From positions 2,170,001 through 2,234,000 of the forward strand of contig CM039004.1 of the NCBI GenBank assembly GCA_017499595.2: 64,000 nucleotides of DNA, read 5' to 3'. Of the stretch, positions 1 through 64,000 are shown piece by piece (within the stretch, counting starts at the first letter, position 1; each line of letters begins with the position of its first letter). The position numbers and the translations under genes were made by a program. The stretch comes from Psilocybe cubensis. Its lineage: Eukaryota. A model generated the notes under the pieces. The model was not told the origin of the DNA, searched no databases, and saw only the letters and a list, made by a program, of their open reading frames with translations.

Positions 1-138
1 CCCGCCGTTGTGAAACAGCCACAGCTAGACAGCAAACCGATCAAGGTCCAGCGAGGGCGCAAGCTCCTTGGTGCTGAGCTCGCAGAGCATCCCTCGTTCA
101 GAACACGAGGGCGCAAAGCCTCCCGTGCCGCCGCATGA
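1..138 (+). CDS. 3' end of an unidentified protein-coding gene (partial at window edge)
   Basis: Frame 1 is open from base 1: PAVVKQPQLDSKPIKVQRGRKLLGAELAEHPSFRTRGRKASRAAA then TGA at 136-138. Composition then switches abruptly to pyrimidine-rich, 3'UTR-like sequence. Confidence 0.55.
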   Translation, partial: PAVVKQPQLDSKPIKVQRGRKLLGAELAEHPSFRTRGRKASRAAA

Positions 139-765
139 GCGGTCTCGGTTCTCCATCTCCTCACTCTGTATCTGTTCTTCGTTCGGTCTCTGCTATCCTG
201 TTTGTATGTACACGACCCCATCCATCCACCTAGATTTTTTTTTCTCGCTTTCTCTCTCGTCGTTTTTTTTTTCTATTCATTCTCCACCCATATATCACAC
301 ATGATCTGGATATCCCTTTCTCGGACGGCATATCTTTACACTCTCCACACCACGTCCATCTTTTATTGAAAAAGAAACCCAAAAAGTCACAGTCCGTCCC
401 TGGCCTTTTTGCCTGTCGCCCAACTATTCATTTCCACGGCCACAGTCCACTCTCAGCTACACCATTCGAAACCTCAACTCTATGTTCTGTTCTGTTCCAT
501 TCTTGCATCAATATGCTCTCTCTGTCTCTCTCTCGCATCGCATATATCTTTTTCTTTATTCCCAGCACCGAATACCCCATCTCTCTCGTCTCCCATGGGC
601 ATACCTACCTACCACCTACACCCCACGCCATGGCCATGCAAAAACCCACAAAAAACGCTCATCAATTTATTCTTTTCTTGCCTTCTCTCATCGCATCACT
701 TAGACATATCCCATACAATTTTTTTTTCATCCATCCATCCATCCACGCACATACTCTGTACGAGC

Positions 766-800
766 CTACATACATACATACATACAATTACATACATACA
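766..800. repeat. Imperfect (TACA)n microsatellite
   Basis: ctacatacatacatacatacaattacatacataca. Confidence 0.85.
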
Positions 801-3800
801 TTCCACGATACGATTTCGACGCATCTGTACTTGTATATTTTTCTTTTTTACCTCCGACGCAATTAGCACTTTTAGCCGCTATGGCTTTGGGTTCACCCCC
901 TGGGTGGGGGTGCCCGCACTTTAATTTTGCTTGTGCCTGTGTGATTGGGAAAAACTTGAGTTTTGGAATATGGAAACTTGGAAGTTGAGAACTTGGAGTG
1001 AGATTTTTTAGTACACACGACACGCGAAGATTCGAGAAGCGGTGGAGAGAAAAATGGTGTTTGACACGCCGTTTGCCAACTCTGGAGATAGTTCTGGCGT
1101 GTCAGTGAGATGAGATGACGATGATGATGAGAGCCATTGCGCCCATATACAAATTGCATTCGGAGCCATCCCTCCCTCCCATGAGAGCCCTGTTCTGTCC
1201 ATCAGACAATCAGATCTTGGGTTATATGAATGAGAGAGGGTATATATAACTTGTAAGTCGAGTGCTATATAGAATATGAAATATGAATATGAACGACATG
1301 GAAGGAAAGGTGGAACAATCAAACGACAAGGATAGAGAGAACATGACAAGGACGATCGTAATTTAATTTCATCTCGCCACTGTGAGTCTGTGTTGTGTTC
1401 ACGTACGCCGATACTATAGTTTGATCAAGAGGAAACAAGGGCCAATGTATACCATTGCCAAACCCCCCTTACATGGGTAAGATAACGCGAACACAGTACG
1501 GCAGCGTAATTGAATTGGAGTTGAAATTTTTTTTTTGAGTTGAAGATGTATGTACTGTATGACTTCGCAGGGGGTGTGCGAATGGACTCATCCTAATCAA
1601 ACAACAGTGCGACCCACGGCGCATAAAAACGTACAACTGCAGATATTCAAGTTGACTGTTGGAGTGAACGGGAAACCGACAAATCGCACACACCGTTCCC
1701 CAACGAACGCAAAGTCCCGGGGTGAACCTCACAAGTCCACGAGACGGTCTCACTGACTGTCACTCGTTCAAATTCGTTCGTTCGTTTTCGTTCACTTGAT
1801 CAAGTTGGGCTATTTTTGGCGCGTATTGAATAGAAAAACGTAACGTAAACGGGGATTGCCGAGGATTGTCTATTTTTTTCGATCGAGGACAAGGACAGAC
1901 CAGTTTGGAATGTTCACCGCTCTCCCCCTTTGATTCATTCCAAGCCTGACTTTTATTCTATTGCTCAAGCTAAGCCTTGCCCCTGCCCTTGCCATTGCCA
2001 TTGAGGACAGTGCCACAGCCGGCACCGCGCTCCTGTCTCTGCAACTGGCAGATTGCCCTCTTGGCTCCTTATACCTGACCTGATAAGTATCCATCTAATA
2101 GGGCACCAAGGATAGCTATCCTCGTCTCGTCTGAACCAAACCACGCCATTGAGCCTATCACAGTTGTCTTCTCCCCCACCTTCTTCTTCCATTGTACAGC
2201 TTTCCTCTGCGCTGATTGCCATACTCCCCCGCCCAATGCCGACGCCTCTCTTTGAATTGCTATTGCTGAAATAAAATAAAAGGCTCCATTGCAGCATGCG
2301 GATGTACGTACGTATGGTATACGTTAGGTGTTTGGATAATTGACTTGATATCATACTTTAATTGTATTGTACGCGCCAAATTTGCGCAGGCCATGGCCAG
2401 GAGAATTAATGCTGCAAAGTGCACTTGGAGAGATGGCGCGCTCCGTCCAACAGCCAAGCAAAGTGCTGTCCCCTTGGCGCAGGGATGTCAACTATTCACT
2501 GTGTATCGTGTGTCCGCGCACACACGACAGTCGGACCCAACGCGTATGTTAACTGCAAAAGTTGCTATACTTACTTACATACACATACATACTGGTTGTA
2601 ACAACGCCTTTCAAATGACACGGACTTGTGCGGTGGGGCTGATATACTCGACATCTCACTTTTCTGGCGGGTCGTTTCTGATCTTGCCTGGTTTTTGGTT
2701 GTTCTCTTGGAAGGTGGACGATGCGAGGCGTCCAATACAATGTCAAGTCCTCGCGTCGTGTTGAGCTGAGCTGGTCTCACATGTCCGCCTCCTTCCCCCT
2801 GGCAATCCCCGTAACGCGTGCCCATTCAACGAGCGTCAGCGACGACCCAATTGCAACCCGAGCCTGATCTTCGAGCTGATTTGATTCCTTTTCGTCCCCT
2901 CAATCAGCCCTCGCTCGGCACCAGCCAGGCCATCCATTTCATTCCATCGAGCCAATTCTGTCCATGTTATGTCATAAATACATAACAGCCTCTCTGATCA
3001 TGATCATCATCACTCTCTCATCATCGCCCAAAGCAAAAAAGCAATCACGCTTCGTGAAATCTTCATTATTCAATCTTCAATCTTTAATCTTCAATCTTCT
3101 TCCCGAACCCCTTCCCTCAAGAATTTTCTTTCCTTTCTCGACTCGTCACATCTAACCTTTGAGCCTAGTGTCTGTTTTCTCTCTTTTCCTCCCTCTCATT
3201 TGTGTCACCCGGTACCCCGCGCCATCGTTCCTTTCTGGCCCGGGCCCTTCAAGTTGATCATGGTTTGATTAGACTGCGCTCGGACGTGCATCATGACTGA
3301 ACTTTCTTTTATGCTTCAAGTTCCCGGCTGTCGTCTCCCTTCGCTTCAGAGTTGCGTGATGATGCCGATGCCCAAAGAAAGCTACAGGAATCAGCCGGTG
3401 GACTCCACGCCTCCATCAATAACTTTCATTCGCAGGACGAGCCTCACGAATTTGCCGGGAGAAACGCGTCGCTTTCTTCGCGAGGAGTCGCAGCTCTCGA
3501 ATGTCGCGAACGCGAATGGGATTCGCGTGCCGGAAGCATCGCTTCCAGTCACACTCCTCCTCCTCCTCTTCCAACTTCCCTACTTAGAATACCGCGAACA
3601 AAAGAAAACGAAAAAAATAAAGTCGTTGATGATAACGCGTACGGGTTCTCGAGTATCCGGGTCCAGTCTAGTCCTTAATCCTGCGCCTGTCCAAAGCCAA
3701 AGACAGCACTACAGTCCCTCAGGCGACCTCCGGCTTCATGGCGTTCGCGGAGTCGGCGGATGCGCTGCCTGATTCAGAAGAAGTCGACTTGGGAACAGAA

Positions 3801-3995
3801 CATTGTCCACGCAGCACTCATTCATCTATCTATCTTTGATTGAGCAAGGCAGCTATCTGAGCAGTAAAATAACCCGCCTTCCTTCTCCCACTTGCTATCG
3901 TTTCACTTATTTAACTCGTTTGTCCCGTGTAGTGTCCGTGGAGTGTACGTATCAAAGTATCAACTATCACGGAAGAACACAACACGACACGGCAT

Positions 3996-4039
3996 AACAC
4001 AACGCAACACAACGCGATACGATACGATACGATACGATA
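3996..4039. repeat. Pentamer microsatellites (AACRC)n followed by (CGATA)n
   Basis: aacacaacgcaacacaacgcgatacgatacgatacgatacgata. Confidence 0.85.
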
Positions 4040-7000
4040 ATATGAACAGAACATGATAGCGCGAACAAGATAGCACGATAACACACAAATAACTTACTTT
4101 CCAAGCATCTTGTCTCCGAAAATGTTAGAGTTCATCGAACACGCTCGCGCAAACAGCAACAGCCATGTTTAAACCAACAACTCCATGGCATGGCGTCGCT
4201 GCCAGTGGCAACTGGCAAACTAATATTAACCTACAGGCAACTCGCTCCGCAGCCCGTTGGTCACTTGCGATCGATTCGTGGTTGGTTCGCGGAACACTCG
4301 GCGGCTCAGAAGAGGTCTGCCAGTCACGCTCCCCGTAACGTCCTTTCCCACGCCCATGCCCGTACCCATGCCGGGTCAAAGTTGGATCTTTGGCTTGATT
4401 GCGAACCCACTGCGCTTTCTTTTCTCTGCATGGTGATTCGTGACGTTATATCTCCCGTTCCTTTCTTTTCTTGTGTCCGCTATACATATATTCATTTCAT
4501 AACTGACTTACTAACTAACTTGCAATACAGTTCATAATACTTCTCTTCCCTCAATTATTGGCGGCCGTGCGTGCGTGCGCGCGTCGTATTTTAGTCTTCC
4601 TGCTTCACATTCCATTGCAGCGTTAGCGATGCAAACCTTCCTAGACAAAGAGCGCGAACGTCCCAAAATCGCATTACCGCAAAAAACTGTCGACCAATTC
4701 GTCTGCGAGCCAGCGAAATCCACTAATTTCGGAGAATCTCGAAAGGAAAAAAGAAACGAAGTCTTGGTATCTCCCCTACAATCTTGACAGGTCAGGACTT
4801 CCTTCCAGCTTCCAACCTTCCTGCGCCCTGATTCCTGATTCTTGCGTTGCGTGTGTGCATGGTGCATACACGGGCTAAAAGTAAGTCTACACAGTAAGCA
4901 AAAAGCAATAGGCAGCATTTATATTTTACTTACAAGAACCCATCCTTCGCGACTTCGAAAGCTCACCCGACTTCTTTCATCCTTTCACAGTCCGAGTTTT
5001 TTTCGGGAACCCTTGCGCTTGGAAAAGTACAGCCAGAAACGGGTCTTCTCCGATTCACTCGCGAGTTCTTTTTTTTTCTCTTTCTCTTTTCTTGTTTCTA
5101 TCTCTCTCTCTCGCGCCCCTTCTTTGGCTGGCACCTTCTTCTCATATTTCTTTTTTTGTACTACCGGGCTCGTGCGTGCGTCCGTGGCGTTGTTTAGTCC
5201 TGTCAGGTCCTGTCGTGGCTTCCGCGGGATGGCAGGGGCAGGGGCTCTGGCAGGGCTAATTTTCACCCACTCCATCAGACAGATCCAATGTGGCCAAAAG
5301 TCGTCTAAAATCTCTGACGGAGTCAGCCGAGCACGCCGACCGACCGTCCGCCACCAGCCTTGAGCGAACGCAAAGCCGAAGGGAAAGGAAGGCAAGAGCG
5401 AAGCAAAGCCTATCCGTCCAATGGCTATATTTCCTTTTGCCTTACTTACCTTTTGTTTCTTCGCCTCGCCTCGCGCCTAGTTGTTCTGGCGATTTGCGAA
5501 GATCAAAAGTCAAGTTGGAGCTAGGAGCAACCCCCCGGTCTCTCAGGCTCATTCTGGAATCCATCGTCATCCGCCCAGTAATTGAACCTTCTGCCCCATG
5601 CCCCCCAGCGAAGGCGAAGGCTATAGTATCCGAGTGTATGTATGCGCTTGTACTGCACTAAGCACCAAATCGTCTTAATGCGCAACCCGCGTCCGCGTCC
5701 CCGTGCCCATCCCTTGTCTCATCGAACATCGCAATCGAACGGAAGGTGCTGCAAGACGCCATACAGACTTTCCCATCACCCCGCAATCAGCTTGTGCATC
5801 GTATCCTCAACAGGAAAATCCCTAAAGTGGACCCGGACTTGAACCTGCGCCGCCCCTTCTCTAACCTGCCTTCTCTTTCTGTATTCCCTTTTCTCTTTCC
5901 TCCCTCTTATCGTCCTTATCCTTTTCCGCACACGAGCGCATAGATGACACACACACAAGCACGCGCACACAATCGCGCAATCGCGCACCCGCGCGGCTGT
6001 GGCCGTTCCAGAGTTGCTTCTTGTTCACGTCAACCGCGTTACGCATTGACATTAAATTTAACAGTGTGTGTTACGGATTTGCACTAGCGCAGAGGCGCAC
6101 TTTACCCAGCCTTAACCGCGCCTTATCCGAATAGGCACAACTCTATTTATTATCGAGAGGATCAGACGGCTCCTTAGGCCTCTAGGCTTACGGGAGCGAA
6201 GAGGTTTCGTGTTCGAGACAAGGGAAAAGGAAGGCAGGTCCCGGGTGGAACGAACAGATTATTAAATCGACTTTGTCAATCATATGCATAACGCATCTCG
6301 GCACCATAACGTGAGGGTCCTTGTTCGTTACAGGTGCGCGATTTTCGTACATTGCGCGCTGCATCTGAGGCTCCGAGAATAGACGTTGCTCCTGGCCCAT
6401 GCCTCCTTGGGGCGGGCGTTCTATTTCTTGTTGCACTTTTTTTTTTTTGCTTTGCAATCACCACATACTGTGATGGCACGTCCGCTCTAAATCTTGAACG
6501 TAAGCTGTCGCCTGTCGCTGTCTATCTTGTGTCCTTGTCTTGTCTGGGAGCATGGCGCACGGCGCAACTATTCTGCATATCGCAGTTCCAAGCCTTAAAT
6601 CCTTTCTAATGCGCTGTGCCTCTGGCTTTTGTGCGGTGGTGGGCATCTACTCTGTCAGGCTGGCGTCATCGCGTTGTTGTCAAAACAATGCAGGTTAATT
6701 CTGCATTGGGGCGAGCCCGTGTCCAGACGGAGACCGTCCTGGAAAGGACACGCGGCGCACACTGAGACGATCTATCCCAGCCACACTATGCATCACTGCG
6801 AACCGCAGCCGCCACGGTGCCAACTGACCATTCCATTCACTAAAGTATGTTCTAGCCTATGAAACTCGCCCATGATCATTCATTACTTCATTTCTTTTAG
6901 AGAGGTTTCTAAAGTTACTTCTCTTGCTTATACATAGGCCAATCCCCAATTGTTCCAATGGGAAAAAAAATAAATGTATGAATGAATGAATAGACAATCA

Positions 7001-10000
7001 AGGGACGGTCGTGGTCGCTGTGGTTCTGAATCTAAACCTTGATGTTAGTGTCCACATTATTCATTTCATCTCGACTTGTTTGATCATCTGCCCACACAGG
7101 CTATCTGACCACACAATGCCACCCACATCGCAATCACATTTATTCTCGGTTGCGAAACCAACCCCCCGTTTAATTCGAACAACAATGATATAATTTAATA
7201 TATGTTACTTCACGTAGCTTCATCATCAACAACAAGTGACGTCGCGCTGGGTAAGCTTTTCACCCACCTATTCATTACCACCCGTTCATCGAACAATGGC
7301 CCACTGTACACAAAGTCTGGAATTTGACAATTGGCAATGCAGTCAACCTGACGGCAACAAATGCCACCCTTCCGCATTTGAGCAGAACCGAAAGTTACGC
7401 ACTGAACACGCTCCAGTGATCAACCACCACACTACCACCAGGAAGACACCACCACAATCAGCCCCTGTGAACTCGATTGACAACGGCAATATCCCTGGCA
7501 CGCGAACGTACGGACATAAAAATACAATTTTTCGAATCTTGATATGCATAGAGTCAGCCTTGTTTACCGTGTACATAGCCTTTCAGGACGCCAGTGGACA
7601 AGCTCGTGACGCGCTCCTTGACGTTTTTCGTCTAGAATTCTTGAGGCTAGAACACCGTTTGGCAGGCCCGTCTCGCGCGAGTCGAGCTTGTCTCTCCGTC
7701 CCTTGCCCTCTAACAAGCTACACTACGGCATATGCTGTACAGCCTGCCCAACAAGCTCAATTCATTCCAGTTACAATCACCTCCCTAACCACGACCTGAA
7801 TTTCGCGACAATCAAGCGCATGATCATTAGCCGGTGTGCAAGCTATATATGTTACTTTGTGTGTTCTTTGCGCCTAAAGCGGTCTGCGTCGGGTGATGTC
7901 GCCCATCCCACCTATAGGAAGCCGCCCGCCGCTTTTTGTCCAGCTGATCATATGTAGGCTATGGGCTGCCAATAGGATGCCATAGAGCACTCGTCCCTGT
8001 AATGCAATTATTGCATGTCACAGATGGATTTCCCGCTCTGACCGCGCTTGACCCAGATTAAGTCTTGGCCCGAGACCCCTACCCCGGAACCTAACCCTAA
8101 AGTCCATCCCGATTCTCTTGACTCGACATCAGCGCTTATTTATAAGTCGCACCCATCGGTGTTTTTACTGCCGTGTCTCACGAGGCTCGCAACATATTCA
8201 CAGCGTTCTATAAAAATCCTTTGTTGGAAATTTTTCAGAAACCCTAATACTACCCATTATCCGCAATAGTTGAGTCAGAGTGCCGTGCTGTATGCGCAGC
8301 GCCGCAAAGCGGAGAAATCTTTTTTGTGAAATGCAGAAAGCCACCACTGGACCTGAGATGTCGCGACGCGACTAATTCACGTATAAAAATGCACCACTGA
8401 GATGGGTCCTGAGCGCCTCTGCCTTGGCCTTAGACCCTCCTGTAAACATATGGAGGTGCTGCGTACCAGTTGAGTTGGTGACACGGGGGTAACAAACCGA
8501 TCACTTTTTTGCGGGAAGGCTTCAGGTGAGCGCGGTGTGTTGGTAAGGTCGGTGCCATGGCAAGATGAGCGTACACCGTGACGCGTCGGCTCAAAACAAA
8601 TGGACCAAAAAATGTGAATTAAAGTTTTGATTTAATTGAGTAGCACTTGCGACCCTTTGCCAAGAAAGCCACCGCTGTGCGTCATTCGTGACCGCGTTCT
8701 TTCTCACCATTTATACTTACCCTTATGTAGGTACTGTGTCCGGCGTAGTACCAACTTGATATGGTAGCGTCAACAGCCTTGGATTGAATAGCCTCAAAAC
8801 CTCCTAAAATACTGTCCCGTCGGGGGTTGTCTGGAGAAGCCTACCTCTTCTACGTTTCACAATATCTAATTGCCTACAAGAAGATCCGTCCTCGCTATCA
8901 TTACTACAATTATCCCTACAGAAAGGACAAAGGTCAAATATGCTCTAATATGCTACCCTATCCGGTAACTATTCGAGTCCTCTCTGAACACAACTTTTGA
9001 AAACAATCAGTGGAGTTTTTTTTGTAAAACGACCATTGCGTCAAAATAACACCCCGTAGTTCTCGTTAGTGAATAAAATTCCAGTTACAATTTTACTCGG
9101 CTGAACAAGTTAACGAAATGGTATATAATGCTCTTTCTAAAAGACCGGACGATAGACATGCATGATAGCACATGTCCCAAAAATTGGCTGAATGGACAGG
9201 CCCAGACAGAAGTCTCCAATCTCCCACTCCAGATATAACGGATCGAAATGGAAATAAAAAACCTTGATTCATCACTGAAATTTAAATGATCTCGCTCGCA
9301 ATCGCTCCCTAAATAAATTTGAATTGGATTTTGATGTGCGACAGTGGGCATTGTGATGTCGGTAGAAAAATAACAAGCGGACGAATAGCGCTTCACGGTG
9401 GTGAGTTATGGGCGCAATGTAGTCTCCTATAGCATACACCAGGACAAGAACAAACAAGGTAAACTTTGCTTCGCCTATCGGCGTCGGTCCCTCGACTATT
9501 TTTCAGGGCGCCTCCTGGACTTGGGGTCGTTCAAGATCCCGATTCAAATGGCCAGGAACGCTTGCCTGATAAGACACTATGCGCATCAATTCTTCATCAC
9601 TACCTTCCGAATATATCCATTTACACGAGGTTGGTGGTCTGGTGAGCGGGAGTTGGTCAACCCGATTGGTGATAACTGACATACATACATTTTCAATGTC
9701 AAGCGACTGATGTCAGAAGAAAACTCAAGACACCGGAGCGTCTTACAAACACAAGCATATGTATGGCCATGCTCGAAGCAGCGGAACTGGCGCATTGAAC
9801 TGTATGCAATGCAACACGATGATTTTCTTCATGGGCGAACTTCTAAGAACGCTATCGTAAACAATTATATCATTGTGTTTCTCAGTAACTCGGCACTGTG
9901 GCCAATATACTCTAATATACTACTAACCAGAACCTCTAACGTCTACTAGTGAATTTCTGTGGCGTAACAGCGGCGTCAATGCAGTGGAGCCCAAAAGAAC

Positions 10001-11644
10001 TGTCATTTTGGAAAGATGTCTTCAGGTATCCAAGTCAGTCATGAAGTTGTATATCAGTCATTGTCGGTGACTTCAGGGATTATTGCCAATTGAATAAGTA
10101 TCTCAAGTGATTTACAACCAGATACAAGGTCACAAAATTAACCGGGACAACAATCAAGTTGCCGGGTGAAGGGCCAGTGAAGACTGCGAAGTCGCTTTGA
10201 AAACATGGCGATTGGATTACACCATCTCGTGTGAAAAAAGGACCATAAAGCGTTAGACCAGTTAAGGAACAATGTCAAAATTTGAGCGATTCTTTCCTCG
10301 AGAGGGCTCAGAGAAGGATCGAAGCTAGCAAGGGGCGACTGTCGCTGCATCTACTACACCTGTCGCGGCTGGTGCAAGAGACAGGGCCCCGCCTTCCCGT
10401 CTACCGAGAGCAAAACCAATTGAATGTGCATTCCATCTATCCGTCCATGGATAGAGCAAATATCAGCTTTCCCCATCTGAGGATTGGGCTAGTGAATCGG
10501 GAACCTTCTTGGGTTGGTAACACTAAATATGTAGCATGTCCTTGATCATATCATCCTGGCTTGACGGACAGCGTAGCAAAGAACTGATCTGGTACCGAGT
10601 GACTGTCATACAACCTTTCTGCCCCGTTTTTATATAGTTGGGGGGGACACACAGCAACATTGGGGTTCTAGGATCTTCCGTAAGAGGGATAGAGATGGAA
10701 TAAATATAAGTAAGAACTGACCCACAAGAGGAGCGAGATCACACAGGTCGAGCAACAACAAGTCACGAGCATTACAAGTCCACCAAAAATATTGCGTAAG
10801 AAGGAACTGAACCTGTGATAATCAAGACCTTGAAATACTAATAATACGGTACATTGCAAAGTACACCCAACTTAGCGCTCGCGTCCGAGGGCTTTGAAAT
10901 ACTGTTTCAGCACATTGTTATAGAGAATGCAAAGATTAAAGTTAACCTTTTTGCTGAATATGATTTGTTGACAAAAGCTCTGTTTAGTCGTAAGAAATCA
11001 CCACATGATAAGAAAATAAATTAAGTGTATACATATGTATACGCACTCACTAATGCACACTGCTCCTATTCTGTAAAACATGATCGTGGCGTTGTCGGGC
11101 GTGGAATGTCCATTTGAGTTGTGCAACCCGATATGCCAACATGACCGATGACATAGCTAGATTGTCGCCCCTTACTGCATGTTTTAATAAGTTGTCCCCT
11201 TTCATTTGATCAGTCGGGACCGAAAGTTACAAAATCTAGACTCCACACTGTGCAGGTCCGGTACCTTTATGAGCATCGCACCAGATGTGTTGTTATGGCT
11301 TGGTGAGGTTAATCGTGCTTCTTGCTGTTAGTCGGAATCGAATAATTGTCGAAGGCAAATTGGCAACGACAGTACAGAATAGTCATAGATAGCAGAAAAC
11401 CGAAAGAAACTGACTGTTGTGCATAGGTTGGCTGTCTAAGAGCAACCTTGCTCTTCGAGCTTGTTATTGAATGTATTGTATGTTTCTTTACAAGGTTTAC
11501 CAATATTGTATCCTTTGAGTCTTGAAAAGATACCGTAAAAATAATCTCGAAAAGAAGTAAAGAAGAGTGTATTGTCGAGGCAAATACATGGCGCCTCAAA
11601 GTTCACCTTTTACAATGGTATGTAGGTACAACGGAATTTTAAGC

Positions 11645-12411
11645 CTACTGAGGAGGTTGGAAACTTGATATACAACTCATGTCAGCGAAAATGTCATTAA
11701 ATATTAAACGGTCATCTCACCCAGGAGGAGGTCCTCCAAAGCCCGGAGGAGGGGGACCAGGAGGAAAGGGCATGCCGGGAGGGAACCCGGGAGGCCTGAA
11801 GCCAGGGGGTGGTCCGGCCATTCCTGGAGGTGCGAATGGCATTGGAGGACGAGCCAGGGAAGGAGGACCCACTGTAGATGTAATTTTTGATGGTATATTT
11901 AGAGATATCGAGCAGCTTATTTAAGAAAATGCACGCACTGGGAGGCATCATGCCCATACCACGGCCAGCAGGCATGCCGCGGCCAGGCCCAACTGGCAAC
12001 TATTTCAAAGACGGATTTGAGCCAATCTGTCGATATGAGTATGACAACGACTCACAGCATTCTTTTTGTCCTCGTCGACCACTGGCGGAGGTCCCTCAAC
12101 GCTAATGCTAACAACTGTTTCGCCTCGAAGAATGACGAGGCCTAAGGATCGTTTCATTTCCTGCTCCGGTGCAGATTCCTCTCCGGCCTTTTTCTTCGGT
12201 CTGACTCTTCGGAACTCTTCGCAGTCTGCGATGACGAGGTTCATGTGCCTGTCAAATGCCAGCATTTGGCCTACCAGAGAACGACCATCGTTAATCGTAA
12301 CCTTCAATCTCCAGTTGATCAGGGCGAGCATCTTCCCGCCTTTGGATTTCGGAGGAGGCTATAAAGACATCGGTCTGCAAATACCACATTCCAAGTTGAA
12401 GAACTTACCAT
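11645..12411 (-). CDS. SMB1: Small nuclear ribonucleoprotein Sm B/B' (spliced; first coding exon is the ATG alone)
   Basis: ATG|GTAAGT intron, then PPPKSKGGKMLALINWRLKVTINDGRSLVGQMLAFDRHMNLVIADCEEFRR (Sm1) and LGLVILRGETVVSISVEGPP (Sm2). GRG/PPGM-rich tail ends GFQPPQ*. Confidence 0.95.
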
Positions 12412-12868
12412 GGTGGGCGACGCGTTACGAAAATGTAAAGCGCGAGTACGAAAGTTAGATTGATGTTGAAAAACGAAGTATCATGAATCCTTACACGAAA
12501 ACAACTGTATACAAAGACACGTGCCATTATTCTTCCCTTCAAAACGTTCAACTTTGGCTTGGACTCGAAAGCCTGTATGCATCTTCAATCTTCAGTTGAA
12601 CTTGTCCCAAATGCTGAGGAGAGTTAAGAGACGTACAGTACGTGTGTTTTATGAGGGCTTTTACCGCTCGTCACGGTCATCGAGGGATAAACAACACCCG
12701 CACGACGTGGATTGGTAATTCTGGTTAATTCTGGCAACTCATGACCTCCGCAATTGTCGCCCATGTAACGATGCAGCGGGAAATAACGGAATACGAGCCC
12801 CGTCCCGAGTTTATATAACTAACTATCCTAGAACAACTTGACCAGTCAACTTCTATTGATTTGCTCTC

Positions 12869-14254
12869 ATGACGATCACTACTCCTATTCAAACTTCCCT
12901 AACCAAATTATTGGGTGAGTAATACGCATGGTGCTTGATAATTACTCAAAGTCATATCTCTAGGCATTAAAACTCCAATTGTGGAGGCTGCAATGGCTGG
13001 TGCTAGTGGAGGTTGGCAGACGTCATTGTCACTCACCATCTGTTTCATACTGAACCAAATTTTCATAGGATTACTTGCTGCGCAAGTCAGCCTCGCTGGT
13101 GGCTTTGGTTTTCTTTCAGCAGGTATATCTCAAAATACTCACTCAATATGTCTACTCAAACATTCAATTGCTCGCTGGCAGGCTACGACTCTGTAGAAAA
13201 TCTGGAAAAGGAGATTAATATTGCTCGCAGTCTATTACAGCCAAACGGAGACATACTTCCAATCGGTGTAGGCTTCTTATGTTGGCAATTGGAGAAGCTT
13301 CCTGATAAAGCAGAGAAACTTTTGACCGTTGCGCTGGAGAACCGTGTTCAAGCAGTCTGGTTTGCTTTCGGCAACGATATCGGCCGTTGGGTGAATTTTG
13401 TGCGAGAGAACGACCCCCGAGCACACACCAAGGACGCTGTCAAAATATTCATTCAAGTCTCAACGGTCCCAGATCTACGTCTGGCGCTCGACACCTGGAA
13501 AGCTGACGTGATTGTTGCTCAGGGTACGCATCCTACCCTAACCACAAACCAAAATTATATTTTAATTTCTCTCCAAAAGGTAATGAAGCAGGGGGTCACG
13601 GACTGAGTACAAGCCTTACTACCTTGACCTTACTTCCATTATTCGCACAGGTTGTGGCGGAGTCCAATGGACCTCCTTTGCTTGCGGCAGGAGGCCTTGC
13701 TACTGGCTCGCAAATAGCCTCTCTACTTACTCTCGGTGCTTCTGGGGTGGTCTTGGGAACTCGCTTTCTCCTCTCTCCAGAAAGCTTGTACACCGATGTA
13801 CAACGTACGGCGCTTGTTGAAGCCGATTCTTTCAAGTCAGTACGTACCATGGCTTTCGATTACGCTAGAAATACTCTGGGTTGGCCTGAAGGTATCGATG
13901 GAAGGGGATTGCGTAACGGTACGAGGCTTTGTCTGTAAACTATTTTCTTTAGTCAGCTAATAGCCTGAATGAAATTTGGCTCCCTAGCTACTGTTGATGA
14001 CTATGAAAAAGGAGAAGATATGGAGATAATTAGGAAGAAATTCGCGGAGGGCGTGCGAATGAATGATACGAGTAGGTCAGTCGTTTGGGCGGGCTCAGCA
14101 GTGGGGTTAATGTCCAAAATAATACCTGCAAGAGTTAGTATCAAATGTTTACCTCTGATTGTTGCTAACTTTCGGGTTGTAGGAAATTTTACTTGAACTA
14201 CATGAAGAATGTCTGCAATGTCTAAAAAACACCTCTAATCTGATATCGAAGTGA
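12869..14254 (+). CDS. Nitronate monooxygenase / 2-nitropropane dioxygenase-family FMN TIM-barrel enzyme (spliced)
   Basis: Reconstructed motifs: TSLTKLLGIKTPIVEAAMAG, VSLAGGFGFL, DVIVAQGNEAGGHG, PLLAAGGLATG, LGASGVVLGTRF, VWAGSAVGLM. Introns are canonical. Confidence 0.9.
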
Positions 14255-14830
14255 CACACTTCGAATATAAATTTTAAGTAACTACTATATAGTAGATTGT
14301 TTTGTAATTGTTTCCTTGTTGCTAGAACCAACTATTGAATTATATCTTTGGACACACGGAATTTGTCTTGAATGAAGGCTGTGTTAAAAAGCACACAAAG
14401 TCCACAGCATATATAGCATACTTTCTAACAAGCTTCCTCGCTTCCTACCAATCCCAAAACCGGTATACATCATCCGCGATTCTGGTGTGACGCAATAGAT
14501 AGTACGCCTATTTTCAGCTATTTTCATGTTCGCCACTTGTAGATAAGAGGGCACTATCATGGAGACGGGACCTCCATGGTTTCCAGCCGCAATCTCCAGA
14601 TTTTGCTTGGATTTGGTAAAGTTCTTTTTGGACTGCTTGGTCCTTGCTATTTCCGCCCCATACTTGGTTGCATCAATCAGCACACCGTTGTCTTGGGCCA
14701 AATGCTCTCGAAACTGCGCTGAAGATAAGAATATCTGACGATCTCTAGCTATGAGCATTGGATTGGATTGATACGACTAAAACAAAGATATGCAAAAAAA
14801 CAAGAAATACAACTTCATTCTCCTTTTCCT

Positions 14831-17800
14831 TTAATGTACAATTTCTACAGTGAGGTCGCCCTGGTTGATCGAATCCCCTGTTCAAAATATTCAGAACGCA
14901 GATATGCAAGAGAAGAAGAAATAAGATGTGTACCTTCTTGGACAACAACTCGTTTGACATGTCCCGAAACGGGTGCTGTGACAGCAGATTCCATCTATCG
15001 AGCGGAGTCAATAATCTGTTAATTCCTTAAAATATTAGAAGGAAAATCCCACCTTCATGGCGCTGAGAACTACAGACCAAATATATATCAGCTAACGTAT
15101 TCGTTGAACGAAGCCTTGAAAATCAATGACATACCACAGACAGGATCTCCCTTCTTGATCTCCTGGCCTTCCTTTACCCTGACTTCGACAACAACACCCG
15201 ACATCGGAGCCCCGACAGATCCTGGGTCACTGGTGGCTTTCTCGCGGGATACTGTTTCAACGGCAGAGTTCTTATCTTCAACGGACACAGCGCGAATCTA
15301 TTGGTGGAGTCGGTACAATTAACTTGATAGCAAATAGATAGGTTATTGAGATTTACCTCTCCGTTGACTTCGAACCAAACATCACGCTGCGCACGACCTT
15401 CAACAACAGGACCGACGGCCATGAGGCGGATGATCAGCGTTTTGCCTTTCTCGATGGAAATGTGCATTTCCTCTCCAACGTCGGGACGACCCAAGAAGTA
15501 ACGAGTAGGAATCACGCTATCAGAGGAACAGACATCAATGATAGGGTCATGTAAAGTAGAGACAGTCAAAATTGTTTTACCTAAGGTCACCATATTTCTC
15601 AATGAAGCCTTGGTATTCCTCGAAGACCTGATAGATTTGTGAGATCCATCCTTGCTTCAGAAACGATTATAACATTAATCCCATTACCTTGGGGTACATA
15701 ACGTAGGACGTAACATCCGCATCAGTAATGTGCTTGCCAAACTTGCTTCGCAATTCAGCTTTAATTTTCTTGAAGTCCAGGGGCTCCATGGTGGCACCAG
15801 GGCGTCCGTCGATTCTGGGCTTGTTCCTAATGATGTGGGAACGAAGTGGCTCTGGGAAGCCTCCCACAGGCTGTCCTAGGTAGCCTTGGAAGAATTCTAC
15901 AACAGAAGATGGGAAGTCAAGCTGTTCTGCGCGGGCGAGAACATCTTCTTTGGAGAACGAATTGGATGTCATCCATTGGGCAAAGTCTCCGACGACCTTG
16001 GATGATGGTGTCACCTAAATTGTAAATTATCAGTTTTGTTTGACAATAGAAACATTCACAAGAATCGTGCCTTGATGATATTTCCACACTATAAAAAATG
16101 GATGAACCAGTAAGAGGATGCCTCAGTGCAACTACGTCTTTAACTTACAAGTTCATTGGCCTCAATGTACTTCTGTTTGATGACTGCGAAAAGAACAAGA
16201 TCAGAAACTTCATGAATTTGATGAGCGAGTCAACCATACCAGTCCACTGAGTACCAAGACCCAATTGAGAAGCTTGGAACTAAGAATTTCACGATAAGCC
16301 AAAGAAAGATTAACTTATGTTGCTTCACGGACCATAAGATTAGTGTATTGCCCTCCTGGCATCTCGTGATCGAAAACACTGGAGTCCGATGCACGAACAT
16401 TGGCTTCGAAGCAGCTGTACAGTAAGCGAACTTGGCTCCAGTAGAGGTTAAGAGCCTGGATATCTTCATAACGGATACCAGTTCCGAGATCAGTTTGCTC
16501 CAAGGCCATGCATACAGCACCCATGGAAGGCTGCGATGTCAATCCGGACATGCCTGAAGAGAAGTATAGTTGAGTTACATCACCGAGAGAATTACTAGTC
16601 CGGAGTCTTACTATCGATAGCGACGTCAACGACGTCAGCACCAGCAGCGGCGCAAGCGAGCATGCTGGCAGTAGCAATACCAGCAGTGTCATGGGAGTGA
16701 ACGTGGATGGGAAGATCAGGGTGAGCCTTCCTGATAGCACTGATCAAGCTGTAAACAAGTAATGTTAATATCACACAATAATCAAATCGTCAATAAATCT
16801 TACAGTCTGGCAGACTCGGGCTTTAGTAAACCAGCCATATCCTTAACACCGAGAACATGAATGCCCTCCTTTACGAGTTGGTCGACGAAGTCGAGGTAGT
16901 ATTGAAGAGTGTACTTCTTCTCGTTGGGGCTGGCAACATCGCCGCTGTAGCAAACGACTGCCTCAACAACACCTCCTGCCTTCTTGGCAGCGTCGATACC
17001 AAGTTTCATCTATCATCGTGTTAGCGATTTCTGTTTTCGAAATACCTGCCAGTTGACCTACATTTTCTAAGAGAAAATCAGAATGGTGCTGTCATCAATT
17101 GTGGAGAGGATCTCACCAAAGTAGTTCAAAGAATCGAAAACACGGAAGATATCAAGACCATTTTCAACAGCCTTCTTGGAAAAATCGTAGATGGCATTAT
17201 CGCTATTGGAGCGTCAGTTTCTGTGTAATATCGGATGCAGATTGAATGCGACTGACGGGTAGCTCGTGTAGCCGACTCCGTTAGCACCACGGACGAGGGC
17301 TTGCAATGGAATATTGGGAACCAGTTTACGGAGAGTGCGCTACAATAAAAAATGAGAAAGCGATGTCTAAGAACAGACAAACCGATCTACACACCAGACG
17401 CTCCCAAGGATCCTCATACAAGAAGCGCATAGCCACATCGAAAGTAGCTCCACCCCAGCACTCAAGACTGTAAGCGTTAGCCAAAGCGTAACTGGTTTCT
17501 TTGGCGATGTTAGCCATATCAGTGGTGCGCAAACGAGTAGCCAAAAGTGACTGGTGTGCATCACGCCATGTGGTGTCCATGATGAGAGTTCCTGGGTATT
17601 CACGAACAGCTTTTGCGAAGGCTTCGGGCCCGTGCTCAACGATGATATTCCTCCAGCCAACTTGGCAAGGGAAAGTTGTATCCAGAGGAGGTCCATTGGG
17701 ATCGTCGCGGTTTTGTAACTTGGGAATAACAATCTCTGTCTTAAGGCCGGGCTCTCCCTAGAGAAAAGTTTAATTCAATTATTGTAAAAAATTCGGACTG

Positions 17801-19824
17801 TACGAACGGTTTGTCCTTTGATAGAGCTTCCGTTGACTGCAAGGTCTCCAAGGTATGCAAGCAACTTTTGAGCACGGTTCTGGCTCTGAACAAGTTTGAA
17901 CAGATCAGGTGTGTCATCGATGAACTAAAAACCAGGTGAGAACAACATCGTGCATATATAATGTGAAACCCAGCTTACTGTCGTCCAAGTCTTTCCTCCG
18001 ATGAAAATGTCGTGAGTAAGGAGACGGAAGAGGAAAGGAATGTTAGTCTGCCAAAAAAGGCTGATTAGACGGCATCTAGACAGTATGGACATTCTTGTAC
18101 CTTAACACCACGGATACGGAACTCGACGAGGGCGCGGAGCATCTTTCGGCGAGCGACTTCATAAGTGGTTCCGCTGACAGTGCACTTCACCAACAAGCTG
18201 TCATAATGGGGCTGTAAAGATGTCAATAGACGCTCGGGCACAATATAGATTGGATCTTGGATCTTACAGTGATTTGTGCTCCGGCAAAACCAGAGCTTGC
18301 ATCCAAACGCACACCGTTTCCACCAGCACTGCGATAGACTTCAATTTTTCCGGTATCAGGTTGGAAGCCTTGAGCAGCGTCCTCAGTGGTGATACGGCAC
18401 TGGATGGCGAATCCACGCTTGGTAATAGCGTCTTGTGTCAAACCAAGTTGGGGAAGCGTGGCTCCAGCGGCAATTTGAATTTGAGCGGCGACAATGTCAA
18501 TCCCGGTAATCTCCTCTGTGAGAAAGAAACGTTAATGTTAAGCGCTCGACACCAATCACGTCATCGTTGACATACCGGTGATGGTATGTTCGACTTGAAT
18601 ACGGGGGTTGATTTCAATGAAGTAATGCCTGCCCATCTGGTCAACCAAAAATTCAGCAGTACCAGCATTCCTGTATCCAACGCTCTTGGCCAGTTTGATT
18701 GCATCGGACAAAATGGCCTGTCGGACCTCTTCGGGCAGGTGGGTGGCGGGAGCGACTTCAACGACTTTTTGATGTCTACGTTGAACTGAACAATCACGCT
18801 CGAACAGATGGATGGTGTTGCCAGCGGCATCGGCAAGAATTTGCACTTCGATGTGGCGGGGGCGCTCGAGGAAACGCTCGATAAAGACGGTTCCATCTCC
18901 AAAAGCAGCCTTTGCCTCACTCACGGCACGCTCAAAGGAAGTCTTGAACTCGGATTGCTCTCTAACAACTCGCATACCGCGTCCTCCTCCTCCCATGGCG
19001 GCCTTGATGATAACCGGGAACCCATATTCTTCAATGAAGGCCTCACCCTCCTTGTAGGACTCGACAGGGCCTGGGGTACCGGGTACAACGGGAACTCCGA
19101 CCTTGATAGCTGTAAGCTGGTGATAAGTTATTGTTTAACTCGGAGCGGTAGTGGATATTACCCAGGGTCCTGGCCTTTGTCTTGTCACCCAAGCCATCAA
19201 TGACTTCGGGAGAAGGACCGACGAAGGCGATTCCGGCTTGCTCGACCTTTCTTGCGAACTCTGCATTTTCAGACAAAAATCCGTATCTAAAAAGAATAAA
19301 AAGAATAAGAAAGTCGAAAAAGAAAACGTGAAATTTTTTTACCCAGGATGGATCATATCAACGCCATGCTCAAGAGCGATCCTGATGATGTCGTCCTGAG
19401 CAAGGTATGCAGCGACTGGTGTTAAGCCTTTTCCGACTTGATATGCTTCGTCGGACTGTGATAATGGGTTTTAATGGCAAACCGGCGCGTGATTACAAGA
19501 ATAGACCAACCTTCTGGCGATGAGCTGATAGGCGATCCTCATAGGAATAGATCGCAACGGTGTGCATCGCAAGTTCATGGGCAGTTCTGAAAACTCGAAT
19601 CGCTATTTCCTAAAAGTTGAATAAGAACACAAACGAGTAAAAATAAGTAAAGGGGCACGCACTCCACGATTAGCGACGAGAATCTTTGTCAAGGGGCCTC
19701 CATGGCCGGCGGCTTTCCTCCTCATTGTCTGGATGGAGTGCACCGGAGTGCCCGGTGCACTGGGAGATCCAGCAAAGATAGACGCCAACCTCGGGGGATG
19801 CAAGGTTGAAGTTGAAGATGCCAT
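14831..19824 (-). CDS. PYC1: Pyruvate carboxylase (multi-exon)
   Basis: Biotin carboxylase motifs [44 protein letters not shown]. Carboxyltransferase motifs [42 protein letters not shown]. Biotinyl motif AMKME. Ends GDLTVEIVH*. Confidence 0.97.
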
Positions 19825-20363
19825 TGGTGTAGTTGGTGTTCAAGATGGTGAAATTCAAATTGATTGACGAGGACCGAAAGTTGAGGAAAATGTCGGGATC
19901 TAAACCGATAGAAAAGCCGATGAGTTAAAACGTTGACCCCAACAGAAATATAGCTCCACCGCACTCACTTCCAGCGATCTGCTGGGTGCAAGCTACTCCG
20001 ATGTGGGGGGAGGAGAGCAAGATGAAGGAAAGGGGACCAGAGTCTAAAAGGCGTATAAGAGCTTGTAATCTATATCTCTGGCGCCGGATATTTGAGTGGC
20101 GGGTTGTAATCATAACAAACTCCGGCATTAAGGTGGGCGATTAGCGGAGCATCCGCACATCTCCACCGTTTATCATTTTCTCTTCTCTACCCCCCACCAA
20201 CAAATCCAATATTCTACCCTATTTCAACAGTCCCCCTCATATTCATGTGAAAATTCTAGTGCATGTAATAAATACGGAGCGGCAAAGACTTCGTACATAG
20301 GAGAAGGGTAGATACTGTTAATTTCGTACGACTGACGCCCTTCCGTTAGTCCTGCTGCTTGTC

Positions 20364-21928
20364 TTATGGTTTCCGATTCGTCAAGGGAATAATGCCTGAG
20401 GACTGCATCCGATTTTCTGCTTTCTTCTGATTATTTTTGGCCACGGCATACACTAGTCCTGCGAAAAAACCCACTCCCACCGCAGATACTGAGCCAGGTG
20501 TAACTGGGTCTCCGAAAAATAGCATCCCTGAGGCAGCCACAGGGAGTTTATTCAGCGCTCCAACCATACTGTAAAATGTATTGATCATCAGACTCGGCTC
20601 TGAACAAAAGACGTCGCTGATCATACCTGTACGTCGTACTGCTGGTTACCCTGACACACCAAGCAGTCGTGTATGAAATCCCTACAGCGGCAGCACCGGA
20701 GAATGCAATCGCCAAAAGAAGAATATTCCGGGTCTCCGGAGGGCTAATGAAAGGGTTAGCCGGCTTTCCTTGTGGATCAACAGGTAAATATTTTGGCTCA
20801 CAAATTTCGAGTCAAGTTCGCAGTTCCCCAGTCTTCAACAACAACTGAAAACACGGCCAGTATCGGGATACTCAACAGGTTATTGTAGAACATTGAATCC
20901 CAATCGGAGAAGCCCGTCGACTTGATTCTTTTTCGCATAGAAAGGACCTGAGGAGCGCTTATTAGCTGCATGTTCGGCAAAAAGGCTAGGCGAAACTCAC
21001 GTAGGCTGCGCTCGTTAAACAATTGACAAGCATCCAATAGTATCCAACATTAAGCCCGCGGACAGCGCCTGCAACATCTTGCAAGGAATTCAACCCCACA
21101 TCGGTGCTTACGATTGGTAGCGATGACTCCGAAATGGCCCCAGTGACATCAGACCACGCTGCAATAACAGACGACACAACCTATACTCGGGATTAGAAAC
21201 GAGTATTTTCACGTCTTGGTGACTTACCATGAAAATGAACGAAACGAAGGTCAATCCGGTCACACGTCCTCCAAACCAGATGACCTCTCCATAGGCCTGT
21301 AGACAGCGGTAAGAATCGTCGCATTTGCTTGTAAAGAGGTAACTTACGATTAGGATAATGGTCAGATTTTTGAATATGGTGTAGACGGGTATGCTCAGAT
21401 GTTGCTGTATACATTAATATAGGAATTAGCGCAGCCTTAGACGCCAATATTCTAGGACTCACCAAACTCTTTGAACCAGTGTATATCACGCTTACAAGCA
21501 AGAAACTGATTGGAAACCAAGCCTTCGCGTCCGCCCAATCAAAAGCTCGAAAGGATATGACTCCGATTTTCTTCACCACCACCACACAGGCCACACAGAC
21601 GAGTGATTGAATACACAACAACAAAAAATTCATGGAGAACTGAGCTCCAGACACTACAAACTTTAGCCGACTCATGTCAATCTCTACAGGCTCTAAAAGT
21701 CGAATTCAGAGTCTGTCGCACCTTATTGACTACAGTCATTAATATTGAAGCGACACAGTAACATACAATTGGGGGTACTTTTAAAAGTTAGTTTAATCGT
21801 TTAGCAAAGGTGATTCAAATTCACTTACTTGGCGATGCATGTGCCTCTACTCCTCCTGTCGCCATTGCTTTCTTGTATTCTGCAGCATCCTGCCGATTCG
21901 AGTCTTTGCCTCTCGGATGCGAAGACAT
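20364..21928 (-). CDS. VRG4: Golgi GDP-mannose transporter (Vrg4/Gmt family)
   Basis: [53 protein letters not shown], and the family signature [13 protein letters not shown]. Confidence 0.93.
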
Positions 21929-24042
21929 TTTCCGTAATATAGGACGTATAACGAGTTATTATTCTGATGGAACGACCACCGGCGTAGAATTAGAGACAGT
22001 CGTAAGTTATGAGTGTTTCCAGTTGTGATTAGTAAATGTTGGTCCTGGTCCTCAAAACCTCTTCCCCTAGAAAACCGAGAAAGAAAAGAGTGTTGGGGTA
22101 TGTGGAGGGATATTGGACTCCTTGTAACCACTGTCGATAGAGCTCTAGTAGATTATAGGATTGACACGTCGCGCTTGAAATCCTAGGTTTTTCGTGATGG
22201 GCAGATTCAACTGACAGTGACAACAAACGTAGTCGCCAATCATGCATCCCACTTGATGGGATCACGTGCACCGGAAGCTTAGCAGCCGCCACAGTCGCGG
22301 TATGTAGATGTACCTCGGAGTTAAACTTCGATGTAGTTGGGAGAAGTTTCATTTTTCAAGCTTTGGTTGGCCATCGAGTTCAGTGCCACAGTTATGTGTG
22401 TGTATACCAGGTAGTAGGAAATCCTAAATTTTCTTTTTGACAAATTTAGTTTTCAATGGACGAGTTATACCGGCAAAAAGCGTTTTCTAAGATACTCCAC
22501 AACTGATTTGGACGGAGCAGAGATATCAGCATGTCTACCCAAATAAATTGGTATGTGCTTTTAATGCAACCTAATATGTTGCGTTGATGACTAAATTAAA
22601 CCCTCCGGACTGGTCTGTGTGCTGGTCCGGGCAGAGTCGTTCATTTGACTCGACGCTTGGCGTGACAGTAAACTAGCTCAGCGTCAGACAGCAGGTTAAA
22701 ACGGAGGGTGGGCATAAAGGAAATAGTTGTCAGTCAGATTTTGATAATCGGGAGGGGATTTTGAGCGGTTATTGCTACGTATCATGGTCCACATAGCTGT
22801 TAGACTGATTTTATTTGCAAAATACAGTGAATGTTGACGAACACTACGCACTTTGCAATACGTCTCAAAAGCCGGGAGACAGTAGGGGTGAAATAGTTCC
22901 ATCATATCTCAAACAAATATCGATTGCAGGTTAATGAGAACGGAACTATGGAAGAGATGTGTCAGAGCACACGCCATGAGAGATGCAGGATTTCCGTCAT
23001 GTGTCTGCAACAGGAGAAAGATGACAACTTATGTGGCCTGGGAAGGCAAGCCAAAAGGACGCGTTTCAGTGGGTGCCGATTGCGAGCTTTACTAAACCAT
23101 GACCATGAAATGACGAGTTTGGAGAAAACTTGGCGTTGGAGACTTCTGTGAGGTGCTGTACGATCTTCGTGCGTTAGTCAAATCCCAGTTGGTACAGATC
23201 GGTGCTGATAGAGCGGTCAGTAATGCTGCATAAGAGGATGTTTCTTCCTTCGGCGGGCGGGCAGGATATAGATAAGACAGGTCGTGTGTAAAAGGGTCGC
23301 ATTCCACGTCTTTCCAAACATACCTCACCATTAAGCCAGGACGAGTGTAAAGACATATAATGAGCGTAGAACGTATACACGGGTATCAAAGCGAATTCTG
23401 GCTTCCGAGAACATTTTGGAGTATGATAAAGTTGAGTTTCCCCGCACCAATATACTTCTGGTTACCATTTGCAAGACGGTTCTGAAACCGAAAAGATGCC
23501 CAATTATAGGGGCAGTCGAGAAAGAGCCGGGATAACTCTCGCAGGAGTGCCGTTAAGCATTGAACTCAATCGTACACCCTTCCTTCCACAAGTAGATGGT
23601 TAGACTAAGGCGCTTTTAGACTCGTATCATGATGAAGTTCCTGTGGTGTAGTAATCCCATTGACGCATTCGCCGAGCCATATTGTGGTGTGTCGGGTAAT
23701 GAATTTGGACAATGAAAGGGATGGAAGCATTAGTAAGATCTCCTGAGAGTTCATACGGGAGTGAGGATGCTGTCGTTACGTTTACGTTGGAAACGTCGAA
23801 GCTTGAAGCTTGAAGTTTCAGTCAACTTGGTTGAGTTTGCATTTTTGGACACAAGTAGCTGAAGGTCAAAAATTCAAAGCCCGAAGCGCGTCGCTGACTA
23901 ATGCATAGCCGGATGCATGCTGGCGCGTTGTCACTGCGGACAACATGACTGGTTGTGTTGTGAATGTGATCGAACCCACGTCTCCCGTCCGACTCCCATC
24001 TTCATTCACCGTCATTAACAACAAGATTTCTTTTCAACCCTA

Positions 24043-25296
24043 ATGGTGGCCACTTGGCTCTCGACGCTCGCCTCAATAGGCATGGCAGTCGGTCCACCTC
24101 TGGTAAGCGCTTACAAATGTTGCATAACGGCCAAAACATAGAGCTACGTGGATTGAACTAATTACACAATTTGTATAGGTGTATGCCGACCAAGCCTTTT
24201 CCATCGTCAAGAAAAAGTGAGCGCATCATTCTTGAAAATAACATCCTATCCTCATTAATTCATTTTCAGAGATTCAACAGGTTTCTCGCGAGATGTTTGT
24301 GCCATACTGTCCTTATCCTCTGCTTTGTTCCCGCACACTCCTATCTCACCCCTTGTCTTCCCCCAGACTTATAGCCAATATAACACGATGCTTCTTTTGG
24401 CTCGGGTATGTACTTTAGTTCGAACTATCATTCATTTCGAGAAGTACAATGACTGTGACCCCCAGAAATCATTTCGAAATGGCATTGCTGGTCCAGTCTA
24501 TATTTATGATACTCGCACAGGTTTGGCGCTCCACCTTGGTTTACTTACATTTTAATTACTGAATAACACTTCCCAGCTGGCTCTTTTGTATATCTGTATA
24601 TTATATCGACCTCACATAAGCCCTGAAACTCTCGGCACGTCTACGCGACCACTGTCTTTTTGGCAATGGCCAACCTACACTCAATACATTGAATTTTTGG
24701 CTGGATTAATGTAAATGCAGCAAAACTATCTTTCTCAGAACCTACTATTGACGATTTCATTTTCGGCAGCCTTTGTCAAGCTATCCTATTTCTCATCTTT
24801 GGTCAATGGCCGACATTTGTTTCTATCTTGGGATTTGTCGCCCTGGGCCTGGAAAGTACACTTCCGATCCCACAGTTGATCAGGTCCGTGACATTTATAA
24901 CCTTCTAGAAGTCTATCCTCAGAATTATGTAGTAATTACCGCCAACGTTCACTTTATGGCTTTCGCATGTCAACTTTGCTTGGATGGGTTGGAGGAGACT
25001 CCTTCAAGTAAATATAATTTCGAATGGTTTTAGCTAACTGCATCTGATGCCTCCCTTCTAGAACAGTGTATTTCTTCCTACAACATACTCCCCTTCAATT
25101 CCAAGTCTGTGCTATCTTCCAGTTGTCAATCGATCTAGGTCTGCTTCTCTGTCTTCTTGCAAGCTTATCAAGCTTTACTGACTTTTATTCAGCCATCATC
25201 GGTCAACGCATAACATATGGCAACAAGCCTCCCATCTCTGCCATTCTGACCGAGGAAGATGAACTAGAGCAAGCTCTAGTACTAGGCCAAGAATGA
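24043..25296 (+). CDS. PQ-loop membrane protein (Any1/Cfs1, PQLC1-like)
   Basis: Spliced model: MAVGPPLVYADQAFSI, DSTGFSRDVCAILLIANITRCFFWLG, LGLESTLPIPQLISNY, GWVGGDSFKTVYF, PLQFQVCAIFQLSID. Ends EQALVLGQE*. Confidence 0.88.
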
Positions 25297-27902
25297 TATT
25301 ATGTTTCCCAAAGTCACAAAATACCACATTCTAAACCTTGGGGTGTTCCATAATTATTTAAATCGAGTTCTACGGGTTCCTGCGACACCACGAAAACTCA
25401 CACCGTAAACCTTCCTTATTGCTCATAGGCTCGTGAAGCTCTTATGTCCGGCAAGGGAATGGAATGGCGCGGGTTCACTCTGACGCGGGTCAGGGTCGCC
25501 GTTTCCCACCTCAAGGTTTACGTATATCCATGTATAGCATGAAAACGAGATGGTTTTCCCCCTTGAGAGTAATCAGCCGCTGAAGGGTCTTTTTCTAACG
25601 ATCGCCTCCCGAGTATTTGGGGTGCATATGTAGCAAGTCTCTCGGCACTGGACCAGAGTCCAACGAATATGGCGCTCCTTATTCCTCCAGCCTTCGAGGC
25701 TTCCACGCTTCTGTTTTTGACGTACAGTAACGCATTACCGACGCTACTCAGGCCGTGTTGCCGTGAACAGCGACGGCAGCTTCGCTTTCCCGGATGGCTT
25801 CGTCTACTCTCGTTGTCGTCAAGTTTTCTATATTGGAACCTCACAGTAAAAAGTCTGAGTGCTAAGAATATTCAAAGTCCCGACCCCAGATGACAAGAGA
25901 GACCGACGTTTTTATGCATTCCAAACTGATTGGCGATCGTCAGGTCACTAATAACTGAGGGCATGAGTCTTCGTTGGTCCGTGATGGTTTTTGAAAACTA
26001 ATCATGGCTTCACAGTCTAAGATCCATTCTCGGTAGACTAATCAAAGGATTAGAAAAAAACTTTCTCGGCTATGTCGTCCACCACCACCTATCAAGGTGT
26101 TCCAAACTTGCCTTGATGTCTCTACCGCCACTGCCAAATTACTTGAAGGGACTGTAAGCAATAGAGTCTTTGAACTCCACAGAATGTATCCAAGAAAGGA
26201 CAATGAAGCAGAGTATGTCTATTACAATACCAATTATTCTGCAAGAGTCGCTGAGAACAAATCCAGGGGAGTAATCAGAGCACCAATAGCATTGTATCAT
26301 GGCATATTAGTTTAACAAAACGCATAGGTTGAGACTTATGCGTCTCTGAAGGGCCCAGTCACACTCACCACCCATCCTCTAGTACTCAAGGTTGATGTCA
26401 TCATGCCAGAATATACTCATTATCGAAAAAATTACACAACTACCGATAAGCAAATGACCTCCACTTGGCAGTCTCTATGAGACGGATACATTTGGGACAT
26501 GTCGAGTCTCTACTAACAAGCTATAACACCTCCTGTTTACGGTGGAACCAAATGGAGTTAATATCGTGTTATTTTTAGATTGTGTCTTCACCTGCCACAG
26601 ACCGCTGAACTCGAGATCAAGTGCAAGTACCCATGTGTGAAGAAAAGCACATGAATATTAAATATTGTGATATTAATTCAATGTGAGATTTAGCCTCATT
26701 GGTTATGTTATGTTAGGGTAGGATAGGGGGCGGGATAGCCTTAATGGAGTGAAAAGGAATCATACTCAGGCGAGGTGGTAAGAGATGTCCATTGGTCCAC
26801 GGTGTCCCGCGAACAATGGCTAAGAAGGGGAAGAGTTTGTGGCTCTTTTATCTCCAGAGAGTACATTCCCATGGTTGGCAGGGAAGCCAACCCAGCATAT
26901 CCGTCGAACAGACAAGTGAACCAGTACTAGCGCTCACACCCGTGAATATAACAGAGGTTTTTCTGTCATAGTATGGTATTGAGCCAATTTTAACTCGATC
27001 CAGCTTATTGGCTCAAATAGAAGTCTCCTGGCCTCACTAGACCTGCATTAAATTCAGGTCTGAATGCTTATTGAAGAGTATCGACCCAATTGTAAGCTTC
27101 AAGCATACCGTGCCATCTTGATTTTGCTTAAGCCGAATACCATTAGGTTTTCAGCAAGCATAGGCAGTAGTGAGAACTGAGCCTGGGAATTGCACAATTC
27201 CAGTCTGCAGTAAATGCGCTTCCTGTTTGACGACGACAATTTAGACGAGTCTAGGTTTGTAGGACCGCTATTGACTGCGGTAACTTGGTATCACGAGAGA
27301 GTCTGCAATGCACAATATGCGATAAAAGATATAACTCTAAATGTTTGTCAGTAACTGGAAAGAGAGTAGAAACAATGAGTCAACGGGAGTGCTCGCGTAC
27401 TATGCTTGGTATTGGAGGAGGTATTGAAGGAAGTTCTCCGGAAATAGGTATTCAAAAAGCAAGGCTTGATCGTCCTTCTATTAAAATGCTAAATTTAGGT
27501 TTTTAATGAGAGGCATGCAACATCTACAGCATAAAATTGAACTGAGAAATGCGTTATGATTAGCTACGTCAAGCTACGTTGCTGAATCTGTAGGGATCTG
27601 GATTATAACATAGGGGTAGAATTTTGGGGATGGAACCCAGCAGAAATGAATATCGCGGCTCATGTAACGGATTATGTATGTATAGGACTAGTTACCCACT
27701 CGGTTGCAAGCGTTTGAAAAAATGACGTGCGCTTGTGTAAATAATTTGAAGAAGAAAGCCAACGCGCGTGGTTTTTGGCAGTGAACAATGTGGCTGTGTT
27801 TCAGGGATGGTGTTGAGTAAATAGCCGCAAACAGGAGTTATACCTTCATCCCAACCAGCGCGCAGTCCGTAGCGTCCTCTAGGACCTCTTAGCTCTCTCA
27901 TT

Positions 27903-30900
27903 ATGGCTGCAGTCGACACCTCAAAACCGATTGCGTTCTGCGAACATCTACAACTCTCAAGTTTGGGCATCCAGCCCGCCTCAATATCCTTCCAGGTGCG
28001 TTGACGCGACACCTTCTTTCGCTTGCGTGTACTCAGTGCCAACTCATGTCTCCGCTTAACAACATCCTAGGTTAGTTCTTTGGTATACACATCATATCAT
28101 ATACTGACTATATCTACAGACTCTGACATTAGAGTCTGATCAATATATCTGTATACGCGAAAAAGTTAACGAACAAGGGCAAGTCGTCATCGTAGACCTG
28201 TCCGATGCCAACAATGTTCTTCGTCGGCCCATTTCTGCTGACTCTGCAATTATGCATCCAAGGCAAAAGATTTTGGCATTGAAAGGCACGCGCATATAAC
28301 TTTAACTCATTCTTTGTCACTAACAACGATAACAGCTCAACGCACACTACAGATCTTCGACATTGACAAGAAGCAAAAGGTCAAATCTCATATCAACAAC
28401 GAGGACATCGTATTCTGGAAATGGGTGTCAGATACAACTATTGGGATGGTGACGGAGACCGCCGTATATCACTGGACAATCGCAGACGCGACCTCGCCTC
28501 CTCAAAAAATCTTCGACCGACATCCCACACTTGCTGGCTCACAGATCATCAATTATCGCGTGACACCAGACGAGAAATGGCTGGTCCTTGTTGGTATCTC
28601 TGGCAATACCACTAACCCCTCTGCATTCAAAATAAAGGGCTCGATGCAACTCTACAGCAGAGAACGTGGTGTCAGTCAACCCATTGAAGGTCACGCTGCA
28701 GCATTTGCAGAATTGAAGTTGGACGGACACCAGAAACCCACCAAGTTGTTCACATTTGCTGTCAGGACAGCAACAGGTGCCAAGGTGTGTAAGTTCAGTC
28801 ACAACGTCATACAGAGGTTAATGTGATCTTGCGTAGCTTCATGTCGTCGAAATTGACCACCAACCCCCTGATGCTCCATTCACTAAGAAAGCTGTTGATG
28901 TTTACTTCCCCCCTGAAGCAACCAGCGATTTCCCTGTAGCGATGCAGGTCTCTAAGAAACATGGTATTGTCTACCTCGTCACCAAGTTCGGTTTTATCCA
29001 TCTGTACGACCTCGAGTCCGGTGCTTGTGTTTACATGAACAGAATTTCTGGGGAAACCATTTTCGTCACTGCTGAGCACGAGGCGACAAATGGTATCATC
29101 GGTGTTAACAAGAAAGGTCAGGTCCTGAGTGTCAACGTGGACGAGCAAACCATCATCCCTTATATCTTGACAACTCTCAACAACACCGACCTTGCATTCA
29201 AGCTTGCCAGCCGCGGCAATCTTCCTGGCGCTGATGATTTGTATGTCAAGCAATACCAGCAACTTTTCCAATCTGGTCAATTCGGTGAGGCAGCCAAAGT
29301 TGCTGCAAACTCGCCGAGAGTGAGTACATCTTAATCAAATTACACCATTCTGCGTTTTAACATTTCTGAGTAGGGGATCCTGCGAACCACCGCTGTTATT
29401 GAGTCGTTCAAGCAAGCACCTGCTCCTCCTGGTGGTCTTTCTCCTATCCTCCAATACTTCGGTATTCTCCTCGAGAAGGGAGAACTTAACCACCTAGAGT
29501 CTCTTGAACTTGCTCGACCGGTTTTGCAACAAGGAAGGAAGCAACTCTTGGAGAAGTGGTTGAAGGAGAACAAGGTACTGAGTCTTATAATCATGGATGG
29601 TGCTTTATATTAATCCGCCTTGTAGCTGACATGCAGCGAAGAGCTCGGTGATATTGTTCGTCTGCACGACATGACCTTAGCCCTCAGTGTCTACCTTCGT
29701 GCCAACGTCCCCAACAAGGTCATCGCGTGCTTCGCCGAGACTGGCCAAACGGACAAAATTTTGTTGTACGCCAAAAAAGTCGGTTATACTCCCGACTACG
29801 TACAACTTCTGCAGCACATCATGCGTACCAACCCTGAGAAAGGTGCCGAATTCGCTGCCCAGCTCGCGAACGACGAGAGCGGGCCCCTGGTCGACATTGA
29901 ACGTGTGGTTGATATTTTCATGTCGCAAAATATGATCCAGCCTGCAACATCCTTCTTGCTTGATGCTTTGAAGGACAACAAGCCTGAGCAAGGACACCTG
30001 CAGACACGTCTTCTCGAACTCAACCTTGTCCATGCTCCGCAGGTCGCAGATGCCATTCTTGGTAACGAGATGTTTACTCATTATGATCGTCCAAGAATTG
30101 CGAACCTATGCGAAAAGGCCGGTCTGCTGCAGCGTGTGCGTATAATTAATTATATTTGTTCTTTATTGGTATATCTAATATATGACTAGGCCCTTGAACA
30201 TTACGAAGACATCGCCGACATCAAGCGTGCCATTGTCCACACGACTGGACTCACTCCTGATGTGATTATTATTCAAATTATACGCAACATTGCTCATTCT
30301 AAAGTCTTGTTTATTCTAGTGGTTGGTCAACTATTTCAGCCGTCTGACAACCGAGCAATCGATGATTTGCTTGCAAGAGATGCTCCGTGTTAACATCCGC
30401 CAGAATCTCCAAGTCGTCATCCAAATTGCCACCAAGTACTCAGACATCTTGGGCCCCATCAAACTTATTGAAATGTTCGAGAGCTTCAAGACCTTCGAGG
30501 GTCTATACTACTACCTGGGATCCATCGTCAACCTCAGCGAAGATCCCGAGGTCCACTTCAAATACATCCAGGCCGCCACGCGGACTGGTCAGATTCGTGA
30601 AGTCGAGCGTATTTGCAGAGAGAGTAACTTCTACAACCCTGAGAAGGTCAAGAACTTCCTCAAGGAAGCCAAGCTTGCGGACCAACTGCCTCTCATTATC
30701 GTTTGCGACCGATTCGACTTTGTCCATGACCTTGTTTTGTACTTGTATCAGAACAATCTGACCAAGTTTATCGAGGTCTATGTCCAGCGCGTCAATTCTG
30801 TGCGCACTCCTCAAGTCGTCGGTGGTCTGTTGGATGTCGATTGCGATGAAGCGACGATCAAGAGTCTGTTAAGCTCTGTCTCTGGCAACTTCCCTATTGA

Positions 30901-33713
30901 TGAGTTGGTGCATGAGGTCGAGCAGCGTAACAGGTTGAAGTTGATCTTGCCTTGGCTCGAGGCCCGCGTTCAGGCTGGTAGCCAGGACCCCGCCATCTTC
31001 AATGCTGTTGCCAAGATATACATTGACAGCAATAACAATCCAGAGCAGTTCCTCAAAGAAAACAATGTTAGTCATTTCTAGCTTATAGAAAACCCTCGCT
31101 AACATTTCTATTTTTACAGTTGTATGAGCCCTTGGTCGTTGGTAAATTCTGTGAGGCCCGCGACCCCTACTTGGCCTATATTGCGTACGCCAAGGGTCTC
31201 TGCGACGACGAGCTAATCGCAATTACGAATGACAACTCGATGTTCAAACAGCAAGCTCGTTATCTCATCAAGCGTCGTCAACCTGATCTTTGGGCACAAG
31301 TTCTCGTTCAGGAGAATGTTCATCGCCGCGCTTTGATTGACCAGCTTGTTGCCACTGCTCTGCCAGAGTGCACAGATCCTGATGACGTTTCGATCACCGT
31401 CAAGGCCTTCCTGCAAGCTGACCTCCCAATGGAACTTATCGAGCTCCTGGAGAAGATCATCATCGAACCCTCACCGTTTAGTGACAACAAAAACCTTCAG
31501 AACCTCCTTCTTCTCACCGCCATCCGTGCAGACAAAGGCAAGGTTGTTGGTTACATCAACAAGCTGCAGAACTACGATGCCGCTGATATCGCCAGGATTG
31601 CTACTGAGCATGGGCTCTACGAAGAGGCTTTGACAATCTACAAGAAGCACGAGCAACATGCAATGGCCATCAATGTTCTTGTGGAACATATCGTCTCCAT
31701 TGATAGAGGTTTGGAGTACGCCAACAAGGTCAACCAGCCTGAAGTTTGGAGTCGCCTAGCCAAAGCTCAGCTTGACGGTCTTCGTATCAAAGACTCTGTT
31801 GGTGCGTATATAAATTTGAAATATCGTTTGCTTACTCTCCTTTACTCACTCTCCATCAGAATCTTACATCAAGGCTCAAGACCCCTCCAACTTTGCTGAA
31901 GTCATTGAGATTGCCAACCATGCTGGCAAGCACGACGAACTCGTTCGCTATCTCCAAATGGCTCGCAAGACGCTGCGTGAACCCAAGATCGACACCGAGC
32001 TGGCCTACGCCTATGCTAAGACTGATCGTCTGCACGACATGGAAGATTTCCTTGGCATGACTAACGTCGCTGATATTTTGGAGGTCGGCGAGAAATGCTT
32101 CGAAGATGAGCTCTACCAAGCTGCGAAGCTTCTGTTTACCAGCATCTCGAATTGGGCTCGTTTGGCCACTACTTTGATTTATCTGGGCGAAAATCAGGCA
32201 GCTGTTGAAAGTGCTCGCAAGGCTGGCAATACCCAGGTCTGGAAGCAAGTGCACGCTGCTTGCATTGAGAAGTCTGAATTCCGCTTAGCCCAAATTTGTG
32301 GTCTCCACATCATTGTCCACGCTGAGGAATTGTCTGCCCTCATCACCCTCTATGAGCGCAGAGGTCACTTCGAGGAGATCATCAGTCTTCTGGAAGCTGG
32401 TTTGAGCTTGGAGCGTGCCCATATGGGTATCTTTACTGAACTCTCAATCTTGCTGAGCAAGTACAAGCCCGCAAAACTCATGGAGCATCTCAAGCTCTTC
32501 GTCGCCCGCATCAATATTCCTAAGGTCATCAAGGCCACCGAGAAGGCGCATCTATGGCCAGAGCTTGTGTTCTTGTACATCAAATATGATGAATTCGACA
32601 ATGCTGCCCTCGCTATGATTGAACGATCTGCTGATGCTTGGGAGCACAATCAGTTCAAGGATGTCATCGTCCGCGCTGCCAACGTGGAAATGTATGTAAA
32701 TTCTTTTGGTTTAAAGAAGTATCGTGAATTCTAACTGTGCAAAATAGTTACTACAAGGCTTTAACTTTCTACCTCCAAGAGCAACCTACTCTTCTGACCG
32801 ACCTTCTCACCGTCCTCATTCCTCGAATTGACCACAGTCGCGTTGTCCGTACTTTCAGACAGATCGATCATATCCCCCTCATCCGCTCGTATCTCATTGC
32901 TGTTCAGCATGTAAGTTTTACAATGTTATGCCAGAAAAGGAGGTATCAATATTTTTTTAGTTCAACCTCGAGGCTGTCAACGATGCATACAATGACCTTC
33001 TGATTGAAGAGGAAGACTACAAAACTCTCCGGGACTCAATCGACAGTTTCGATAACTTCAACAACATCAGCTTGGCCAAACGCCTGGAGAAGCACGAGTT
33101 ACTTGAATTCCGTCGACTTGCTGCGCATCTTTACAAGGTATATTTCTTCACAAAATTTATCACTCGTCATAGCTTACGACGCTGCTCCAGAAAAATTCTC
33201 GTTGGGAAGAATCGATAGCTCTTTCTAAACAAGACAAATTGTACAAAGATGCCATGATCACCGCTGCTGCTTCTGGATCAACAGAGGTCGCCGAGGAACT
33301 GCTCTCATACTTTGTCGACATCGGTAACAAAGAGTGCTTCGCTGCTATGCTTTACATTTGCTTCGACCTCCTTCGTTCAGATGTCGTTGAAGAGCTATCA
33401 TGGCAACATGGCTTGAACGACTTCTACATGCCTTACAAAATCCAAGTGCAGCGATCACTAGTGGAGAAGGTATGTTGTATATCTTCATTTTTCAATAACA
33501 TCGGAGTCCTGACCATTATCATAGCTGGCACAATTGGAAAAAGAGGTCAAGGAACGATCAAAGAAAGATGCACAAAAAGAGCAGACGGAAGCCGAAGCTC
33601 CTATAATCAACCCAGGAGGCTTTGGCAATCTGCTTCTCACCAACGGCATTGTGGGGCAAGCGCCACCAATGAATGGAATGATGCCTGCCATGACGGGGTA
33701 TGGGGGTTATTGA
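27903..33713 (+). CDS. CHC1: Clathrin heavy chain
   Basis: [86 protein letters not shown]. Ends MTGYGGY*. Confidence 0.98.
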
Positions 33714-34970
33714 TTTTTCTTCGTCGTAACTTTATAGCCGGATGTATAATGTTTTGTTTTAATTGGATAATCCTTATTTCTTTCTCTCCTGTATACTTTA
33801 TGTCATGTTGCAATCGCAATCCTTGACTGCTCATTAGTAGTTTGGCGGTAGGCCAAACTAAAATTACCATATCGCAAAGAAGGATTTGCAATTTTACCAA
33901 CCCGTGCGCAACGACTATAACGAATAGAAGACGATGCTCGATCCCTGAGCAGCTTGCTGGTTTTTGGTTCGAAATACAATCAGCATGTCTTCACTGAGTG
34001 AATGGTAAGTACTCTCGCTCAGTCGCGACAGTCAGAAGGTATTCGACCTTCGCAATTCCGCGTTAATATACACTCAATTCAAAACGCGAGTAAGAAGATT
34101 ACACAACACTATCTATATCGATCTATACCAAGAAAGCCAATATACCAAAAATCATAGAAAAAGTGAAGCAAGTTTCAGTCGTACCGTGTCTTCGATGTGA
34201 GCCACACCTAGTACACCTATTAGCAATGCCTGATAAAGCATTCAATCACTACAATTAAACAATGTGTCGTCAATGAAAAGTAACCTGCTATGGTCGTCAT
34301 TCCAATAAGTAAAACGAGAGTCAAAATTATTAGGGTAGCAAATCAAGATAGACTGGCTGAGTCTACCAGGACTGGACTTGGGCATATTTGCATATTCTTC
34401 AAGCACATTATTATAACGGAATTAGTTGTACATATCATCGTCCTACGGGCAAAAAAAGTTGATCAGAATACATAAAAATTTTTAAATATAACTTACGTAC
34501 CAATATTTAAATGGTTTACTCGTCTTGCGAAAATGTAGGATTTCAAAGCAGGTTGCCATTGACTACGTATGTAAAAAGCGAGATAAGAGTCCGTGAACGA
34601 GGTTGAATTGTATACATGACAAAGTACATGGGTTGGGAATGGTATTGTGAGGGCGAGCGAGGCATTTGTCGATATGCCAGTAAGATGAGTGGAATTGTAG
34701 GTAGAGAGTATTGTGCATTCAGCGTATGGATGATGTAGCGATGCAAGGCAATGTGCGTGGTGAGTTGTATGGCGTAGGCCTGATTAGGGGTGTTGGGTAT
34801 AACTCGAGCAAAAGTCAAAGGATGAGAGGCTAACGAGCCAAGCGCCTATCGTCCGCCCCAGTAAGTCGGAAACGTCCTCGTACCCATTCACATAGGAAAG
34901 TCCCTCCCAGAAAAAAAAGAATAGAAAAATGCCGAAAGGAAAATAAGACTTGTAAGGGGTCGGTAAACCC

Positions 34971-36209
34971 TTACATCACCTGGCAACCGCCATCCCCTGA
35001 GCCTTTGGTGCGCGTACTTAGTGACACTCGAGCAGCTTCGTAGAAAACTTCTGTTACTCCCCGATTATGTTTTGAGCTGCATTCTGAAACAACGTAAAGT
35101 GAATATACTAGCAAAAAAGTATAGCAGAGGTGCATACCCAAATATCGGGATGCTCGTATCCGCCTTGCTACGGCCAATCCTTCCTCGTATTGCACAGTAT
35201 GAGTACCGTAGCGTTTTAGTCTTTCCTTTATCACCGGATCGTCTCGTAGATCACATTTGAGTGCTAAAGAAAGCACAACTTAGAATATCTTTTCAACTTT
35301 TAGCGATCATTCAGCACCAACCTACTAGTACCAACTGTGGCATTGTGGGTCAGTAAGCCTGGATAGCTGATGTGATTACGTGACGCACCTTTACCCCGGG
35401 ACAATATTCTAAAATTTCATCCAGCCACTTCATTGAATGTCATTTGCGGCATGATATCGGGATAGTTGAAACGGACGTTACCTTGGATTCGACGTTTTCT
35501 AATGACACAGGGTTGTCCACAGAAAAGCATATCATAATAACATGTGTCTCTGCATACGATAGAGACCTTAACCGGTCGAATTCTTCCTGACCTATTTCGC
35601 ATAGTTGCAACATTCAAGATGGAGCAAGAGGGGAGAGAAAGGCATGACCTTCAAAGTCAGACGTTATAATGTACATAAGTGATATGCACAGAAAACATAC
35701 CAGCCGTATCCCATAGACTGAGCTCCACCACTTGCTCATCGACATAGATATCATGCACATAGTTCTCGAAAACGGTGGGTTCACTGCCATATGCCACCAA
35801 TTAGTGCCACTCCTCCAAGATGAATGCATGCCCTTCGACGTACTAGACTTGAGTGAAAAATCCGCGCGTGAAGACATTTAGCAGGGATGTTTTGCCTAGA
35901 AAGCAAGTGTATCAGCTACGAAGTTAGAGAACGAGAACCAAGAAACCATAAATGGACCGATGCTTACCGCAGGCACCATCGCCACAAACGACAACCTTCT
36001 CAATATGATGAACTTTAGCGCCCCATTCATATAAGTGTACACCAATGCGGCATCCGCACCTTTCTCTGGATCTAGAATACCAATGTGATTCCAATTAGCA
36101 CGCGTCATACTAGTGGCAAACATTTCCCAAGCCTGAGGGAAGAAATTGAACTTACTGGTCGACCACGACCAAACGAGGCACCTTTACTTGAAGCACCACA
36201 GAGAGACAT
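34971..36209 (-). CDS. RHO3: Rho-family GTPase Rho3
   Basis: MSLCG N-terminus, [67 protein letters not shown]-terminal CaaX CQVM*. Confidence 0.93.
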
Positions 36210-36737
36210 AATTTCTAGCTAGTCTTCCTGTGCAATTATGAGGAAGGAAACCTTAGAGATTACGAGGAGGAGGGGGATGTGGGATGTGGGGAACAAAGGA
36301 GCAGCAGCGCCATGACAGTTGCACGAAACGGAACTTTACCACGTGATGCTGTCCTTTCGGGCCGCCCGGTAAGAAGGATGCAGTCATCATTCAAGTCTTG
36401 GCGCAACTCTACTCTTTTCTTTCGACGACAAGCTGGACTCAACATCGACCACAACTCGAGCTCTCAAGACAGGTATATTGGTATACATACAAGCAAGATA
36501 TTAATAATACAAATTGACAGATAAAATGATAAAGACGGATCAAGCTGATTCAAGCTTGAAAGCAAATGAAAATACATTACATTATTTGAAGCAAAAGGGC
36601 TGCCCACTGCCAACTTTCTCGATGCAACTATCTGCCAGTTGGCTGTAGATCCGCATGTCGACTCATCTCTCTTTCTCTCTCCTATCCATCAAGCAGAACA
36701 AAATGGCGCGCACAATAAAGCACCTTGAACTTTGCTA

Positions 36738-39700
36738 TCACTGCATAGCCATAGTGTTCACAAAGTCAAGCCATGTTGTCTGCATGTTACTGTGTCCCTC
36801 AGGTGAACCCGATGCTTTCCGGTGTGCTGGTCCAGGACTTGTATCCAGAACAAGCGGCTGATCCTGCGTAAACATACTACCGCTGCCGCTTCCCCTCTGG
36901 AACCCACTTGATGACGACGCCAGCCCGTAATCATATACAGGGAAGTACTGCGGGAAGTTGGACTCGTTTTGACTGTTTGACGTATCCATTGCTGTGCTTG
37001 ATCCCTGCCCAGCCTGCATCATATTTTGCATTGACTGCTGAGGAAGGAAGGAACTAGGTTCGCTTTGGAATGACGTCGGCATAGCTGACATTCCGTACAT
37101 TGACACAGGAGAAATCTCAGACGCATCAGAATATTGGTTGGAGTTGAATGAATTGTGGTTCGACGAGTGGTTGTTGAACACCGATTGTTGTTGCTGGCTT
37201 TGTCCTCCTTGAACCTTGAAAGAGTCCAGATATTCTCGGACACTCTCAGGCAAATTGTTGTGAAGTCCAGGGGACAAAGGCAGAGGAACAATAGGATTTT
37301 GCGACACTGGTGATCTCTCCATTAAGATCGGAGAGGACGGTTCCTTCTTGGACACAAGTCGAGTTTTCCCACCCAAGACAGACAGTTCGTCATCGTCGGC
37401 ATCAGGGGTAATCGGACCGGAAGAGGGATTGTATCTTGTCAAAGGGGAACCTTTTCCTCGTCTAAATTCATCCAAGCTGAAGTGGGCCTTTTCTTGCAAA
37501 TGGAGCATGATGCTCTATTGAAGAAAATTATTCAGGAATTGTATTTGAAAAAATATTTTTATAACTTACCAAAACTTTATTCGCCCGGAAACCTCGAGCG
37601 GCCTTTGAGAATAGCTCACAAGCCGAATCTAGTTGCACTAGAGCAGAAGGTGCAAGACTCATGGATGGACACCTCGTCACGATAGATCCCAAAATAATCT
37701 GGCAAAGCATACTATTACTAAACTGCACGGTATCGACTGTAAGAAATAATGCTCACCGAACACGAAAACATATGTGTCCACAGAAACCACATTCGCTCAC
37801 TTGGCTCCTTCAACTGCGTGTGCAAATTTCTCATCATGGCGACTAGTGATCCAGCACTTCGATATGCAGCAATAACTGAAGTCCCATAAGGACTCCCCAG
37901 GGGATCCTTCGGGTGATCACTAATGGCCCGAGCGAAGAAGCTCCTGTGCAAATAAAGCAGGTCTAATTAACCGAAAAAAGAGAGAATAACCGTGAATAAA
38001 CAGCCGACGTATGTGAATTCGTATGACGTACTCATTTCACGAATAGCCAATACAATATGTCTCTGCAGAGTGAGCATCACGCTGTCAGGGTACCCTCCTT
38101 GCCGCGGCTCAGAATTGCCGAACCCGGCAACTTGAAGTATGGGAGGAACGGGGAATGCACGAAGCTTTCTGTCCAGTTGCAAGACTGTTGCATAGGTGGG
38201 CATTTTAGCGCCGAAAGCTTGATCATGGAGTAGAGTCATGCATTCGGACGCAAATCGATGTTTCCATGCGTTGACTAAGGGTTAATCAGTTGGGGGAACA
38301 TAAAATGTATCATAAATATGAGGTACGTACAACTCTGCTCGTCAGATGGATTTTCCAAATGCGGCATTTTACAATCTAGATGCGGGGGAAAGAAGGAGGG
38401 TGGCCGACTAAATGTAAATGACTGCCAGGAATCGTATGTGAACAATTCCCAGAACAATTCGCGCCGACGTGCAGTTTCCACGGGATCGACTTTCCATTTG
38501 CCACTATCCCGATCTATAAGACAAAGTGAGCCTCCAGATATTTTTTGCACGTTAAAGGCACATACGAAGTCCAATCTGCAGAACGTTGATCAGCGTTGGT
38601 TTTTGGAATTCAATCAATTTTTATTATAGCTTACACTCTGAGCAACCTTCACTGCAAGGCCCATGGTAGCCCATCGAGCGCCGGAGCTTGTGCCATGTCG
38701 CTCATCTATGAAGAGATAATGGGTCATCAAGTACTGGTAAACGTAAATGTTAGTCAGATCATTGTGATAAGCTTTATAATTCACGAAATGACTCACTAGT
38801 GCTTGGACGGCGTTGATGGTTGGTATATCGAAGAATGAATGATGGAACAACGCCGCCCTGGCCAGCTGATGGTACTTCTCTGCCTCAAGGTTGTATGCAG
38901 GAAGAGCCTGGTTCATCAAAGATCCAATGGCGAGAATCATAAACAGAATTGACAATTTGTGAGCCAAGAGTGGTTCGTCAGGTATTGGACCAATGGTTTG
39001 ATTGTAGAATGCTGGGTATATTTCCGTATCAAATGTCTCCACATTGACAGGATGATACCTATCATATGACGGTGATCAGCTGTGGCTCCATTCAACAGCA
39101 GAGAGAAGGTCACTAACATCCACGCGGCGTACGTATAATATATTGCACGCAGCTCTTGAGCAACTTCGGCAGGTGGGAGATACCAGTAGAGAGTTTGTAA
39201 TCCCACATTTCCAGTCACTGAGTAGTGGGAGATAGGGAATGAAGACGCTCGATTAAGGATTTCAGGAGGTAAGATGTTCTGCAGGCTGATTAGATGGTCA
39301 TCTTCCTCCTCCTCCTCGGGTAATTCGTTCTGGCGGCGTCAATTAGTAATATAATAATGCTGCGGTTGTTCCATTCTACTTACTTGGAGGAAGTACTACG
39401 AAAATTACAGTCGTCAATTGGTAGCCCAATCATTCAGGCTATGGATCTTACCACAGAATTCGCTGTTTGACCAAAGTACTTGGTTTTTCCCGAGAGGGCG
39501 ATCGACAGCGAACCAAAGGCATCTACAACATCTGGATTCTGTTCTTCTTCCTTAACAGTGACCGCCGCTGACGGCTTAATAGAGTTGATATCTCTCTGCA
39601 ATGGAGCTTTGATTTTTAAAAGTTCTTCTGAGAGCAGAGGATGGGGTTCAGTGGAAAGGTGGCTGTGGGAAGCGCGGAGTGCATCTTCTAGTTCTCTAAC

Positions 39701-40150
39701 CCTGGTCGCGAGTTCTGAGATTTTTTCGTGTAATTCTTGAGTAGATGCTAAAACAAATCTATTCGGAAGTAACCAGTTATTTTCCCCTCGAAAAACACGA
39801 CCTGATGTGATACGTACCGATTTCCTTGACCGGTGGTAAGTGACCCCTGATTTGCGTTTAGACTCTGTAACACAACTATTCCAGTGAAAACTCACATCAG
39901 GACAGATAGCACCGCAGCCTCTCTTGACGCAGGAGCTGCATGGAATCGCTCGATCGCACCGCAGCTTGAGCCTGAACAAGAACAATGGATCAGGGATACT
40001 GATCAAATAGAGCTAAGGAACGGGACTGATCGAGTACCTTCGGCATTCAGCACAGCTAAGACGAGTGGCGCCTTTTCTGCGTTTCTTTACGGTGCCATCG
40101 GCGCTGGGGGAGTTGTCCATTCGCCTCTCGTATGTCGGGGAGGGAGGCAT
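36738..40150 (-). CDS. Zn(II)2Cys6 transcription factor with fungal-specific TF (middle homology) domain, copy 1
   Basis: SCAECRRLKLRCDRAIPCSSCVKRGCGAICPD, coiled-coil LHEKISELATRVRELEDAL, AQSIGLHRD, RRRELFWEL, FSRPP. Start is uncertain (40150 or 40120). Confidence 0.9.
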
Positions 40151-42708
40151 CCAGCGTATTGTTGTGGTAGATGATGGGAGTGAAGAGGACAGGATTGACA
40201 AGTACACTCGTGGAATGCCCTTAGCCCGATCCTAATAAGATAACCGTAGCTTGGACCAGGGACGGGGATGGCCGATCCCATCAATCCCGATCTACTTCCG
40301 TCAAGTCCAAGGTGGCTGTGCAACATATCATTACAAAAACTACCAAATCTATGGCAAATTTCAGTCTTTTCGTCCTTTCTTTTCTCCATGAGGTCGAAAC
40401 CAGATATTTTCTGCTATTTTATTAGTCAACATCTTCAAGAGGGGTGCCGAAATATGTCAAAACCCAAGCCAATTATCCTCCAGACTCTGAAGGATAGCCA
40501 ATAATTCTTTGGCTTCAGCGTTGTGCATAGATGTTTCTATGATAGATACTTATTTGCGATAAGTACGCTCGTACCTTATCTATATCTCTTCCGCTTCTCA
40601 CATTTCAGCACGTTTTCTGGTCAGACGAAAGGTCAAGCTCATTAATCCAGCTAGTCTCCGTGACCTGCGGAGACAACATGGATCCCGATCTTCCGAGGTC
40701 AAAGATCACTAATCGAGATAAAGCTTGTAGAATAACCTCGTCTGTAAGTCTTCTCTACGAAACACACTCCTCGCAATGTCTTTTTTTGAAGACTTTTCAT
40801 GTCGTATGGGTGATTTGCATTGCACCAGCCAGTTCAGCTTATCACTAACAAAAGCGCTAGTAAACGTCAACAGCAACAATTCCTCGAGTCTGATCCACCA
40901 TCAATGATATCAAATAAAACCTCTGACGTTTCGAGTCCTTCATTTAATTGTAACCACCCTTCGCATTTTAGTGCTATTGACATCAACATACCTACCTCAA
41001 TATTCCCTGCACCGCACAGCATCTCTGATTTTATCCATCTATCAGTCCAATTGCAGCAACGTTTTCTCAAGCTCGGACAAATTTATTTTGCTGCTTTACG
41101 ATTTCTCCATTCTGTCCGCAAGTTCGTCCCGAGACAGGTATGCCGTAAACTTTCGAGCAAAGAGTAACCACTATATTTTGATATCAACAGATTCCGTACT
41201 TTGGAGCCTACGCAAATACTCTTCACGAGATAATCTCTTTCAACGGGCGGCGGTTCGGAATGACTCTGTCCGAATGACGAACACATGCCAGCGTCAGAAC
41301 TGACACACAGTGGTCCGTTTAATCCATCTCCCTGCCGCAGATGATTATACATTTTAGCCTACGGTATCCATACTAAAAATACACTTTAAACCCAGCGTCA
41401 TGGCGGAAAATCCTTGAATGACACACTCAACACTCGACTCCTGTCGACATCCAATGCTGCCAGTGCTACCCAGATTTCCCATGAAATAGCATCTCACATT
41501 CTAGGTCAACACCATTTTCAACCCGAGAACTCCAGAACCCCACAAGATTGTTGTACTGCAATCCGGGGTGCAACGGCGACATACAACACATTGACGGGAA
41601 ACAGCCAATCATCCTTGTGCCCCTTTCCGCGAAACACAGATCATACATCGGGGTACTATCTCCAATCAGTAAAAGCAACAGCAAAGTCCACGTGGGTTTT
41701 TCAATGCAAAAGTTATGCCAATTATAATCGGCGGCCCTCGGGGTATGGCGAGGGGGACCCCCGCGCATTATCGTTCCCTGCAGAGTCCACGGTGCTACAA
41801 TCCAGCGCGCCAGACATGTCGGATTTTGAGAACGCCACCATCGACGTACTCCGCTCAGCGGTGGTCGCGCTCGACATTACTCGGATATCTAGGGTCGCAT
41901 GCAAACCTGAAAATCTTTCTATTGCCATCACACTTCTTTCTTGAACGAAACTCGGTGTAGAGGTAAGAAGAAGCTCCCCTCAAAAAACGCAGAGCTAATC
42001 CCTTTATAACCCATAAAATCAACCGTAGTGACCGAAACCATTGATGTAATACGATACCCTTGACGACTTTGTGATGTAAACGACCTCTTAAAGCCAAAAT
42101 AACGAGTAGAGGATCAGACCTCCGACATGGCCTCCTGAGTCGTAAGGATTTGCTTTTAAATGGGGCTAAATCACTTCCCCGCGAACTTGGCATGTTCTCG
42201 ATCACGATATTTTACCAAAACCGGTATTGTACTTGCCATTTTCAGATTACAATTCCGCTATTTCATAAACTTTTACGATCAAGTTGCCGGAGGATGGTTA
42301 AATCATTGTGGGCGTTTAACTAGAGCAAAATAAACGCCCAGGTACACAGGCACCCGAGGGACTTGTAATTTATTATTATAAGCTTTAACAACAGGCATTT
42401 CAGAAGAAATAACACAAGGCAGACCGGAAATACACCAGGAATAAATCTATATAGTTTGGTATATTTCCATATCGGCGCGTATGCAGTACATACATAGTAG
42501 CTATATTGTAATCATAAGGGAGTCGTCGCATTCATAAGGCATGTCAAATCGAATCAAAGAGAAAAAAACGACTGGGATGGTTAATCATCCAACCCAACCC
42601 AATATAATAGGCAATTATCCAAATATTTGATCATGCAAATTCGTATCCATCCATTTAAATCCCCTTCCAAAAAAGAAAAGAAAAGAAAAAAAGCATACCC
42701 CATCCACC

Positions 42709-44709
42709 TTATCGCAGCCCTTCCAAATCCATGGTGGACATAGAAACATGTACAGGAGTGATGCCACCTTGCATCTCTTCCTCCGCCACAACGCCCACCT
42801 TCTCAAACCCCGCCGCAGTCTTTACGTACCCCGCCGTGCCCAACCCATTAATATCACTCCCAGGACTCACAGGCTCCGCCACACTCGACGCATCCGAGTA
42901 GCTGTACATCGAATCACGCTGCGACGGCATTCGCGTGGCGGCCGCATTCGTCTGCAGCTGCGGCAACACCAACGGCGGGGGCAACGGTGTCCGGCTCTGT
43001 TCCCGCGAATCGCTCGACGACGTACTCACCCGAGAGCTGAAAAACCCACCTAATTTGCGCGACAGCGGCGCGGTCGCCGCCGCCGTCCCAATCGGTGTTG
43101 CAGACGCAGGTGAGTGTGCCAAAGCGGCGGACGAGGACGGCAGCATGGGCGACGCTGTCACCGAGGCGGAATACGGCCCTGCACCCGAACTTGAATCATT
43201 GCCATTGCTGCCGCTCCCACTGCTATTGCTACTACTGCTCCCCCACAATTTGAAGCCCCACCCGGTACCCGTCTTCTTGGAATCCGAATATTCTTCTTCC
43301 CCCGTGGCCATCGTAGGCGGAGGAGGGAGCTTCACATGCGCAGGCGCGCCCTCTCCTCCCACAGCCGCTCCGACGTTGTTTTCCGCAATAAATTCTCTCA
43401 GCGCCGTCACACAGGTCTCGGAAGCTTCTTTGGCCTCTTTGGCCTCTATGAGATCGTGTTTAGCCATTTCCAGCTCGTCTTTGACAGCCTGGAGTTCCTT
43501 GCGCATGGCTACCATTTCGGCCGCGGTGGCAGCCGCCGCAGAATCAGCGGAGGCAGCCGAGTGGAGACCGTCGCCATCCGGCGATTGGCGTCCGAAAAAC
43601 CGTCGTGAGCCGCTAGAGGCTGGTGCGCCTGAGAGGATCGCCTCGGTCGCTGCGATATTGAATGCATGGGCATTGGGACTTGGTGTCATATCCGGAGTGG
43701 GGAATGCGCCAAAGCTCGAATCGTTGACGGAGGATATGCGTTTATGCCCATTCTGTCTCCCAGAACCCGTCAAAGGAACGAATGAAGCACGCTTTGACGA
43801 AGGCTGGTTGCCAAACGACGCCAGCGCGCCAGACGCACGAGCAATGTCAATAGGCGTCATGCTCTGCCGCTTCTCCGTCTGGAGTCGCATAAGCCCTCGC
43901 CTAGTAAGTAAGATGAATGAAAGGATCAGCGCTCAGCATCAAAAGACGTAAATACACCCAGAGCGATTCTATACATACCTGCTTTCCTCGACTTTTGTCC
44001 TGAGCAGACTTATCTGATCCTCGTCTTCTTTCATTTTACGTCTCATTTCCATCATCTGTTCTTCCGCCGCCGTCGCTTTCTCCGTCATAATCTGCAGCGC
44101 ATCCTGAGCCTCCGCCTCTCTTCTCGTAGCATCCTCCATCATCTTGAGCAAGTCGTCCCTCTCCTTCGTCATCTCAGCCAACGACCGTCTCAGCTGCGTG
44201 ATAATATGCGCCAAAATCTCCGGGTCGGGTGCAGGGTCGTCAGCGTGACCCTCCTGCTTCACACTATCCTCCCGCCTAACGTGCGATGCATCCGACCCCG
44301 CTCTCCCCTTCCTCGCCGAATGATTAACAGGCGTAACAGGCGGACTCTCCATATTCTCCAATTCGCGTTCCAATTCCAGACTCAAGTCGATAGAAAAGCG
44401 TCCTTGTGCAAGTTGCGCTTGTTGTTGCTGCTGGACACCGGCACCCTCGACACCGGCTGAAAGTGGCGCCTCAAACTCGACACGGTGGTAGTTTTCCCGA
44501 TCGTCGCTGAACGTCGGCGTAGGGCTGCCGCGGCGGGTCGTACTAGTACTACTAGTAGTGGTGGTAACAGGCAAAGCTGGTGGCTGAGCAGCGATCGAGC
44601 TCGACGAGCGGGTGTACGAAGAAGTAGAAGTAGAGGTAGAAGTGGAGGTGGTGGAAGAGGGAGATGAACCGCCGTTGGCGGCTGCTATTTGGATTGGCAC
44701 GGGTGGCAT
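42709..44709 (-). CDS. Uncharacterised protein with two coiled-coil segments and Ser/Thr-rich disordered regions (one intron, ~43900-43978)
   Basis: Two long ORFs join at KVEESR|RGLMRLQTE. Contains RFSIDLSLELERELE, PDPEILAHIITQLR, and heptad-like LQAVKDELEMAKHDLIEAKEAKEASETCVTALREFIAEN. Confidence 0.8.
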
Positions 44710-45705
44710 GGCACCTCGCACTCGCACTAGGTCTGCTATTTTTTGACCCTCTTTTGCCTTACTTGCTTGCTTGCCTTGTCGTGCAAGTCAAGTTCAAATC
44801 AAAATCAAAAAATCAAAAAACCAAATGACCAATGACCAAGGTGTTAAAAAAAACCGCCACGTCTATCTTGTCTTTGTCGCCTTGCACAACTGAGATGCCT
44901 GTTGCCGTCGTCGACCGGTCACCTTTACTCCGTTGGGGCGGTACTAAGACGACACGACACGACACGACACCCTTTAAAATTTCTCCTACCAATAAGAGGC
45001 TGACACGCCAAGTCCAAGTCGTTGGAGTTGGAGTTGGAGAGGGGTCTAGTAGTAGAAATGTAAAGAGAGCGAAATAGTTGTCATCCGCCCACTTCACAGA
45101 CGGGTATTAGGGGCAGATCCTGGGATATTTCCAGGAAAGTCTTTAACCGAAAACATCCACGAAACAAAATTATGTTCTATCTTTAGGTCACATGCCATCT
45201 GTCCGCCGCCCATCATTCCAATTTTCCATGAACATGAACTTGAACTTTGCTTGAAGTTACAACTGATTTGCATTGAAAACTGTCGTTACGTTCATGTCTT
45301 GAAAAAATTTAGTCTTGCTTGAGCTTGCAGGTTACGTGGACCTTCAAGCTTCAAAATTCAAGCTTCAATATTCAAAATTCAAGCTTCAATCCGTGATCCT
45401 CAGGCTATCACGATGAAAAGGCGTTCTACCCAGTCCCGAGTCCAATATGTTAAAACTTGTATTCCAATATCACTAAAGTTACCTTTATCAATCCAACCTC
45501 CAAAAAATAATCGCAGAAGCAGGGAAAAGCAGAAAAGCAGAACAGAACAGAACACGCAGGGGTATCCATCCATTAGTCTGTCCATCCAATACTCTACCAA
45601 CGACACCAAACAACCACCAAACCAAACCACCAAACCACCTCGGATCCATCTGATCCTTAGACTTCATCTTTCCCTAGAGACTAGTCCTACTTGACCATAT
45701 CCTCG

Positions 45706-45733
45706 TAAAGAGTAAAGAGTAAAGAGTAAAGAG
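45706..45733. repeat. (GTAAAGA)n heptamer repeat
   Basis: gtaaagagtaaagagtaaagagtaaaga. Confidence 0.85.
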
Positions 45734-46084
45734 TCAAAACTTCTTTCAAATCCAAATCCAAATCCATCTACAACAACTACACACTATACTACACAATATT
45801 TTCTTTCTTTGTTTTTTTTTTTTTTTTTTTGGAATAGCATAGCTGTAGCATAGCATAGCGTAGCTGTAGCTGTAGCACGCAAGCAAGCAGATGGGAAGAG
45901 GTGACGAGACCGGTGATGTATAATGAGGTGAACCAAACCAAGGAGATGAGAAGAGGGAAGGAGACCCGGAGGTGGAGGTGAAGGAGGTGAAGGAAGGAGG
46001 AGGAAAGGGTCAGTACGCCCGTACATCTATATGAATAACCCGCATTCACAATGTTCAATGTCCAATGACCAATGACCGACACCC

Positions 46085-46200
46085 GACCAAATCCACACCA
46101 CACCACACCAGACCCCAGACCTCCACACCAGACACCAGACCTCCACACCACACCACAGACCTCCACACCAGACCAGACCAGACGACCGCCAAACCACCGC
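46085..46200. repeat. C/A-rich degenerate minisatellite (~20-nt unit CAGACCTCCACACCA.. x3, within CACCA/CCAGA pentamers)
   Basis: ccagacctccacaccagaca ccagacctccacaccacacca cagacctccacaccagacca. Confidence 0.8.
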
Positions 46201-46568
46201 CAAACCATCCCATTCCATTCATTCAAGTTAACTTCATCATCATCATCATACACCCCACCCAAACCCAAGCACATAAAAAAACAAAATCGCAATTTCCTTC
46301 CTTCTTTTCTTCTTTGATGTATTTCTTGACGTTTTTCCTGACGTTTTTCTTGATGTTTTTTTCGAATGATTCGCATATATTTCAAAGGAACGCAGCACCT
46401 TCCTTGTTCTGCCATGTCCCTGCACGTCCAAGTCCAAGTCCAAGTCCATGACCATGTCTTTTTCTATCCCACAACCCAAAAAACGTAAAAGTCAGCACAA
46501 AACACCCCAAACCCCAAATTCACTGACCTATATGCCCCCCTCCCCTCCCCCACCCACCCAATAAAAAA

Positions 46569-49431
46569 TCACTCAGACAAATGCGTCAACGGATCCACAC
46601 ATATAATCCCATCCCTCTCACTCCACGGATACCCCCACCGATGCAACCACTCCCTGACACCCGTCGCGAGCCGCGCGCGCGATGCTCCCCGCGCGATGTC
46701 CTGTGTGCCTGTGTGTTTTTCTTCGCCTACTATTGCGTATGCTGGGTATGGGGATGAGTGGAGATTAGAATGGATTAGATGTTATGTGAGATGGAGAGAG
46801 GGAGGGAGAGGGACGAACCTAGACCGTAGAAATGTTCACTCTCAAGCTACACAAAGTAAACCACAATGAGCACAAAACCAAACTAAAGAGAGAGAAAGAC
46901 AAACAGCAAGCAAAAACTTTTCCAACACCTCTGTGGCCTCATTCGCATGGAGCCCATGAAGATCCAACATCGCCTCCGTCCTCTCCTCCGCACTCTCCCC
47001 CGCTCCCGCACCAACACCCACCAACGCCGCCGCACTCGCAACCCCCAACACAACCCCCAACCCCCCACCACACGCCTTCCCCCTGGCGCCCCTATCCCCC
47101 GGATCATCCGACCACGCCGCATCCCTGCTCCTCACCGCCCTCTCCGCGACCCTCGCGCGCTCCCTCACAAGCCCATCCACCGCCTCCCTCATCTCCACCG
47201 CCATCTTCCCATTCATCTCATGCCCCTCCCTACTAAACCGCTTCGCCGCCGCACCGTCTCCCCTCCGCCACGCATCAGCCGCTCTCGACAGACACGCGTT
47301 GCGCGCGGCGCCCAGCTGTAACGCGCGTTGTCGGTAGGCCATGTACATCGTGTTGACTGCGTCCCCGGTTGGTAGTGTCGGGAGCAAGAAGGGTGGATGG
47401 AGTTTGAGCCGCGGCGACGCGCGCGGCGCGACGATCGCGCTCTGATGGTGTAAATTATCAGCTGCTGTGCCCATCGCCTCCCGCCGCGCGGCTGCGGATA
47501 GATGATGATGACTATTGATACTCGCATTAATTCCATTTCCATTTCCATTCCCATTCGTCTCTTCCTGTCCTCCTATAGCTTGCTGAGCCGGTTTCTTGAC
47601 GGCAGCTGCGAACCGCGTACGACTCGGATCCGCATTATACGGCACAAACTTGCGTCCAGGCGCCCCCCCTCGCCCCGCACCATTCGCATCATACCCAAGC
47701 ACAGGGAACTCATCCACAGGCGGACCAGCCGGCTGCTGCTGCTGCTGATATTGCGCGGCAAAGGGCCCTGTACCCGGAGGGACATTCGCCTTGCTGAGCA
47801 CAGCATTCAAACTGGCTATATCGACATCTTTCGGCAAATGATGCAAAAACTCGCAGCTCTCCTGTTTAGCACACGTTCCGCGGAGCCAAAACCTACACAA
47901 CGCGCGTTCCAAGTCATGACTACAAAGAGGTCAGTATGAGGATAAAGAAAAGGAGAGAGACATGCCTGAAACGACAGTCCGCGCGCAGACATTCGCCGCC
48001 GACAAAGTACCTGCAGACCCTGTTACCTCCAGGGACAGGGCGTCCATTGACATAGCGCGGCGCAGGCCTCGCAGCTTGATTAAACGGAGCAGCACCCCCA
48101 CGCCCGCGCGCAGAGGCAGTAGCAGCATCCCTCGAGACAAGCGTAACACCCGCGCCCATGCGCTGCATACGTGCCTGCGGGGCAGGCGCAGCCGGGAGCG
48201 CACGGTCGACAAGCCACGCCATCGCGCGGTCAAAGTCGAATCCGTTGGCAGCGAGAGCGTCTTCGAGCTCTGACGGCGCAAGCGTCGATCCAAAGACGGA
48301 GCTGAGGACGTCAAAGGGCGTCATGCCATCGGTGAGGGCGGCAGAGGCCTCTTCGGACTCTGGCTCCGGGACATACTCTTGCGGGTAAAATACGCTCGGA
48401 TAGGACAGATCGGCAGAGTTTTGCCACGAGTTTGAGTCAAAGGTGTCGAAATCTGATATGGTGATGGAGTGAAAGGTTGGGATGGGGTTTGTAGAAAAGG
48501 GATCAAAGGGATCGTCCTCTTCATCGTCGTCCTTTGGACGGTGGGAGGAGCGGAGAGAAGAGGAAGGAGTGAAAGAGTGAGACTGGTCTGCGATGAGAGG
48601 GGCAGCGATGGCTAGATTTGAAGTTGCCCTGGGTGAATTGTGGGCCCACAAATCAGGAGAAGGGGTATCTGCACGCAAGAGGGATGCTGCTGAAGAGTGG
48701 GAAGCTGCTGCTGAGAGAGGACGAGGAATGGGCCTGAATTCGTTTGCCTTGGCATTGAGAAGACGGGGGGAAGAGATTGGTGATGCCGGGAGGGACGCGG
48801 TGAACTGGGTAGGTGGTGCCTGGGCATAGGTGAGAACGGGAGAAGATGAAGGAGAGTAGTCAGACTTGGAGGACATGGGAGCAAGGGGCGAGTTTGGAGG
48901 GCGGCGGAATATATTAATAAGAGGTGAAGTTGGAGCGGAGATGGGAGTTTCTGGGCGAAGCCTGTTGGAGGTGGTGGATGCGCGAGAGGAAGGGCGGGAG
49001 ATGGGACGACGAGTAGGGGTGAGAAAGAGAAAGGGAACACCAGCTACATCGTCCCTGTGCTTGTGCATGAGATCCAAGACACAATGCTCTACCTGGAATG
49101 CAAGTGAGTGGGAGGACATCGGGGGGAAAGAAAGAGGACATACACTGTGGTCGTCGACACCAAAGGCGGCCTTGAGGAGAGACTTGAGGTCGTCCTCGCG
49201 CTCGTCGATGAGGAGAGAGATGACCTGGTTGAGGAGACGAGGGGGCACTCTGTCGTTGTCGTCGTCGTCGTAGGGATCGAGGGGCTTGAACTGGCGGGCG
49301 AGAGCAGCGAGCTGGGCGCGAGTGTGGGGGAACTTTGGGGCAGGATTGTCATTGGGGAGACTGGGCTTTGGAGCATAGGGAGCGTTAGTACTGAGGGGAT
49401 CGTAGGGGGGATGGTAGGCAGCGGTGGCCAT
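46569..49431 (-). CDS. CCCH zinc-finger and Smr-domain protein with PAM2 motif and CUE/UBA-like domain
   Basis: LNAKANEFRP (PAM2); ELEDALAANGFDFDRAMAWLV (CUE/UBA-like); CRYFVGGECLRADCRFSH and CRFWLRGTCAKQESCEFLH (2x CCCH); RAADAWRRGDGAAAKRFSREG (DUF1771-like); LDLHGLHANEA and AYAIVGEEKHT (Smr). Confidence 0.88.
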
Positions 49432-49491
49432 GGTATGGTATGAGTAAGATGGTTGGAATTGACAACAAACAAAGTAATTATTAATACACTA

Positions 49492-50782
49492 CTAGCACCA
49501 GCAGAATCTAATGGCGCATTAGTAACGCCACACAATTCACGCACACACTTACTTTTCGTTAAACACCCAGCGCAGGTCTCCGCTGTAGCTCTTTATGCTC
49601 GACAAATGGTCCTCTCTTACCCACGTCCTGACGAATCCTGCAAATTGCTCCCGCAGTCCCCAGACCTCCACATCCTTTATCCCATGTCGACCCCCATGCC
49701 CAGCCACAACCCGCGCCAGCTTACCAATATCCTCTCTCCCCGCCCTTAGCCGCGTGACGAGCAGCACAGGCGCCCCGTTCTGCTCCTCGACCGTCCAGCT
49801 CGCATACGCATCTCCCCTGCGGACGCCCCAGTGGACGATGCCCAACTTGTCTGCCAGCCCCAGTCGCCGGATGACCTGAAACTCCCCGACGCCCTTGTCC
49901 GGCAAACACGCGCATACCCCGCCGCCCATCTCCTCCATCTCGCGCTTCATCAGCTCAGCATCCGCCTTCCAACACTCCCCCACGCCCTGCAAATCCAACC
50001 ACTCCCACCCCTCCTCCTCCTCACCCCCAACCTCATCCACCCTCCACCCACTCGACACAGGCTCCGTGACAACCCACCCCTCAGCGCCCGGCACAACCCC
50101 GCACGCCCTATAAATCTCCGGCCCGACATCGCTATACAGCGTCGAAAACGCCGCGTCCCCCCCATGTCCCTCCAGCACCTGCTCCGCGTCCGCCCACCCC
50201 GACCCCGCGCGATCCGGCGGCGCACCCCACACCTCCCTCGGGAACTCGGGCAGCCATTCAGCGGGCGCAAGCACCCAGTGCACCATCCGCATCAGATGCG
50301 TCCCGTACCCCTTCTTCCGGTGCCGCGGTGCAGTGAACAGCGATGCCAGCCCGTAACACGCTACCTCCCTCCCCTTTTCCGCCCCCGCGTCCACCACGAA
50401 TCCCTCGCGTTTGAATCTGCCCTAATCAGTCGTTGACATCACTCCAATCCAAATCCACTCACGTCTCGATCGAGCAGAAAAAGTCCAAGCTCTTGGGATC
50501 ATCCCTCCGCGCCAACACCCTAACCAACACATCACATCCAGTCCTCTCACCACACGTACAAAAACCCACTCACCAAGTAACAAGCTTCCCGTCCCTCGCA
50601 ACCTCATGCCCATCCATAACCGCATCCCTCGCCAAATACTCCTCCAACGTCATCCCCCTACCCCACGCCTCATACGATCTCCTGCGCGATTCCACAATCT
50701 GCGCTCGCGTCGCAGGGAATATCGACACATCCGCCAACGCCACCCTCTCTGTTTCCTGTACACTACTAGTGCTATCCGACAT
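49492..50782 (-). CDS. GNAT-family N-acetyltransferase (Lyc1-like lysine acetyltransferase)
   Basis: WGRGMTLEEYLARD, acetyl-CoA motif A YGLASLFTAPRHRKKGYGTHLM, STLYSDVGPEIY. Spliced C-terminus RWVFNEKFCWC*. Confidence 0.85.
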
Positions 50783-51696
50783 GGTTGCTACACTCTTGAA
50801 AATATCGGATATCGATTTGTGCTTTTTTATGGTCTATATTTATCTGTTTCGGCAAATGTAATCTTATCGCTACCGGCTGCAACCTCCATCACAACATCAT
50901 CTCGCGCCCCCATCGTCCGCCAAAACCAATCCCTCGACAACCCCATCCAATCCACACATCCGCCTGCACCTCCCCATCCAGAGACACAAGCCGCTGCAAT
51001 ATGCATACGGTGCAGCACTGGTACCCCCACACTTCCAAGTCTCGTCCACTCCAAGACTCGTCCCCGTCCCCAGCAAGCCTAAAGAGCTCTGGAACGAGAT
51101 CCCAAATCTCTCTCTCCATCTCCATCTCCGCGCATTCCTCTCTTTCCTCTCTATCTTATCCTTCATATAATACAATACTCCACCTGACAGATTCTATCCC
51201 AGCCAAACCAAAAAAAAAAATCGTATCGGAGTGTGCGCGGTACATCGCAAAGCTCATACGCTCGTAATCTTGTACGCTCGTAACGGGATCCTGGATTTTT
51301 TTGGGTCCATAGAATCTATAGTCTAGATGCAGTGACGGTACCGGAGTGGCCCAGATGCCAGACTCTGACCGCGCGCCACCCCTCCACATCCACCTCCACG
51401 CCCGCACGCACACCGCGCCGAGCGTGAACAAAACAAAAAAAGACACCCCGCGCGTGTGTAGGGCCCTCCTTCTACCACGTCTCCACGTCCACGTCCACGT
51501 CTCCTCGTCTCCTCGTCCTCGTCGGAGTCTCGCGTCTCGCGTCTGCACAAAAGCGTGTCGCAGGGACACGGTCGACGAAAAGCGTCTTCGCCAACATCGT
51601 CAGATAGCATCATTGCATTGCATTGCATTGTCCATTAACATCAGTGTCATTGTTTTTTCTTTCTTCTTTCTTTTTTTTTTTTGTTTTTACAACGGA

Positions 51697-51726
51697 ATGT
51701 AAATGTAAATGTAAATGTAACTGTAA
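51697..51726. repeat. (ATGTAA)n hexamer repeat
   Basis: atgtaaatgtaaatgtaaatgtaactgtaa. Confidence 0.85.
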
Positions 51727-52034
51727 AATGACACGGTTAAAAAAGCTCGTGTCAACCAACATATATACGCATCATGATCCAATCTTGTCGTCTACGCAGT
51801 GTATATATTAGTTTATCCGCTTGCTTCAGCTTCAACTTCAGCTTCAGCACGTATCTGTATCCTGTATCCAATTCAAAAAATAATTACCTATTTAAATATA
51901 CATTCCACATATTAAAAAAAAACCCTTCTGCAACCCACACCATCCAACACCCATCCACCCACCATCGCATCAACAAAGATTCACAAACATCACCCACCGG
52001 AGTAGCAGGAGCAGAGAAGCACTACGTTCAAACC

Positions 52035-55000
52035 TCACCGCCCAACATTCACCGCGCCACCCTCAACCTGAATAGTCAACTCCTCCAACCCGCCAATCCC
52101 ACCCCTCAAATGCTTATCAACCCTCTCAACAACCCTCTCCGCATTCGTATACGTCGTCGTCCCGCGACTCGAATGCGGACCGTGCGGGTCAACAGCCGAC
52201 GCAGAAGGCGCGAGCTGGATATGTATCGATCCGATTAGAGTGGAGGAGTCTTTGGGCCAGAATCGTGGGTAGCTGTATGATGCGAGTCCTTCGATCGTCG
52301 ATAGCTATAGAAATAGGGAAAAGGGAAAAGGTGTATCAGTAAAAGACAAAAATTCAACAAGAAATATATATATATATATCAATCACCTCCGAAAGAGCAC
52401 TCTGAATATCCCTCTCCCGATCCGCCACATCCAGCGCCAAAACTTTGCCCGTGTCCATGACAAGCGGGACAACACTAGCAGCTATCAAAATCGCAATGAA
52501 CAACGACGCTATAGGATCAAACCCCGTCCATCCATAAAACTGGATGAGAAGAGTCGAAACTATAACTCCAACTGAACCCAACGTATCCTTAAAAAAAAGC
52601 AATATGAGAAAACCATACATGACAAGAGCATTTAAACAAATAAAATAAAAAATCGACGTACTGCCATAACATGCAAAAAAACACCTCTCATATTATGACT
52701 ATGTCCCTCATGAGAAGCAACCGCATGCGCCGACGGCACATGCACATTCGGCGCACGACGCGTCTCATGGTGATGATGACGGTGGTGCTCATCATAATGA
52801 TCATCATGACCAAACGTATAACTCGGCGTCAACGGCGTACCGCTCGACGACGACGACTCCGGCGGCTGGGGCGACACAACCATTGTCTGTGATTGCAACT
52901 GCGACTGCGACGGATTCCCAACAGGTGCGATATCCAACGATATCGATGGCCCACGTGAATGTCTACGCTGTGCGTGGCTATTCCCCGCCATAGGTCGCTC
53001 AGAAACACTGCTCGCTGACATTTTCCGTGAGTGGTCCGGAGAGCTTTGCGAATGGGAATGGGAATGATCGTGATCGTGCGCGGAAGTTGGTGAATGTGAA
53101 TGCGAGTGAGAATGCCCATGTTCTTCTTCATGACTATGCTTATGCTTATGGTCATTACCATGACCATGACCATGACCATGACCATGCCCATGATCTTCGT
53201 TGTGCCCATGATCGTGTGCATGCCCATGCTCATCATTAGTTGAAGCCGAATGCGAGTGCGAATGCGAATGCGAAGAATGATCATCACAACGCTCAGACGA
53301 ATGGTTTTCTCCTTCACGCGAATGCGAATGTTGCGAATGCGAATTTTGCAAATGCGAATGAGAATGCGAATGCGCCGCAGAGCTAGAAGGCGTACGGGTA
53401 TGCCCATGCGAATGCGCCAAATGACTAGTCGGCGCATGCTCATAAATAGGCGAAGAGACCGTATGAGAATGTACACGGCCACTATTAGGCGCTCGTGGAG
53501 AAGGCGGTGGTGGAGGGAGACTCAGCGAATGCGGTCGTGCGGACGCGGACGTCGGTGACAGCGGAGTAGTAGGTCCATGGGTATGGCTATGGCCTCCTCC
53601 ATGTCCATGATCATGACTGTGTCCTGAATGGTCCGCACCAGGTGTCGCATGCGAATGCGAATGCCCATGCGAGTGAGAATGACCACCCTATGCAACTTCC
53701 ATTAGTATTTTTTTCAGGCTGTCAAAGGATTTGAACGGAGGAAAACGTACGTGGTGGTGATGCCCGCCCATGGCAAACATCCCAAACAAGTTGACTGCAA
53801 GCCCTAATGAACTAACCAATAACAATTGACTAGTATTCATTTCTGGCGGCTCCAAACTAATTTCAAAAATTGATTACTAGGTCATATCATAAGTATGAAG
53901 GATTGAACGTACATTCGTTGTATGGCTTCAAACATGATAAAGATAGAGATCAAAATCAAAAAGATCCCATTTGCAAATCCAGACAACGTCTCAATTCGGC
54001 CGTAACTGCCCAAAAAAAATTCAATCAGAAAATATCCACTAACAAAGTTCAGCACACCACCTTACCCATAAGTAAATCGCTCGTTAGGCTCCCATGTAGC
54101 CATGACAGACGCAAACAGGCCCATCCCAATAGCCATACAATCAAACGCCATATGTATAGCTAAAAGAAAAAAAAAAATTTACGCTCAAACAACCTCGTCA
54201 TTGACGAATATAAGCAGACGGAACATACCATCAGAAATGAGACCTAGACTGTTAGTCCACACTCCATACAGCATCTGCACCAACATGTAACACAGGTTTA
54301 ACATCAAAAAATAAAATATCTTTCTAGATTCGGGATTGGAGAGAATGGTCTTGAGGTATGATCTAATCAATCTTGAAGTAGGTGTGCGTGGTACCACGGG
54401 TGTAAAAGCATCTATACTTTCCGGGTACATGCCTAAAATCCCAAATCCCAACTGAGTTAAAAGAAGAAGAAAAAAATTACTCAATAACCACCGCTGACGC
54501 ACCGACGTAGAGAAAAGATGCCACAAAGAGGTCCGTCCATAGAGGTGTTTGCCTAAACGAAAAGTTTCCGAGAATATGGGCTCCGATCAGTAATGTCGGG
54601 AATGAGAATCCAAAATGTTGAGGCTTGAAGGAAAGGTGGTTCAATGACTGCATCGTCATAGGGGTAAAAAATAAAAGGGAATATGCAACGATAGGGATGC
54701 ACGAGAGTGATATCAACGGTAGAATCGGTGTTGAGGGAAAGTCGAGCTATGGAAAACGATAGATTTAGAAAGAGAATTTTTTGTGTAGGAGTAGGAAAAA
54801 ATGGATACCACAAAACTTCGGAAAATGTAGAATGGAAGCGCGAAAATGGTAGCGCCCAACACACTCGCTGCCGTAGCGAATGTTGTTCCCAGTGACGGAG
54901 AAAGCACACCTAGAGTATGCTCCAAGGCGCTTGATGACAATCCGTGCAAAAGCAGGGCTCCATATCCCGGTGCATACTTCCCCACATCGGTAGAGAAGAG

Positions 55001-55747
55001 TTCAGTGTCCGATAACACTGAAACAAGCAAAGCTGCAACTACAGCAAGAGTTTTTCGGGTCTAAAGAGTAATTCAAGTGCCTTGAGCAGATGTCCAGCGC
55101 AATGCAGAAACGAAAGACATACCGAAGACGGGCTTATAAGTGATCCAACCCAATATGTCGAAAAATGGGCGAACAAAATGACACTGCATCAGGTATTCAA
55201 TAAGGTTTCCAATATAAAGTACAACTAAACTAAACACACCGAGCTGGCGACAGCCTATACAAAGCTGTAAACAGACAGCCGTACTGCACGAACTGCAACA
55301 AAGACGCCATCCCTAAGACAGTCCACTGGTACAGAACAAACACAATCAGCATCAAACCGACCCTTAGCATCTACGATCCAAGCCAGTACTCACCTCAATA
55401 GATTTGCGCTTCTCAGCCTGGCTAGTTAGAACTTCCCAAACCACAACTCCGAGGCCACCACAAGCCAGCACGCGCATCAACACCCAAAACACACCAACAT
55501 CAAAGTTCAACAGCCACTCCTTGGACGCATAGACCGCAAAGACAAATAGAACATTGGAGAGAACGATCCGGGGTACAAGTTTGCCTGGTATACTGGATAA
55601 TCAGAGGATGGGGGGGCGAATAGCAAGGTGTCGTGTCAGGGCGGCTTCTTTGGCAAATGAACCGGTGATATGGACGTACGACGTGGACAGGACTTTTGAG
55701 GGATTCAGACTAATCTTGTTCCTTGTGCGAGCATCTGGCACAGGCAT
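52035..55747 (-). CDS. CDF-family zinc transporter (Msc2/Cis4/ZnT5-like) with N-terminal multi-TM extension and very long His-rich loop
   Basis: ESRKIFYFLMLNLCYMLVQMLYGVWTNSLGLISD|AIHMAFDC, ETLSGFANGIFL, HNMRGVFLHVMA|DTLGSVGVI, FDPIASLFIA. Ends EELTIQVEGGAVNVGR*. Confidence 0.92.
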
Positions 55748-56225
55748 ACTACCGCAGCCAAGAGGAGACAAGGAAAGGAGGATGGGGACAAAGGAATGGA
55801 CTGGATGAAGCTTAACTGGATGACAATGTGCGTCTCTACCCTCGCTTCTTTGCCGTACCAAATGTAGAAATATCACGGAGTCAAAAACACGATCACGCCC
55901 CTTATTTCAAATGCGCCCAATACAAAATCACGACTATCGTTTCTTAACACTTGATCAAATCTGGCTGCGATAATGCCAACTACACAAGAGAATACATTGG
56001 ATAATTCAGCTCTAAACTATTGGTATCAAAACATAACATAGTTTTACATAGGGTAATTGGCCTTAGAATACTGTGAAATTGTGAATCCAAGATTATGAGG
56101 TATAACAGTAAGTAAATGTCATCCATGAGCATACCTTTACACGGATATCATAGAAAGAGAGGATAGAAAAAAAGAGAGACGAGGTATCAAGGGGATAAAA
56201 AAGGAATAACTAGATAGGAGTTTTG

Positions 56226-59200
56226 TCATCTATATTGCGCCATCAGGTTTTGCCATGACTCCTGCATATCGTGTGTAGGAGTCGTTAATTCTGGAGAAGC
56301 CGTCATATGAGACATCATAAATTGGTTCCCATTCCCATAACCACCATAAGAGTTCGAATAATATGACTGGTGATGGTGTCCATGGTTCATGTCCAGAGAC
56401 ATGCTCTGTGGCTGCTGTTGTAGAGAGTGGTTTGGGATTTGGTAAAGGAGAGACATGTCCCCTTGTGGGTCTGCAGTGGCACCATTTGGGTAATAGTCAC
56501 CCATATTGATGTTCACATTGAAGTTTTGTATGTGCGTGTAGTTCTGCCACGCGTTTGCATTCGACTGCTCGGGTGGATTGGCGAGGTATATCTGCGATTC
56601 CGCGAGGTTTGAAGGAGAGCTGTGATGAGAAGGAGGGCTTGGGGCAGAGACGGACGGAGAACCAGAGGATTTCCGGGAAACTAGTCTTGTCATGCCGCCC
56701 AAAGTGGACAACTCGTCCACCTCGCTCTTGATCTTGGGACCATAAAAAGAAAGTCGCGTAGCATTTTCGGGTTGTAAAGGAAGATTCGAGTTAGCCATCT
56801 GTGCCCTTTCCCTCAATTTGGCCAGTATGGGCTGATTATCGCCACGCGGTCAGTCCCTCCAACCAAAAATAAGTAAAAAGTAAACGTACTATAATTTTGC
56901 CAGCTCGTGCTTTATCCGTGACTCTGGTGAAAAGATTGTATGCGGAATCCAGATGTGATAGAGCAGACCGTGCCAGTCCCATCTGGGACTTCGCAGCTAT
57001 CGATCCAAGAACGATCTGTGAGGCACTTAAAACAAAATCTTTAATGAGGTGTACACAAAAATACTTACAGCACAAGAAAACACATGAGTGAACAAAAACC
57101 ACATCCTCTCCGTCAGCTGAGGGTGTTGATTATATAGGCTTTCAATCAAGCCTACGAACGACGTGGCGCTCGTATACGCAGCCAGCACTGAAGGCGAATA
57201 CTTACTGCCCATGGGATCGTTGGGGTTATCTTCGAGCGCCTGTGCAAAGAACCCGCGATGCATGTAGAACAGAGCTATTAATAGAAGAATTGTTTTTTTA
57301 ATAGTTCGGCGAATCAGTCCTGCTGTCGCAGAGTGGCCAAGAAAAGAAACGTGCTTACACATCTCCTTGATTGCAAAGGCAGTATAACGTTGCATCGTTA
57401 ACTGTACAGTGGGTTGCTCCACCTCCGTGCTGACCAGTTTCGCTGCTGCTCCAAATCCTGGTACTTGTAGACTCGGCGGAAAGTACCAGTTGCGTACTTT
57501 CCGATCTAGATCTTGAACGACTTTGTAACTGGGTGTACGCGTTCCAAATCCTTCATCGTGTACGATACTGAGACACTGTGAGACAAAACGATGCTTCCAT
57601 GCGGCAACTAAACGCAAATTTAGCATCAGATTGTACTTGCGGTAGTATATCAAACATACAACTCATTTCAATTTCTCCTGCCGAGTTCTTAGTCGTCTCA
57701 TGTGGCATCTGGTTGTCTATATGTGCCGATGATAACGAAGGTGGGCGCCCAAAAGTAAAACTCTGAAGGAGGAAAAATAGACGACGGTGTGAGCTCAACT
57801 CATGACAAGAATCAGAAAATCTAAGAAGCCATACAAAAATCCCACAGGACGTGTGAATGGCTTCTGCAGAAATGTAAACATACACATACCTGCCAGGAGT
57901 CGTAAGTTAGTAACTCGTAAAATAATTCGCGCCTTTTGCGGGTTTGTTCAGGGTCCAGATTCCACTTGCCACTGTCTCGGTCTTGAGTTCGGAACGAGGA
58001 TCAAGTAAGTATCAGTTTGAAAAATTCTTTACGTCAAAAGAAGCACTAACGCAAGCCAAGCTGGGGATTGAGCAACATGTCAGTAACGAACCGTATGAAG
58101 AACTAACACGATGACAAAAGGGCGACGCTATTTTTCTCAAAATAAACAGCGTTTGAAGGCCGGAGAAAGGATGTGAAAGGGGGAAAAGAATACTGTACTC
58201 ACACTTTGGGCGACTTTGACGATCATTCCCATAATTGTCCATCGAGGGTTGTAAATTTCCGCCAGGAACATGAAATGGCACATCAAGAACTGAGATAAGA
58301 AAATTTTCATGAGAAAAATTAATTGGGATAGTATGTAGGAATATACCATTGCTTGTATGCCAGCAATTGTCTGTTCCTCCAGAACGCAATCGATAGAAAG
58401 AGCCGCTCGCCCATAGTGGTAAAGTTGCATGGCTTCAGGGCTATGGGCTTCTCGATCGAGGTCCAAGAGCGTCCCGATGGCTAGCACCATGAACAGAATG
58501 GCGAGGTGGTGAGCACTGACGGTATCATACGATCCTTCCAATTCGTACATCGGGCGCCACACTGACTCATTGAAATCAACCTCCGTTATTGGGGTATACC
58601 TTGACGAAGAATCAGTTTATCAAACCCATCATGGACAAAAATTAACACACATCCAAGCAGCGTGTCGGAAATAGTTATCGCACTGAATCTTTGCTAGAGG
58701 CATACGCGGCAGTTTAGATATGAGGGACTGTCGAAGAGCATCCTTCATTTTCCCAATGGGAGGAGAGAACGGGAAGGAGTAGCTCAGCCAAGCAGGGTCG
58801 CTTGGTCCGGCGATATCATCTACACCTGCGGGCAACTCTTCCTCATCTTCTGAACCTTCCTCGTTCTATATGAATAACCATTAAACGGCGGCAAAACAGG
58901 TCTGAAAGAAAGGAAATCACCTGAAGGAGGTACTGAAGCAATAAGCTCATATTAGTTGTGATGCGCGTAATAGGAAAAGAATGCAGCCGGAGTTCTGGTT
59001 ACTTACCCAAGAGCTAGCAGTTCGTCCAAAGAATGTAGATTTCCCATCATTGGATATTGAACTTTACGGAGAACATGAGTGGGTGAGCAATGTAATTAGT
59101 AAATAGCATGAGTCAAGCCCAAATGATTGATGACATACAGAGAGCCTAATGAATCGATATTGTCCTCCGTTTCCGGCTTCTCTTCTACCTGAGGCACATC

Positions 59201-59901
59201 TAACCGTTCTCGCTCCAATGGACGTTTGATTTGCAGAAGTTCTTCGCTGAGAAGGGGGTGTGGGGTATGAGATGTAGCGGCATGAGATTGAGCGAGACCA
59301 TCTTCGAGCTGTCGCACTCGGTTTGCTAGAACCGTGATCTTTTCGTGCAGAGCTTCTGTGTTCGCCAAGACAAACCTAGAAAAGAAATCAGAGACTGGAT
59401 TCGAAGGCGGTACATGCTGTGCCATACCGATTACCCTTGCCCGTAGTGAGTGAGCCTAGATGATGAATAAGGACGGCAAATGACGGTACAATGTGGCACG
59501 ACAAGTACCTTCTGGACAGATAGCGGCACAACCTTTTTTGACACAATTGCTAGAGGATGGGATCGACATCATGATCAGGCTAACATCGATGTGGATAGCG
59601 GATGGCGGAGCATTACCTACACGGGAATGCGCGACTGCATCTGTGTGTAATCACGATACAGTCAGTTCCGGGGCATCTAGACGTGCCCTCAATGCGCAGG
59701 AAGGAGAAACATACTTGAGTTTAAGTCTATGCAGAAGGCTTTAACATAAAGTAGAAGATGTAAGGATATGAAGACGAACCTCCGACATTCAGCACAGGAC
59801 AGCGCTACGCCTCGGCGCTTAGGATGGCGCGCGACGAGCGAGCTGCCTGACTGTGCCGAGTCCTCCCGAGATGGATATGGAGGAGAGGCGGAAGAGGGCA
59901 T
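56226..59901 (-). CDS. Zn(II)2Cys6 transcription factor with fungal-specific TF domain, copy 2 (paralog of 36738-40150)
   Basis: SCAECRR|LKLK|CSRAFPCS|NCVKKGCAAICPE, GSLTTGKGNRFVLANTEALHEKI, AQSLGLHRDSGKW, SFTFGRPP, ERMWFLFTHVFSC, DELSTLGGMTRLVS. Confidence 0.9.
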
Positions 59902-60521
59902 GAAAGAGAAGCAGATGAATGAGTAAAGGATGTGGGGTAAGCCAGGTTAAGGTATATATATTTTGTGGGACTATCGGTCGGGAAAGAGCTCCGTCAACGC
60001 CTACGTCCCACTTTGGTAAATCTAATCCGTTAGAAATTTATTTCAAATTTGCCTCGATTTTTGATCGATCTTGCCAAATATATCTCTATTTGCACCTGCT
60101 TGGTCTAGTCCCTTTAAGTTTGAAAAAAAAATCAACCCAGGGCTTGCTCTTGCTCCTCGCCGCGTTTCATCCTTCCCAACACAGTGAGTCCAGTTCCTCT
60201 CGCTTTTCTATTTCTCTCTTGCTTTCTTGCAACAAGATGAACCATTTAGATGACGAGTCTGAACCCTGGTGCGGCAGAGTTTCTCTGTCGTACCAACATA
60301 TGACGACTCAATCAAATTTATACCATTCATGCTTAACTGATCTCCAATCTCCTGCCTCGGCCGTTACTTTTGTTTCGTCGTGCACGCTTCTTATCTATCC
60401 TTCGACCGCGCGATATGACCAGATTCTTACTGACTCTCTATTCTCTTCCTAGGATCTTCCGTATTCTCTCATCGATCTTGACCCCACACCTCTCTATCTC
60501 CTTGCAATTCAAAGCCTGACC

Positions 60522-62371
60522 ATGGTTCCTCCCCCCCGAGACGACGATTGGTCTGATTCAGACGATGACGACCTCTCGCAAGTAGAGACATCCGTATTGT
60601 TAGGTGTGCCAGACGGTAACGTCGACGAGGAAACAGACATCCTCGACGCTGCTGTCTCTCGTATTGGAGGACTTCCTGTACGATCCTTAGTCGCGTATTA
60701 CGTTCAGCAGAATGTATTGACATATCTTCTTTCCCCCCTCCCTGTTTCAATACATGTATTTTTCGAACAAAGGCACTGTTGTCTTCCCGTGAACCTTCTA
60801 TTACGTCTTCGCATTGCAAATCATGCAACGAACCAATGGAACTCCTTGTCCAAATGTGGTGTCCATTTGAAGACAGTCCCATGGATAGAGCTTTGTATAT
60901 CTGGGGCTGCTCTAGAGCTGGCTGTCAAGGCAAAGACGGCAGGTAAGAACTGGTGATCAAAGCTTCAGCGTCATCATGCTTTTAGTTCTGTTTCATGACG
61001 AATAGCAGTTAAAGTGGCGCATGCAGTCGTTTTGAAACGTCTTTTTATAACACCAGGCACTGACCCGTGTAATCCAGCATCCGCTCCTGGCGTGGTTTAC
61101 GCCTCAACGAAAAATATGCCGCAAAGCTTGCCAAAAAGCGTCAGCGTCAGCAGGAGCGTGCAAAGGCAAAAGCTGAAGCCGAGAAAGAAAGAGCGCGTCT
61201 CCAAGCTCATAAGAAAAAAGCCGGTAATCCATTCACAGTAAGTCGTTCAATCCATTCAAACCTGGGTCCGTACGACGTTCTTGGCCCTGCGCCTAAGTAC
61301 TCCACCTGTTAATTTCTCGTCGGTCGAACAACTCTGTTGATGCGTCTAATCCTTTATTATAGATGAATGGCAGCGAGGTTAATTCCGCACCCGCGTTTGG
61401 TTTCGGCGCTCATATATTCGGCGCTCCAACTTCGGTAACCTCGGTGCGCCGCTTTCAGTGAATGCATCAAAGATTGGCGTTGCTAACGCATCTCAAAGGA
61501 CGAAAGCCCACCGGTAGTGAAAGAAGAGGATGTTCGGGAGCGACAAGCTGAAGATGTGAATGACAGTGACTCGGATTCAGGATCGTCGGATGAAGAATCA
61601 CTCCTTACTGCTATGGCTGAGGCCACCATAAGTGAATCTCCTTGGCGATCCGCTCCTTCCTATCCCCCAATTTACCTTTCCACTGTGGCGGAATACTTGC
61701 CACCCCAGCCTAAACCCCGACTACCGCAAGGTATCAAAGTAGAAGATCTGCAAGACGACGATCGCAAAGAAAAGGATGTTAGTTGGGCGAAAGAAACATA
61801 CGAAGACTCACTGGAAGTTGACCAGGTCTTCGAGCGCTTCATGAAAAGAGTTGGCTACGAAGGCGAACAATGTGTCAGGTTTGTCGATTTTTTTTCTCTG
61901 CGAGATCTTTGTCAATTCAACATGTTTAGATACGAACTAAAGGGAACGCCACTTCCTTTCGCTTCTGACAAGACCTTTGACCTTCTTTGGCCTATGGTGA
62001 AGCAGGACCCATTGCCAGTGACCAAACCTGATTTCAAGGTGGTCCATAATCAACGGCGGGTCTACGATACATCCGCTGTCCCAAGATGTCCTCATTGTAA
62101 AGGCCCAAGGGTGTTTGAATGCCAGCTCATGCCCAACCTTATCAATATTCTTCGTCCGTCAACATCAGCAGACAACAAAAAAATGACAGACGAAGAACGA
62201 CGCAAGGCGGTTCAGCAAGCGCTTAAAAATGAAGACAAGTTGGCAAAAACTGGCATGGATTGGGGTACTGCTATGATTTTTTCGTGTGAGAATGACTGCT
62301 GTCAAGAAGACGGAAAAGACCTCAAAGATTGTTGGAGGGAGGAAATTGTGTATATTCAGTGGGATGTATAA
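60522..62371 (+). CDS. TSR4: Tsr4/PDCD2-like uS5 chaperone (PDCD2_C domain)
   Basis: VLLG..SRIGGLP, CKSC..MELLVQMWCP..DRALYIWGC, QCVRYELKGTPLPF, PRCPHCKGPRVFECQLMP, MDWGTAMIFSC, WREEIVYIQWD. Confidence 0.88.
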
Positions 62372-63393
62372 CGTCCAATACTAATGTAGTCATATATGTC
62401 CAACAATTACTTGTTTAGATACGAGCTTCGTCATATGTACAGGACCCTTCACTATGTATCCATTGAAGGATCAGCGAACCCTTCTTTGACGGCGCAGATA
62501 CCATAAACAGAAACTGCCTCATTGGGTATGTCGGCTCTTCGGGACCAGATCATCCTGAAGCTCAATACGATTTACAAAACACGCAAAAAACAGAGCTATG
62601 CGGGTATTTAGCACGTAATGCCATACATTTTGCGACGTGGGTCCCCATCCAAATAAAATACGGCAAACAAATGGACTGCGCTTCAAGTTGAGCCGCGAAC
62701 ATTATTAGAGCTATACAAAAATGGCGAGGCACTTGTTAGCTAACGGCTCAAGAAACATCCAGTCCTTTCTTTTGGTTCATACCTTCTCAAAGCGGCATTG
62801 CTGGTTAGATTATAGAGCGCCTCATGATACATATCAGGAGTAGATATAACCGTTAGGTGCAGAGACAATCCCCAAGGCGGACAACGGCAGCCACAGAAAG
62901 CTGAAAACACGTTGGAAGATAAGACACCGGGTCGTGAGTGGTGAATTCCCATAGCAAAGTTAACTGGCGTGCCGGCGCTAAAGACAGAGGCTTCTCCGTC
63001 TTTGAAATGAAATGCCGTTGCACAAATAGCGAAGATTAGCCTGAGTCGGACCGCAATAGAAGAACGGACAGATGGCCTACGAGAGGAACGCATGTTGCGA
63101 TTGCGAACGGACAGACGCCGAGGTATATTGAAATCTCACGACCATATGGAAAAGGCCTAAGTTGGAGCGGACCCGTGGTGAGCTCGGTGTTTGAAAGATG
63201 GATCAGAAACTGGCCCTTGCTGTGAGATCAGACATTTCAACAGAATGAAGAGGAATAGTATAGATATCAGTTTCTGAGTTTTGAGGTATAGATAGCCAAA
63301 TGCCACTTGACAATATCCGGTACAACGAAGGGGTCGTGGATCAAAGAATAAAAATAGGGGCTTCCGTGTTTGCTAGAAACAAACGTCCAAGTA

Positions 63394-63421
63394 ACGCGTC
63401 ACGCAGTTACGCGTCGCGAAA
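63394..63421 (+). promoter_or_regulatory. Cluster of MCB/SCB-like cell-cycle boxes upstream of the condensin gene
   Basis: ACGCGT at 63394-63399 and 63409-63414, and CGCGAAA at 63415-63421, about 50-75 bp upstream of the BRN1 ATG. Confidence 0.6.
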
Positions 63422-63469
63422 ACGCTATCACGTGGTACCAACCAGTCTTTGTTGAAGACGTCGATAATA

Positions 63470-64000
63470 ATGGCCCCCGCGCGTCGAGCTCGCTCGCCAT
63501 CTGCTGCTCAGCCCAACTACGCGGACACTACAGACGAGGACTCAGAACAAGAAACACCACGGCCCCATAAATCCCTTCTTAAGAAACGCCTCAGTGAGGT
63601 GTACCACCCAGATAACGATGGAGCCTCAGGCTCAGATCAATCTAACCGCCCGCCACTGAGGGCAGTTAATATCAACGACGATGCGGCTGAGAAGAGGAGG
63701 AGGAGGAAGAGTACTAAGCATGCTGTTATTGATAGCAGTGTGCTTGCTGGACCTTCTTCTGAGACGATGCAAACCCAGGAAGTCCCCGAACCTGCGCGAG
63801 GGGGCAAGCAAAAAACACTTCAATCAATCACACCCCTTTCCATTAATGTGGATATGGATGTAATGTCTTCAAATTTTGAAGAATGGATGAAAATGGCGAC
63901 GGACAATGTGTGTTTCTTTCATAAACGTTATTCGAGACACGCTAACGGATCCTTTGATTTAACAGAAAATCAATGCGTCAAACTCATGGAATTTCGCCCT
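63470..64000 (+). CDS. BRN1: Condensin kleisin subunit Brn1/Cnd2/Barren (5' part, runs off window)
   Basis: ATG at 63470 opens a frame through NINDDAAEKRRRRKS to NFEEWMKMATDN|KINASNSWNFA, the conserved barren N-terminal motif. Confidence 0.92.
   Translation, partial: MAPARRARSPSAAQPNYADTTDEDSEQETPRPHKSLLKKRLSEVYHPDNDGASGSDQSNRPPLRAVNINDDAAEKRRRRKSTKHAVIDSSVLAGPSSETMQTQEVPEPARGGKQKTLQSITPLSINVDMDVMSSNFEEWMKMATDNVCFFHKRYSRHANGSFDLTENQCVKLMEFRP

Follow-up and report, generated by a model that had tools for sequence, protein, structure and literature searches.

A probable pair of abutting introns with a zero-nucleotide exon in a fungal clathrin heavy-chain gene

The usual explanation of recursive splicing is that it serves to handle very long animal introns. 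The ratchet points of Drosophila and vertebrates lie in host introns of tens of kilobases and rely on exon-definition features.

Several fungal introns have also been described in which one splicing unit directly follows another. The BOT1 gene of Cryptococcus neoformans carries a 375-nt intron composed of 210- and 165-nt parts that meet at a zero-nucleotide pivot, as documented by profiling of junctions, branches, and 3′ ends (Burke et al., 10.1101/224170). Two zero-length-exon cases are described for Schizosaccharomyces pombe, including the 336-nt intron of SPNCRNA.445 (Chen et al., 10.1101/226894), and the account of Candida and Debaryomyces describes how the snoRNA-bearing introns of host transcripts are separated by exons of zero or one base (Donovan et al., PMC5033589). 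Stwintrons of Pezizomycotina and Lipomyces consist of two U2 introns that are removed by consecutive reactions. As their authors describe them, the outer intron has its donor, branch site, or acceptor split by the inner one, which forces the order of removal, and “abutting U2 introns excised by recursive splicing” are listed as a distinct known type (PMC7138796, PMC6616335).

A sequence-only reading of the locus studied here had set it against ratchets in long animal introns and ascomycete stwintrons. This background was incomplete, as zero-nucleotide exons are documented in BOT1, S. pombe, and Candida/Debaryomyces in the accounts cited above. We found no report of recursive splicing in Agaricomycetes in the main texts of the open-access literature, and an open-access keyword search for basidiomycetes returned only a paper on ascomycete Candida yeasts. 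Likewise, the open-access literature yielded no further Cryptococcus case and nothing relevant on tandem, abutting, or contiguous introns.

Here we report that positions 27996 to 28119 of a 64-kb stretch of DNA (the entire sequence analyzed, hereafter called the window) probably hold two complete U2-type introns of 75 and 49 nt, which abut with a zero-nucleotide exon between them and would be removed by two reactions. Abutting introns removed in two steps had been proposed in the earlier reading. The arrangement has now gained comparative support from the AG|GT at its center, which all 21 distinct long introns among the orthologues share; use of the inner sites, and hence two-step removal, is what we infer from these sequences.

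The clathrin heavy-chain gene and its first intron

When spliced, the gene model encodes a 1680-aa protein in which Pfam detects Clathrin_propel in exon 3 (E = 1.5e-07) and Clathrin in exon 8 (E = 1.1e-44), which identify it as a clathrin heavy chain. The sequence and spliced RNA contigs together establish 27996–28119 (plus strand, as are all features of this gene given below) as its 124-nt, phase-0 intron 1. The coding part of exon 1 (27903–27995) comprises 31 codons and ends in TTCCAG, whereas exon 2 (28120–28285) begins with ACTCTGACA and encodes TLTLESD.... Translation proceeds across intron 1 without a gap, and the pivot adds no residue.

The whole segment is absent from mature RNA. Contigs from runs X1 and X2, which begin at 27868 and 27881, stop at the end of exon 1 and skip all 124 nt, with a 3-nt CAG ambiguity at the joint. 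The 12 remaining introns of the gene, each of 50 to 58 nt, are likewise skipped, in agreement with the initial observation that all 124 nt are removed and that this is about twice the length of the other introns. We take X1 and X2 to be RNA because their contigs are spliced (no run is on record as RNA), and contigs from runs X3 and X4 represent unspliced DNA. This evidence consists of assembled Logan contigs, a form that drops rare transcripts, and a form retaining one unit is absent among the assembled X1 and X2 contigs, from which rare forms drop out.

The segment divides as the sequence-only reading had described. Unit 1 (27996–28070, 75 nt) has the donor GTGCGT, a branch-like TTAAC inside GCTTAAC, and the acceptor CCTAG; its candidate branch A at 28059, identified by motif only, lies 11 nt from the 3′ end of the unit. 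Unit 2 (28071–28119, 49 nt) has the donor GTTAGT, a branch-like CTGAC inside ACTGAC, and the acceptor TACAG, and its candidate branch A at 28107 (again by motif only) lies 12 nt from its 3′ end. At the pivot AG|GT (28069–28072), the unit 1 acceptor abuts the unit 2 donor between 28070 and 28071 (TAG|GTTAGT), leaving a zero-nucleotide exon. Donor and acceptor score at the 54th and 46th percentiles of true sites for unit 1 and at the 51st and 77th percentiles for unit 2. Removal of unit 1 recreates CAG|GTTAGT, as had been pointed out from the sequence, and this donor falls at the 59th percentile of the true donors of the window when scored with a matrix whose exon positions are coding-biased.

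A conserved element, GACGCGAC, is located just 3′ of the first donor (28003–28010). Of 43 distinct orthologous copies of intron 1, 10 contain an exact match within 25 nt of their 5′ end, that of locus L010 with its short intron (see below) among them, and the element is not enriched across the window (3 matches versus 1.48 expected). In the syntenic upstream gene at about 24050–25290, introns read by eye appear to be 49 to 73 nt only.

In the host, assumed from its intron style to be a mushroom-forming fungus, introns would be recognized across the intron, and nearly all are 45 to 75 nt, such that each unit would be recognized separately. If unit 1 were to leave first, exon 1 would be joined to GTTAGT, and the recreated donor would serve the second step. 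If unit 2 were to leave first, the acceptor of unit 1 would then adjoin exon 2. Either order would give an identical mRNA. Once the spliceosome is committed to the inner sites, a mutation or indel in AG|GT would cause intron sequence to be retained in the mRNA, with loss of the reading frame. We propose that the AG|GT is frozen while the remainder of the intron drifts because changes to the inner sites would break the frame.

Conservation of the internal AG|GT

Within this one sequence, the double-unit pattern is not clearly above chance, and the weight of the argument lies with the orthologues. When the interior of the window intron is shuffled, 7% of trials produce a central AGGT flanked on both sides by 44 nt or more, and a double-unit motif scan of the whole 64 kb gave 6 matches compared to a mean of 6.7 in 20 shuffles, which is no excess. 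The sole other ORF-flanked double-unit match (46742–46904, minus strand) is read, from the frame only, as two introns flanking a 28-nt exon. An ORF-flanked search for long introns in the window was too noisy to be usable.

We therefore compared 80 orthologous metagenome loci, among which intron 1 is readable in 48 in addition to the window. Four incomplete contigs contribute L023, plus L006 and L017 as partial introns, and L012 is identical to L013. One cDNA-like contig (L021) matches L029 at 90–94% and is without the 124-nt intron of L029; a same-species genomic partner for its intron 1 was not found.

A single central AGGT occurs in all 24 rows with an intron 1 of 105 to 150 nt (21 distinct sequences), located 49 to 85 nt from the intron start and dividing these introns into a unit 1 of 49 to 85 nt and a unit 2 of 44 to 65 nt. 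Where intron 1 is 50 to 66 nt long, AGGT is found in 3 of 24 rows, and two halves of at least 44 nt in none of the 24. AGGT is the only 4-mer common to all 21 distinct long introns (the runner-up occurs in 17), and the chance of a central AGGT upon shuffling, taken intron by intron, ranges from 0.03 to 0.2. As controls, AGGT is present in 0 of 13 rows of 80- to 106-nt introns elsewhere in the clathrin heavy-chain genes and in 15 of 225 short-intron rows.

These loci are highly diverged. The four-fold sites of exon 3 are saturated, with a median identity of 0.30 over 153 pairs among 18 loci, and clustering at a four-fold identity of at least 0.70 gives 14 clusters, taken here as at least 14 lineages (this analysis excluded three loci whose exon is 441 nt long). 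Because the four-fold sites are saturated, shared descent by itself cannot preserve four bases. Furthermore, the lengths of the units vary across orthologues, and therefore indels must be frequent, yet AG has never been parted from GT. In L029, for example, a 7-nt insertion created a consensus donor with AG still adjoining it. Conservation of the internal AG|GT across orthologues had been named as a check in the sequence-only reading, and the motif proves invariant in the long introns of at least 14 lineages.

It is very improbable that this is an ordinary long intron whose AGGT arose by chance and is common to relatives by descent. The shuffle frequency for the window intron and the lack of a double-unit excess in the window are what such a history would give. 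The 21 distinct long introns from at least 14 four-fold-saturated lineages, with diverged flanks and variable spacing, speak against it, as does the lack of AGGT in the 13 long-intron rows from elsewhere in the clathrin heavy-chain genes.

Nor does a lone splice site explain the motif. Among 216 ordinary donors in these genes, 102 are preceded by AG, and GT follows 32 of 216 ordinary acceptors; at these rates, AG|GT in 21 of 21 is not accounted for by a donor or an acceptor standing alone. The profile of the pivot in the 21 orthologues includes, besides the invariant AG and GT, a pyrimidine at −3 (19/21), a pyrimidine-rich tract from −18 to −6, and G at +5 (11/21). A YTNAY branch-like motif lies 6 to 40 nt from the 3′ end in 20 of 21 copies of unit 1 and in 19 of 21 copies of unit 2, compared to 190 of 215 true introns. 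These comparisons show that both internal splice sites are under selection: the AG|GT is invariant at saturated divergence, and a splitting AGGT is lacking in the short orthologous introns and in long introns at other positions. Locus L059, which lies outside the main clade and has weak sites, may be a chance case.

The inner donors are on average weaker than the outer ones (median 4.1 versus 6.3 bits). Only 5 of the 21 inner donors, and likewise 5 of the 21 inner acceptors, score above the 95th percentile of decoy GT and AG sites; these figures derive from position weight matrices that are poor discriminators. The inner donor is poor in several lineages, with sequences such as GTGCTT and GTATTT. 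This weakness would fit a different role for the motif, in which the segment is removed by a single reaction from 27996 to 28119 and the inner AG|GT is kept for another purpose, such as a landing site for U1 snRNP or an intronic enhancer that helps to define a longer-than-usual intron. The RNA contigs, which show the full 124-nt skip only, agree with one-reaction removal, and the 80- to 106-nt introns without an inner AGGT elsewhere in more distant relatives indicate that such lengths can be spliced in one piece. We nevertheless consider this explanation unlikely. The invariant AG would be superfluous for a U1 site alone, given that just under half of ordinary donors are preceded by AG, and such a site would need no pyrimidine at −3, upstream pyrimidine tract, or branch-like motif. 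In addition, the halves keep ordinary intron sizes, with unit 2 at 44 to 65 nt, and the apparent precise loss of unit 2 from L010 (see below) is in line with its being defined as an intron in its own right.

In 21 of 21 orthologues, the reading frame would be lost if either unit were retained. Partial products would thus be unproductive, which, together with the conserved inner sites, is compatible with a regulatory switch wherein partial splicing yields frame-broken, degraded transcripts and so tunes clathrin heavy-chain output. We regard such a switch as slightly less probable still than removal in one reaction. No partially spliced contig appears in X1 or X2 (contigs can miss rare forms), the sequence holds no pointer to a regulator, and there is no cause to expect such control in a housekeeping gene whose other 12 introns are plainly constitutive.

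Probable gain and loss of unit 2

Locus L010 has a 53-nt intron 1 that resembles unit 1. In a FastTree analysis that left out 17 rows with fewer than 450 aligned residues, the two-unit clade received a support of 0.78, and within it L010 grouped with L012 (57 + 55 nt) with a support of 0.86. These trees were built from one protein, and a tree from 149 aa was unresolved. A short intron inside the two-unit clade fits the removal of unit 2 as a module, and unit 2 seems to have been lost precisely in this lineage.

Unit 1 has its homologue in the one short intron that in-clade relatives such as L010 carry. Most likely, an ancestor of a large clade of fungi acquired unit 2 next to an older unit 1, and at least one lineage has since lost it precisely. 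Besides L010, locus L008 suggests a precise unit loss. Of the two origins put forward in the sequence-only reading, adjacent intron gain is now favored: the in-clade short introns are unit-1-like, so unit 2 would have been gained beside an existing intron. A microexon that shrank to 0 nt lacks support, as extra residues between F-Q and T-L-T are found in no orthologue.

Other origins were also considered. Tandem duplication of an intron was rejected, since the similarity between unit 1 and unit 2 is at shuffle level in 21 of 21 cases (z of −1.0 to 1.5). Duplication of the exon 1 tail together with its donor was rejected as well: the 10 nt before the pivot match the tail at a mean of 4.67 positions, versus a mean of 5.03 of 10 for other acceptors. 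L029 is an exception to this comparison, with a 14/16 match. An introner-like or repeat origin was assessed within the 64-kb window, which contains no second copy of unit 1 or unit 2 and matches of up to 14 nt only. Finally, across positions 27800–28300, Rfam gave no match at E values up to 1, and no hidden small RNA was found there.

Implications and comparison with known systems

Zero-nucleotide-exon recursive splicing has documented precedents in fungi, to which the clathrin case would add a new, very short, and deeply conserved example. The few fungal cases are 336 to 375 nt long or bear snoRNAs, whereas the clathrin intron is 124 nt and has the form of two ordinary-sized introns. Being small and open to mutation, it could serve as a model in which to study the pairing of sites across short introns by the spliceosome and the use, in turn, of overlapping 3′ and 5′ sites. 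The locus also bears on the gain and loss of neighboring introns, and it serves as a warning that such pairs are hidden from mature-mRNA evidence and from gene annotation.

More tentatively, this may be the shortest among known recursively spliced introns, an obligate, minimum-size pair that flanks a zero-nucleotide exon and has been kept by a housekeeping gene across a fungal radiation with saturated synonymous sites. Its units would behave as separate modules, with the gain of one next to an existing intron and a later, precise loss of one. We hold this broader proposal to be possible rather than probable. If it is true, some annotated “long” introns of short-intron fungi would be concatenated introns, existing intron borders would be places of intron gain, and the ceiling that intron definition sets on length would be sufficiently strict to hold such junctions frozen.

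The clathrin intron is not a stwintron in the strict sense, as the outer donor GTGCGT and the outer branch site and acceptor are intact and the units lie side by side rather than nested. A pair of snoRNA-hosting abutting introns was also rejected, given the lack of an Rfam match and units of only 49 to 75 nt. The Candida/Debaryomyces transcripts resemble it in that short fungal introns abut without an exon, with recursive splicing described there. They differ in carrying a snoRNA per intron within non-coding polycistrons, as reported, whereas the clathrin units lie in a coding gene and contain no known RNA that we could find. In S. pombe, as in the clathrin gene, a 3′ splice site directly adjoins a 5′ splice site within a fungal intron, and the account of that case describes conservation of the splice-site sequences in sister species. 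SPNCRNA.445 is presented there as a non-coding snoRNA host of an ascomycete fission yeast with a much longer intron; in the clathrin intron we found no RNA family.

Like the animal ratchet points, the clathrin pivot juxtaposes YAG|GT and would regenerate a donor after the first step, but the whole intron is 124 nt and belongs to a short-intron system. The published description of BOT1 offers several parallels: a basidiomycete protein-coding gene in which an annotated single intron is two introns that meet at a zero-nucleotide pivot and mature RNA shows the full junction only. The BOT1 intron is 375 nt and its removal was shown by profiling, whereas the clathrin intron is 124 nt, its halves are of ordinary intron size, and the evidence for it is comparative and comes from conservation in many lineages.

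The clathrin heavy-chain gene and its first intron

The plus-strand gene with an intron at 27996-28119 encodes clathrin heavy chain, because Pfam identifies Clathrin_propel in its exon 3 and Clathrin repeats in its exon 8. The coding part of exon 1 begins with the ATG at 27903 and closes at 27995 with TTCCAG, and exon 2 starts at 28120. Between them, unit 1 (27996-28070, 75 nt) reads GTGCGT ... GCTTAAC ... CCTAG and is directly abutted by unit 2 (28071-28119, 49 nt), which reads GTTAGT ... ACTGAC ... TACAG. This layout of donors, branch motifs, and acceptors matches the description in the sequence-only reading. We refer to the junction of the unit 1 acceptor and the unit 2 donor (AG|GT at 28069..28072) as the pivot.

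The stretch is present in five public sequencing runs. Contigs from runs X3 and X4 are DNA and span it without splicing, and runs X1 and X2 each provide one contig that is spliced at 13 places and are therefore RNA runs. Both RNA contigs skip exactly 124 nt at intron 1, with a placement ambiguity of 3 nt (CAG), and the joined exons of the gene model translate to a 1680-residue protein that is continuous across this site. The claim that all 124 nt must be removed is thus upheld. These RNA data are assembled contigs, which cannot show rare intermediates. The other 12 introns in the same contigs are 50, 52, 54, 51, 54, 58, 53, 58, 56, 50, 53, and 55 nt, in agreement with the earlier statement that intron 1 is roughly twice as long as the rest. 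The best placement of intron 2 (28286-28335, plus strand) makes it a GC-AG intron (GCACGC...ACAG), and both RNA contigs skip it; a GC start at this position also occurs in 3 of 30 distinct orthologous introns. The X1 contig is identical to the window, and the X2 contig carries four exonic base differences (28917, 29169, 30868, and 31027) that look like strain or allele differences.

Conservation of the pivot among orthologous introns

Within the window alone, the pattern is not beyond chance, because 7% of shuffles of the intron 1 interior place an AGGT centrally, with 44 nt or more on either side, and because double units are not in excess in the window. The whole-window scan sought two abutting units with four splice sites, each at or above the 10th percentile of true sites, and a branch-like motif in each unit; it found 6 combinations versus a mean of 6.7 in 20 shuffles. 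The suggested enrichment of YAG|GT double units was therefore not seen at the scale of the window. The only other ORF-flanked match (46742-46904, minus strand) reads by frame, independently of RNA, as introns of 58 nt and 77 nt around a 28-nt exon. The upstream gene at 24050-25290 (plus strand), which is syntenic with clathrin in many metagenome loci, has about eight short introns; read by eye, also independently of RNA, they are apparently only 49-73 nt. Nothing in the window scan or in this gene says that abutting pairs are widespread.

An exon 3 scan of metagenome contigs gave 219 matching stretches, 113 of which encode a relative, and the best 80 of these 113 were taken as orthologous loci (L001-L080). 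Exon 1 and exon 2 peptides were aligned to each locus to read intron 1. The end of exon 1 and the start of exon 2 could be read in 48 of the 80 loci, which together with the window provide 49 rows. The intron at this phase-0 site is 105-150 nt long in 24 rows (21 distinct sequences) and 50-66 nt long in another 24. The one row lacking intron 1, L021, has no other intron either and looks like a cDNA-derived contig; it matches the exons of L029 at 90-94% identity and segments of L072, L073, and L079 at 97-100%; farther upstream, these three loci do not match it. Four incomplete contigs were still readable: L012 is the same as L013, L023 has a 137-nt intron split 77 + 60, and L006 and L017 begin inside intron 1 and continue with the pivot and second units of 67 nt and 60 nt, respectively. 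Intron 1 of L046 is 57 nt. Twelve more distant loci (L063-L069, L071, L074, and L075-L077) have no intron at this site, and 15 loci fall outside the tally (L007, L024, L031, L053-L055, L057, L060, L061, L070, L072, L073, and L078-L080). Contig L060 also carries a second, degenerate clathrin N-terminal copy (1676-2245) about 1.3 kb upstream of the better one.

A single AGGT occurs in each of the 24 long rows (21 distinct); it lies 49-85 nt into the intron and divides these fully readable introns into halves of 49-85 nt and 44-65 nt. It is the sole 4-mer common to the interiors of all 21 distinct long introns, and the runner-up occurs in 17. AGGT is found in 3 of the 24 short rows, none of which yields two halves of at least 44 nt. 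At other positions in the same gene and loci, it occurs in none of 13 rows with introns of 80-106 nt and in 15 of 225 rows with short introns.

Inheritance of AGGT by shared descent does not explain this conservation. Between loci, four-fold degenerate sites in exon 3 have a median identity of 0.30 (153 pairs, 18 loci, leaving out three with a shorter exon 3), and the loci form 14 clusters at a four-fold identity of at least 0.70. Pivot flanks differ from lineage to lineage. Furthermore, both halves vary in length, and thus indels are common in intron 1, yet AG is never parted from GT in the 21 distinct long introns. A single splice site at this position does not account for AGGT either, since AG precedes ordinary donors in 102 of 216 cases in these genes and GT follows ordinary acceptors in 32 of 216.

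In a profile of the 21 sequences anchored at the pivot, Y is present at -3 in 19 and a pyrimidine-rich tract spans -18 to -6; on the other side, R is found at +3 in 16, G at +5 in 11, and T at +6 in 14. The pivot thereby has the appearance of a 3' splice site adjoining a 5' splice site. Of the 21 introns, 20 have a YTNAY motif at a distance of 6-40 nt from the 3' end of unit 1 and 19 have one at that distance from the 3' end of unit 2, versus 190 of 215 true introns. In all 21, an mRNA that retained either unit would have a broken reading frame. The proposed abutting introns hold as a layout, with AG|GT conserved in 21 of 21 sequences, and strong comparative evidence favors the proposed two-step removal of the 124-nt intron, which we consider quite probable.

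Splice-site matrices derived from 215 other introns in these genes are poor at telling true sites from decoys. With these poorly discriminating matrices, inner donors (at the pivot) have a median of 4.1 bits versus 6.3 for outer donors. Among the 21 inner donors, 5 score above the 95th percentile of decoys and 20 above the 5th percentile of true sites; the counts for the 21 inner acceptors are the same. Poor inner donors, such as GTGCTT, occur in some lineages. When exon positions are included, the inner donor scores higher once unit 1 is gone, which would favor removing unit 1 first; these positions are shaped by coding, and we therefore draw no conclusion on order. L059, which lies outside the main clade and has weak splice sites, may be a chance case of the two-unit pattern.

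History of the two units

A tree of 149 protein residues gave no resolution. In a FastTree analysis of the 64 rows that have 450 or more aligned residues (alignment of up to 969 residues; shorter rows left out), all two-unit loci except L059 fall in one clade (support 0.78) nested among single-short-intron lineages. Directly after the unit 1 donor lies GACGCGAC (window 28003-28010, plus strand), which 10 of the 43 distinct intron-1 sequences carry unchanged and which is retained at the same place in L001-L005, L009, L010, L013, and L034 despite saturated neutral sites. The window as a whole shows no enrichment of this element. About 20 nt farther on is a second semi-conserved block, TTGCGTG, followed by the branch motif. 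Candidate roles for GACGCGAC are a DNA-level regulatory site, a splicing element, or a short stem.

The exact element is also carried by the single 53-nt intron 1 of L010, which argues that unit 1 is the counterpart of the older intron. L010 groups with L012 (57 + 55 nt; support 0.86), and L008 (53 nt) is also nested. These nested short-intron loci suggest precise loss of unit 2, as would be expected if unit 2 were an intron in its own right; a microhomology deletion would, however, produce the same outcome.

No trace of the origin of unit 2 was found in unit likeness, the exon-1 tail, or copies in the window. The likeness of the two units is no greater than that of shuffles, and the window contains no further copy of either. 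Resemblance to the exon-1 tail is no stronger at the pivot than at other acceptors. The exception is L029 (2640-2763), in which the exon-1/intron border and the sequence around the pivot agree at 14 of 16 bases. Compared with the L009/L016 group, this locus carries a 7-nt insertion at the pivot; the donor still abuts AG, and the extra bases convert a weak inner donor to consensus, with the same hexamer as the L029 outer donor. A microexon shrunk to 0 nt, an option raised earlier, is unsupported, as none of the orthologues encodes additional residues there.

Comparison with known fungal cases

Zero-nucleotide exons are already documented in fungi. The 375-nt intron of C. neoformans BOT1 is reported to divide into 210 + 165 around such an exon, as shown by junctions and branches (10.1101/224170). 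Two cases are reported in S. pombe, including the 336-nt SPNCRNA.445 intron, with conservation in sister species (10.1101/226894), and size-zero exons are described between snoRNA-bearing introns in Candida and Debaryomyces (PMC5033589). Abutting U2 introns with recursive splicing are treated as a type separate from stwintrons (PMC6616335; PMC7138796). Among open-access main texts, searches for recursive splicing in Agaricomycetes, basidiomycetes, or Cryptococcus and for tandem, abutting, or contiguous introns gave no description of a comparable case. Clathrin intron 1 would be a further example of the zero-nucleotide-exon splicing known in fungi, notable for its small size, with both halves the size of ordinary introns, and for its deep conservation in a housekeeping coding gene.
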